Assembly (NCBI RefSeq): GCF_006345805.1
Contig: NC_043003.1
Span: 1,488,001 to 1,552,000, forward strand
Source of the DNA: Octopus sinensis
Taxonomy: Eukaryota
DNA length: 64,000 nucleotides
Reading direction: 5' to 3'
The notes beneath the pieces were generated by a model, which saw only the letters and a program-made list of their open reading frames with translations, was not told the DNA's origin and ran no database searches. This document shows positions 1-64,000 of the stretch, in pieces; positions within the stretch are counted from its first letter, which is position 1; the number at the start of each line of letters is the position of its first letter. Both the position numbers and the translations under genes were made by a program.

Positions 1-3000
1 TGTACCAAGTCAAAGCAAAATCTTTATACCAATTACTTAATTTCTTCTATCATAGCTGCCTGCAAAGCTGCCAAGGAGACTAGGTTGTTGGATTCGAAGT
101 CTATAAAAGAGAATGGGGAAAGATTGTTAAAATCAAATCTTAGCTTTCTCACTAAACATTAATTTTTCCATAATTTATGCTGTCCTGTATAAAACAAAAT
201 CTTGGCAGTATTCCACCCCCACAAAATAACATTAATTTATCACGAGAAATATTTCAATAATTGTTGTAAAAAATATTTTCCTGAGTCAATTACTTCCAAA
301 TATATAGAATTTTACCCAATCTCCAACAGACGGGGTTATTTTTAGTCATAAATATAGTTTTGTTTATGTTCAATTACTAATCTACTTCAGTAGTTTAAAC
401 TTCTTCAGATTAAAATTTAATTAGTTTCATCAATTATATCCCATAATTCACAGAGATGTTTGAACTTCGATTCATATTGGGACTGAAGGAAAGATCCACA
501 TGAATGGCTCTTCCATTGACTCGAGTCTAAATCCATCGATATCAACATATTGATTGATACATTGCAGTACTTTAACCAAACAAAACAATGGTGTTGGCGT
601 TGGTGTTGGCGTTGGCGGTGGTGGCGGTGGTAGTGGTGGTAGTGGTGGTGGTGATGGTGTTATGTAGGTCAGATCATCTATGATTGAGGAGATCTTTGGC
701 ACTTAAGTTGTCTGCTGAAAGTCTAGGTATAATCCATTGATCCATATCTGTGGATATACAGTATTATACAGATGCGGATCTTATTGCACACACTGACACA
801 TTGTGATTGATCGTATGCAATACAATTTTATAGACTGGGCAATGGACGCTGTGTAGCATAATTGCCAACAAAAATCTCGTTTAATGCAACGGTGTAGTGT
901 ACCTTCTGACAGCATTTATTTCTTGTAAAAGGGAGAACTGTAGACAGCTAAATACTTTTTCTTTCAATGCCATAGAGAAATATGCATTAATGGGACACGA
1001 AATCCCGACTGTTTGGTCACTAAGCTAGTAACCTATCGACTCGGTCAGTCGCAAACCTTTTCCCTCAAATATAATTTAATTTTGGAAAACGAAATATCAT
1101 TTAATTAATTTCCGCTGACATGTTCTAATTAACTTCAACGCATAAATCTTATTGTTCACAAATCAGTGAATCTTTTGGCCAAAGATCAAATCTTGTCTTT
1201 CAACAGTTTTCTGCCTTATTCGTTTTATTTTTCTAACATTCGCTTCATTTCTCACTAAAAATGCATTTTGCACAAATGTTTTTTTCCCGCTTCAATCTCC
1301 ATTTCTCTCATCTTCCAGCTTTTTTTCATTTCTCTCTTCCCACACATTAACCTTGCTTCCAACGAGCTTTATTTAGCTTTTTTCAATGGTTGCAGACAAA
1401 AACAGCTCAGTCAATCGACATTGCCAGGTTTGTATTGTATATTGTTCATCTTTATATCGGCTTCGAAAGTATAAGAGGAAAGAAAGTGTTGCATCCATGT
1501 GTAATATTTTTTCTCGATTTCATTTCAAGCCAAAGAGTATAAATATATATATATATATTAAATAAATATATCGAATAAATGTGTGATTACAATTCTTGAT
1601 ATTTCTACTGTATTTTAAACGATCCTTTTGTAAATTATTTTAAAAGATCTTTTTTGTAAATGAGCTGCTTGGTTTTACAGACTATATTTGCTTTCAAGTC
1701 AATTAAATTAAGAATCTTTGCTGAACGATTCTATCACAAGGAAAGTTGCGTGTGTAGATGTGCGTGTGTATTTAAAATTGAAAATAAAATGAAAGTACCA
1801 AATGATTTTACTTATATTACCGTATGTATATGTGTTCTGTTGGCCAGCGCACGCATTCGTGTTATATCAGTCATTTGAAATGCATAAATGGTATTCTTGT
1901 AAATACAATTTTATAGATGTTTTTGTAAATATTCTTGTAGACATTCTTGTAAATGTAATTTTACTGAAGAGGTTCAACTTAACCGTAAACGACAGATATT
2001 GTATTTATATCTAAAGCAGAACTGGATATATAATATATATATATATATATATAATATATATATATATATATAACAAGCAGATAGAATGAATAGGCTTTAA
2101 TCTAAATCACAATTGTTCTTGTGCATTATCGTCGGCTGTTGATTGCTGGCTGCTTTACATATTATGTGATAATGTAAACACTCGTTTTGCAAGACTCAAA
2201 GCGAAGTTGAACCTAAACTCACCAAGATATCAAGACGGTAAGACAAAAGAAAATGAGAGAAGGCTTATTCAAAAGTTCCACCAAGAAGACAATAGCAGTG
2301 GAGGATAATGAATTAATATGTCAAGTAAATATTTCTGGGGCCTACAGGAAAGATTATGCTGAAACAAAAGGAGAAAATGCCGCTCTTTACATGAAGAAAA
2401 CGAAGAATGAAAGACCAAATTTGAAGAATTAACTAATGAAACTGAAATGTTAAAGCTTGAAAATGAAACTTTATCTGACCGGCATCGAAAGTCAAGAATT
2501 TTGGAAATCTTGTACAGTCTGCCAAAAGAAGAATACAGAAGACAGAGAAGGTTCAAAAGATGCTACCTCTACTGATGAAGCTCATTGCTAAAAATGAATA
2601 TTTTGCTAGAACACTGAATACTACGTTATTAGCCTTGAGAGACCCTCTTATTGGCGGCGGTTGGGGCATAAAAGCACACACATAGATCGTAGCAGACGAG
2701 AGGCGACCATGACAGAGGATTGTCGTCTGTTACGGTCTTTATACACCAAACGCCTATAAGAGGGTCTCTCGAGGCTAATAACACATTATTTAGTGTTCTA
2801 ACAATTTATCCATATTTAGTTGGATATAAAGATTACCTTTTGGTTTTAACACCGCTTCCGTCGCTAATAATTGATTATTACGTCTGGTTTTATTATAGTT
2901 TTCTAATCTTTATGAAAATTAAACTTGAGAATTTCTTAGAAAACAGTAAATATGCAGTGAAACATTTTCTATAGGTATATTAGTCACCAATGTTTAACTT

Positions 3001-3622
3001 TTTTAAGCTTGGGTATAATGAGCGGGGGACAAGAGTAGGTGTCAGCATGGCCCTGTGGTTAAGAAGCTCGCTTTGCAACCATGTGGCTTCGTGTTCATTC
3101 CCACTGCGTGGCAATTTGGGCAAGGATCTTCTACTATAGCCCCAGCCCCACTAATGCTTTGTGAATGTATTTCGTAGACAAACTGTGTGAAAGCCAGTCT
3201 TGTGTGTGTGTATGTGTGTGTGTGTGTGTGGTGTGTGTGTGTGCGTGTGTGTGTGTGTGTGGCCGTTTGTGTTTGGTCTCCACTACTAGATAACAAGCGT
3301 TGGGTTGTTCACATCCCCCTATATAAACACACACACACATACACATAAATACATATTAGAGGGAAACCACTATGTGGACACCCTTATGCTAGAAATAGAT
3401 CCGCTATGGTCTTACCACTAAGAAATGTTCTCAACAAAAATTTAATATATATATATATGATGGAGAAATTAGACGAAATGTATAAATGGATGATGAGTAA
3501 AGCGCCGGTACAGTTTCGATTCCCTGTTGTGATCCGTAGATTTACTGAAGGGACTTCGAAGTGGAGGTTGGGGTAACAGTATTAATAAAATAGGAGATGG
3601 AATGTGTAATAGACTTTATTAG

Positions 3623-3664
3623 GTACAACACATGTTTCTACCTGTTCTGGGTCTCTTCAGGTAC
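3623..3664 (-). ncRNA. Minimal hammerhead ribozyme motif
   Basis: GUAC-CUGAAGA-gACC..GGUa-GAAA-C AUGU G-UU-GUAC; canonical core; inside a small TA-flanked element. Confidence 0.6.
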
Positions 3665-3793
3665 ATCAATAAAAAGTCTCGCTAGAGATTTTCTGATTCG
3701 GTTTTACGTACCGCTATATGTCCATCAACTTATATGTATAATATATATATATATATATACTTTATTCAAAAGCAGCAGAAAATTCAACAAAAC

Positions 3794-3831
3794 CTGTTAC
3801 TCTGAGTTTCACGTTCCCGCTCGTCGGACAG
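3794..3831 (-). ncRNA. Minimal hammerhead ribozyme motif (U4C)
   Basis: CUGU-CCGACGA-GCG GGAA CGU-GAAA-CUC A GAG-UA-ACAG, within a ~90-bp TA-flanked insert. Confidence 0.6.
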
Positions 3832-3861
3832 TTTTTGCTAGAATATCTAAATATATATATA

Positions 3862-5005
3862 CTACTTATGTGGAAAATCGGTGTGTGTTGGCGTTGTTAG
3901 GTAACTCCTCCTGCATCGTTTTATTGATTTTGATAAAACTTGACACGTGAGTAGAACTCATGTTTTGAAACCTCGTGACATACTCAGATTGTTGAAAAAG
4001 TCGATAATACGGCCCCTGGAAGGGACATTTATATCTACCACATATGACTATTTTTTTAAACACCCAACGGAAATAACCCATAGCACCTGTACAATATTTT
4101 TTTAAACACTCAAAGGAAATAATCATTTCATTGTTTATGTTCCATTACTTTGAATATTGATTTTTTGTGTGTCCTATTTCTAATTTTTGCAGACAATATC
4201 ACTTTTATACTTTATTTGACACTTGAGTAGAATTCATGACTGGAAACTTCGTGACATACTTAGATTGCTGGAAAAAAAATCGATAATAGAGCCCTTCCAA
4301 TGGATCCTTCTATCTATTACTAATATTTTATTTAAACAACCCAAGGGAAATAACTCATACTACCTGTAGATTTTAACGAAGCGATCAATATTTGATTCTT
4401 ACGATCAGCCAACCAAATTCTGCATTTCACTACTCACAGTTTTGAACTGCAAAACATTATTATTGCACTTCCTTAATTTGAATCTTAAATATTAAAGACT
4501 TCATTCATACATTTCTATACATACATATTTTTTTGAATGCCCATTACTCCAATAATTCTGCATTTTTACAGTTACACTTTTTCCATGACAGCTGATAAAT
4601 ATTTTATTCCACAACGTATTTGTAGTGGCTTCATGCAGGCATAGCGTGGATTCGATCCTCGATTGCGAAATTTCACTTAACATTTCAATAGCACTTTTCT
4701 CACGGTAAAACAACAGTTTTTCTGTGAATGACAGCAGTTATACATTTCCCAGGTGCCTTCGCTAAGCAGAATAATGTCTTTGCCTCTCGTCAACCTCCGA
4801 CAACCTCTCTCACCAACCACCGACAATCTTTCTCGCCAACCTCCAACAATCTCTACCTCCTCCAGCTGACAGTATTTTGAACTTTTCCGTGACGGAAAAT
4901 AAACCTTTTGTGGCAGTTACAACGAAATTGCGTTCTTATATCAGAGTAATAAGGCGTTTCAATAGAATATCTTTACCCCCGGAAATTACCGGGTACACCA
5001 GCTAG
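3862..5005 (+). mobile_element. Putative non-autonomous Helitron/Helentron-like element
   Basis: 3' hairpin CCCGG-AAATTA-CCGGG (4978-4993) followed by CTAG|T; internal diverged duplication (~3940-4100 and ~4217-4370) and short repeats at 4790-4860; 5' boundary uncertain. Confidence 0.45.
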
Positions 5006-5060
<55 letters not shown>

Positions 5061-5067
5061 GTATGTA

Positions 5068-5100
<33 letters not shown>

Positions 5101-5148
5101 GTGTATGTATGTATGTATGTATGTACGTATGTATGTATGTATATATAT

Positions 5149-5193
<45 letters not shown>

Positions 5194-5265
5194 ATTAATA
5201 TATATATATATATATATATATGAATAAAAAATGGAGAGTTAACGCACGTTTAAACAAGTATTTTT

Positions 5266-5351
5266 ACTTTCTACATATGTTTCGAAAATTCCACTGATAC
5301 TATTCAAAAGAATAAAAGGTATAAACAATGCAATCTTCTCTTCGGGAAAGT
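5266..5351 (-). ncRNA. Type I minimal hammerhead ribozyme in the PLE 3' region (U4C core variant)
   Basis: ACUUUC-CCGAAGA-GAAGAUU..AAUUUUC-GAAA-CAUAUG-UA-GAAAGU; stems I and II pair; palindromic mini-stem III. Confidence 0.7.
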
Positions 5352-5550
5352 GAAAAACGAAACTCGTCAATACGACATTTTAGCAAAAATGATGGATTCG
5401 TATAGCGATAGACAGAACGCTATTAATATTGTTTAAAAAAACGTTATATGATATAACGTCATAAGTAGCTAACAGAAAGAGTAGGGATATTAATAGTGAA
5501 TGTTAAATATAAAAGGAAATTAAAGTTTAAACTATATATAATGATAGAGA

Positions 5551-7012
5551 CTACTTATATGCACTAAAAGTATGTTTCTGCCAATGCTTACATCTGTATG
5601 CTCGTTCTATAACCGTGTTTACTAGAGTATTTTTAAAAAATAATGAAAAATAGCTCAGAATTGCAGAGAAGACAGAATTTCTTGCCTTTGTCATATGGTA
5701 TCGAAATTGAGAGGATCAACCATTCTAAATGAAATAGTTCATTGTGGTCTTTAAATCCCAAATCAGTTTGCTGAGACCGGTACTATTCCGTTTATTTCTA
5801 TCCCTAAATGTTGAGTAATGGATAGAAATTCTTTTAGATAACTCTAACGATGTGCTTCCAATGTAAAATCGTACTTTATTACGAGTACTGATTATACACT
5901 GGTATATAGAATTTTTAATCTTAGAGTTACTTGACATAAATTTAATTCTATTGGAATTGACTTCAGATACAATAACCTTGTTATTAATATTTCTAGAGGG
6001 TTGGATGGTATTAGCTAAATTAATGTTAGTATTAGTAAATGTATTAATATTTAACAGTTTGTTATTATGAGAAGAGATTTAATTGCAAGAGATTTTTTGT
6101 GTTTGAAAAACCTATCCTAACCTTATGTGAATTAATTATAGAGTAATATCTAGAATTGTTTGGAAAATTCCTAGCAATAGCTTGACGAAACAGCAGTGGG
6201 AGATTAGATTTAATTTGTCTCCCGTAAGGAATTATTAACCAAATATTTTTACTCGTATTCATAGCGTAATTACTTTTGAAGGTGTTATATTTACTTTTAG
6301 ATCGGTAATAGGGGAATAAATAAGGGTCATCTGTCTTCATTCGCTTTGTATCGGTGCGTAAGTTATGTTTGTTATCAATAATTCTTTTACGACTAGGAAT
6401 CTTATCTACATTATTGAATTTACAATTAGACTGAGCAGAATCAATGTAGAAAATTTTTTCTGTATAACCTGCTTTGATTAAGGCAGAGTTATAGAATTCA
6501 GCGTTATTATTGAAAATATCAACATTAGCAGATAATTTAGATAATCTAAATGAAATATTCTTAACTAAATTCTTAGTAATTGCTCCAGGATGATTACTAA
6601 ATTTGCTAATGTACTTAAGATTGATCAACGGTTTATGATATGGGAAGGAAGAGTCACTGTGTAAATTAAGCGTAATATCTAAAAAGTTGGCCTTCGTCAG
6701 ATCGTCATCAAAAACGATTTTTAAGCCCATTCTACTGAAAAAATTAACTAAACTATTCTTAACTTTTTGTACCTTTTGGTTGGAAACATTTTGGAGGTAA
6801 AGTAAACAATCATCACGATATAGACCTCCATAAATGTTAGGGAACTCTTCAGCCATTTCAAAAAGAATATATATACTGACCAAATCAGCTATCTGTGCTG
6901 AATCAGAACTTCCCATTGGTATATCGAAACTATCTGGTGTGTCTTTACGGACCCACAACTTATCATCAAATTTAATAATAGATCTTCTGGCTGCCAACAC
7001 AACATTAATTTC
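5551..7012 (-). pseudogene. PLE reverse transcriptase-GIY-YIG endonuclease ORF, truncated and frameshifted
   Basis: RT motifs FDIPMGS.DSAQIADLV, GGLYRDDCL, ANFLDITLNL, PYHKP, SNHP; endonuclease SIYQC...FYIGST...KRISIH; after a frameshift FCLLCNSE...N...E..YRCKH, stop at 5553-5551. Confidence 0.9.
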
Positions 7013-8042
7013 TTGATAACAAACATAACTTACGCACCGATACAAAGCGAATGAAGGCAGATAACCCTTATTTATTCCCCTATTACCGATCTAAAAGTAA
7101 ATATAACACCTTCAAAAGTAATTACGCTATGAATACTAGTAAAAATATTTGGTTAATAATTCCTTACGGGAGACAAATAAATCTAATCTCCCACTGCTGT
7201 TTCGTCAAGCTATTGCTAGAAATTTTCAAACAATTCTAGATATTACTCTATAATTAATTCACATAAGGTTAGGATAGGTTTTTTCAAACACAAAAAATCT
7301 CTTGCAATTATATCTTCTCATAATAACAAACTGTTAAATATTAATACATTTACTAATACTAACATTAATTTAGCTAATACCATCCAACCCTCTAGAAATA
7401 TTAATAACAAGGTTTTGATTCTGAAGTCAATTCCAATAGAATAAATTTATGTCAATAACTCTAAGATTAAAAATTCTATATACCAGTGTATAATCAGTAC
7501 TCGTAATAAAGTACGATTTTACATTGGAAGCACATCGTTAGAGTTATCTAAAAGAATTTCTATCCATCATTACTCAACATTTAGGGATAGAAATAAACGG
7601 AATAGTACCGGTCTCAGCAAACTGATTTGGGATTTAAAAGACCACAATGAACTATTTCATTTAGAATGGTTGATCCTCTCAATTTCGATACCATATGACA
7701 AAGGCAAGAAATTCTGTCTTCTCTGCAATTCTGAGATATTTTTTTCATTATTTTTTCTAAAAATACTCTAGTAAACACGGTTATAGAACGAGCATACAGA
7801 TGTAAGCATTGGCAGAAACATACTTTTAGTGCATATAAGTAGTCTCTATCATTATATATAGTTTAAACTTTAATTTCCTTTATATTTAACATTCACTATT
7901 AATATCCCTACTCTTTCTGTTAGCTACTTATGACGTTATATCATATAACGTTTTTTTAAACAATATTAATAGCGTTCTGTCTATCGCTATACGAATCCAT
8001 CATTTTTTTGCTAAAATGTCGTATTGACGAGTTTCGTTTTTC

Positions 8043-8127
8043 ACTTTCCCGAAGAGAAGATTGCATTGTTTATACCTTTTATTCTTTGAAAGTATCAGTG
8101 GAATTTTCGAAACATGATGTAGAAAGT
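8043..8127 (+). ncRNA. Second copy of the PLE hammerhead, in the inverted arm
   Basis: ACTTTC CCGAAGA GAAGATT...AATTTTC GAAA CATGATG TA GAAAGT. Confidence 0.65.
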
Positions 8128-8337
8128 AAAAATACTTGTTTAAACCTGCGTTAACCTCCATTTTATTCATATTATTCAAAATATTCAACGTAAACACGAA
8201 GTTTCACCTTATAAACAAGGAGTTACAACATCTTTACTTGTGGGATTTTTGCTGCCTGGTGACTATTTATTTATTTATCCGTGTTAATTGTTACAAGGTA
8301 AAATAAACTCATCTATTTATATATATTATATATATAT

Positions 8338-8376
<39 letters not shown>

Positions 8377-8393
8377 TATATATATATATATAT

Positions 8394-8453
<60 letters not shown>

Positions 8454-8480
8454 TATATATGATGCATGTATGTATGTATG

Positions 8481-8512
<32 letters not shown>

Positions 8513-9841
8513 CACACACACACTCATACTTGCTGAAATGCATTGTCAGACTGGTAGAGCAACGGACAAAATATCGTGTGAAGTGAGACTTAATTGTGTC
8601 CCTTTATATGGTTAAGTTCAATTTCTGTCATGGCTAAATTCGTCTTCTTTCAGGGACGGGTATCGATAATAATAATATCAGAGAAATTTGGATTCGATGT
8701 AATATTCTTATAGTGCGCCCGAGATAGGAATGGAATTATAATAGAAGACAAGCGACGTTCTGAGTTCAAACTACAGCAGAGTCAACTGTCTTTCAGCTTA
8801 TCAAAGTAAATAGAATAAATAGTCCAGCCAAGTGCTGGGCGGAGGTGTACAACCAGATGAGCAAAAGTGAATGGCAGCGGATGAGCGAGGTGAATGTCAC
8901 AGACCCACCAAACATGGTCAAGTTACTAGCTGTAATGTGTTTTCAAATTTAATAATACACACTCACAAACAATGTATAAAGTCATATTAAAGTAGTTCTA
9001 TGTATAGAAATAGCTTAAAGTTTATATGTATATTTTTAACAATACTTGCACCAGAAGGGGCGGTTCTGCTCTGTAACAGTCTCAGTAACGACAACAGTCA
9101 GCCTAGATTCGATTTTAAATTCCTGTGAAGCAACCTGGCTATGAATGAATTTGTAATAGCAGACAAAAAGAAGCTCATTCTTCTTGAAATCGATACAATA
9201 AAATACAGGTGAAGTACTGACGATCAGCATAATCGATTATTTTCTTCCGCCCAAAATTTCTGCTCTTGTAGCCCGGATGCATAGCTAACTTTCCCAGTGT
9301 CCACTTCAAAGATACCTTAATTAACAGGTATGATTGACCAAAGAATATGTTGCGCCCTTTCATAACTACGCCTGCGGAACTCCTCCTCCTCCCTCACTCT
9401 CCCATCTCTCACTACGCCTCTGCTTTATCTTGGTTAGGAATCGATAACACAACACGATTGATTCATTCGATTCTATATTTCCACACCTCAAAAAGTGGTT
9501 CCTGTTTTCGTTTTATTTTTCTCTGTTCTCTTTTGTATTTTATCTTGTTGTTGTTCTTGCTCTTGTTGTTTTTGTTGTCGACCGTCTCCTGGCCCTAAAT
9601 CATTAGGGAACTGAGATTCATAGAACGGAACAATAACCCGATTTCGATTCTTGGGTTGATAACAATAGGCTTTTTTTAAACATTATTTACGTCATTACTA
9701 TGGTATAACAATTAGGCGCAGGCGTGGCTGGGCGGTAAGAAACGTGCTTCCCAGCCACACGGTTCAGGGTTCAGTCCCACTGCGTGGTACCTTGGGCAAG
9801 TGTGTTCTACTAGAACCTCGGGCCGACCATATCTATGTATG

Positions 9842-9879
<38 letters not shown>

Positions 9880-10256
9880 CTCTTTACTCTTTTACTTGTT
9901 TCAGTCATTTGACTGCGGCCATGCTGGAGCACCGCCTTTAGTCGAGCAAATCGACCCCGGGACTTATTCTTTGTAAGAATATATTTTGCCGAACCGCTAA
10001 GTGACGGGGACGTCAAGCAAACACAGACACACAAACACAGATACACAAACACAGATACACAAACACACACACACACACATATATATATACATATGTAAGA
10101 CAGGCTTCGTTCAGTTTCCGTCTACCAAATCTACTCACAAGGCATTGGTCGGCCCGGGGCTATAGCAGAAGACACTTGCCCAAGATGCCACGCAGTGGGA
10201 CTGAACCGGAACCATGTGGTTGGTTAGCAAGCTACTTACACACAGCCACTCCTGCG

Positions 10257-10353
<97 letters not shown>

Positions 10354-10356
10354 TAT

Positions 10357-10466
<110 letters not shown>

Positions 10467-10476
10467 TATTTATTTA

Positions 10477-10755
10477 TATAATTATCAACATAATTATAAC
10501 AAGGGTTTGGCTTGTGCCTCACCACGCACTGAAAAATAGACGTCAAAAGACATTATTACCACAATAAATTCTCGGAGAATTTATAGTGGTAATAATGTCT
10601 TTAAACGTCTATTTTTCAGTGCGTGGTGAGGCACAAGCCAACCCTTGTTATAATTATGTTGATAATTATAAAATATTTATAAAATTTACCTATGGGCTTT
10701 TATTCTGCACTGACCACTTGGTAAAAATCATTAACGATTTTACCCTTTATTATTA
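10477..10755. repeat. TA-flanked fold-back (~95-bp arms, 10477-10670) plus tail; probable PLE-end remnant
   Basis: Direct palindrome centred at ~10573, with (TA)n on both sides. Confidence 0.7.
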
Positions 10756-10792
10756 ATAATATATATATATATATATATTATTATTAATAATA

Positions 10793-10905
10793 CTGCGCTG
10801 TTAGAGGGCCGACGAAGTTATTAAGGCGAGGGGGCCCGGCCGCGACTTGTTTGGCGGATCTCAGTTTCGTCGCGCGCGACGCGTTCGCGGCGGCGGCAGC
10901 AGTGG
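10793..10905 (-). other. Probable ITS1 5' portion (~110 nt)
   Basis: Very GC-rich sequence directly contiguous with the 18S 3' end, in an otherwise AT-rich context. Confidence 0.7.
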
Positions 10906-10966
10906 TAATGATCCCTCTGTAGGTTCACCTACGGAAACTTTGTTACGACTTTTACTTACTCTAAGC
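10906..10966 (-). rRNA. 18S rRNA 3'-terminal fragment (orphon pseudogene), distal to the hAT insertion
   Basis: TAATGATCCcTCtGtAGGTTCACCTACGGAAACtTTGTTACGACTTTTACTT is the reverse complement of the universal 18S 3' end, with a few substitutions. Confidence 0.92.
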
Positions 10967-13810
10967 CAGGGGTCTCCAAAGTTTTCCAGCGGAGGGCCAC
11001 ATTGCTGAATTTTTAAAGCTACGGGGGCCAAGGTTCTAAATTATTTATTTTGCCAAAATAATATAAATAAATAGTGAATTAATAATTAAAAAAGGTTATT
11101 TATTCAGTACATAATCACAATGTATATAATATCAGTAACAATTAACATGTTTTTTTAAACTTTGATCAATAGGGGAAACATGAAATTGTTTCATTTCTGA
11201 CAAAATTTTGTCCAACTGAGGTTCAAAATGAGTGGTTCCAATAACAAGCAATGCATTTAAATGTTCATCAGACAATTGTGATCTGTAGCAGGATTTTGTG
11301 TATTTCATCTTTGAAAAAGTCTTCTCACACAAATATGTGGTGCCAAAAACTGAAATGAATTCACAGGCAAACCTCCTTAAATGAAGAAATTGGTCGGATG
11401 GAAGGCATTTGTAGAATTCAATCAAATTTCCCTCTTTATATTTGTCCTTCAGGATGTCATTGGATTGCAAATCAATAACTTCCATTTGTAACTCAGAAGA
11501 ACAGAGTTAAATGGATTTTCAAAAATTCTTAGTTTTGAAGAACATGCATCAAGATCAGAAAAACGTTCTTCAAACTGTTGTTTCAAAGCTAAAATGACAT
11601 CTTGAGCAAACAAGTTTGGAAATGGAGTGGCAGCTTCCTGTCTATATTTGTCACATCGTGAAAAATGAGTAAAGCAGCTTCTTGTTAACTGACTTTCAAA
11701 TAGTATTAATTTCTTACGAAAAGCTTTCACCTTTGAGTACAAATCACAGATGAGTGAAGTTTCACCTTGTATCCGTAGGTTGAAATCATTGAGATGCATA
11801 GTTAAATCGGCTGAAAATGCTAATTTCCAGAGCCATTCACTGTCTTTGAGCAACACCTGTGAATGGTTTTTCTCATTTAAAAATATTTCAATTTCAGTTC
11901 GAAGCTCAAAAAATCTAGCCAGAATTTTTCCATAGCTAAGCCATCTTACTGAAGTATAGTAAGGTAGGTCTGGAAACTCAGCATTCATTTCCTCCAAGAA
12001 ATCACGAAATTGGCGATGTTTGAGTCCATGAGATCTTATGTAGTTAACAGTGGAAATCACAGGATCTAATACAGATGATAAATCAAGATGCTTTCCACAC
12101 AGTGCTTGCTGATGAAGAATACAATGCAATACCAAAGGTTTCAATCCACCGGAATTCTCAATTACTTTGTTAATTTGCCCAACTAAGCCCTTTTTGGTTC
12201 CACACATATTTCTGCCACCATCTGTTGTTATGCATTTTAGTTTTTTCCATTCCAAATTATACTCAGCCACTGACTTTTCCACTTCTCTAAAAATATCTAT
12301 GCCTGTTGTTGTTCCATGCATGCTGTGCACAGATACAAGTTCCTCAGTAATCTCAAAATTGGCATTTATTCCTCTGATGAACAATAACAATTGGGATGTG
12401 TCTGATACATCAATTGACTCATCAAGTGCAACAGAAAAGCATACAAACTTGCTGGCTTTGTCTTTTAGCTGTGATTTAATATTTCTTTCAATATGTTCAA
12501 CCCTACGAGCAACAGTGTTCGCAGAAAGACTAATTGCGGAAAATAAATCTACGTTTTCTGGACACATTTCCTTAGCTACCTCATTCAAGCACTTTTAAAT
12601 AAGTTCACCATCTGTAAATGGCTTACCTTTCTTCGCCAAAAGGTTAGCAACATGGAAGCTTGCTCTTGTTGCTCTCTCTTTTTCTACAGCCCTCTTCTTG
12701 AAAACAAACTGCATTGATGATAAATTCTTCTTTAATTTGTCAAATTTCTCTTTACGTAGCTGTCCAATGAATTGGTAGTACTGTGATGAATGCTTTTTTT
12801 CATAATGTCTCCGAATGTTGTACTCTTTAAGTACTGCAATTGTGTCGGTGCATATAACGCATAGTGCCTTGTTGTTTGACTCTATGACAAAATAGTCTAT
12901 GTTCCATTGTTCCTTAAAAACTCTACACTCAGAGTCGATTTTTCGTTTTCTTCCTTGAGCTAACATTTTTACCATGGGTCGACAGATTTTGCTCGACGAT
13001 ATATGTAAAAGGACGAAACAAGTAAAAACAATATTCACAGGTCACTCGATACGTGCATTCACTTCGGCAGCGACGACGACAAATGACTCACACTTGTGCA
13101 CAACGAAAACGCCAAGTCTGTGCTGACTGACGGAATGCGCATCGAACTTTACTCCACGCTGATTGGCGACTGCACCAGGATTAGAAACCACCACACAACG
13201 TCAGGCTCAACCCTCTCTATTCATCGCTCGTGAGATGTAGGTAACATCGATAAATCGATATTTGTCTTCTTTTATTATACTAGGCACGGGACTTTTATTA
13301 ACGTCATACTTGTCGTATCTGCTCTCTCGACAGTTGACGGAATAGGTTGACTTTTCTGCGACATCAATAAAGCTAGAAATTGAATCTCTGCTTCATTGTA
13401 AGCAGCACCATCCATCTCACTGACAATCGCCTATTATCTAAGATGAATGATAGGTAGCTCCATAGCGAAGTTAATTCATTTTATGGTGGGTCTGATGGGT
13501 CAGTTAAAACGGGGGGAGTGGAAAAGAACCTATATTTACACTAAAGTTTAGTGTATAAATTTTTAATTCGCCGGCGCAATTTAAAGACATTAATTGATGG
13601 CAAATCAATTAGCGTCGTCTTGCGTCTATTTGCTGTACTATATTTGTCAAACGTATTAAAAGGGGTGTAAAGTATATTTGTTTTTGTATGATTTCGGCAA
13701 GGCTTGTTTTTCGACATTTGTTTTATAATTTTGGAGGACAGCTCGGCGGGCCGGATTAAAAACCTTGGCGGGCCGAATCCGGCCCGCGGGCCGTACTTTG
13801 GAGACCCCTG
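10967..13810 (-). mobile_element. hAT DNA transposon, Buster/Charlie (GTF2IRD2/SPIN-like) group, full length 2844 bp
   Basis: Perfect 16-bp TIR CAGGGGTCTCCAAAGT at both ends; 8-bp TSD CTCTAAGC (10959-10966 and 13811-13818) with central TA; transposase ORF inside. Confidence 0.96.
11132..12975 (-). pseudogene. hAT transposase (~600 aa) with one in-frame stop (12597-12595) and one frameshift (~11490)
   Basis: KRKIDSECRVFKEQW..YF...ALCVIC...KEYNIRRHY zinc finger; FSVALDES; CITTDGGRNMCG; HCILHQQALC; VRWLS; FGTTYLCEKTFSKMKYTKS..RSQLSDEHL dimerisation motif. Confidence 0.93.
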
Positions 13811-13936
13811 CTCTAAGCGATCGGGTTCGGTCGTCTTCTCCGAGCCATCAGAGAACGCGCCGACGACGGCGCGGAACGCCGCCGCGCGTAAGCGGACTCG
13901 TCGGCCAGATCCGAGGACCTCACCGGACCGTTCGAC

Positions 13937-13977
<41 letters not shown>

Positions 13978-14162
13978 GATCGACGCGGGCTGATGACCCG
14001 CGCCTACCGGGAATTCCTCGTTCACGGGGTTGGTTCCAGACCCCGATCCCTATCACAGGAGATGGTTCAGAGGTTTCCCGACTCTCGCGGGCCGGGGGAT
14101 ATGCGCCCACCGACACCACCAGTGTATCGCGCGGGCGGCCCCGGACATCTTAGGGCATCACA
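13811..14162 (-). rRNA. 18S rRNA fragment (orphon pseudogene), proximal to the hAT insertion, 5'-truncated
   Basis: GACGGGCGGTGTGTACAAAGGGCAGGGAC, GGGAATTCCTCGTTCA and CCCCGGACATCTTAGGGCATCACA are universal SSU motifs (reverse complement); ends abruptly in TATATA. Confidence 0.92.
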
Positions 14163-14550
14163 TATATATATTCTTTTTTAAATTTCTCAAATTTATTTAC
14201 CTATATCGTATCATGTCTTCGCTATGTTGTGAAATATGGAGTTCCAGGCAGGGGAAGGTAATCAGGGATTTTTCGGTATAAGGGAGATAAATCAAAGATG
14301 TTAGGAATGACTAGGCTTGATTAATCTAACATGATTTGGTTTAGAAGGAATAGAATGTTACAAGTGGTTAGGTTTTGCTTTATATTTTTTTCATCGAGGT
14401 AAGTTTTCTTATTTAAAAACGTTAGAAATGGTTAAGTTTTGGCTTATATTTTTCAATGAAGAAGGTTTCCTTATTTAGTCTAACTTGTGTTGGTGTTCCA
14501 ATGGCACATTAATAGAATGGAAAGATTACAAATTGTGGTAGCAGTTGCTT

Positions 14551-14908
14551 TGCGCCTTTCTCAATGTGTTTACTAAAGAGTATCATTCTGTATTCTGGGA
14601 ATGCAATGTGTTGTCGATGCAGAGTGCATCTGCGTTCGAGCGATAATCCCGTGGACCCTATGTAGCTTTGGTGGCAGCCCGAGCATCTTAGGACATAAAT
14701 CAGGTTTTCTGAAGCACAAGTAAAATCAGTGCGCCTTTCTCAATGTGTTTACTAAAGGGTATCATTCTGTATTCTGGGAATGCAATATGTTGTCGATGCA
14801 GAATGCATCTGCGTTCGAGCGATAATCCCGAGGACCCTATGTAGCTTTGGTGGCAGCCCGAGCATCTTAGGACATAAATCAGGTTTTCTGAAGCACAAGT
14901 AAAATCAG
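14551..14908. repeat. 179-bp direct tandem duplication
   Basis: 14551-14729 matches 14730-14908 with a few substitutions. Confidence 0.95.
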
Positions 14909-16370
14909 ATTGGCCAGCCGGGAGCTATAGTAGAAATCACTTGACCAATGTGCGATGTAGTGGGACTGAACCCGAAACCTTGTGGTTGGTAAGCAGGCTT
15001 CTTAGCAACTAAATATATCGCTGAACGTTATTGTTTCTTTCAACAGAGTAAAAAAAAAAGAATTATGTATGTCGCATTTCATTAACAATGGGAAAGAAAT
15101 CCAAAGAATAAAAGTATTCCACCCTGTAATCTGGAAATCTTTAGAAATCTTGAAGAAAGAACAATGAGGAGACAAAATTACAATCAAAGAGCGAATCAGT
15201 TGTGCGGGAAATTCACAAAACAGGAAAAAAATATTAAGATAATACAGCAGAATTCAACGCATCATCAATGAATTTCAGAGTCACAAAATACTGGATTATT
15301 TTAGCGACATCGCTAATAATTTATCTAAAGAACATTTCTTTCTTCTTCCAATTTAAAAGTGTGTTATCTTTTTTTATTGCATTTTTGTAATACTATTTTA
15401 GAAGTAACATTGATTTTTTTTTTTTTTTGGAACAAATTTGATAATAATTTCTGTCTTTGAATTTACCGACGACGTATTTGGCATGGTGATGGATTTGTTG
15501 ACGATGTATTGTTATCAGCTTGCAATTAGGTTGCGATAAAAATACGAATCGATGTATTCACTGCAATGTAATTATCCACAGTGTATTTATCGTGATGAAT
15601 TTCCCGGATACTAATTAATTTACTTAGCTACTATTATTGCCGCGGAAACCATGAACGTTGCAACATTTTTTATTGTCTAAAGAATCTTTTTTTCTTGGTT
15701 AATGTGCTTTAAATATTATTCTTTGCCGTTTTAATTTTTTATTTATTTATTTGTAACAATATCTTACTTTTTCTTTCTTTCTTTCTCCTTCTATGAATCG
15801 TTCCTTTCTTCATCTCATTCCTATTCACACTCTCCGCCTCTTCCTTTTTTCTTTCCTTCAAATTTAAATCTCTCCCACTCCCTTTCAATTTATTCCTTCT
15901 CTCTCTCCCTCTCTCCTTTCCTCCATTTTCTGCAATTCTTTCGTTTCCTTCCTATTTTCCTTCCGTTCTTTCTCTTCCATCCTTACTTCCCAACCTTTCA
16001 ATTTGTTTCCAACCCTATTTCACTTTCCCTCTCTCTTTCACACACACACACACATACACACACACACACACACACATACACACGCGCGTACACACTTTCT
16101 TCTCTCATTCTCTTTCCTGTCTTCTTACAACCCCCTCCCTTATTCTTTATCATTAACTCCTCCTCCTCCTCCTTCTACCCTCTTCTCTAACCTTTCATTC
16201 TCATTGTCTTTTCTATCATTTACATACCTTCACTTTCTTTTCTTTCTCACTCTTCCCGCCTCTCTCTCTCGCTTTTCTCCTTCCCTAACTCTTTCACTCC
16301 TCCTCCCTTCCGTGTCTCCTTCATCTCCCACCACCACCACCACCGCCCGTCATTCCCCCTCATATTTTAA

Positions 16371-16574
16371 GTGTTCCGACTGGATGACCTGGAAGACATA
16401 AGATACATCGACGACAGTGACGACGATATGCTGTTCCCCTGTCAAAGCGATGGAGAAGATTATGGAAACGAAGGGTCAGATTCCGAAGAGGATGGTAATG
16501 GTGGTTCCAATGAAAGGAGAAAACTATTAAAAACAAACAGCGGAGGATTCACCGCAACCTTTCTCTTGAATTAA
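16371..16574 (+). CDS. Candidate terminal coding exon, acidic (FRLDDLEDIRYIDDSDDD...TATFLLN*), gene unknown
   Basis: Long pyrimidine-rich run ending TTTTAAG|, then an open frame with protein-like composition to TAA; no homology recognised. Confidence 0.3.
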   Translation: MFRLDDLEDIRYIDDSDDDMLFPCQSDGEDYGNEGSDSEEDGNGGSNERRKLLKTNSGGFTATFLLN

Positions 16575-17599
16575 GACTTTTCATAGCATAAGTATATTCC
16601 TATCAATATTGATATTAAAGAACGGATTAGGCGACCAACTGGCAGAAGCGTTAATGGTATTTCTTCTGGCTCTATACGTTGCGAGTTCGAATTCCAACGA
16701 GGTTGACTTTGCCTTTCATCTTTTCGGGGTCGATTAAATAAGTACCAGTGAAGTACTGGGGTCGATGTAATCGACTTAATCCCTTCCCTCAAAACTGCTG
16801 GCCTTGTACGAAAATTTAAAACAATATGAAAGAACAGGTTATAATATAAGTTAAACAAAGAGAGTGATCTAAAAACGGTGGAGTTACATTTCCACAGAAG
16901 AATTGGAGCAACGTTTTTCAAAATTACAACTTCCAAGGCACTCTAAACCCCCGCAGAAATTCTGGTAAAATATTCTGTTCTTCCTCCTTCCTAACTCTTT
17001 ATTAATGAGAGACGAAAATAGAGTTTGTATTTATGTAATTCTTTCTTGTTTATTTTTTTATAGATTCTAATTTCTTAGAAATATGGCTATGAAAAAAATA
17101 TTAATTTTATTAACCCTTTTCCTTAAACTGACCATATCTGGCAAAAACATTCTATTTGTTTTTTGTTCAACCTAGCTAGAGCCGGCCTCTCACACCTACC
17201 CTAAAATGTCATTCCAAAAACATACAACAATATCATCGATGTCTCGAGACTACGAGATGATGTAGGATTAATTCAAAACAATGGGAATAAATAAGCATCA
17301 CATTTGGCAGAGAAACCTGAATGCTGAAGGGTTACAAATGGCAATTCGTCCGTCATCTTTTCATTGTCCAAAGGATCCTTTACGAAATCCTACCATTTTG
17401 CCTTCCCCCCCCCAACCCCGGAGAAACAATGAACGACAACACACAATAAAAATGGACAATTTTATAAATATTCATTGATCAGTGAAATTTTTACGAAATC
17501 TGATTTCCTTTTCAAATTGTTTTGTCGTTTATTTTTTCTTTTATTGTTTCTGTTACCAGACTGTGGCCATGCCGGGGCATCGCCTTCAAGAATTTTCAA

Positions 17600-17930
17600 G
17601 AATTATTATTATTATTACTATTATTATTACATTTAACAATATTATTATTAGAATTATTATTATTATTTATTATTATTATTACTATTATTATTATTATTAT
17701 TATTACATTTAACAATATTATTATTAGAATTATTATTATTATTTATTATTATTATTACTATTATTATTATTATTATTATTACTATTATTATTACATTTTA
17801 TTATTATTATTATTATATTATTATTACTATTATTACTATTATTATTATTATTATTACATTATTATTATTATTGCATTATTATTACTATTACTACTATTAC
17901 TATTATTACTATTATTATTATTATTATTAA
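17600..17930. repeat. (ATT)n compound microsatellite, representative of many (TA)n, (CA)n, (GTA)n, (CAGA)n and (CAT)n tracts
   Basis: Directly visible; other examples at 5005-5221, 8313-8520, 10259-10470, 24360-24443. Confidence 0.95.
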
Positions 17931-18436
17931 TTAAAAACTGATCAAGAAAGAAAGTGAAACTGGATGTAGGTAGGCAGCAGGAAGAGAGAAGCCTCTCTGT
18001 TGGATGCGTAAACTGCGAATGAAGCACAAGAGAGAAGCGATATTGAATGAGGCAAAAGTATTAGCATAGAGTTGCAGCCCTTTACACAGGGAGAGAGAGG
18101 GAGAGTCTTCTCAGCCTCATTATCAGAATGAAGAGATGATATTGGTATAACTAGTAAAACGTTGCCACATCTTACATTAAGCAGTAAGAGATAATAGGAA
18201 TGATACTGTAAGCGATAGAATCAATGTCGCTAGATTTCAATTATTTAACAGTTAATCGCTGTAGTTCCAAACTGATCTTAAACGACAAATAAGGAAATGG
18301 GGGGGGGGGAGAAATCTTCAAGTAAAGTATTAGACTCACTCAGAGCTATCTCTTCAAAATGGTCTGTTTGGAAGGAAAAGCTACAGCATACATACATGCA
18401 TACATGATAGACAGATGGACAGACAGACAGGAAGGC

Positions 18437-18484
<48 letters not shown>

Positions 18485-19526
18485 GCACACACAATGTAAT
18501 GAACGTGAGCCCAACACCCAAACCGTTTTCATGCGTCTTCACAGACATTGTAGGTGCAACTGTATGTGTGTAAGAGAGAGAGAAAGAGAGAGAGAGAGGG
18601 GCATTACACTGTATTAATTGAACACGATTGACGTAGACACTTTCCCCTCTCCTCAGACACATAAAGAGAAATATGCCGAAACACATAAATAGAAGTGATG
18701 GGAGAGAACAGAAGGAAACACTAAAACGTCCAATATCAGCGTCCATTCAGTGACACCGAGTAAGTGGCGTCAATACGGCCGTGCCAAAACGTCCCATTCT
18801 AGACTGACTGAGATTATCAAAGCTCAAAAATATGTTGATTCTTTCAGCAGTTTTACCTTCCAGGCTGTGAATCAGAATGATTTGTGTCAATCTTTTCCCG
18901 CTCCATAAATAATCAGCCGTGCCTGGTTTTCTTTCTTTCATCTCTCTACGAATTGGTAGATCGGTCCCGAGTCCTAGGACCCACAGGGCTAGCTACCAGG
19001 TATCCACGGCATATAAGTAACCGAAATCACAGCATTTCCCTCAGAATGGGAAGCTGGTCCGTCGCAAGGCTCTTTATTTACAGCTGCGGGGAGTGTGGTA
19101 CTGGAGCAACGTAAAATGAAGTGTTTTAACAAATAACACAACACACCACCCAGTCCTGGAATCGAAACCATGATCGTTAGATCGTGAGTGCATCACTCTA
19201 ACTGCTAAGCCACGTAAATCCAATCTCCACGAATTACGACTTCACAATATCCACCAAGGAAGAGGTTAGTCCCGCCTTTATATTCAATATCTTGACCATA
19301 AGGTATGCGACAATATACATATGGGGTTGGGTCAAGATCTTTTAAATGGAGGCTATTTTCGCGAAAGATCTCCACGGCTGCTTTTGAATTATGCCTCGAT
19401 GAAATTAGCGTGCAAGTGGAAGAGTACTCCATAGACACGTGTACCCTTAACGTAGCAGTATTTCGTCCGTTCTGAGTTCAAATTCCGCCGAGGTCGACTT
19501 TGCCTTTCATTCTTTCAGGATCGATG

Positions 19527-19920
19527 TAGGAGTGGCTGTGTGGTAAGTGGCTTGCTTACGAACTACATGGTTCCGGGTTCAGTCCCACTGCGTGACACCT
19601 TGGGCAAGCGTCTTTTACTATAGCCTCGGGCCGACCAAAGCCTTGTGAGTGGATTTGGTAGACGGAAACTGAAAGAAGCCCGTCGTATGTATATGTATAT
19701 GTGTGTGTGTGTGTTTGTGCGTCTGTGTTTGTCCCCCCACCATCGTTTGACAAACGATGCTGGTGTACTTACGTTCCCCGTAACTTAGCGGTTCAGCAAA
19801 AGAGACCGATAGAATAAGTACTAGGCTTACAAAGAATAAGTCCTTGGGTCGAAGTGCTCGACTAAAGGCGGTGCTCCAGCATGACCGCAGTCAAATGACT
19901 GAAACAAGTAAAAGAGTAAA
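19527..19920 (+). mobile_element. tRNA-derived SINE family A (abundant)
   Basis: Head GGAGTGGCTGTGTGGTAAG..GGTTCAGTCCCACTGCGTG, central (TG/TA)n, tail GACTGAAACAAGTAAAAGAG. Other copies ~9880-10260(-), 21795-22155(-), 25905-26270(-), 30385-30770(-), 63478-63783(-); partial copies at 3043, 9716 and 21640. Confidence 0.85.
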
Positions 19921-20562
19921 TTAAGAACCAGTTGAGCGCTAGTGTCGATATAATCGATTCACCCCGAGGTGACGACGAGGGTTCCAGTTGATCCAATCAA
20001 CGTAACAGACTGCTCGTGAAATAACGCGCAAATGGCTGAGTACTCCACAGACACCTGTACCCTTAATGTAGTTCTCGGGGAGATTCGGCGTGACACAGTG
20101 TGACAAGGCTGGCCCCTTTGAATTACAGGTACAACAGAAAGGAATTTTGTGTATTCTGTCAAAGCGCTTTCACTGTTGACAGCTTATCAAACACACGTGT
20201 TATGTGGTAAACAGCGAAAGAGTTTCTATACAATAAGAAAACTTCCATCAAAATGTTCGTGCCATTGTTTTTTTCTTTTTTTAAGATTCTTTTATATAAT
20301 CAATAATTTTCAATTCTTCCTTCGTATGTATGTATGTAGGTATAAAATCAGTTCTGACAACTGCAAAAGATTTCAAATTAGAGTTAGATGGCACAGGCAG
20401 AATAAAGCGTCCCAAAATAGTGTTTGATACTTACATATTTATCCATAAGAGAAATGTTAAATGTAAAGTCAATAGTAGTGAATTTTGGACTTAAAACATT
20501 GCTATATATTATTACCAATCTAATATCACCACCTCCAGAAATTAAATTCGCGCGTGCGTATT

Positions 20563-20785
20563 GCGTGGCAGAATCGTTAGCATGCCGGGCGAAATGCGTA
20601 GCTGTATTTCGTCTGACGTTACGTTCTGAGTTCGAATTCCGCCGAGGTCGACTTTGCCTTTCATCCTTTCGGGGTCGATAAATTAAGTACCAGTTACGCA
20701 CTGGGGTCGATGTAATCGGCTTAATTCCTTTGTCTGTCCTTGTTTGTCCACTCTATGTTTAGCTCCTTCTGGGCAATAAAGAAAT
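20563..20785 (+). mobile_element. tRNA-derived SINE family B
   Basis: GGCAGAATCGTTAG..GAGTTCGAATTCCGCCGAGGTCGACTTTGCCTTTCATCCTTTCGGGGTCGAT. Other copies ~16620-16820, 26467-26850, 34305-34510(-), 39670-39825(-), 46195-46395(-), 48065-48285(-). Confidence 0.85.
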
Positions 20786-20969
20786 ATATATATATACAGT
20801 ATTGGCCAAAAGTCACGTGACAGTAAGTCAAAGCCATTTAATTCCAAGATTTATTTATGTTTAACAACTGAATGAATTTATTAAAAGCATCTAAATATGA
20901 AACATCATGAAAATTGTTCAAACTGGAGTCCTTCTCGAGCGACACAATTACAAAATTACAGATAATATT

Positions 20970-21318
20970 GTGGAGGCGCAATGGCCCAGTGGTTAGGGCA
21001 GCGGACTCGCAGTCGTAGGATCGCGGTTTCGATTCCCAGACCGGGCGTTGTGGGTATTTATTGTGTGAAAACTCCCAAAGTTCTACGAGGCTCCGACAGG
21101 GGATGGTGACGAACCCTTCTGTACTCTTTCACCACAACTTCTCTCACAATTTCTTACTGTTTCTGTTGTACCTGTATTTCAAAGGGCCACGCTGAATCTC
21201 CCCGAGAACTATGTTATGAGTACACAGGTGTCTGTGGAGTACTCAGCCACTTGCATGTTAATTTCACGTTGTCCCTTTGATCGGATCAATTGGAACACTC
21301 GTCGTCGTAACCGACAGA
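20970..21318 (+). mobile_element. tRNA-derived SINE family C
   Basis: Head GGAGGCGCAATGGCCCAGTGGTTAGG..GGTTTCGATTCCC. Its 3' part (GTGTCTGTGGAGTACTCAGCCACTTGCA..GGAAC) recurs inverted at 19960-20140 and 39190-39580. Confidence 0.75.
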
Positions 21319-22151
21319 TAGTATTTATGGAATTTTGATTTCAGGTTAATCAATTCCAATGTGTTCATAAAGAAATGGGTTCATTAAATGTAAATATATA
21401 TTTAACCCTTTTTAAAATTCAGAGTGTGATAAGGTTGGCTTGTTTCAATGCCTGTTTCTTTTTGCCAGCTGAGTGGACTGAGGCAAGATGAAATGAGAAG
21501 TCTGGCTCAATAACCAGTGGGATTAACGTCTTCCTTGATGTGTGTTGTAAAGTCGTAATCCGTGGAGATACCAGTTGGTATTAAAATGTGATTGGTTAGC
21601 GAATAATAAGAATTAATTTCTTTCATAGAATTTTTATAATGTGTTTACGTCTCCGTAACTTAGCGCTCCGACATAAGAGCCGATTGAATAAGTCCTGGGG
21701 TCGATTTGTTCGACTAAAAGGCGGTGCTCCAGTATGGCCGCAGTCAGATGACTGAAACAAGTAAAATAATAAAGGAAGGATATATATATATATATTACTC
21801 TTTTACTTGTTTCAGTCATTTGTCGAGCAAATCGACCCCGGGACTTATTCTTTGTAAGCCCAGTACTTATTCTATCGGTCTCTCTTGCCGAACCGCTAAG
21901 TGACGGGGACGTAAACACACCAGCATCGGTTGTCAAGCAATGCTAGGGGACAAACACAAACACACATCCACATATATATACGTATATACGACGGGGTTCT
22001 ATGAGTTTCCGTCTACCAAATCCACTCACAAGGATTTGGTCGGCTCGAGGCTATAGTAGAAGACACTTGCCCAAGGTGCCACGAAGTGGGACTGAACACC
22101 CATAACTATGTGGTTGATAAGCAAGCTACTTACCACACAGCCACTCCTGCG

Positions 22152-22197
<46 letters not shown>

Positions 22198-22199
<2 letters not shown>

Positions 22200-22879
22200 A
22201 AATGGGACAAGAACGCAAAACATCCAGATCTTTCGGAGTTTTCTTTCCTCAGTCAAGTACCAGATTATCTTTGCAATTTCGGTTGTTTATACTCGAGATT
22301 GCTCCAATCTGGCCAGCCCCAAGGAAAAACTAAGCTAAGAACATTAGATTCCTTGTAAGAAAGCAGCGAATGTATACGAAAACAAGGAAGGAAAACAATG
22401 GAGAAGGTTACACAAATACAAATAACAGGACACAACAACAGGTGTCTTTCGACTAAGGACGCATCAAATTAAGCTGGCGTGTGTGGAAGTAAAGCCTTAC
22501 GGCAGAGATACAAGATTTCACAGGTACGGGGAAGAATGTAGATGTTGCACGGACAGCGGCCGAACCAAGAAAGAAAGGTCAGGCTTGGCCGAACACCGGT
22601 CACGTGGGGAGAGAAGAGAGAGATAGGTGGAGGGATAGAAGAAATAAGGAGGTGCGAGAAAAAATGACAGGGACACAGTGAAGTGAAAAGAGGATGGAAA
22701 GTGAGCATGAAGAGGAGGCAATTAAATATAAGAGAGGGGGAACGAAAGAAGGAAGAGTGGAAGGAACAAAGTAAACGTAAAAGGGCTGATAGAAAGAAGG
22801 AAAGAATAAAAGAATAGAGTCGTACAAGATTTAGATAAATATATACTTACATATAAGAGACCAAAGTGTACGTACGCCG

Positions 22880-22953
<74 letters not shown>

Positions 22954-23633
22954 AAATGGGACAAGAACGCAAAACATCCAGATCTTTCGGAGTTTTCTTT
23001 CCTCAGTCAAGTACCAGATTATCTTTGCAATTTCGGTTGTTTATACTCGAGATTGCTCCAATCTGGCCAGCCCCAAGGGAAAACTAAGCTAAGAACATTA
23101 GATTCCTTGTAAGAAAGCAGCGAATGTATACGAAAACAAGGAAGGAAAACAATGGAGAAGGTTACACAAATACAAATAACAGGACACAACAACAGGTGTC
23201 TTTCGACTAAGGACGCATCAAATTAAGCTGGCGTGTGTGGAAGTAAAGCCTTACGGCAGAGATACAAGATTTCACAGGTACGGGGAAGAATGTAGATGTT
23301 GCACGGACAGCGGCCGAACCAAGAAAGAAAGGTCAGGCTTGGCCGAACACCGGTCACGTGGGGAGAGAAGAGAGAGATAGGTGGAGGGATAGAAGAAATA
23401 AGGAGGTGCGAGAAAAAATGACAGGGACACAGTGAAGTGAAAAGAGGATGGAAAGTGAGCATGAAGAGGAAGCAATTAAATATAAGAGAGGGGGAACGAA
23501 AGAAGGAAGAGTGGAAGGAACAAAGTAAACGTAAAAGGGCTGATAGAAAGAAGGAAAGAATAAAAGAATAGAGTCGTACAAGATTTAGATAAATATATAC
23601 TTACATATAAGAGACCAAAGTGTACGTACGCCG

Positions 23634-23634
<1 letters not shown>
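22198..23634. repeat. Near-identical tandem duplication (~685-bp unit, 754-bp period) separated and flanked by (TA)n
   Basis: 22198-22880 matches 22951-23634; the duplicated ORFs in the track are offset by 754. Confidence 0.95.
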
Positions 23635-23668
<34 letters not shown>

Positions 23669-24378
23669 AATGGACACGTGTGTTCGGTACCTATTTACAA
23701 CTGCATAAATATTCATTAATTAGCGATCTCGCTGACGATCTAGAGATTCCAAATTAGCTTATTTGGCAATTAATAGAGGAACTCGAGTTCAGGATTAACT
23801 AATTCATTTTTTGTTTGTTCTGGTGTTATAACAGCGTGCCTCATGAATTCTTTTTTCGTGGTTTGGGTTTTAACTGCCCTTTCTAGCATGTAAGAAGTCC
23901 TGTCAAAGGTCTCCTCTCTGTATATAAAAATATTTTATACACCTTATATTTTCAAATATGTGTGGGAGGGGGTGCGCGCGCGCTTCATATGTCCCGTGCC
24001 AACGACATTGCCAGTTCGAAATTATCAAATGCGATAGGCACCTGCAGATGGCGGGTGAGTACAATGGCTGAAACATTGTGACTACAGCAATGTTGTGCAG
24101 CCGTGGCCCGAGTATTCCAGTGTAGGGTGTCAGAAATCCCTCTCAGAAATTCAGACAGAAGAGCTTAACAACGTTAATATCCATTGTTGATCACTTAACA
24201 ATGTAATAAAAAATGTTTTACTTTGTGAAAAATAAAAACGAAAATCGTAAATAAATCATTTTTCTTATTCATGAAAATAATGTCATTAAATGTCAGTTCC
24301 CTCGTTTTAAGAGTACAAATGAAAAGGTTAATTAAAATAAATAACGTCAATAACAAAATAGTAGTAGTAGTAGTAGTT

Positions 24379-24443
<65 letters not shown>

Positions 24444-27400
24444 CGTTCTCTAAGAGGAAAAGGTGACAGGAAGCTGAATGTTATTTAGATTACAAAAAAT
24501 AAGAGAATACTTAATTTTGAACCTCATCAATTTAAAATAAATCAAACTCGAGTCTAATAAGAAAGGTGAAGAAATCTGCAGAGAATAAACCGGAAGTGCC
24601 GCCATACTTATTCCATGACATTATATATAACATGATATTATATTATTAAGGGCGTGGAGTTAGCAGGGAGGCGACACAGAGGGGCGGGAAGATGATTTAC
24701 GAAATCTAGTTTGAAAACTTCATAATTCCCTTTTTAAATTCGTCACTTTTCTAGATTTTGATCAAATACCAGTTATATATTATTTTGGTGTAAGCGTTTA
24801 GCCACAGTCTCTTGACTAAAAGATTGCATCAGTTCAGAAACGCAACAAACAAATGAAACAGCAATTTTTAACTGAATTTGCTGGGGTTTCTTTTTAAGAA
24901 TGGAGGTAAATTTTGAAATCTTTTTCGTGTCAGGTATTTTATACGTTTAAAAAAAAATTATTCTAATACGTTAAATAATGACTCACGCTATGATACCGAC
25001 CGCCCCTCGATTCAAGCACCAGTTGCTGATTCAGCTTCTTCAAATACCAACCCATTGAAGAAAATGTATCCGTAATACAACCCTTCCCAGCACCTAGTAG
25101 CAGAGGTGCCGACGACAGTGTGGGAATCTGCATAAGCCGACCATCGGCTGCAGGAGACGATGACGAAGCTCATCGGCAAATTTATTCGTGGCGATCTGAC
25201 AATCTGCCGTATATGCATCGTCTTCTTTTTGGCTAACTTGAATGCTCGGAGCTCGAAGGACGATAGCACAGTGTTCCATAGCAGTGAGCAACCGCTTCTG
25301 GTGGCTCGCAGCGAAAATTATTTGTAAGGTAGTCGACTGTCAACTAAGTGAAAAAAAAAACTGAGTCCTGTGTTGCTGAGAGCGCCATCTACGCTGCTAA
25401 ACAATATATTGGAAACTGCCGTGGGCGACTTTGGCTACTTCTTTATGGTATGTCTCTCTAGATCTTCCCAGATGAGTAAGGACTGGCTTTATTATGTGTA
25501 CGTTAGCTGCTTATTTCTCTGGGGTAGTCAAGATATATTCACCTCTGATGAGACCCCAATATGGCTAGAAAATCAATTAAAGCTGTTCAACATGTTTTCA
25601 ACCAACAAAGAGTTAAATTTGTTGTTTTTAAACACACACACACACACAACTGGTTTCTTTACAGTTGGATTTTGTGATCAAAGATAACGAATATGTGAAC
25701 TATCATCTCTCTCTCTCTCTCTCTGTCCTAAACGCACACCAATCACATCTGTCCATTCAGCTAGGTGTCGCTCATCATTCATCTAGAACTTTGTACCAGA
25801 GATAGGTTTCCTTACAGAAACACGTCAGGATTAGTTGTTGTTGTTGTTGTTGCACATTGAACATTGTGATAGAAATGAAAAGGCAAAATACGTAAATAAA
25901 TCTACTCTTTTATTTGTTTGTCGTTTGTCTGCGGCCATGCTGGAGCGCCACATTTAGTCGAATAAATCGACCCCAGGACTTATTCTTTGTTAAGCCTAGT
26001 ACTTATTATATCGGTCTCTTTTTGCCGAACCGCTAGATTACGGGGATGCAAACACACCAACATCGGTTGACAAGCGATGGTGGGAGAACAAGCACTGACC
26101 CAAACTACAAACGCATACATATATATATATATACACGACGGGCTTCTTTCAGTTTCCGTCTACTAAATCCACTCACAAGGCTTTGGTCGGGCCGAGGCTA
26201 TAGAAGAGACTTGCCCAAGGAACCATATGGTTGGGAAGCAAGCTTCTCTTCACACGGCCACTCCTGCACCTATATTTTCTTCATACACGTCCTTACATAT
26301 AAACACACACACACACACCACAAACTCATTTTCATAAGGTCGTGTGGTGAAGTCGACTTTGGCAGCACGTGATCCAACTTCTAGCTATCAAAATAAGATT
26401 TTAACTGAGAGTTTGCATATGTGCAGATCTTTGTATTTCTGTATTCCATCTTTGTCAATGGAATAAAGCGGCGAGCTGGCAGAATCGTTAGCACGCCGGG
26501 CGAAAGGCGTAGCCGTATTTCATCTGCCGTTATGTTCTGAGTTCAAATTCCGCCGGTAGACTTTGCCTTTCATCCTTTCAAGGTCGATAAATTAAGTACC
26601 AGTTACACACTGGGGTCGATGTAATCGGCTTAATCCGTTTGTCTGTCCTTGTTTGTCCTCTCTGTGCTTAGCCCCTTGTGGATAGTAATGAAATAGGTAT
26701 TTCGTCTGTCTTTACGTTCTGAGTTCAAATTCCGCCAAGGTCGGCTTTGCCTTTTATCCTTTCGGGGTCCATAAATTAAGTACCAGGGTCGATTTAATCA
26801 ACTGCCCCCCCCCCACTCCCCAAAACTTTCAGGCCTTGTGCCTAGAAATGCTAAACATAGCATAAGACTAACGGAAGCCAAAGATGATCCAGCAGTGCAC
26901 TTGACTCTGCTCACCTGAAGAAATGCAGGTACACATGCAACTCATTGAGGGAGATTTTGTGTAGTCAGATGCCCTTCCTGTCACCAATCCTCACATGTTT
27001 ATAAGCAAGGTAATACTTCCCCATGACCAGACATGTTTTTGCAGGATTTTGAAGATGAGTTGACACCGCTTGTTTGACAGTGACACTCGTTTACAACTAT
27101 TCCGCAATGCCAAGACAAGGAGGTGCACACACGATGGGCTTCCATACCGTTTCTGGTTACCAAATCTATTCACAAGACTAGATTAATACACACACATAGG
27201 TACACTGCACACACACACACACAGATGCACACATATGTACACACATGCACACACACACAGGCAATAGCCAGGGGGCTATTGCTGAAAACACTTGCCCAAG
27301 GTGTCATGCGGTAGGACTGAACCCATAGCCATGTAGTTGGTAAGCAAGTTTTTTAACTACACAACAATGCCTGCATCAAAGCAAAAAGCTGAAATCAGTC

Positions 27401-28495
27401 CTCTGAGAGACAGAGAGAGAGAGACAGAGAGAGAGACAGAGAGACAGAGAGACAGACAGAGAGAGAGAGAGAGACAGAGACAGACAGACAGAGAAATATG
27501 GAACAACAATTTGATAAAAAAGTATTTTTTTCTTTTTTAATTCTCTTTAAAATATACAATGTAATCTTTCTGTTTTTACATTCATTCGTGATTAAAAGAC
27601 ATGGACAGAATTAATGAATGCTTCCGACTGAAAAACACCAACTTAGGGCCAATCGTGCTGGTTTGAAAGAAGAGAGTTTGAAGTAGTGGCAGCAAGGGTT
27701 CTGCGAAGAACGGTTTCTACAAAACTGTGACACTTTGTACCAAATTGGGAATGCAACATCAAAACCACAAACAGGGAAGGTTATGTGTTTGCATTAAGGG
27801 TGATAATGTGTACCCCTTGTGTGTGCGTGTGCGTGTGCGTCTGTGCAGTGTGTGTGCTTATGTGTGCTTCTGTGTGTGCAATGTTCCTCTGTATATATGT
27901 CTGTGCGTGCATGTGCAGTGTACTTATGTGTGCCTGTGTTTGTGAGTGCATATGTGCAGTGTACCTATGTGTGTGCATGTGCACCTATGTGTACCTCTGT
28001 GTTTGTGTGTGCATTGTACCCATGTGTGCCTCTGTATGTGTGTGTGAATGGAATACATACACACACATATACCTATAACTGTGTGTCAGTGTATGTGTGT
28101 ATTAGTGTGATCATCATCATCATCATCATCATTTAACGTCTGTTGCCCATGCTGGCATGGGTTGGATGGTTTGACCAGGTCTGGTAAGCTGGACAACCCA
28201 TCCAACCCATGCCAGCATGGGCAACAGACGTTAAATGATGATGATCACACTAATACATACACACATGTAGATATGTGTAGTTATATGTGTGTGCATTTCA
28301 GAGTGTGTGAGTGTGTGCATAACTGTAATGTATACATCTGTATGCGTGTGTTTGGATGTTACATGTACCATATGTGTGTTTTGTGTGTGTATATATATAT
28401 ATATATATAATATATATATATATATATTATATATATATATATACACATATATACATATACACACAACATCCATAGAACAACAAGTGAATGTGACT

Positions 28496-28557
28496 TTAGC
28501 TGGACCACAGGTAGAAATAGACTTTTTGCCAGTATGGAATGTAGGAAATCAAAGGAT
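28496..28557 (-). CDS. PEX16: PEX16 last coding exon (PLISYIPYWQKVYFYLWSS*)
   Basis: TTTCAG| acceptor; TAA at 28498-28496; PL..Y.P.WQK.YFY.W C-terminus. The ten exons sum to 1029 nt, in frame. Confidence 0.95.
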
Positions 28558-28624
28558 CTGAAAAAAGATAAAAATTTTTAAATATATCAATTAAGACTAA
28601 ACATAACGAAACATTAAATGTCTA

Positions 28625-28970
28625 CAGCTCTATATTCAAGAGATGAGAAATTATTTACATTATTTACATTTGACAGATATTTGTCCTCATCTTGTTTGTT
28701 GTTAACACAATGTTTCGGCTGATATACCCTCCAGCCTTCATCAGGCATATGGCATAGTGGTTAAGAGCTTGGGCTACTAACCCCAAGATTCCGAGTTCGA
28801 TTCCAGGAAGTGACCTGAATAATAATAATAATAACATCAAAAAATACTGTAGGAATGAGAACCCAAGTTCAAGATTTCGCCAAGACACCTGAAGGAGGCT
28901 GGAGGGTAAATAAACCGAAATGCCGTGTCAACAAGATGAGGACAAATATCCGTCAAATATAAATAATGTT
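28625..28970 (+). mobile_element. tRNA-headed SINE with hammerhead tail and inverted 5' copy of its 3' end
   Basis: Head 28744-28815 with box A TGGCATAGTGG and box B GAGTTCGATTCC; tail GACAC-CTGAAGGA..GAAA..GTGTC; 28625-28744 is the inverted tail; TSD TTAAATGTCTA (28614-28624, 28971-28981). Confidence 0.8.
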
Positions 28971-29049
28971 TTAAATGTCTAATCTTTAAAATATCTCACT
29001 CCATCCATACATTTTCTTTGCTCGTTATTGCCAAGAGGTTTGTAAGAGA

Positions 29050-29300
29050 AGAATCCTCAGGGCCTCCCCTCCATAGGGTCCCATTAGAAGCAACTGTCTT
29101 TACACTTTCCAACTGGATTCCCTTGAGTAATGAACTGAGACTACAGATATTATCCAGCCCCCCTCTCATTCATGCTCTGCCCCTGGGTCTCCTGCCACTT
29201 GGCTCAACTTGCAGAACCCATCTTGTGATTCTATCCTGTGACATTCTAAATGCATTTCTGTAATACCAGGGCTGTGACCCCTTGATGTGGAGAAGTTGTG
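29050..29300 (-). mobile_element. Decayed LINE ORF2 C-terminal fragment
   Basis: A minus frame reads AFRMSQDRITRWVLQVEPSGRRPRGR, typical of the RTE/L2-group ORF2 end. A similar fragment lies at 58850-59030(-) (KPTSRRPQGRP*SRWLDNI). Confidence 0.55.
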
Positions 29301-29647
29301 GTTTGACCTGGAGAGACTTCCTGATCCCCCAAGCTCCACACCCTGTCGAGTAATGTTACTCGAGAGATCCTTCGGAGAAATTCCATTTAGGGCATTTGTA
29401 CTGATTTCTCTTTTTTCAGTCATTCCCCCAAACAGACAACAAATTTGGCTTTTTTGCCAACCTCTCCTCTTCTGGGAATCAAATGCTTGCGCTGACATAT
29501 TACTCCACTGGCGCCTTCTTATATCCTTATGCTTCCAATATCGTAGGGTGACTGATATTGTCGATGATAAAGAATACACTGTAACAGTGTAATAACAATA
29601 CAAAATAGAAACAGCAACAAACCAACAATCAATATTTCCAACAGACT

Positions 29648-30148
29648 GGGGGGGTGCAGAAACGTTAGGACACCGGATGAAATGCTTAACAGTATTTTGT
29701 CTGTCTTTACGTTCTGAGTTCAAATTCCGCCGAGGTCGACTTTGCCTTTCATCCTTTTGGGGTCGATAAATTAAGTACCAGTTACACACTGGGGTTGATG
29801 TAATCAACTTAATCCGTTTGTCTGTCCTTGTTTGTCCCCTCTGTGTTTAGCCCCTTGTGGGTCGTAAAGAAATAAGTATTTTGTCTGTTTTTACGTTCTG
29901 AGTTCAAATTCTGCCGAGGTCAATTTTGCTTTTCATCCTTTCGGGGTCGATTAAATAAGTACCAGTTATGCACTGGGGTCGATGTAATCGGCTTAATCCC
30001 TTTGTCTGTCCTTGTTTATTCCCTCTATATTTAGCTCCCTGTGGGCAATAAAGAAATAAATTAAGTCCCAGTTGTGTACTGGGGTCAATCTAATCAACTA
30101 GCCCCCTCTCCCCAAAAAATTTCAGGCCTTATGCCTCGAGTAGAAAAG
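29648..30148 (+). mobile_element. SINE family B, internally dimerised copy
   Basis: 17-bp TSD AATATTTCCAACAGACT (29631-29647, 30149-30165); body unit repeated. Confidence 0.85.
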
Positions 30149-31757
30149 AATATTTCCAACAGACTAACTCGTACTGTAAACTGAACCTTGACTTTGAAGA
30201 CCAAGCTACGAACTGCCAACTACGTCAGACTGCTACTATTTATGTGTAGGGGTCCCGTCTATTCTCATCAGGGGAGGGTCATACTCTCACCACAACACAC
30301 CCGCAATTCTCAACAATCATAAAACCAAACGGATCCTGTTTAACTTGTTTACTTTGTTTTGTCTTAAATTTCATTGATATCTTTTATCTTTTGCTTGTTT
30401 CCGTCATTAGACTGCGACCATGCTGGGGCATTTGCCTAAAAAAAATTTTTAGTTGAATGAATCAACCCCAGTACTTTTTTTTTTTAAAGTCTTGCACTTA
30501 TTTCATCAGTTTCTTTTGCTGTACTGCTAAGTGATGGAGATGTAAACACACTGACATTGGTTGTCAAGCATTGGAGGGGGACAAACACGGACACAAAGAC
30601 ACATGCACATGACAGGCATCTTTCAGTTTCCGTCTACCTAATCCACTCACAAGGCTCTGATCAGCCTCAGGGCTATAGTAGAAGACACTTAGCCACGTTA
30701 ACATGCAGTGAGACTGAACTCAGAACCTTGTGGCTGGGAATCAAACTTCTTACCACACAGCCACGCCTGCACCTTCACATACAAATATTCAGTTCAAATC
30801 TACAGCAGGACCCTTTATTTCTACCATTGCCTAAGTTCATCTCAATACTACATTTCTGAAAATAAGGGTCAGAAAATCAAAGTTTTGAACACAAATAGTT
30901 AAATAACCAACCCCCTCACACACGCGGCACGTAAAAGCCACCAACCGATCGTGGCTGTTGCCAGCCTCCCCTGGCACCTGTGCCGGTGGCACGTAGAAAG
31001 CACCATCCGTATGTGGCCGATGCCAGCACCGCCTTGACTGGCTTCCGTGCCGGTAGCACATAAAAACCCCCAACCGATCGTGGTCATTGCCAGCCTCCCC
31101 TGGCACCTGTGCTGGTGGCACGTAAAAGGCACCCACTACACTCACGGAGTGGTTGGCATTAGGAAGGGCATCCAGCTGTAGAAACATTGCCAGATCAGAC
31201 TGGAGCCTGGTGCAGCCTCCTGGCTTCCCAGACCCCAGTTGAACCGTCCAACCCATGCTAACATGGAAAGCGGACATTAAACGATGATGATGATGATCAA
31301 CAGCAACACTTTTATGTCCATTTTTTCATGCTAGTATGAGTTAGATGAGTCTTTGTGAGACAGTATTCTACAGCAAGTTTTTCAACTGCGGTACTCCATT
31401 CTACTGGTCTTTGCACATCAAATTGCCGAGCAGCAAAAACAGTGCCAAAGTGGACATTGGAGGTTTACATCGTCTTCTGCTTCACCAGATTCTGTTGAAC
31501 CATAAAGGCAGGGAAAATATGGCCATTAGATAGTTTGTTGTTGTTGTAGTAGTAGTAGTAGTAGTTCTTCACCATGATATATCGCTAGCCACGAAACCTT
31601 TTCTATTTTCTCTCCCTGTTTATTTCTGTGTTCCTTTCTGTCGAAGAGCGTAGGCTCGAAATGTAAAAGACTTTCTCACTTCCTGAGCGTTAAAATAATA
31701 CATCTGTTTGTTGTTTACACACCCGTCTTCGTCTTTTGTTTCTTTGTAAATTCTCAC

Positions 31758-31803
<46 letters not shown>

Positions 31804-31882
31804 GGTGGTGCTACTGCTGCTAGTAATAACAGTAATATGCATGTAAGTAAAATGTGTTAAGACGTAGTAATTAAAGGCTTAC

Positions 31883-31947
31883 TTGTAAAATGATTCAAGC
31901 CAGGAATGCTGTCACCAAATACTTTCAATAAAATTCTGATCTTTGCT
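31883..31947 (-). CDS. PEX16: PEX16 coding exon 9 (AKIRILLKVFGDSIPGLNHFT)
   Basis: TTCCAG| acceptor, |GTAAGC donor; 65 nt; aligns with human [21 protein letters not shown] (recalled). Confidence 0.9.
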
Positions 31948-33875
31948 CTGGAAATAGACAAGAAAATCAAAATCAATAATCAAACAGTTATCAAATCAAT
32001 AATTCATGACATTGATCCACCACATATTTGGAGACTGGCAAATGTACAAATGTAGGTTTTGGAGAATGGATCATTCAGGGGGATATTTAGGATGAAACAC
32101 TTGTGTTGGGGAGGGGGGGGCTGTACTGAGTCTCCCAATGCAAGAGTCAATGTTTCATCAGGTCTGTGAGTGTCTCAGCCCCTTCTACAGCAACATCAGA
32201 GATGCCTGGGGACATCTATGTAAGCAACAAAACTGTTACACAATAGCACAAGCTTTGTTTAGTCAGATGCTGCGACTCTCACCCAGATATCACAGCTCTC
32301 ACCCAGATGCTGCGGCTCTCCCCCAGCCTCTCCTTCAAGCCATTCATCAGCATTGCTATCAGATGTTGCAACTTTTCATGGAATTAAGCAACCGAAAGAC
32401 GACTTTCATTCTGACGGGTACAGCAGGTAATTTTGATTAGGGTGAAGCATTTTGGTTCACTCCTAGGAAGAGCAGTGACATTGAATATCTTTGCAGGAGG
32501 TCTGAGGAAAGGTGGCAGCAAAAGGAGGAAGAAACTAACGTCTTGGGGTTGTCGCTAACCACTATTTTCATCATCATCATCATCACCACCAAGAGCACCA
32601 TTCAACATCCACGTTTCTATACTTGAATGGATTGGATGGAACTTGCTGAAACAAATCTTCTGCAGCTGGACACCCTTCCTGTTGCTAACCCTCCCCTGTT
32701 TCCAAGTAAAGCAATATTTTAATATTTCCCCACCCCACCCCACCCCATGGTTGGACAGGTTTTCACATAAGATTGGTTCTGAAGGACACCACCTGTATAA
32801 AGGTGACACTTGTTTACAACAAGACAAGGAGAGAGTAACACACACACACACACACACATGTGCATGTGTTTGTATATATATCATCATCATCATCATTTAA
32901 TGTCTGCTTTCCATGCTAGCATGGGTTGAACGGTTCGACCAGGGTCTGGGAAGCCTGGAGGCTGCACCAGGCTCCAATCTGATCTGGCAGTGTTTCTACA
33001 GCTGGATACCCTTCCTAATGCCAACCACTCCAAGAGTGTAGTGGGTGCTTTTTATGTGCCACCAGCATAGGGGCCAGAGGAGGCTGGCAATGACCACATT
33101 CAGTTGGTGCTTTTTATGTGCCACCAGCACGGAAGCCAGTCAAAGCAGCGCTGGCATCAGCCATATTCAGATGGTGCCTTTTACGTGCCACTGGCACAGG
33201 TATCACAACTACAATTTCAATTTGATTTTTATTTTGATGTTGATGTACTTGACTCAATAGGTCTCCTCAAGCACAGCAGGTCGCCCTACGATCCAAGGTA
33301 AGCACAGCAGGCCATCCTGCGATCCAAGTTTCTTTGAATGGGCTGGGGCTGGTTATGCGAAGCTGGTGTAAGATACAGCCTTGAACTCACGTTATTTGTC
33401 AGGTCTTCACAGTCACAGCATATCTCCAGAGGTCTCTGTTTTTCATCATTGCCTCTGTGAGGCCCAACGTTCGAAGGTCATGCTTGACCACCTCATTCCA
33501 TGTCTTCCTGGATTCCTTCAACTGTTTGGGAGTGGCACTTCTTCACACATCTCTCCTCATCCATCCATAGTACAAGACCACACCAGCACAAATGTCTCTC
33601 TTGCACGTCACATCCAATGCTTCTTATGTCCAACATTTCTCTCAGGGCGCTTACACTCTGTCATGTGTGCACACTGACATTACACACACACACACACACA
33701 CAATGGGCTTCTTTTAGTTTCGGTTGACCAAAGCCACTCCCAAGACTTTGGTTGGTCTGGGGATATGGAAGAAGAGGAAGACACTTGTCAAAGGTGCTGC
33801 ACGGTGGAATTGAACTCAGAGCCCCGTGTATTGCTTCCACCCATTAATAAGTAATATTTGAGAAACAATACTTAC

Positions 33876-33995
33876 TCTGAGAATCTGTCATAGAATGGTG
33901 ATCTTAGCAAATAATAAAACAGTGTGAAAGTCCTTCGTTTCAATTCGGTTCGTTCATTTGGGTTTAAATCTTTTAGATCACCCATAACATATAAA
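33876..33995 (-). CDS. PEX16: PEX16 coding exon 8 ([40 protein letters not shown])
   Basis: TTCAG| acceptor, |GTAAGT donor; 120 nt; highly conserved [14 protein letters not shown]. Confidence 0.97.
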
Positions 33996-35025
33996 CTGAA
34001 GATATAAATAAATAAAAAAAATTAAAATAAAATACATATATATAGTAGGAGAGAAAGAGAGACAGAGGCAGATAGACAGACACGTTTACACATATTCAGA
34101 AGGGCAAACACACGCACATGCACATATATTAACATAGAGCATAAAAAATATAGAACGCTAAGAAGAGAATACATAATTTCTTAACTCGACAGCTGTTTCA
34201 GGAAACTCAGATATATGTAATAATCACAATGTTCATACTTTGCAGATGGAATGTACAAAAAGTCTTGAGCATGCAACTAGTAAACAGTCACACAGAGATA
34301 TTCTTTTCTACTCTAAGCACAAGGCCCGAAATATGGGGGGAGGGGGCCAGTCGATTAGATCTACCCCAGTATGCAACTGGTACTTAATTTATTGACCCCG
34401 AAAGGATGAAAAGCAAAGTTGACCATGGCGGAATTTGAACTCAGAACATAAAGACAGATGAAATACTGCAAAGCATTTCGCCCGGTGTGCAAATGTTTCT
34501 GCCAGCTCCCCCCTCCCCCGCCTAGGTCACACAGAAATATTACCATAAGTCTGGCATCACACATCAAGAGAAAATTGGCTCTCCTTGAGATTCTCTTATA
34601 GCTACGCTTGACACTGTGGATGAAGAATACTGCAACAGCACAAGTGCTTTTTAAGTGGCACCAGTACCTGAAAGAACAAGCCTGGGTGGGTGGAGGACAG
34701 GGATTTCACACAGCTCAATTAGTGTCTTACCAAGGACAGCAAATCATCACATCTCGTGGCCCCTTTGTCATTTCCTTAGTAGGTATGTGTATATATATAT
34801 ATATATATATACATACATACATACATACATACATACACACATGCCATGATAGATCGCTAGCCACTAAGCCTTTCTTATTTTCTCTCCCTGTATATTTCTG
34901 TGTTCCTTTCTGTCGAAGAGCATAGGCTCGAAACGTAAAAGACTTTATTTCCCAAGTGTTAAACTAATACACCTGTTTGTTGTTTGCACACCTGTCTTTG
35001 TGTTTCGTTTTTTAATAAATTCTCC

Positions 35026-35073
<48 letters not shown>

Positions 35074-35082
35074 ATATATATA

Positions 35083-35290
35083 GGAAAGGAAAAAAATAAT
35101 AATAATAAGGCAGAATGATAAACTGAAAGCAAATTTTAATATAAATGGGTGTAAGAAAGATTAACCTTTTTAACCATTTATATTAAAATTTGCTTTCAGT
35201 TTATCATTCTGCCTTATTATTATTATTTTCTTCCTTTCCGATTATTTCTCCACGTGCGGTTAACACAACCCCACCATTTACTGACTTACA
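35083..35290. repeat. Microsatellite-flanked fold-back (35083-35239) plus tail
   Basis: ~63-bp inverted arms around a ~25-nt spacer. Confidence 0.7.
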
Positions 35291-35423
35291 TACATACATA
35301 CATATAACTGATGTCCAACGACTGAATTCACTGTGCTCTGCCCGTCTTTTATGTTAACATTGTATCTCCTCTGCCATGAATGGAATGTAGACTGGAAAAT
35401 GAGAGAAAATAAATAAGCCTCAC

Positions 35424-35496
35424 CTAGCAATGTCCATTAAGCAAGAACTCATCCATGGTTTCCATGACTTTTTACCATTCCAACTTAATAGGAGGA
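35424..35496 (-). CDS. PEX16: PEX16 coding exon 7 (LLLSWNGKKSWKPWMSSCLMDIA)
   Basis: Preceded by TTCCTTAAC-agatttcTAG|; donor AG|GTGAGG; 73 nt; SWKPW motif. Confidence 0.95.
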
Positions 35497-37969
35497 CTAG
35501 AAATCTGTTAAGGAATGGAATCAAATAAAAGAAGTGAAACATACCAAAGTGGTAAAACCAGATTCAGTGCTACCCAGGGCAGCCCTTGTCTCTGCCCCCC
35601 ATAAAAGTGTCACCCAAAGCAGACACCCCACTACCACCACCACCACTCAACTACACAACTGATGTAACAGTGACAAGTTATTAAATGTGTGTCATCTGAT
35701 GACCGTAGTTAAAATATTTTGGCTTCATCAGGAACTAAACAACAACAGCAAAATTTGAATAAACTGCTGAAATTCATAAAATAATGAAATAAAAATCATT
35801 GACGTGCCATTTGAACATTAAAAGCACCATCCGAGCGTGATCGTTGCCAGGACCGTTGATTGGCTCCCGTGCCAGTGACGCGTAAAAAGCAGCATTCAAG
35901 CATGATCACTGCCAGCGTCGCCTTACTGGTACATGTCCTCAGTCAATCCGTCCAACCCATGACAGCATGGAAAGCGGACATTAAACGACAATGATGATGA
36001 TGATGAATATTACGCAAGAAAAATAGATAAAAGATAAGTATATTCTTTCATAAAGAGAAATGGGGTTATAGGAAATATCACTAAACATTTTTACGATATG
36101 AAATGTCATTTTAAATGACCTCATCTTGTCTTTTAATGGTTGATGTTGAATAAAGATTTGTCAATTTAATGTTTTTATAAAACCTTTGAACATTTTTTTC
36201 TTTTTTATTATTTGGAAAAATTCTGATATATGTCTTATCATTGTCCGTACAGAGAATTTGTCTGTGAATATTCTTAAATAGCAAAGTTTCTTGTTGTGAC
36301 TTTTCCAGACACAGAGAATTGGTTTGTATTGGATTATCCTTATCATTGTCATTTAACACCCATGTTCCTTACTGACATGGATTGGATGGTTTGACAAGGA
36401 TTCAGTGGTACAGTTCTATATGCCCACGGGCATATGGTGTAGTGGTTAAGAGTGCAGGCTACTAACCCCAAGATTCCGAGTTCGATTCCAAGCAGTGACC
36501 TGAATCATCATTATCACCATTGTTTAACGTCCGCTTTCCATGCTAGCATGGGTTGGACGATTTTGACTGAGGGCTGGAGAACCAGATGGCTGCACCAGGC
36601 TCCAATCTTGATCTGGCAGTGTTTCTACAGCTGGATGCCCTTCCTAACGCCAACCACTCCGAGAGTGTGGTGGGTGCTTTTTACATGCCACCAGCACGGG
36701 AGCCAGTCAGGTAGAACTGGCAACGACTTCACTCGAATCTTTTTACACATGCCACTGGCACAGGTGCCAGTAAGGCGACACTGGTAACAATCACACTCGA
36801 ATGGTGCCTTTTACATGCCACCTGCACGGAAGCCAGTTTGCCGCTCTGGCAACGATCATGCTCAGGTGGTGCTCTTAGCACCCTACTAGCACAGGTACAA
36901 GTGCTAGTAAGGCAATGCTGGTAACAATCACACTCGAACGGTGCCTTTTATGTGCCACTGGCACGGAAGCCAGTTATCCCCTCTGTCAACGATCACACAC
37001 GTATGGTGCTCTTTGGACCCCACTAGCACAGATGCCAGTCATCGATCTTGATTTTGATTTCACTTGCCTTAACAGGTCTTCGCAAGCAGAGTTTAGTGTC
37101 CAAAGAAGGAAAAGGTACGCATAAGTGGGCTGGTTACGCCCCTGGCATAGGTTATGGTCTCATTTGGCTTGCCGGGTCTTCTTAAGCACAAATAATAATA
37201 ATAATAACAAACATCAAAAAATAGCTTAAGAATGAGAACCGAGGTTTGAAATTTCCCCAAGACACCTGATGAAGGCTGGAGGGTATATCAGCCAAAACGT
37301 TGTGATAACAACAAACAAGATGAGGACAAATATCCGTCAAATGTAAATAATGTAAAGGATTCAGTGGGTTCAAGGATTTCAATGTGCTCCAGGGCCTGCT
37401 TTGGCATGGCTTCTATAGCTGGATGCCCTTCAGTAAATAATTCATTTCTTAGAGAAACAAATTCAGAAATACAGTGAGCGAACGACAGAGAAGATCTTAT
37501 CCCAATTATACTTTTCCTGGAGGCATCTATCTTCTCTTTAACTTGCTTCAGTCACTGGACTGTGGTCATACTGGAGCACTGCCTTGAAGGGTTTTAGTCA
37601 AACAAATTGACTAGGATACTAATGTTATTTTTTGTAATAAATCAACACCGGTGATCAAGTGGCACAAAGACACAGCCAATTGTTTCCTCAAGCAAATTCC
37701 CTCGCAGGGGCATTGGTTGGGGCTGGAATAGAAGAGACTTACCTAAAACACTGCACAATGGGAAGCCAACTTCATAGTCAAACAACCACACTTTGATTCA
37801 GTTTATAGTCAATGAATCAAAATAGAATCACTAAAGAAAATGCTATGATGTCCGATAAGAGTCACATGACACATCTGCTCCCTGTACAAAACTATTGGCC
37901 ATTATCATTCAATGTCGGCAAAATGGAAGAGGATGAAAAGAGAACCAAACCATTTCTTTGAAAGGATAC
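35497..37969 (-). other. U12-type (minor spliceosome) GT-AG intron 6 of PEX16
   Basis: 5' splice site GTATCCTTT; branch site TTCCTTAAC (35515-35507) ending 10 nt before the exon; no polypyrimidine tract. Confidence 0.92.
36409..37354 (+). mobile_element. Second copy of the tRNA/hammerhead SINE, interrupted by a nested RTE-tail repeat (~36505-37188)
   Basis: Same head at 36428-36503; same tail at 37190-37354 with GACAC-CTGATGA-AGGCTG..CAGCC-aAAA-CGTT-GTG; 13-bp TSD AAGGATTCAGTGG (36396-36408, 37355-37367). Confidence 0.8.
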
Positions 37970-38110
37970 TATGTACTAATGGTCGTGATATGTGTATAAA
38001 CTCAGCCAGCATTTGCGGCTGCGTCAGCTTTGAAGGTTTATACAAAAACAATTTCTTTTCAATGTCTTCAGCTTCTGGAAGGACCCAGGTTCTACAGTTC
38101 TCGTTTGGGG
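37970..38110 (-). CDS. PEX16: PEX16 coding exon 6 (PNENCRTWVLPEAEDIEKKLFLYKPSKLTQPQMLAEFIHISRPLVH)
   Basis: TTGTAG| acceptor; 141 nt; AEF..I.RPL.H motif; ends at the U12-type donor |GTATCCTTTC. Confidence 0.94.
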
Positions 38111-39302
38111 CTACAAATTAAAATAGAAATTTTAGAAACTTATTAATGTGAAATCATGACTGATTGATCCCCCTTCGTTGTTCTGCATCCCTTATGCAAT
38201 GGATTCAATGAAGAGTGTTTTCACGTTATTTACTTACTTAGACTCAGGAGTCATAAAGCCAGAATTTGACTCAGTCTCCAGGGTGTACGATTGAGATTAT
38301 AATACTTTCCCTGAATGGGATGCTAGTCCATCACAGAGTTAACTTCCCACCTATTGCTGGAACTCATTCTCAACTGAGTGAGCTGGAAAAAAGTGAAATG
38401 AACACAATGCACTACCTGGCCTGGGAATTGAAACCATGAAACAGAAACGAAGAAGCTGGTTCTTATGTCTGTTATAATCCCTAGATTAAGGCTGGATTAT
38501 AACCCAGTTTCCATTATGTATAAGTGACAGAGATTACAACACTCTCACCGGGAAAGGATGCCAGTCCATCACAGGCTTAACTCTCCAGCTATTGTTGGGA
38601 ATTGTTTACAGCTAAGCAGACTGAGGAAACATGAAATGAAGTGTTTCAATCAAGAACACAATGCACTGCCCAGTCCAGGAATTGAAACCACAATCTTGCA
38701 ACCATGAGTGCAACACCCTAACCACTAACCCATGTGCCATCATGTAGTGATTAAAAATGAAAAAGAAGAAACTGGAATGGTTTCTTCCCCAATGTCCTTC
38801 CTCGATACCTTATGAAGGATTTGAGCTCAGCAGTGGGCAAGTTAATGACGAATGAATTATACAGAGTTCCAGCATCTACCCTTTCAGGAATGGTGTGTGG
38901 TGCCTCCATAAAATACCCATTCACACACTCAGTTACTGAAAACTCAGTGGCTTTATCACAGGCCAAAGGACAAATGCATCACTATACTTGACATTAATTG
39001 AAGTCATTTTGTAGTGTTTCAAATAAGGTTTGAGTCAAGATCCCTTCATTCAATCCCATACATATAGAATTAAACACACCGTGTAATACTAACTCTTTAG
39101 CCATGATATATTCAGGCCAACTTCAGTAAAACAAGGTCAGCTTCAGTAAAAGAAGAATAAGAAACACTTGCACCATGGCCATTTCTGGCATTCCATCAGT
39201 TACGACGACAAAGGTTCCAGTTGGCTCAATCAACAGAACAGCCTGCTCTTGAAAAATTAACATGCAAGTGGCTGAGTACTCCACAGACATGCATACCATT
39301 AA

Positions 39303-39525
39303 CCCTTTCGTTACTGTATTTATTTTGAGATGCTCTACGTTTCTTTCAATTAATTTTAAATATAACAAAGAATTTAGTAAAATAACTTAGTTATCATTCA
39401 TCTAGTGTTAGGAACATAAATTGTGACTAAGGTTTGGTGGAAGATTTTTTATTCAAAACTTATGAAAACAAGACATTTGTACTACAGAGCCAGAGGCAGT
39501 TTCAGCCGGGTTGGTATCAAAAGGG
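39303..39525. mobile_element. piggyBac-like MITE nested in a family C SINE
   Basis: TTAA|CCCTTTCG...AAAAGGG|TTAA; the host SINE resumes after the insertion. The same family occurs at ~50993-51198. Confidence 0.82.
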
Positions 39526-40015
39526 TTAAAGTTCTCAAGAAGAATCAGCTTGACAGAGTCTGTGACAAGATTGGCTCCTTTTGAATGATGGGTACACCTC
39601 ATCTCTGCCAGCTGAGTGGAAGCTGGAACAACGTGGCAAGCAATTTCAGGACAGAAGATAAGACAATTACATTGACCCTCAACACTCAACTGGTACTTGT
39701 TTTATCTACCTCAAAGAGATGAAAGGCTAAGTTGACCTTGGCAGAATTTGAACTCAGAACATATAAAGACGGCCGAAATGCCACTAAGCATTTTGCTCGG
39801 CACACTAACGACCCTGCCAGCTCGTTGTCATAATCATTACACTAACATAAAATCTATTTGTAAAATTTGCATAACAGTGATGTTTACATCTTTTAAACAA
39901 ACTTTAACAAAGCAAATAATTATTCAATTGTCATTATATATCAAAACAGCAATTAAACATATCTTGTCACTTAATTGTTTTATTAAATGAAATTCCAGAA
40001 CCAAACATTTCTTAC

Positions 40016-40109
40016 CTGCTTTTAGTGTCCTCATTGCTTTACCTGAACGTTTCAGGACAAATGTGTCTTTACTTTTGGTTTTTTCTGTCATCAGATTTTC
40101 AACCACCAA
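40016..40109 (-). CDS. PEX16: PEX16 coding exon 5 (LVVENLMTEKTKSKDTFVLKRSGKAMRTLKA)
   Basis: GATAG| acceptor, CAG|GTAAG donor; 94 nt; KRSG...RTL motif; phases fit the neighbouring exons. Confidence 0.9.
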
Positions 40110-40259
40110 CTATCATCGAAAACAGAATAAAATAAATTCGTTATTTATCTTTCGTGTACTGTAGAATGAGACAAAAGTAGAATTCAGCTAATTGAAACTG
40201 AACTTGTAATGAGAAGGAAAGTTATTAGGAATTAATAGCAATTTTTGTCAAGGAAGGCA

Positions 40260-40292
<33 letters not shown>

Positions 40293-41007
40293 AAATTTTT
40301 TATTGATTGAAAATTAAATGGAAATATAGAAACAGGTGTGGCTGTGTAAGAAGTTTGCTTCAAAACATCGTTTTAGGTTCAGTTCTACTGCCCCGCACCT
40401 TGGGCAGGTGTCTTCTACCTTGGCCCAAGGCCAACCAAAACCTTGTGAGTGAATTTGGTAGACAGAAAGTTGAAGAAGCTCAAACTGTGTGTGTGTGTGT
40501 GTGAGTGAGTGAGTGAGAGAGAGAGACACAGAGAGAGAGTGTGTGTGTGTGTTAGTGTTTCCTTGTGACATCATGTGATATTTGTAAACGAGTGTCATGT
40601 CATGCAAGCAATGTCCTTCCTTTTCAATCTTCCATGAAAACATGTCTGGCCACAGAGAACTGTTACTTTACATGGAAACAGGTGAGAATTGGCAACGTGA
40701 AGGGCATCTGACCAGAGAAAATCTGCCTCAACAAAAATTCTGTCCAATCCATGCAAGCATGGGAAAGTCAACATCAAAATGATGGGGATACAAGATCACA
40801 AGCCAGAGCTTTAGTTAAGTGATGGGGGAAATTCAAGGCATGTTTCGGTCTTATTAGAACTTCTCAACAAACCATAATTTCATGATTACTTTTCAGATTA
40901 TAGAACAGAACTGATGTAGTTTTTTTTATTTGATATTCATATTTACCAGGCTGTGCCAGGAAATGTGGACATTAAATGACAATGATAAATGCAATATTTA
41001 ATAAATC

Positions 41008-41242
41008 AAGGGCAGCAAACTGGCAGAACTGTTAGCAGACCAGGCGAAGTGCTTAGCAGTATTTCGTCTGCCATTATGCTCTGAGTTCAGATTCCACCAT
41101 GGTCAACTTTGCTTTCCATCCTTTCAGGGTCGATTAAACAAATACCAGTTACACACTGGGGGTTGATGTAATCGACTTAATCCCTTTGTCTGTCCTTGCT
41201 TGTCCCCTTTATGTTTAGCCCCCTGTGGACAATAGAAGGATA
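41008..41242 (+). mobile_element. SINE family B copy
   Basis: 15-bp TSD AATATTTAATAAATC (40993-41007, 41243-41257). Confidence 0.85.
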
Positions 41243-41547
41243 AATATTTAATAAATCTTGTCAGTAAATACTCACACCTGATTTATTGTAAATCAGAAAC
41301 CGTCAAATACTTGGCTTCTACTTGAAAGCATCTGTGAAGTTCATCAAAGACCACAATTTGAAACGTGATACAATGAACTGGTCTGACTGATGTCTACAAA
41401 AATTAGTCAATGAGAATCACTACATTTTTTTTTGAATGGAGTAAATGAATGTGAATAAAACAGCAAGATTAAACCTTTGATTTTGTGATTTATAAGTTCC
41501 CCATAATTAATTCTATTGGATCAACATTGTAAGCTCAGTTCATTTAA

Positions 41548-43794
41548 CCCATTGCCTGTCACGAGCCCCATTTGGGGATCTGCTAAAAAACAGTCTCACT
41601 TCCGGTCGTTCGTTGTATTTAAAGTGAATTGCTTATGGACATTGCATTTGCAGAGGTGTGTTTAACAATATTTAGTCGTTAAAGTCTGTCATTATTTGCT
41701 CTGGTTAATTCTAGAGAACATTTTATGTCATAAATCGCAATTTGTGAACTACAAAAGTATTGACTGTTCTGAAAACGTATTTTGTTTTGTTTTTGCATTT
41801 CCCATTTATATCATTCGTTGATATTTCATTCACCTTCGCATTTCCCATTTATATCATTCGTTGATATTTCATTCACCTTCGCATTTCCCATTTATATCAT
41901 TCGTTGATATTTCATTCACCTTCGCATTTCCCATTTATATCATTCGTTGATATTTCATTCACCTTCGCATTTCCCATTTATATCATTCGTTGATATTTCA
42001 CTCACCTTCGCATTTCCCATTATATCATTCGTTGATATTTCATTCACCTTCGCATTTCCCATTTATATCATTCGTTGATATTTCATTCACCTTCGCATTT
42101 CCCATTTATATCATTCGTTGATATTTCATTCACCTTCGCATTTCCCATTATATCATTCGTTGATATTTCATTCACCTTCGCATTTCCCATTTATATCATT
42201 CGTTGATATTTCATTCACCTTCGCATTTCCCATTTATATCATTCGTTGATATTTCATTCACCTTCGCATTTCCCATTTATATCATTCGTTGATATTTCAT
42301 TCACCTTCGCATTTCCCATTTATATCATTCGTTGATATTTCATTCACCTTCGCATTTCCCATTTATATCATTCGTTGATATTTCATTCACCTTCGCATTT
42401 CCCATTTATATCATTCGTTGATATTTCATTCACCTTCGCATTTCCCATTTATATCATTCGTTGATATTTCATTCACCTTCGCATTTCCCATTTATATCAT
42501 TCGTTGATATTTCATTCACCTTCGCATTTCCCATTTATATCATTCGTTGATATTTCATTCACCTTCGCATTTCCCATTATATCATTCGTTGATATTTCAT
42601 TCACCTTCGCATTTCCCATTTATATCATTCGTTGATATTTCATTCACCTTCGCATTTCCCATTTATATCATTCGTTGATATTTCATTCACCTTCGCATTT
42701 CCATTTATATCATTCGTTGATATTTCATTCACCTTCGCATTTCCCATTTATATCATTCGTTGATATTTCATTCACCTTCGCATTTCCCATTTATATCATT
42801 CGTTGATATTTCATTCACCTTCGCATTTCCCATTTATATCATTCGTTGATATTTCATTCACCTTCGCATTTCCCATTTATATCATTCGTTGATATTTCAT
42901 TCACCTTCGCATTTCCCATTTATATCATTCGTTGATATTTCATTCACCTTCGCATTTCCCATTTATATCATTCGTTGATATTTCATTCACCTTCGCATTT
43001 CCCATTTATATCATTCGTTGATATTTCATTCACCTTCGCATTTCCCATTTATATCATTCGTTGATATTTCATTCACCTTCGCATTTCCCATTTATATCAT
43101 TCGTTGATATTTCATTCACCTTCGCATTTCCCATTTATATCATTCGTTGATATTTCATTCACCTTCGCATTCCCATTTATATCATTCGTTGATATTTCAT
43201 TCACCTTCGCATTTCCCATTTATATCATTCGTTGATATTTCATTCACCTTCGCATTTCCCATTTATATCATTCGTTGATATTTCATTCACCTTCGCATTT
43301 CCCATTTATATCATTCGTTGATATTTCATTCACCTTCGCATTTCCCATTTATATCATTCGTTGATATTTCATTCACCTTCGCATTTCCCATTTATATCAT
43401 TCGTTGATATTTCATTCACCTTCGCATTTCCCATTTATATATCATTCGTTGATATTTCATTCACCTTCGCATTTCCCATTTATATCATTCGTTGATATTT
43501 TCATTCACCTTCGCATTCCCATTTATATCATTCGTTGATATTCATTCACCTTCGCATTTGATACTACAGTTTCAAAAAAAAAAAAAACTAAAATGTTTAT
43601 TATTGCAATTGAATAGAAAAGGATGAATGTGCTTCTTTTTCAGTGATCCCCATTTGGGACTTTTCGAAAAATTTATCATAATTTCCAAAATAATTCACAT
43701 ATGAAGAAAATTTAAATACTATATATTGTTTTAACTCCTAAGAAACCTGGTGAAACCAAAAGATATGAATGAAAAAATCTTGGCAGTTAACGGT
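41548..43794. mobile_element. Degenerate piggyBac-like non-autonomous element carrying a satellite
   Basis: TTAA|CCCATTGCCTGTCA at left and TGGCAGTTAACGGT|TTAA at right; subterminal motif CCCCATTTGGG at 41566 and 43648. Confidence 0.5.
41795..43559. repeat. 43-bp tandem array, ~41 near-identical copies
   Basis: Unit GCATTTCCCATTTATATCATTCGTTGATATTTCATTCACCTTC, with no spacers. Confidence 0.98.
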
Positions 43795-44235
43795 TTAATC
43801 AGAACACAAGAAAAATTATGATCAAGGGAAATAACTCCTTTATACTATATTTTATCCTTTTTTTCTTTTGCCATGAAGTTTCCTGGAAAAAGTTAATAAC
43901 CAATACCAACGTCATGGAATGCCGTCTATAATTGATAAGCAGTCAGAATTGGTACACAGAAGTTATGTGGTTTTCGTGTTTAGGATGCTGTACTCACGAT
44001 TGTAAAAACATGGTTTCAATTCCCAGCCTGGACAATGAATTGTGCTTTTGAGCAAAACGGTTCATTTCCTGTTGCTCCAGTCCCCTCAGCTGCAAATGAG
44101 TTCCTGAGGAGTTAACCCTGTGAGGGACTAGCGTTCTGTTCAGGGAGAATGTTATCACTTATACACCAGCGTCGCCCTACCAGCACATGTGCCGGTGGCA
44201 TATGAAAAACAACATTCGAGTGTAACGAGTCCATA

Positions 44236-44496
44236 ATTTAGATGCTGGCATGCCTTTCTGGTTAGGAAGTTCACTTTGCAACCACATTGTTCTAGTGTTC
44301 ATCCCATTGTAATACTTTAGATAAGTGTTTTCATTACAGCCTGGCTATAGTGGTTAAGATATTTGGCACATATCTTAACCACTATAGCCAGGCTGTAATG
44401 AAAACACTTATCTAAAGTATTACAATGGGATGAACACTAGAACAATGTGGTTGCAAAGTGAACTTCCTAACCAGAAAGGCATGCCAGCGTCTAAAT
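44236..44496. repeat. Near-perfect fold-back, 127-bp arms, 7-nt loop
   Basis: 44236-44362 is the reverse complement of 44370-44496 with one mismatch; loop TTGGCAC; the arm resembles a decayed family A SINE head. Confidence 0.95.
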
Positions 44497-45315
44497 ATTA
44501 TTCTAAGGCAATGGGATATCAGAATGGGTGTATGAAAAAATAAAGCTTGTATATTACTGAGTGATATCAAAGGTACTGAGGCAGATGGCGATAAGGATGG
44601 CAGGTGGATTGACAAGAGTGGGAACCATGAATTGGTAAAGGTGGAAGTGGGGGATTGGATAAACTGGCATGTTTGGTGTTATAGTGGACAAAATTAGGTC
44701 TCTCTCTCAACAATCTAAAGTTTAAATCCTGTCAAAGTCAACTTTGTCAGTCATCCTTCCAAGGTGGATAAAATACAGTAGCAGTGAAGTACTTTTATTT
44801 CGAACGATCAGAAAGTTTCTTGGCAAAAAAATCTTCCATTATTCATAAGAATTGAAGTATCAGTAGACATGTTTCAATCAGACCAGATCATTCCATCACA
44901 TTTCAAATCTTGGTCTTTAATGAACTTCACAAATACTTTCCAAGTAGAAGCCAGGTATTTGAGGGTCTCTGATTTACCAGGTAAACCAGGTGTGAGCATT
45001 TTCTGATAAGATTTATTAAATATTGCATTTATCCTTAGTATTTAATGTCCACTTCTTCCATCTTTTCATGGGTCCAACAGAATTTGTTACGGCTCACTTC
45101 CAACAACTGGATGCTCTTCCTGTCCTTAATCCTCACCTGTTTCCAAATAAGGTAATATTTCCCCATGGCCAGACATGTTTTTAACAGAAAACTGAAAACA
45201 AACAATCTCTCTTGTATAATGATGAGACACATTTTTAACCATTAAGGGATGTCTAGACAAAGCTACACATAAACACTCATATATGAATATATGAGTGTAT
45301 GAGTGTGCATGTGTG

Positions 45316-45348
<33 letters not shown>

Positions 45349-45886
45349 GTGTGTGACCGCGTGTGTAATGTTGGCGATTTTCTTTCTCCGTCTTCCCTTC
45401 CTTGGACCTTTCCTTTTTCTCTGTTTCTGACGAAGAGCTCCGCTCAAAACGTTAAACCCTCCTTCTTTCTTTCCTTTCCTGAGTGTCCAATAACACTATA
45501 CTTGTTCCACGTCCTCACGTTGTTGTGTTTTTTCTTCGTTCATGTTTGGATTAACTATATAAATATATATATTTATATAAAGGGCTTCTTTCTGTTTCCA
45601 TCTACCAAATTCACTCACAACACTTTGGTTAACCCAAGGTAATAGGAGACATTTGCCTAAGGTGTTATAGAATAGGACTGAACTCACGACTACATGGTTG
45701 GGAAACAACCTTCCTAACCACACAGCCATGCCTGCACCTACAAAACCGAACTAAAGGTCAATATCATATTCTGATTAAGAAATGATGATGATGATGATGA
45801 CTGTGATGCAGTTAACAGTCGTATAATAAAGACATGTCTTTTGCTACGACATATCTTAATGTAGACTTTTAACAGAGAAGACTTAC

Positions 45887-45998
45887 ATCAAGTTTCTTGG
45901 AAGACATCATCAGAATGTCCCGATCAATTGGACTTATGGGAGGGGTTGCTTGTATTCCAGCCTGGTACCAGATTAACAAGAGGCATCGTAGTACAGCT
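45887..45998 (-). CDS. PEX16: PEX16 coding exon 4 ([37 protein letters not shown])
   Basis: CCTAG| acceptor, |GTAAGT donor; 112 nt; matches AVLR.LLL.W..AG.Q..PPI.P.DR. Confidence 0.95.
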
Positions 45999-46929
45999 CT
46001 AGGATCAAGAACAAAAGAACAAAAGAAAAACAAATTAGAATATTTAATGTAAATTAATAAGATTTACCAAATACAAAATTAATTCTTTTCTTTGAAAATA
46101 AAATAATAAATTCAATATCATTCGTGATATTAAATACAATTTAAAAATAAAAAAAAATATAATGATGATGATGATGATGATGATGATTAATGGTTTCAAA
46201 TTTTGGCACAAGGATAGCAATTTTGGAGAAGGGGAGAAGTTCATTACATTGACCCCATGTTCAAATGGTACTTATTTCATCGAACCTCTAAAGATGAAAG
46301 GCAAAGTTGACTTCGGCAGAATTTGAACTCAGAACCTAAAAGCAGACAAAATGCATTTTCCCTGGCATGCTAACGATTCTGCCAGCTCACTGCCCTAATA
46401 ATAATAGCAAGAACACTCAGAGAGCACAAACCTCCGCCAAGGCAACACCAACATCCTCTCAAAATTTAGCCAAAGATGATTTTTAAAATGAGAATCTCTG
46501 AAATAATCTCGACTGCTCTCACAAACTAAAAATGAACCCAACCACTCTCGAAAACTAAGTAAAAAAAAAAACAGAAAAAATAATCCAGAATCCTTGTACG
46601 GTACCGGATCAATCCCAAAATGTAATCAGTTTGTGCTAGTCACATGGCCAAACATCCCTGGAAATTTTCATCTGAATCCATCCAGCAGTTCTTGAAAGAT
46701 CTTGTCTCCACAGACAAACAAACAAACATGACTGAAAACAATACCTCTGCCTTCGTTAAGGCAAAGGTAATAATAATAATAAGAAGAAGAAGAAGAAGAA
46801 TCCTTTCTATTAAAGGCACAAGGCCTGAAATTTTGTGGGAGGGGATTAGTCAATTACATCAACCCCAGTGTGTAACTGGTACTTTATTTATCGACCCCAA
46901 AAGGATGAAACGCAAAGTCAACCTCAGTA

Positions 46930-46960
<31 letters not shown>

Positions 46961-47373
46961 CCTTTCTACTATAGGCACAAAGCCTGATATTTTTGGGGGG
47001 AAGGATACTAGTCAATAACATTGACCCCAGTCCTCAACTGGTATTTATTTCACCGACCCCACCCCAAAAAGATTAAAGGCAAGGTTTTATTCTTTAAATG
47101 AAGGGAAGAGGGTACAAATGCTTGTACACAGAGTATGATATTGTAAAGTAGTGACACACACGTATTGAATGTGGAGGATGTGTGGCAAGCATGCCTCACT
47201 GGATGAGTACTGAATGATGGAGAAGAAAAGTGGTAATAAGAGGAATCAGATGGAGTCTGCAAGGGAAAAGACGGAGCTGGAATGGGTATAGGATGCTTAT
47301 GAAGAACGGGGGTTGGATACAGAAGTGCCAAATACTGCAAGTGGAAAATTAATTAAAACAAGGTAGGGCAATT

Positions 47374-47650
47374 CAGTTCTATATTTGAGAGATGAGGAAT
47401 TAGGGACATTATTTACATTTGATGGATATTTGTCCTCATCTGGTTTGCTAGGACACAACAACCTCCTAAGCAGACCGAGTGTAGATATGAGCAGCATATG
47501 GAAACCGGTATTAAGGAAGGATAGGAGAATATTAGATTTATAAGCCCTAAAATTCACTCCATAATTACCCACGGGCATATGGGGTAGTGGTTAAGAGTGC
47601 GAGCTACTAACCCCAAGATCCCGAGTTTGATCAATAATCATAATAATAAC
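47374..47650 (+). mobile_element. Third, partial copy of the tRNA/hammerhead SINE
   Basis: Begins CAGTTCTATAT followed by the inverted tail (47374-47450); head GGGCATATGGGGTAGTGGTTAAGAG at ~47573. Confidence 0.65.
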
Positions 47651-48628
47651 AGTATGGACAACGGACGTAAAATGATGATAATGATGATGATGATTAACTT
47701 TTTAGCATTTAAGAGAGCCATATCTGGCCCAAATATTCTACCTGTTTTATGCTCAAACTGGCCAGATCTGGCATCTCACACTAACCTTACAATGCCATTC
47801 TAAAAATATACAAATCACATCACTGAAATCTCAAAGCTATGAGATAATGCATGATTAACTGAAAACAATGTATAAATAAGCATTATATTTGGAAGAGTAT
47901 TCTGAAGGCTAAAGGGTCAAACATTTTAAAAGATCGTTAACAATAATGAAGTGCTCACATAGAAAATACCCGGTTATATTTATTCAGCCCAAGTTGCACA
48001 AACACTCCCTTGTTACTTTCACCTTTACAAATAGATGACATAAAAATTATTTTAAAAATTAATTCTTATTTCTTTATTGCCCACAAGGGGCTAAACAAGG
48101 ACAGACAAAGGGATTAAGTTGATTACATCGACCCCCAGTGCGTAACTGGTACTTATTTAATCGACCCCGAAAGGATGAAAGGCAAAGTTGACCTCAGCGG
48201 AATTTGAACTCAGAACGTAACGACAGACGAAATACCGCTAAGCATTTCGCCTGTCGTGCTAACGTTTCTGCAAGCTCACCACCTTAAATCAATCAATTTT
48301 TAAATTGATTCTGTTACCTTTATAATTATCCCCTGGATTAACATACTTGTTATTTCCCCTTGGCAGTATATATACATTAGTGATAAGACATGGCACAAGT
48401 CTCTAAGATAACCCTGACCTGTCCGAGTTCTTTCAGGAACTATTTTGGAGATCAACAAAGTTAAGAGTAATTTATTTTGAGAGAATTATCTTTTATCCTC
48501 ATCACGTGAGAATCCATTTAAATTAATTATTTTTTAGAAAGGTAAAACAAGAAATAAACAAACATGTTTATAATTAACAACTTTTTCTTTTCACATTGTA
48601 GTAAGAAAATAAATGTTATTCAACTAAC

Positions 48629-48762
48629 TTTGCTAACTGAATAACTGTAATAACAATCCATCGGCCGACCTCACCCCAGAGTTTCTTCACTGCAAGTTCA
48701 ACAAACACTTCTGTGTATTCCAGGACAGTCAATAATCGCATGATGCGGTCTTGTGACAAAGG
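48629..48762 (-). CDS. PEX16: PEX16 coding exon 3 (PLSQDRIMRLLTVLEYTEVFVELAVKKLWGEVGRWIVITVIQLA-K)
   Basis: TTCAG| acceptor, |GTTAGT donor; 134 nt; hallmark EVF.E...K.WGEVGRW motif. Confidence 0.96.
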
Positions 48763-48864
48763 CTGAAATATCACCAAAAAGATAAAGGTTTGTAAAGTTT
48801 AAACAATTACAAGTTTTCACATCATCTTCATTATAATTTAGGATAAAATCGAAATCAAATTCGA

Positions 48865-49334
48865 TGACTGGCATCCGTGCTAGCGGGGTACAAAGAGCAC
48901 TATACGAGTGTGATCATTGACAGAGTGGCTAACTAGCTTCCATACCAGTGGCACTTAAAAGGCACCATTCGTGTGTGATCGTTACCAGCATCGCCTTACT
49001 GGCACTTAAGCCCCGTGCTAGTAGGGTGCTAAGAGCACCATTCGAGCGTGATCATTACCAGCATCACCTTACTGGCACCTGTGCTGGCAGCATGTGTAAA
49101 AAGATTCGAGCGAGGTCGTTGCCAGTACCGCCTGACTGGCCCCCGTGCTGGTGGCATGTAAAAAGCACCCGCTACACTCTCGGAGTGGTTGGCATTAGGA
49201 AGGGCATCCAGCTGTAGAAACTCTGCCAGATCAAGATTGGAGTCTGGTGCAGCCATCTGGTTCGCCAGCCCCCAGTCAAACTGTCCAACCCATGCTAGCA
49301 TGGGAAGCGGACGTTAAACGATGGTGATGATGAT
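48865..49334 (+). mobile_element. RTE-tail-type non-autonomous retroposon with internal GTGCCGGTGGCACGTAAAAGCACC-like repeats
   Basis: 3' end GGTTGGCATTAGGAAGGGCATCCAGCTGTAGAAAC..CCAACCCATGCTAGCATGG..GGACGTTAAACGATG(ATG)n. Other copies 30920-31297, 32880-33200(-), 36505-37050(-), 49770-50362, 52600-52790(-), 61070-61345. Confidence 0.75.
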
Positions 49335-50592
49335 AAAACAAATTCCTGCAGAACCATTTTAGACAGCATCCTGAAAAGGGTTCACTGACTGATCGCATCC
49401 AGGAAAGGGTCACCCAGCTGACAGGCATGAAATCACTCATAGCAGTAGCAGAGCTGATGGGGAAGGTGAGTGGATGAGGTCTGTCACAAGCAGCACTTTT
49501 AGATCAGCTGTATAAGCCTGTATAGGGGGGGAGCAAACTCAAGGGCTGTACTCACCACCCCAAATGCCAAACACCCCAACTACACCACTGACTCACAGAT
49601 ACACTCCAGCCTCTGGCTCTCAGGAGCAGTTGCCTCTCTCTACTTTCTCTACTGTTACTATAAATCACATTCAGGAGGGAGATAGGTTTTGAAGGAGATC
49701 CCATACAAAGTAGGCATTAAAGCTAAAAATATATAAAATAAAATAAAGGAGGCAATGTGGCAGATGTTGGTGTCGCATACCTGGCACTTGTGCTGGTGAC
49801 ATGTAAAAGGCAGCCATCGTGCGCTGAGCCTCACAGAGGCAATGTGGCCAGTGCCAGTGTAGCATAACTCGCACCTGTGCCAGTGACCCATAAAAAGAAA
49901 CTTTCAAGCGTTGGGCCTCACAGAGGTCTCTAACACCTGTGCCAGCAGCACATAAAAAGCACCTATTGAGTGTTGGGCCTCATGGAGGCACTGTGGTTGA
50001 TGTCAGTGTTGTGTAACTGGCACCTGTGCTGGTGGCACATAAAATGCACTTTTTCAGTGTTGATCCTCATGGAGGCACTGACAAATGACCAAGACCTTTG
50101 GCAATATGTTGTGCTTAAGAAGGAAGGCCCATCAAGCCAAGTGAAACCATAGTCATGGTGGACACTGGTGTCAGGCAACTGGCACCCATGCTGGTGGCAC
50201 ATAAAAGCACTCATTACAGTGGTTGGTGTTAGGAAGGGCATCTAGCCGTAGAAACTATGCCAAATCAAACTGGAGTCTGGTGCAGCTCGGCAACTTACCA
50301 GCCCTGGTCAAGCCATCCAACCCACGCCAGCATGGACAATCGATGTTAAAAGATGATGATGAAGGGCAACCTCACAAATACTGATGACAGAAGAAAAGGA
50401 CCCGACCCAGTACACACTATAAAGTGGGTGGTGTTGGGAAGGGCATCCGGCTACAGAGACCACATTAAATCTGATATGGAGCACAATGCAGTCCTACAGC
50501 TTATTGGATCCTGTCAAACTGTGTGACCTTTACAGAAAATGGACGTTAGATGATGACGATGACACTAGCAAAGAATGTGACAAAATACTAAC

Positions 50593-50705
50593 CACTTTGG
50601 GAACAATTTTAACCGCCTGTTGCAATATTATATCATTCAACATAACCATAAGTCTGGAGGCCGAATATACCAGCTCTGACAGAACTTGGCTGTCATTGTA
50701 GCGAC
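50593..50705 (-). CDS. PEX16: PEX16 coding exon 2 (RYNDSQVLSELVYSASRLMVMLNDIILQQAVKIVPKV)
   Basis: AAG| acceptor, |GTTAGT donor; 113 nt continuing phase 1; conserved SELVYSAS..L...LND motif. Confidence 0.95.
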
Positions 50706-51640
50706 CTTGAACATAAAAGGAAAAAAAATCATAATTATTTTAATGAAAGAAACAGTAATGAGTTTGATATATAATGTATTGTAGTGCAGTGAATAAAAGA
50801 AACAAACAGATGACCTAAATTTGTTGTTTTCACTGTTTTTGACATCAAGATATGCTCTAGATCAAACAGAGAACTTTTGGTCCACTTTGCAAACCTAATC
50901 CTAACTTTGCAAAGCAGTTATAAGAAATATCGTTTTCAAGTTAAGCATTTAGGGAAAAAATGTCAAAAAAATTTGGTTAACCTTATTTTATAAACTCTTT
51001 TGTTACCATATTTCTGTTGAGATGCTCTGTCAGGTTTCATTCAATTAATTTTAAATATAACAAAGCATTTAGTAAATTAACTTTGTTATCATTAAGCTAG
51101 TTTTAGGAACATAAATTGTGACTAAGGTTTGGTGGAAGATTTTAATTCAAAACTTATGAAAATTAGAACCAGATTCAGCCAGGTTGTTATCAAAAGGGTT
51201 AATACATATGTGGTTCTCACACACATTGATGACGGGTCAATACTCAGAAACTCGGGTCCATGTGTATCACGTTAGGCTGGAGATGGGAAGGATGACTTCC
51301 CTTTGCAAATACTGATAGGGCACAGAAAATGTGTCAATAATAGCCAGCTGGAGGAGATGTCTTCCTGGGGCTACAAGCTACAGTAACAGTGACCCTTAAG
51401 GGTTCACCACATTTAGGTGGCAAATATACTTCACAATATATACATATATATATTCAAATTACGATGAACATAAACAAGCAAACAATGTTTGCTTTTGAAG
51501 CGTTGAGATGTCTTAAAAAGTTAAAGAAGTGATTTGAAATTCTCAAACGCAGGATAATGCTAATAATAATGGATGAACAGGATAAGCTACCCCTATTTTG
51601 CAGAAAAAAGTGTTGGCGGCCAGCAACACATTTTTCTAGG

Positions 51641-51674
<34 letters not shown>

Positions 51675-52969
51675 GCATACATATATATATATATATATAT
51701 ATGAACTTTGAAGGTTCACCCTGATATCTCGTCACTATTTTTATTGCTTTCCAGCTCAAATCAATCACTGCAACCGACTCTTCTAAAATTCGAGTAACCC
51801 TGTAGCAGCTCCTCTACTGCAGGAAACCAGTTCTGCTGTGGCAGTTTTCTCTCCCATTTTACCCCACTCTACTCCTTATCCTCCGAGCATCAAGTTGCTC
51901 CCAGAGCACAAAGTCTTGCAAGTTGCATGGTGACCTCACCAGTGCTGAGGGCATGAAAAAAGGGACCCTGTACACAGTGTAGAATGGTTAGCATTAGGGG
52001 AGGGCATCCAGCTATTGAAACCCTGCCAGAGCAAACTCTGAAACATAATGCAGTGCTTTGAGTCCCTCAGGTCCTATCAAACTGTCCAACCCGTGTCACA
52101 AAGGGACATGGATGCTAAATGATAATGATGATGATGATGACAGGGCCCACATAGGTCAAGTTTGACTGTACTTTGCACATATACATGCTGGCCTCAACAA
52201 GATCTTTATGTAAGGTAGACTGGCAGCTGCCCATATAAGAATAATTATTTTATTAAGTTTCATAATTTGTGGTTTCCATCCAAAAAAAAGGTAGGGAAAA
52301 TCTAGCAAAGTTCCGTAAACATAGTCTCAGTCCAGGATGTGATAAGTTAATGAATAACACATCACAATCGTTACTTTCTTCTCTCATAATTGCAAAGTAA
52401 ATATTATCAGAGAAGCATTTACCAAGATTAGATCCAAACCATTCTTTGCCAGGCTTCGATGATCACACCTGACAGGTTGATGTAGTCAATAGAAACTGGT
52501 TTGTTATTCGAATGGCCATACTGGGGCAGTGCTTTCAATGGTTTTAATTGATTATTTATCAATTCTCAGGACATTATCAGCTACTTATATAACTGACCTC
52601 ATCATCATCATTTAACGTCCGTTTTCCATGCTAGCATGGGTTGGACGGTTTGACTGAAGACTGGCAAGCCATGGAGGCTGCACTAGGCTCCAGTCTGATT
52701 TGGCAGTGTTTCTACAGCTGGATGCCCTTCCTAACGCCAACTACTCCATGAGTGTAGTGGGTTCTTTTTACGTGCCACCAGCACAGGAGTCAGCGCAGGC
52801 TGATATAAAAGAAAACCCGAGTATAAAACATCGACTAAAAACTTTTGTTAAAGACAGATTTTCTCATCGCACACACACACACACACATTTAGTATCATCA
52901 TCATCATTTTATATCCACTTTCCATACCGGCATGGGTTAGATGGTTGAACAGGATGCAAAGGACTACAT

Positions 52970-53234
52970 CAATGGTTCCCAAAGTGGGCAGTATTGCCCC
53001 CTGGGGGCAGTGGAAAGTTCCAAGAGGGTGTTGAAGAAAAGTGGGGCGATAATGGGATAGCAATTCATGTAAAAACAACATAAAATGGGTTCATTAAGTT
53101 ATATTTGTGAAATAGTTGCTTTGAATTTGCTTCAGAAAAAGGTCTCTGTTTGTGATGGTTAGTTGGGGTGGGGTCGCTAGGAATGTGACCTGGGGTCAAG
53201 GGGGCGGCGGCCCAAAAAAGTTTGGGAACCACTG
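52970..53234. mobile_element. hAT (Charlie/Buster-type) MITE
   Basis: TIR CA(A/G)TGGTTCCCAAA; 8-bp TSD GACTACAT (52962-52969, 53235-53242) with central TA. Confidence 0.88.
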
Positions 53235-54546
53235 GACTACATCTTGCTACAAGTGACTCAGTTTTGACATGGTTTCCTTTTGCTATCAATCACTTTACAG
53301 TGTATACTGTAAGCAATTTTTTGTGTGTGGCACCAGCACCCTAGAGGTCGCCTTGCCCTCGCTAAGACTAGTTCCTTCTCAGACCTTGCACTGTCACTGG
53401 TTCTATTTACAGAGTGAACTGGGTGCTTTCTTGTGGCACTAGCACTGGTGGGGTCACCTTATTGCACGTAAGGAAAAAGAGAATCCCCGTCACTAAAAAA
53501 AAAAAAGAAATAGAAGTTAAAGTATGTTGGAAGAAACAGGTTTATCGTTGTGGGAGGATAGAAGTGGAGAGAATAACTGAGGAAAAGAGAAGAGACATGT
53601 CTCGGGTACTTTTAAGGCTGGAGGGGCCCCTTTCGGGGGCTGACGGCAAGTTGTGACATTCGTTGCTTTCTCAAGAATTTTACGAACATAAATGATGAGA
53701 AATATTTCTAACCGAACCACGTAATTATTTATTTTACCGAAGGTCAAGATATTTTTTAAAAGGGGTACAACGATTGATTGAACCCCTGTATCTGAACTGA
53801 TAATTCATTTATCAACGTTGATAACAAAAAAGCCGACCCTGTTAAAGATTTTGGAGTCAGAATGTAAAGGTGCCAAAGGTGATAGAGAAGACGGTTAATG
53901 TTTAACCGAGAAGACAATTGTAAATAATTATCGCCAACACAAAGTTTGGGAAACATGTCTGAAACAAATATTAAAAAAATAGACGTGGGTGTTACGGCTG
54001 GAATGTCTTTGGCCATAAGTCTGCTGGTTCAAACGTGACTAGCGGCTAAACAACTCCTTGGTTGCAAAGTACAAAATGGGAGGGATCGTAATTTAAGGTG
54101 AAGTTGTTGAATAAGAAGGTAAACATACAAGCAGCGGACCAGCACGAAAGAGGCCCATCAGAGAAACATGCTACGTTCTACACCCAAATCATAACCTTAC
54201 ATAATCGATTACTAATATTAATCAAATGAGAAAATGCCTAGGGCCTCCTTTCGGTTGAAACAGCATTCTTGTCTAACTCGGCATTCAATGCAACAAAATA
54301 CTTCAGAATTTTTGCACATATCTTCTGTGCAGTCCTTTCTGATTTGTATAGGAAATCGTTTGTATTTTAATCAAATGCTAGCTTTAGTCAGCGTTTGGTT
54401 GCGAAGATCACGTCGTTTAGCCCCAGGCCAGTTTCCATTGATACGACTTAAGAGCAAAATCATTCTTGTCGTGACTAACACAACTTATTTCAGGAATAAC
54501 TAAGATTGCATTCGGTCTTTTTGTCGTCGATGACGGCAGGGAATGA

Positions 54547-54641
54547 GGCGAAGGTAAAAGAATACACAGACCACCCGTTTTCGGCGTTTAGGGTTAGGAT
54601 CACGCCGAAAACGGGTGGTCTGCGTATTCTTTACCTCCGTC
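54547..54641. mobile_element. 95-bp fold-back MITE with a TTAGGG-like loop
   Basis: ~40-bp inverted arms; loop TTAGGGTTAGGATC; 8-bp TSD GGGAATGA (54539-54546, 54642-54649). Confidence 0.8.
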
Positions 54642-55147
54642 GGGAATGATTTGAAATAAATTTGACTGCTATTTCTAGGCTGTCGAGTGACCATGTAGAG
54701 GCTTCCACGTTGGTTCGGCGAAGATTGTTTTGCTTGTTAGGTTTGCAATTAGAAGTCTAACCTAGAAGGATTTGAACTCAGGACGCAAACGAACTGAAGT
54801 AAATACCGAGGTGTTTCATACAACACCGTCCCTCAAGAATAATTTCCTTCGATTAGGTTCGAACCGGAGATCAAGTGTATCGATTTATTTCTTGTGCAGA
54901 TCAGAAAATGTAAAATCTATAAGAGGGGGGGAATATGATCGAGTGACATTGGTGCTTTGCAAAGTTCATTAGCAACGTGAATCGAATCGGTTTTAACCTG
55001 GAATCGAAACATTTGACGATGAAATGGGAAAAAGGAACCCGTTTTGGGGCTGAGAAGAGTTTTCATTGAAGAAAGAGAAAATATATGGAAAGCTTAGAAA
55101 GTTATGTATAAGGAGAGAAATAAGCAATGAGTGTAAGTTTAATTTAC

Positions 55148-55262
55148 CTGCAATGAGATAAGAGGAAATCCGAAAAACCGATTCAATCTGCCGAATGACT
55201 TCTGGGTTGCAGCTGACGCTTTTGCAGTATTTCGTGTAAACAGTTTGGAAGTATTCAGCCAT
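55148..55262 (-). CDS. PEX16: PEX16 coding exon 1 (MAEYFQTVYTKYCKSVSCNPEVIRQIESVFRISSYLIA-G)
   Basis: ATG at 55262-55260; donor CAG|GTAAAT; 115 nt, phase 1. Resembles the PEX16 N-terminus (human ...QLETAVRGFSYLLAG, recalled). Confidence 0.93.
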
Positions 55263-55440
55263 CTTTGGCGTGGTTTTGAAAGTAAGGAGCCAAAGCACGA
55301 GAAAGCGACGTTTCTATTGGTTACACTCGATCCATCGACCAATCAAAGCATTCGTTATGATTATTCCATGCCATGTGCTTAGGCTCGTCCTCAGAGTTGT
55401 GTGGAGGATTTCAAAACCTGGCCAAGTTCTACAGGTGAGT
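55263..55440. promoter_or_regulatory. Probable bidirectional promoter (PEX16 on minus; unknown gene on plus)
   Basis: Oppositely oriented CCAAT boxes (ATTGG 55316-55320, CCAAT 55339-55343); YY1-like GCCATCTT over the PEX16 ATG; strong plus-strand donor CAG|GTGAGT at 55434/55435. Confidence 0.55.
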
Positions 55441-58400
55441 GTTTTTATCTGCGCTTATTTATTGGAACGGCCTACATAATTTGATTGTTGTTTAGTTTAC
55501 ACCTTGTCAAACACTCCCAATTACAAGTCTTGCTGCTTCTTTCCCTCGTTTATTTAAATTACTCTGTTCTACTTAACATTTAAAACTAGAAATTGCTGAG
55601 ATGTTTTGGTAAAGGAAGAAGATTGGCAGGAAATGAAAGACAGAAAAATAGATATTTAGCTTCATTTAGTTTGTCGTGGATGAGTGTTTCTTCTCAAATA
55701 TCGAATATTACAGTTCACTTCAGCTTATATATCCGTCGATCTCTTCATAGAACTTTATTATGGTAAATAGATAACGAAATGCAAGGTCAGAGGTCTTTTT
55801 GAATGAAACCATTCTTCACCCATCCCAGATTTTTTTTTTTTAATTCTATTTTATGGATAATGGAAAACTTTTCTCCGTCGTATATATATGTATGTCTCTA
55901 GTATGCCAAGCATAATAAAAGATTTAGGCCTTTGCTGTGCATTTTAGCAATTTCAAGACACGCTCAATTTCATCTTAGATCTCCTCCAGATTCCAGGTAC
56001 ATCTTGTGATTAGATGGAGATATATTTAATTGTGTTCTCTTATAAGCCCAAAGCTTCTTTTTTTTAATAAGGAAGTGTGAAAAGTTAAGTTATTCGTTTT
56101 TTTTTGGGGGGGGGGTATTTTAGCCCAATTTCCTCCTCAGCAACCCAAGTGAAAATAGCGGGTCCAGCCTGGAATGGAATTTCCAGCTCAATTTATGGAC
56201 AGATGAAAAAGTCTATGACACTAATTACTGTAATAAATTTAATTAGATGGTGTTCTGCTAATTAACTGCTAAATATTTAATGTTAATTCCATATACAGGT
56301 GCGTGCTAGCAGTGTAAGATTTTCGAGTAAAAATCAGATAGATGTTACATTAAAATTGGTAGATTTTTTTCCCATACAAAAAGCCTCGAAAGGTTATTCC
56401 ATCGTTCAAAGTAAATTCTTTGTGTTGGCTTTATTCATCTCATCTCAATTCTCTATGATACACATTTATGAGTCTAGGAATTATTTCTCTTGGTTAACAA
56501 TAAATTCTGCTTGTGTTACTCTTAAAATCCGAAGTTTGTGGCCTTCGCTGTAAATGCTGTGCTTTTTATCATAAATGTAAGTGTTCCAGAGGAACAGGTT
56601 TTGACCTGTGGCTAAATAACTCCAACATCCATCTGATATCGAACCAACAAGTGAGTGTCTCGACATTGGTTTGACACGCTAGAAGTAACAGCAAAATTTC
56701 CTTCAAGTCGCACCTTATCGTCTTAAATAATAAGTAAAAGTCACGGTTGTCACGGTTGGAATGCCTTTCATTCACGGATGTCGATCAGGTCTCATCCGGA
56801 TGCTAAACAACAACCATGGGATTAGGAAGATTAAGTCAAATGAATCACAAATCATTTCGAAAGCAAACCGATGATTCCAAGTCATTCCGTCAATGTATCT
56901 TATTTTCTTGTTTCAATCATTTTAATGTGGCCATGCTGGAGCATCGCCTTCGGTTTTTAGTCAAACGAATGGACCCCTGCTACTTATTCTATCGGCCAGT
57001 TTTACCCAACAGGTAGCGGACATATTAACTATCCTGTCCTTCCTTTTTTTTTAACTGTAAGTCTGATTTAAAAGAGATTTGCCTTTTATTTCGGCTGTCG
57101 ACTTCCTCTTATCAATTAAGATGGTAGGAATGGTGAGTGTGTGGAGCAATAAGAGACGGTGTTGTTTACAGTATCCAAGACGGGAGACCCACAAACCTGG
57201 CCGTTCTGATTTCAAATTCCATTTGGATTAGCTGTGTGTTACAAATCCCAAGTCGAGAGTTTAAGGACCATCAAGAAGTAGGGTTCGTCTAAATCTAATA
57301 AAATATACAATCACTATTCGCTGCTTTGGATCCTTTATAAAATCGAAATTCACCCTTTTCACACCCAGTCCCTCGGGAACTGGATTTGACTTTCATCTAA
57401 TTGTTATTATGAGTTTTTAATGACTGTTAAATACTGGAGTTGGTCGAATCCCATTTTATATGCATTTCCACTTACAAGGAGGGTTCTCTCCTCAGGACAG
57501 ATGGATGATATTTAATAATTCTGTTTTTATGTCGAGAAAAAAGATTCAATAGCCCTTCCTCGTCGCTTGTAGTAGACATAATCAACAAGATTTCTGTTTT
57601 TGTTACTTTGTGGTACAAATGTAAATTTGATGCATTTTAATGTTTCATTTGCATCAAAAATATAACATAATGGCTTTTACTAAATTATGTTTATAGAAAT
57701 AAAATTACAGTTATATTGAATGCACGTGTTGTTTAGTCACAAGTTAGCCCCGATTGAGCCAACTTTTTGGCCAAAGATGCACCAGCCGTGACCACTCCAT
57801 CTTTTTCTAAGACATACCACACCCAGAACGACATTATCCAATCTCTCTCTCTCTCTCTCTCTCACTAAGACAGCAGCGTGTGGTTGTGAAGAAAATATAA
57901 CTGCTATTTCTAGCAGGGTGAGTGACCACATAGAAGCACTTTCGCTGGTTCGCGGATGGATACACGTTTATGGCAGTTTAGTATTAAAGAAGGGTGGCGA
58001 AACAGATCAATGAGCAAAGAGGAGGGGGTAGGAATGTTTTGCTGGATTTAGTCATGTGGTATCCTTCACCAGTTCCAGTATTAGCAGGGTTAACTTTTTT
58101 CCTTTCCTTCCATGGCAGCCACAGGCTTGGATTAAATTTCAATTGAATCTCGTGTTTAATTCAACGAATCTATATTTCGGCTCCCTTGCAAGTCGCCGAA
58201 TTCTTCAAAACAGGAAATGACTCTGAGGACTGCCATCTGCTGTCTTTGCTCCGAAACAACAGAGCTGTCCGGACATGACCACTCGACCTACTGGAAATAG
58301 CGGTCAAGGCCACGTGACTGGCCTTAAAAAGGGAAGAACACGTTGGCGAATGTATTTCTCGGCAAATGTCTTGCCAAAGCTTGGCATTCTCGATCAAAAA

Positions 58401-59396
58401 TTCCAGTGTTTCAATGAATCAACAAGCGACAATGCAGCCTCCATTTAAGTCATCCGACCTGCTAGAAATAGCAGCCAAATCACTCTACCGTCTTTAAGAA
58501 TTGGAAGAACGTATTGAGTAATATAGTTTAAAATAAACTACGGCTGAAAAGGCAGGATGGTCGTGGTTGGAATGCCTTTGACCATTAGTTTACTGAATCA
58601 GAACTGACCAGACAGACATCACTTTTCCTCGAAAACAAAAGAAAAACAAAGATTTAAGTTCTCCCTTCCTCGTGACAATTGGATCTATCAGTTTTACCTT
58701 ATTACCAAATAAGATCGATAAAATCGACCATTACCTATTTAAGTTGTAGTGTCAAACTTCATCTCATCTTGTTTACCCTCTTATTCTTGGGAGGGTCTTG
58801 TAGGTAGAGTCCTCAAATATACCTTCCCTCAGATCCTCTCAGAAACAACTCTTTCCTGTCGATCTGGCTAGATCCCCAGGCAAGACCATCCAAGCTCATG
58901 GATGTTATCCAACCATCTCGATCATGGTCTACCCTGGGGCCTTCTGCTAGTTGGTTTTGCCCATAAAACCTGTCCACCAATCCTTTCCCATGACATTTTT
59001 GCTACATGCCTGTAGTATCAGAATTACGGCTTCAGATTTCACCCTATTTGAGCCAAAGATATGTTTGCTCTGTGTGTCCTAGGTCTTTCTTTTATATATC
59101 TTAGGGTCATGCATATGTAATATGAGTTGACAGTATGTCAATTAATTTAAATTATCCAGGCAGGTGTAAAAAGCACCTGTGTTGGTGTCACATAAAAAGC
59201 ATCCAGTACACTCTGTAATGTGGTTGGTGTTAGGAAGGGCATCCAGCTGTAGAAACCATGCCAAAGCATACAATTAGTGCCTGGTGCAGCTCTCTCTCTC
59301 TTACTTGTCAACTCCTACAAGACCATTTAACCCTGACAATCTCACTCCTAACATCTCAAATATAATGGAGACATTAACAACATTCTCCAGAACATC

Positions 59397-59456
<60 letters not shown>

Positions 59457-60140
59457 TGACCTCATGTATGGCTTCCTTAAAGCCAACTCTACTGGAGACC
59501 TTTTCTTCTATGTCCTTTTGAGATATTTTACAAAAGTATTGTTTTCCTTCGTCTGTAAAGCTTTCATTATGTCAAGCTTACAAACTTCCTCTCAAAACTC
59601 CATCTCTACCTCAGCTCCTATCAGATTGCACTTCGATGGCCAGATGTGAAGGAGGTTTTCTCTCCTCTACCCCAGGGTTCAGCTCTATTCTCCATGGTAG
59701 TTATCATTAAAAGACATTTGATTAGAGCTGACCACAGACAGAACAACTGGCTGATATTTTTGCACACATCAAGAATATGAAATCACTGACTTAATAAGAA
59801 ATTAATTTTGTAATACCAGATATCATCATCATTGTCTAAACTTCCACTTTTCCATGCTTGCATGGATCGGATGAAATTTGTTGAGGCAAATTTTTACAGC
59901 TGATGCCTTTCTTATCACCAACCTTCATCTGTTTCTAAGTAAAGTGATGTTTCCCCAAGACTAGACATGTTTTCACAAAAGATTGGAAACTGCTTCCTTG
60001 ATGGTGACACTTGTTTATAACCATCATATGAATCAAGGCAAGCACACACTCACACACACACAAAGGGTTCCTTCTAGTTTCTGTCTGCCAGATCCACTGG
60101 TAATAAGCAGAGCAATTCAGCTGTAAAAAAACCATTCCAG

Positions 60141-60344
60141 AAAATGGAAGCAACCTTAGGTAGATAAGTCTTTTTAATCATGTTTGGGGTGATATCAGTG
60201 ACAGGTAAAATGGAAGCAACCTTAGGTAGAAATGTCTTTTTAATCATGTTTGGGGTGATATCAGTGACAGGTAAAATGGAAGCAACCTTAGGTAGAAATG
60301 TCTTTTTAATCATGTTTGGGGTGATATCAGTGACAGGTAAAATG
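60141..60344. repeat. 66-bp minisatellite, 3 copies
   Basis: AAAATGGAAGCAACCTTAGGTAGA...GACAGGT repeated three times. Confidence 0.95.
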
Positions 60345-61437
60345 CACCCACTTCACAAAATTGGTTGATGATAGAAATGGCATCTAGTCTAAACATTACC
60401 TGCCCAGCAGAATTGGCCAGTTCTTGTCCCAGCTGTGTATGCTAGGTTAGGAAGTGGTGAGTGACAGGGACACTGAGATCTGGCTAATCTCTGCCAACAA
60501 AGAAATATGGTGAGGGTGATTTCTATCTTAAACAAAATTCATTCATATATATATATCTGCTTCATTTCAACTCTCCATTCTAAATAGTATTAATGAACAG
60601 CATAATCATCCTCTTCCTCCTCCTCCTCATCATCATCATCATCATCGTTTAACATCCACTTTCCATGCTGGCATGGTTTGGACAGTTTGACATGGAGCTA
60701 TCCAGACTCCAGCTGTCTGTTTTGGTCTGGTCTCTACAAGCTGGATGCCTTTCCTAATGCCAACCACTTAACATAGTGTGTTAGGTGCTTTTTACGTGCC
60801 ACCTGATTGTGACAATTTTTTTTCTCTAATAAAACCCTATTACTTGAATGCTTTATGTCTTTGACAATGATTCTTTCGGCTCCCACCAGCAGATTTTTAG
60901 TATTTTACAGAGATGTTATGTAGATTGGGTTTGAATCCAAGCTGTGTCCTCTTGCGATACATCTGCTTATTAAAGTATTCCTATCCATAAGTTATATTTG
61001 TGTGAGGTATGCATAAGAGTTATGTGTAATGGAGAATAAATTATATCAAAACTTTTTCCAGTCTCCTGTTGGCGGAGGCAAAGTGGCTGAGTTCCTTCAG
61101 AGCATTGGGCCTCACAGAGACAATGACCAAGACCTTTGGCATTATGTCATACTGGAGAAGAAGACCCATCAAGCTGAGCAAAATCGCAATCATGGCAGAT
61201 ACTGGTGTCACACAAATTGGCACCCATTACACTCAGAGTGGTTGGCTTTAGGAAGGACATCCAGCTGCAGAAAACCATGCCAAATCAGACTGGAGTCTGG
61301 TGCAGCCTTCCAGCATGGGCAACAGACATTAAATGATGATGATGTATCAAATTAAATACATAACCAAAAGCTCTAATAGTTTCATGCTATTATGATACTT
61401 GAACAGGCATATTTATAAAATACACCATGTATCTTAA

Positions 61438-61893
61438 CCCTTTCATTACCAACCCAGCTGAAACTGCCTCTGGCTCTGAGTACAAATGTCTTGTTTTCAT
61501 AAGTTCTGAATAAAAATCTTCCACCAAACCTAAGTCACAATTTATGTTCCTAACACAAGCTTAATGATAACTAAGTTATTTTACTAAATTCTTTGTTATA
61601 TTTAAAATCAATTGAAAGAAACACAGATCATCTCAACAGAAATATGGTAACAAAAGGGTTAAAATATATAATAGAGTGACAATTCTTAACCCTTTCGATA
61701 CCAACCTGGCTGAAACTACCTCTGGTTCTGTAGTACAAATGTCTTGTTTTCATAAGTTTTGAATGAAAATCTTCCACCAAACCTTAGTCACCATTTATGT
61801 TCCTGACACTAGATGAATGATAACTAAGTTATTTTACTAAATTCTTTTGAAAGAAACACAGAGCATCTCGAAATAAATACAGTAACGAAAAGG
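61438..61893. mobile_element. Two adjacent piggyBac-like MITEs (61438-61658, 61690-61893)
   Basis: Each is bounded by TTAA|CCCTTTC and AAAGG(G)|TTAA; same family as 39303-39525. Confidence 0.8.
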
Positions 61894-62490
61894 TTAAAGA
61901 AATCTTTTAGGCTCTGTGCGTCATAATTTTTAAAAACAAGGACACTGGACAGTAAGAAAATAAGAAAAAAATGTATGCATATAGACATAGAGAGTCCATA
62001 AATGACCTTCACAATTGGAAAAAAATTTTTTTTTAAATGAAAAATATGGATGACTCAGAATTTATGAGCAAACAAATATAGTTTTAGGAGAAACATCAGA
62101 AACACTTCAAGATGGGCTTCATTGATTGTATGCAATACATCCAGATGATACAATAAATTGTGGAGGTTGTGAAGATAATTTATAAACAACTTGTATACAC
62201 ACACACACACACACAACATGCTCTCTTGTCATCATCAGTTTTCTGTTGATCTTTCTATGCCTCAGGAGTTTTCTTTCATTACTCAAGGCCTTCTCTATCT
62301 AAGCTGGAGTCAGCCAGTATTTTATGATAAAGATATACTTAAAGTACACTATTTCTATGTCACACATGGTGTACTGTTTATTAACAAACACATTAGTATT
62401 ATTAAAACCTATTTAGTTTTATAAAACAATCTCCAAGTCAGTCTTTTAAAACTTATTCACAGCACTGTAGTTCAGTACGCACTATATATA

Positions 62491-62744
62491 GATAGATAAA
62501 GAAATGGAGTTAAACACAGATGTTATTCAAATCTTTATACTTCCGACATATGTTTTGAAGAAAACATTGGTTAAAATGGCTTATTGATGTGTCTTGTTTC
62601 TCTTTTTTTCCCTGATGAGAAGATCACATTGTTTTACATAATTTTATTCCCTCTGGAATGATACCAATATTTTCTTCAAAACACATGTTGGAAGTATAAA
62701 GATTTGAATAACACCTGCATTTAACTCCATTTCTTTATTTATCT
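62491..62744 (+). mobile_element. Mini fold-back PLE 3'-end remnant with a decayed hammerhead
   Basis: ~85-bp inverted arms similar to the PLE end at 5222; TTCC-CTGATGA (62612-62618)..TTC aAAA CACATG TT GGAA. Confidence 0.6.
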
Positions 62745-64000
62745 GTCATCCAAAAACATTTCACTAAACCCTGGAACTTCTACTTTTATAAATAGGCTGG
62801 AACATCCTTGGTACTTATGTGAATTTCTAACTACCCTCGTGTCTATTTATTTATTTTTTCCATGTTATTTGTACACATTGAAAAATACACATACATATAT
62901 ATCCCTCCTCTCTCTTCTCTCCCCCACACCACACTACACTACACCATACGACATTACACATCACATCATACATACATACATACGTCCAAACCACCAGCCC
63001 TCTTCCACATGCACATACATACTCTCTTATGCACACACGCACCTTCAGGTTGGAGCGAGGTCACTTGACCCTGTTATCTCCCCTACTATCCCTCTAGCAT
63101 CTAACGTTTGACCTCCGACCTCTGACTTCTGAAATCAGAACGCCATGTTGGATCGTTAGCCCCTACACGCAATTTTTTTCTCTCCTTGTTTCTTTTCTGT
63201 GTATCTTTCTGTCGAAGAGCGTAGGCTTGAAACGTAAAAGACTTGTTTTATTTCTATTCCTGAGCGCCATACTAATACAATTGTTTGTTTGTACTCCACC
63301 TGCCTTCGTCTTTTGTTTATTTTCGTAAACCTTCCGTTATATATATAGTGATAATTTACAAAAAAACAAAAGACAAAGACTTGTGTGTAAACAACAAATA
63401 TTACATGGTATACTATGAATATAATATAATATTATATAACATAAACAATTGTATATAATGGAATTGTTATTGTGTACATACTCTTTTACTTGTTTCAGTC
63501 ATTTGACTGTGGCCATGCTTGGAGCACCGCCTTTAGTCGAGCAAATCGACCCCAGGACTTATTCTATCGGTCTCTTTTGCCGAACCACTAAGTTATGGGG
63601 AAGTAACACACCAGCATCGGTTGTCAAGTGATGTTGGGGGAACACACAAACGTATACACACACACATACATATATACGACGGGCTTCTTTCAGCTTCCGT
63701 CTACCAAATCCACTCACAAGACACTTGCCCAAGGTGCCGCGCAGTAGGACTGAACCCAGGACCATGTGGTTCGTAAGCAAGCTGTCAGAAAATGTATATA
63801 AGTCTAAACAATTTGTTGGCCATTCATGGTTTTTTTTTAATAATTAGGTTATATTATATTCATAGTATATCATGTAATATTATAAATATAAATAAATTAT
63901 TGGATTGTCAAAGGTATCTCTGTTTAATTTATCTTTGTTATATATATATATATATATTTTATTACCAAACACATATACATAACATATATGCTGCATGTAT

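Follow-up and report, generated by a model that had tools for sequence, protein, structure and literature searches.

Among DNA transposons, the hAT superfamily is defined by an 8-bp target site duplication (TSD; PMC3942097). Within it, the elements of the Buster group measure 2.5-3.0 kb, carry one ORF of ~600 aa and, at their termini, inverted repeats of 14-16 bp (TIRs), and generate 8-bp TSDs (PMC12637253) with the consensus nnnTAnnn (PMC3499496). Multicopy RNA genes are the insertion targets of other elements, among them R2, R8 and Dada (PMC5035012, PMC8869645), and Pokey occupies a specific 28S site and has persisted for over 100 million years (PMC3315735). A report of an rDNA-specialist hAT was not found in the literature covered, which was mostly without subscription papers, Repbase and supplements, and the available text of one source lists a hAT only in a 5S spacer (PMC10946416). 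The locus described here, from Octopus sinensis, places a hAT element in the 3' part of an 18S rRNA gene fragment. Very probably, a dispersed, young hAT of Buster type landed there late and only once, in an 18S/ITS1 orphon, by means of its ordinary palindromic target preference.

The window, i.e., the whole 64-kb stretch of DNA that was analyzed, contains at 10967-13810 a hAT element of 2,844 bp with perfect 16-bp TIRs and the TSD CTCTAAGC, which splits an rDNA orphon of ~520 bp of 18S/ITS1. The features of the locus (window 10752-14171) are as follows:

10752-10792, no strand: TA-rich tract, left boundary of the orphon
10793-10905, minus strand: ITS1-like start, a variant unlike current units (left flank 70% identical overall to the near-intact unit L036)
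10906-10958, minus strand: final 53 nt of the 18S rRNA gene, with 5 differences relative to near-intact units
10959-10966, no strand: left copy of the 8-bp TSD CTCTAAGC
10967-13810, minus strand: hAT transposon, apparently of Buster type, 2,844 bp; reads crossing from 18S into the element would continue into CAGGGGTCTC
10967-10982, no strand: TIR, 16 bp
11156-12975, minus strand: transposase gene, broken by a stop (12595-12597) and a frameshifting 13-bp deletion (after 11499); where sister copies have it unbroken, it encodes 610 aa
13795-13810, no strand: TIR, 16 bp
13811-13818, no strand: right copy of the 8-bp TSD CTCTAAGC
13819-14162, minus strand: piece of the 18S rRNA gene that lies upstream of the insertion site, with 16 differences over 352 nt relative to near-intact units
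14163-14171: short TA run, right boundary of the orphon

An earlier sequence-only reading had described a 2,844-bp hAT with 16-bp TIRs and a TSD near the 3' end of 18S, an anatomy that is confirmed here, with the 8-mer CTCTAAGC lying 54-61 nt before the Rfam 18S 3' end. Its statement that removal of the element and one TSD leaves continuous 18S also holds: the 18S part of both flanks aligns gap-free with adjoining positions in a near-intact unit, with one copy of the 8-mer in common. The flanks are 18S within 10906-14162 but not at 10793-10905, the ITS1-like part, which matches the short fragment L062 at 74/79 positions (94%). The Rfam match, which comes without helix numbering, puts the insertion site on the 3' strand of the final long 18S helix, which we take to be helix 44. 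A narrow E-value scan, the only one in which the 18S fragment is visible, matched the minus strand of the right flank to SSU_rRNA_eukarya (E 4.9e-50); a whole-window Rfam scan at the gathering threshold returned nothing. No further rDNA was found within the 64-kb window or in the preceding 8 kb. In a search of public runs, 20 of 24 (8 studies) contain the stretch or part of it, most of the matching words coming from the multicopy element and being uninformative on the junction; three of the runs listed are raw-read sets of 59-69 billion letters.

Two further features lie on either side of the orphon. At 10504-10644, between TA tracts, there is a 141-bp MITE-like palindrome with 70-bp arms that are 94% complementary; matches to MIR4374 and MIR841 at 10500-10669 fall below the gathering score and reflect this palindrome. 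At 14551-14908, two tandem 179-bp copies (98% alike) translate into a nuclease-like fragment, presumably akin to GIY-YIG.

The transposase supports the placement of the element. In the sister copy L002 the frame is open over 610 aa, and 9 of the 28 aligned family copies retain a Met-initiated frame of >600 aa; in the window copy, the premature stop and the 13-bp deletion make the earlier label "near-intact" an overstatement. Pieces of the transposase match the Spin-doc zinc finger (PF18658) and, above cut-off, the hAT dimerization domain (PF05699), and patterns for an acidic triad with CxxH occur at residues 183, 250, 284 and 554 of L002, motifs that presumably play these roles; the C-terminal dimerization domain and the triad with CxxH characteristic of hAT transposases are thereby both present. 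Likewise, the TIRs (16 bp) and the length (2,844 bp) fall within the ranges of 10-25 bp and 2.5-5 kb for hAT elements. Among 30 full-length loci, whose flanks are diverse, the 8-bp TSD is perfect in 28 and has 1 and 2 mismatches in the remaining two; it conforms to the nnnTAnnn of the Buster group, with T at position 4 in 28/29 and A at position 5 in 27/29. The top protein match of the L002 frame is an Octopus protein, 100% identical over 86% of the length, and most of the other named matches are GTF2IRD2-like or EPM2AIP1, with SPIN-DOC-like proteins also among the best. We take the GTF2IRD2/EPM2AIP1-like and Spin-doc names to be markers of the Buster group, and on these similarities the zinc finger and the protein matches agree with a Buster-type hAT. 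Solved structures gave no convincing match to the transposase.

The family was surveyed in the 2.72-Gb assembly, where at least 33 near-full-length matches occur among the 40 of 225 candidates that were scored. Exact left ends number 34, and right ends with at most one mismatch number 38, all at locations already recorded, which puts the family at ~39 copies. Divergence from the family's commonest letters is 0-0.53% in the 28 aligned copies (all <0.6%), L009 and L030 being left out of this alignment and of the symmetrized sites used below. The window copy shows 5 substitutions (5/2,844, 0.18%) and one 13-bp deletion, and indels of the kind that long-read error typically produces are numerous in some sister copies. 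Two copies lacking their 5' parts, L135 and L136 (G000:C1:107084290 and 107093707), lie 9.4 kb apart with right flanks 98% identical, and this pair is a local duplication that followed insertion. Altogether, the family is a young, dispersed and new octopus member of the Buster-type hATs.

The sequence-only reading had proposed a candidate rDNA-targeting hAT. Of the checks it suggested, the survey of termini and flanks was run in the assembly, and it returned both outcomes named beforehand as contrary to targeting, i.e., diverse non-rDNA flanks at the other copies and a sole 18S junction carrying the orphon's alleles (for example at 10958 and 13843, where current units have other letters). Specifically, rDNA flanks occur at 1 of 39 family loci, whereas an rDNA-specific element would have most copies at one rDNA position. 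Among 72 flanks, the two of the window copy alone match a 52-kb rDNA reference that contains complete 18S, 5.8S and 28S matches; three flank matches to L116 lay in its non-rDNA part and were gone once the reference was cut to rDNA. Each hAT-18S junction pattern has a single match in 2.72 Gb, with 2 mismatches allowed and both element orientations searched. A motif next to the site was matched 49 times in all; 41 of these matches are empty (several of them in long near-intact rDNA units), one is occupied (the window copy) and 7 are other, of which 4 are ends of fragments and 3 are repeats of the motif in tandem. Current rDNA units thus contain no inserted copy at this fixed position in the assembly, in which the arrays are probably under-represented, the true tandem arrays being probably collapsed or missing. 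Fourteen places close to the site where an 18S fragment breaks off abruptly were checked as other insertions, and 18S resumed within 10 kb in none. Targeting of rDNA by the hAT family is not supported.

Other observations concern the rDNA itself. Ten short dispersed 18S fragments (L044, L045, L047, L050-L054, L056 and L059) start at scattered 5' positions, and their 3' ends cluster 34-61 nt short of the mature 18S terminus, in eight cases following A-rich runs; no fragment has 18S resuming within 10 kb, and they look like internally primed rRNA retrocopies. In the current ITS1 (L032-L043), an internal repeat of ~357 bp is present two or three times, and L196 carries a 23-bp 18S piece in four tandem repeats.

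Whether such a hit calls for targeting depends on what the family prefers. The sequence-only reading had considered a chance hit unlikely given that rDNA makes up ~0.5 kb of the window, which is the wrong yardstick, since dozens of such fragments exist genome-wide. Its alternative, insertion through the ordinary Buster preference, is supported, and is sharpened to ~20 bp rather than NNNTANNN alone. The 54 symmetrized sites reveal a palindromic preference that extends past nnnTAnnn, with T at -2 (48/54), A at -3 (40/54) and T/C at -5 (49/54), and the consensus is approximately T-Y-N-A-T-N-[CTCTAGAG]-N-A-T-N-R-A, ~20 bp around an 8-bp TSD with a central TA. In a 20-column matrix built from 32 other sites (L030 and six one-ended loci yielded none), in which three related LINE sites are included and columns are assumed independent, the 18S insertion site scores 9.8 against a leave-one-out median of 9.9; 17 of the 32 real sites score as high, compared with a fraction of 1.5e-4 of 97,023 background positions. 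Across 1.9 kb of 18S it ranks first (10.1; next 3.6), and across 20 kb of rDNA-rich sequence it ranks first with 12 columns and second with 20 columns; its sequence is unchanged in current rDNA units. Good sites that lie in repeats are also used by the family more than once: L017, L133 and L134 (G000:C5:77433774, C11767:6136 and C2317:2924) occupy one homologous LINE reverse-transcriptase site with the TSD GGGTAGAC, in three different LINE copies whose flanks are 82-91% alike, L134 being reversed and its second flank unrelated. Even with the motif, the chance of one 18S hit is about 0.001-0.002 (38 copies, 40 sites, the hAT family alone), a rarity that we take to be offset by the large number of young families and windows in the scan, a look-elsewhere argument that is qualitative.

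Elements that do specialize in rDNA are visible in the same assembly. One example is a 4.6-kb R2-like element (L114:4736-9317, G000:C18) with an open 1,311-aa reverse-transcriptase frame, which lies between TTAAGG and TAGCCAAATG of 28S, a position that we take to be the R2 site. Among 14 inspected loci with an R2-like 3' part, the element ends directly on the exact 28S motif in 9, and the other 5 show no 28S junction within the fetched stretch. R2-like elements are also present in L140-L144 and L146-L148 and form several subfamilies with 80-98% identity. With nine exact R2 junctions against one hAT junction, the assembly does reveal real rDNA specialists repeatedly, which is not the case for the hAT. 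For R2 in molluscs, the available text of one source names the oyster alone and leaves octopus unmentioned (PMC5035012).

This control bears on the possibility that the family leads a double life similar to that of Pokey, inserting genome-wide while occupying a small share of real array units at the conserved site, with the orphon as a by-product. Arrays would offer many good targets, as the site is a top-ranking match that is unchanged in current units, and they are probably under-represented in the assembly; dispersal is compatible with such a life, since Pokey has <20 copies, most of them outside rDNA (PMC3315735). However, no inserted unit faces the 41 empty sites, several of which are in long near-intact units, although R2-inserted units are present; the family is young (0-0.53%), in contrast to the long-lived Pokey; and an insertion adjoining the 18S end would presumably disable the unit. 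We therefore consider this double life distinctly improbable. It is likewise very unlikely that a still-mobile Buster hAT enters real arrays at low frequency, with the invariant 18S site as the one that best meets its preference, a step toward an rDNA-resident hAT. If true, a hAT resident in 18S would bring a second DNA-transposon superfamily, besides that of Pokey, into the large-rRNA niche.

The order of events can be approached through divergence. Against ten near-intact units, the 18S flanks show differences at 21/413 positions (5.1%), some of these differences possibly being ancestral alleles rather than decay, compared with 5/2,844 in the element (Fisher p 3e-15), a gap of about 28-fold. 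Without CpG-type changes, the flanks show 17/413 differences (p 6e-12), and private alleles number 8/413 in the flanks (absent from 37 other loci) against 3/2,844 in the element (p 7e-6). The ITS1 variant of the orphon resembles the short fragment L062 and is a poor match to current units. Since flank divergence greatly exceeds element divergence, the fragment would have left the homogenized array long before the element arrived, whether its differences stem from decay or from ancestral alleles. The sequence-only reading had also offered that the orphon arose as a copy of an rDNA unit already bearing the hAT, which would account for continuous 18S in both flanks and for the perfect TSD. Element and flanks should then be of the same age, yet their divergence differs ~28-fold; moreover, the ITS1 variant is known just as a short fragment, and in the assembly the junction occurs at this locus only, with the orphon's own alleles and no second instance, which renders such copying exceedingly improbable. 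An assembly chimera fusing the hAT to an 18S fragment deserves hardly any credence, for although the locus is judged from the assembly and sister copies carry long-read-type indels, the perfect 8-bp duplication fits the family consensus and collinear 18S with fragment-specific alleles stands on both sides.

The cut-and-paste chemistry of hAT elements is established knowledge, and a late, single insertion through the ordinary preference could have proceeded as follows. Part of an older rDNA unit would have been copied into a TA-rich spot, where it decayed. Much later, transposase from an intact sister copy would have excised the element elsewhere, and the element would have inserted at the fragment's best-matching site with duplication of 8 bp. 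The inserted copy would then have gained its stop and its 13-bp deletion.

The modest lesson of this locus is that it offers a small natural example of sequence preference alone mimicking targeting, seen in the 18S hit and in the LINE site used three times. What remains is a young octopus Buster family with a strong target preference, in which 9 of 28 aligned copies have a 600-aa frame. Compared with TcBuster, SPIN and AnBT-type elements of the Buster group, the octopus element is alike in length, single ORF, TIRs and TSD consensus, whereas the target preference of its family reaches ~6 bp past the TSD on each side and the window copy is broken. As with the R2 and R8 non-LTR elements and the Dada DNA transposons, insertion took place where a multicopy RNA gene is conserved; however, their copies lie mainly at the target, in contrast to 1/39 for the octopus hAT. 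Long persistence in the host lineage, as in Pokey, is not seen in the 28 copies at 0-0.53%, which describe a young family. Pokey (piggyBac, Daphnia) and the octopus hAT are both DNA transposons of modest copy number found mostly outside rDNA, but whereas Pokey occupies one particular 28S site of real units, the octopus hAT, a young family of another superfamily, made one hit in a decayed fragment.
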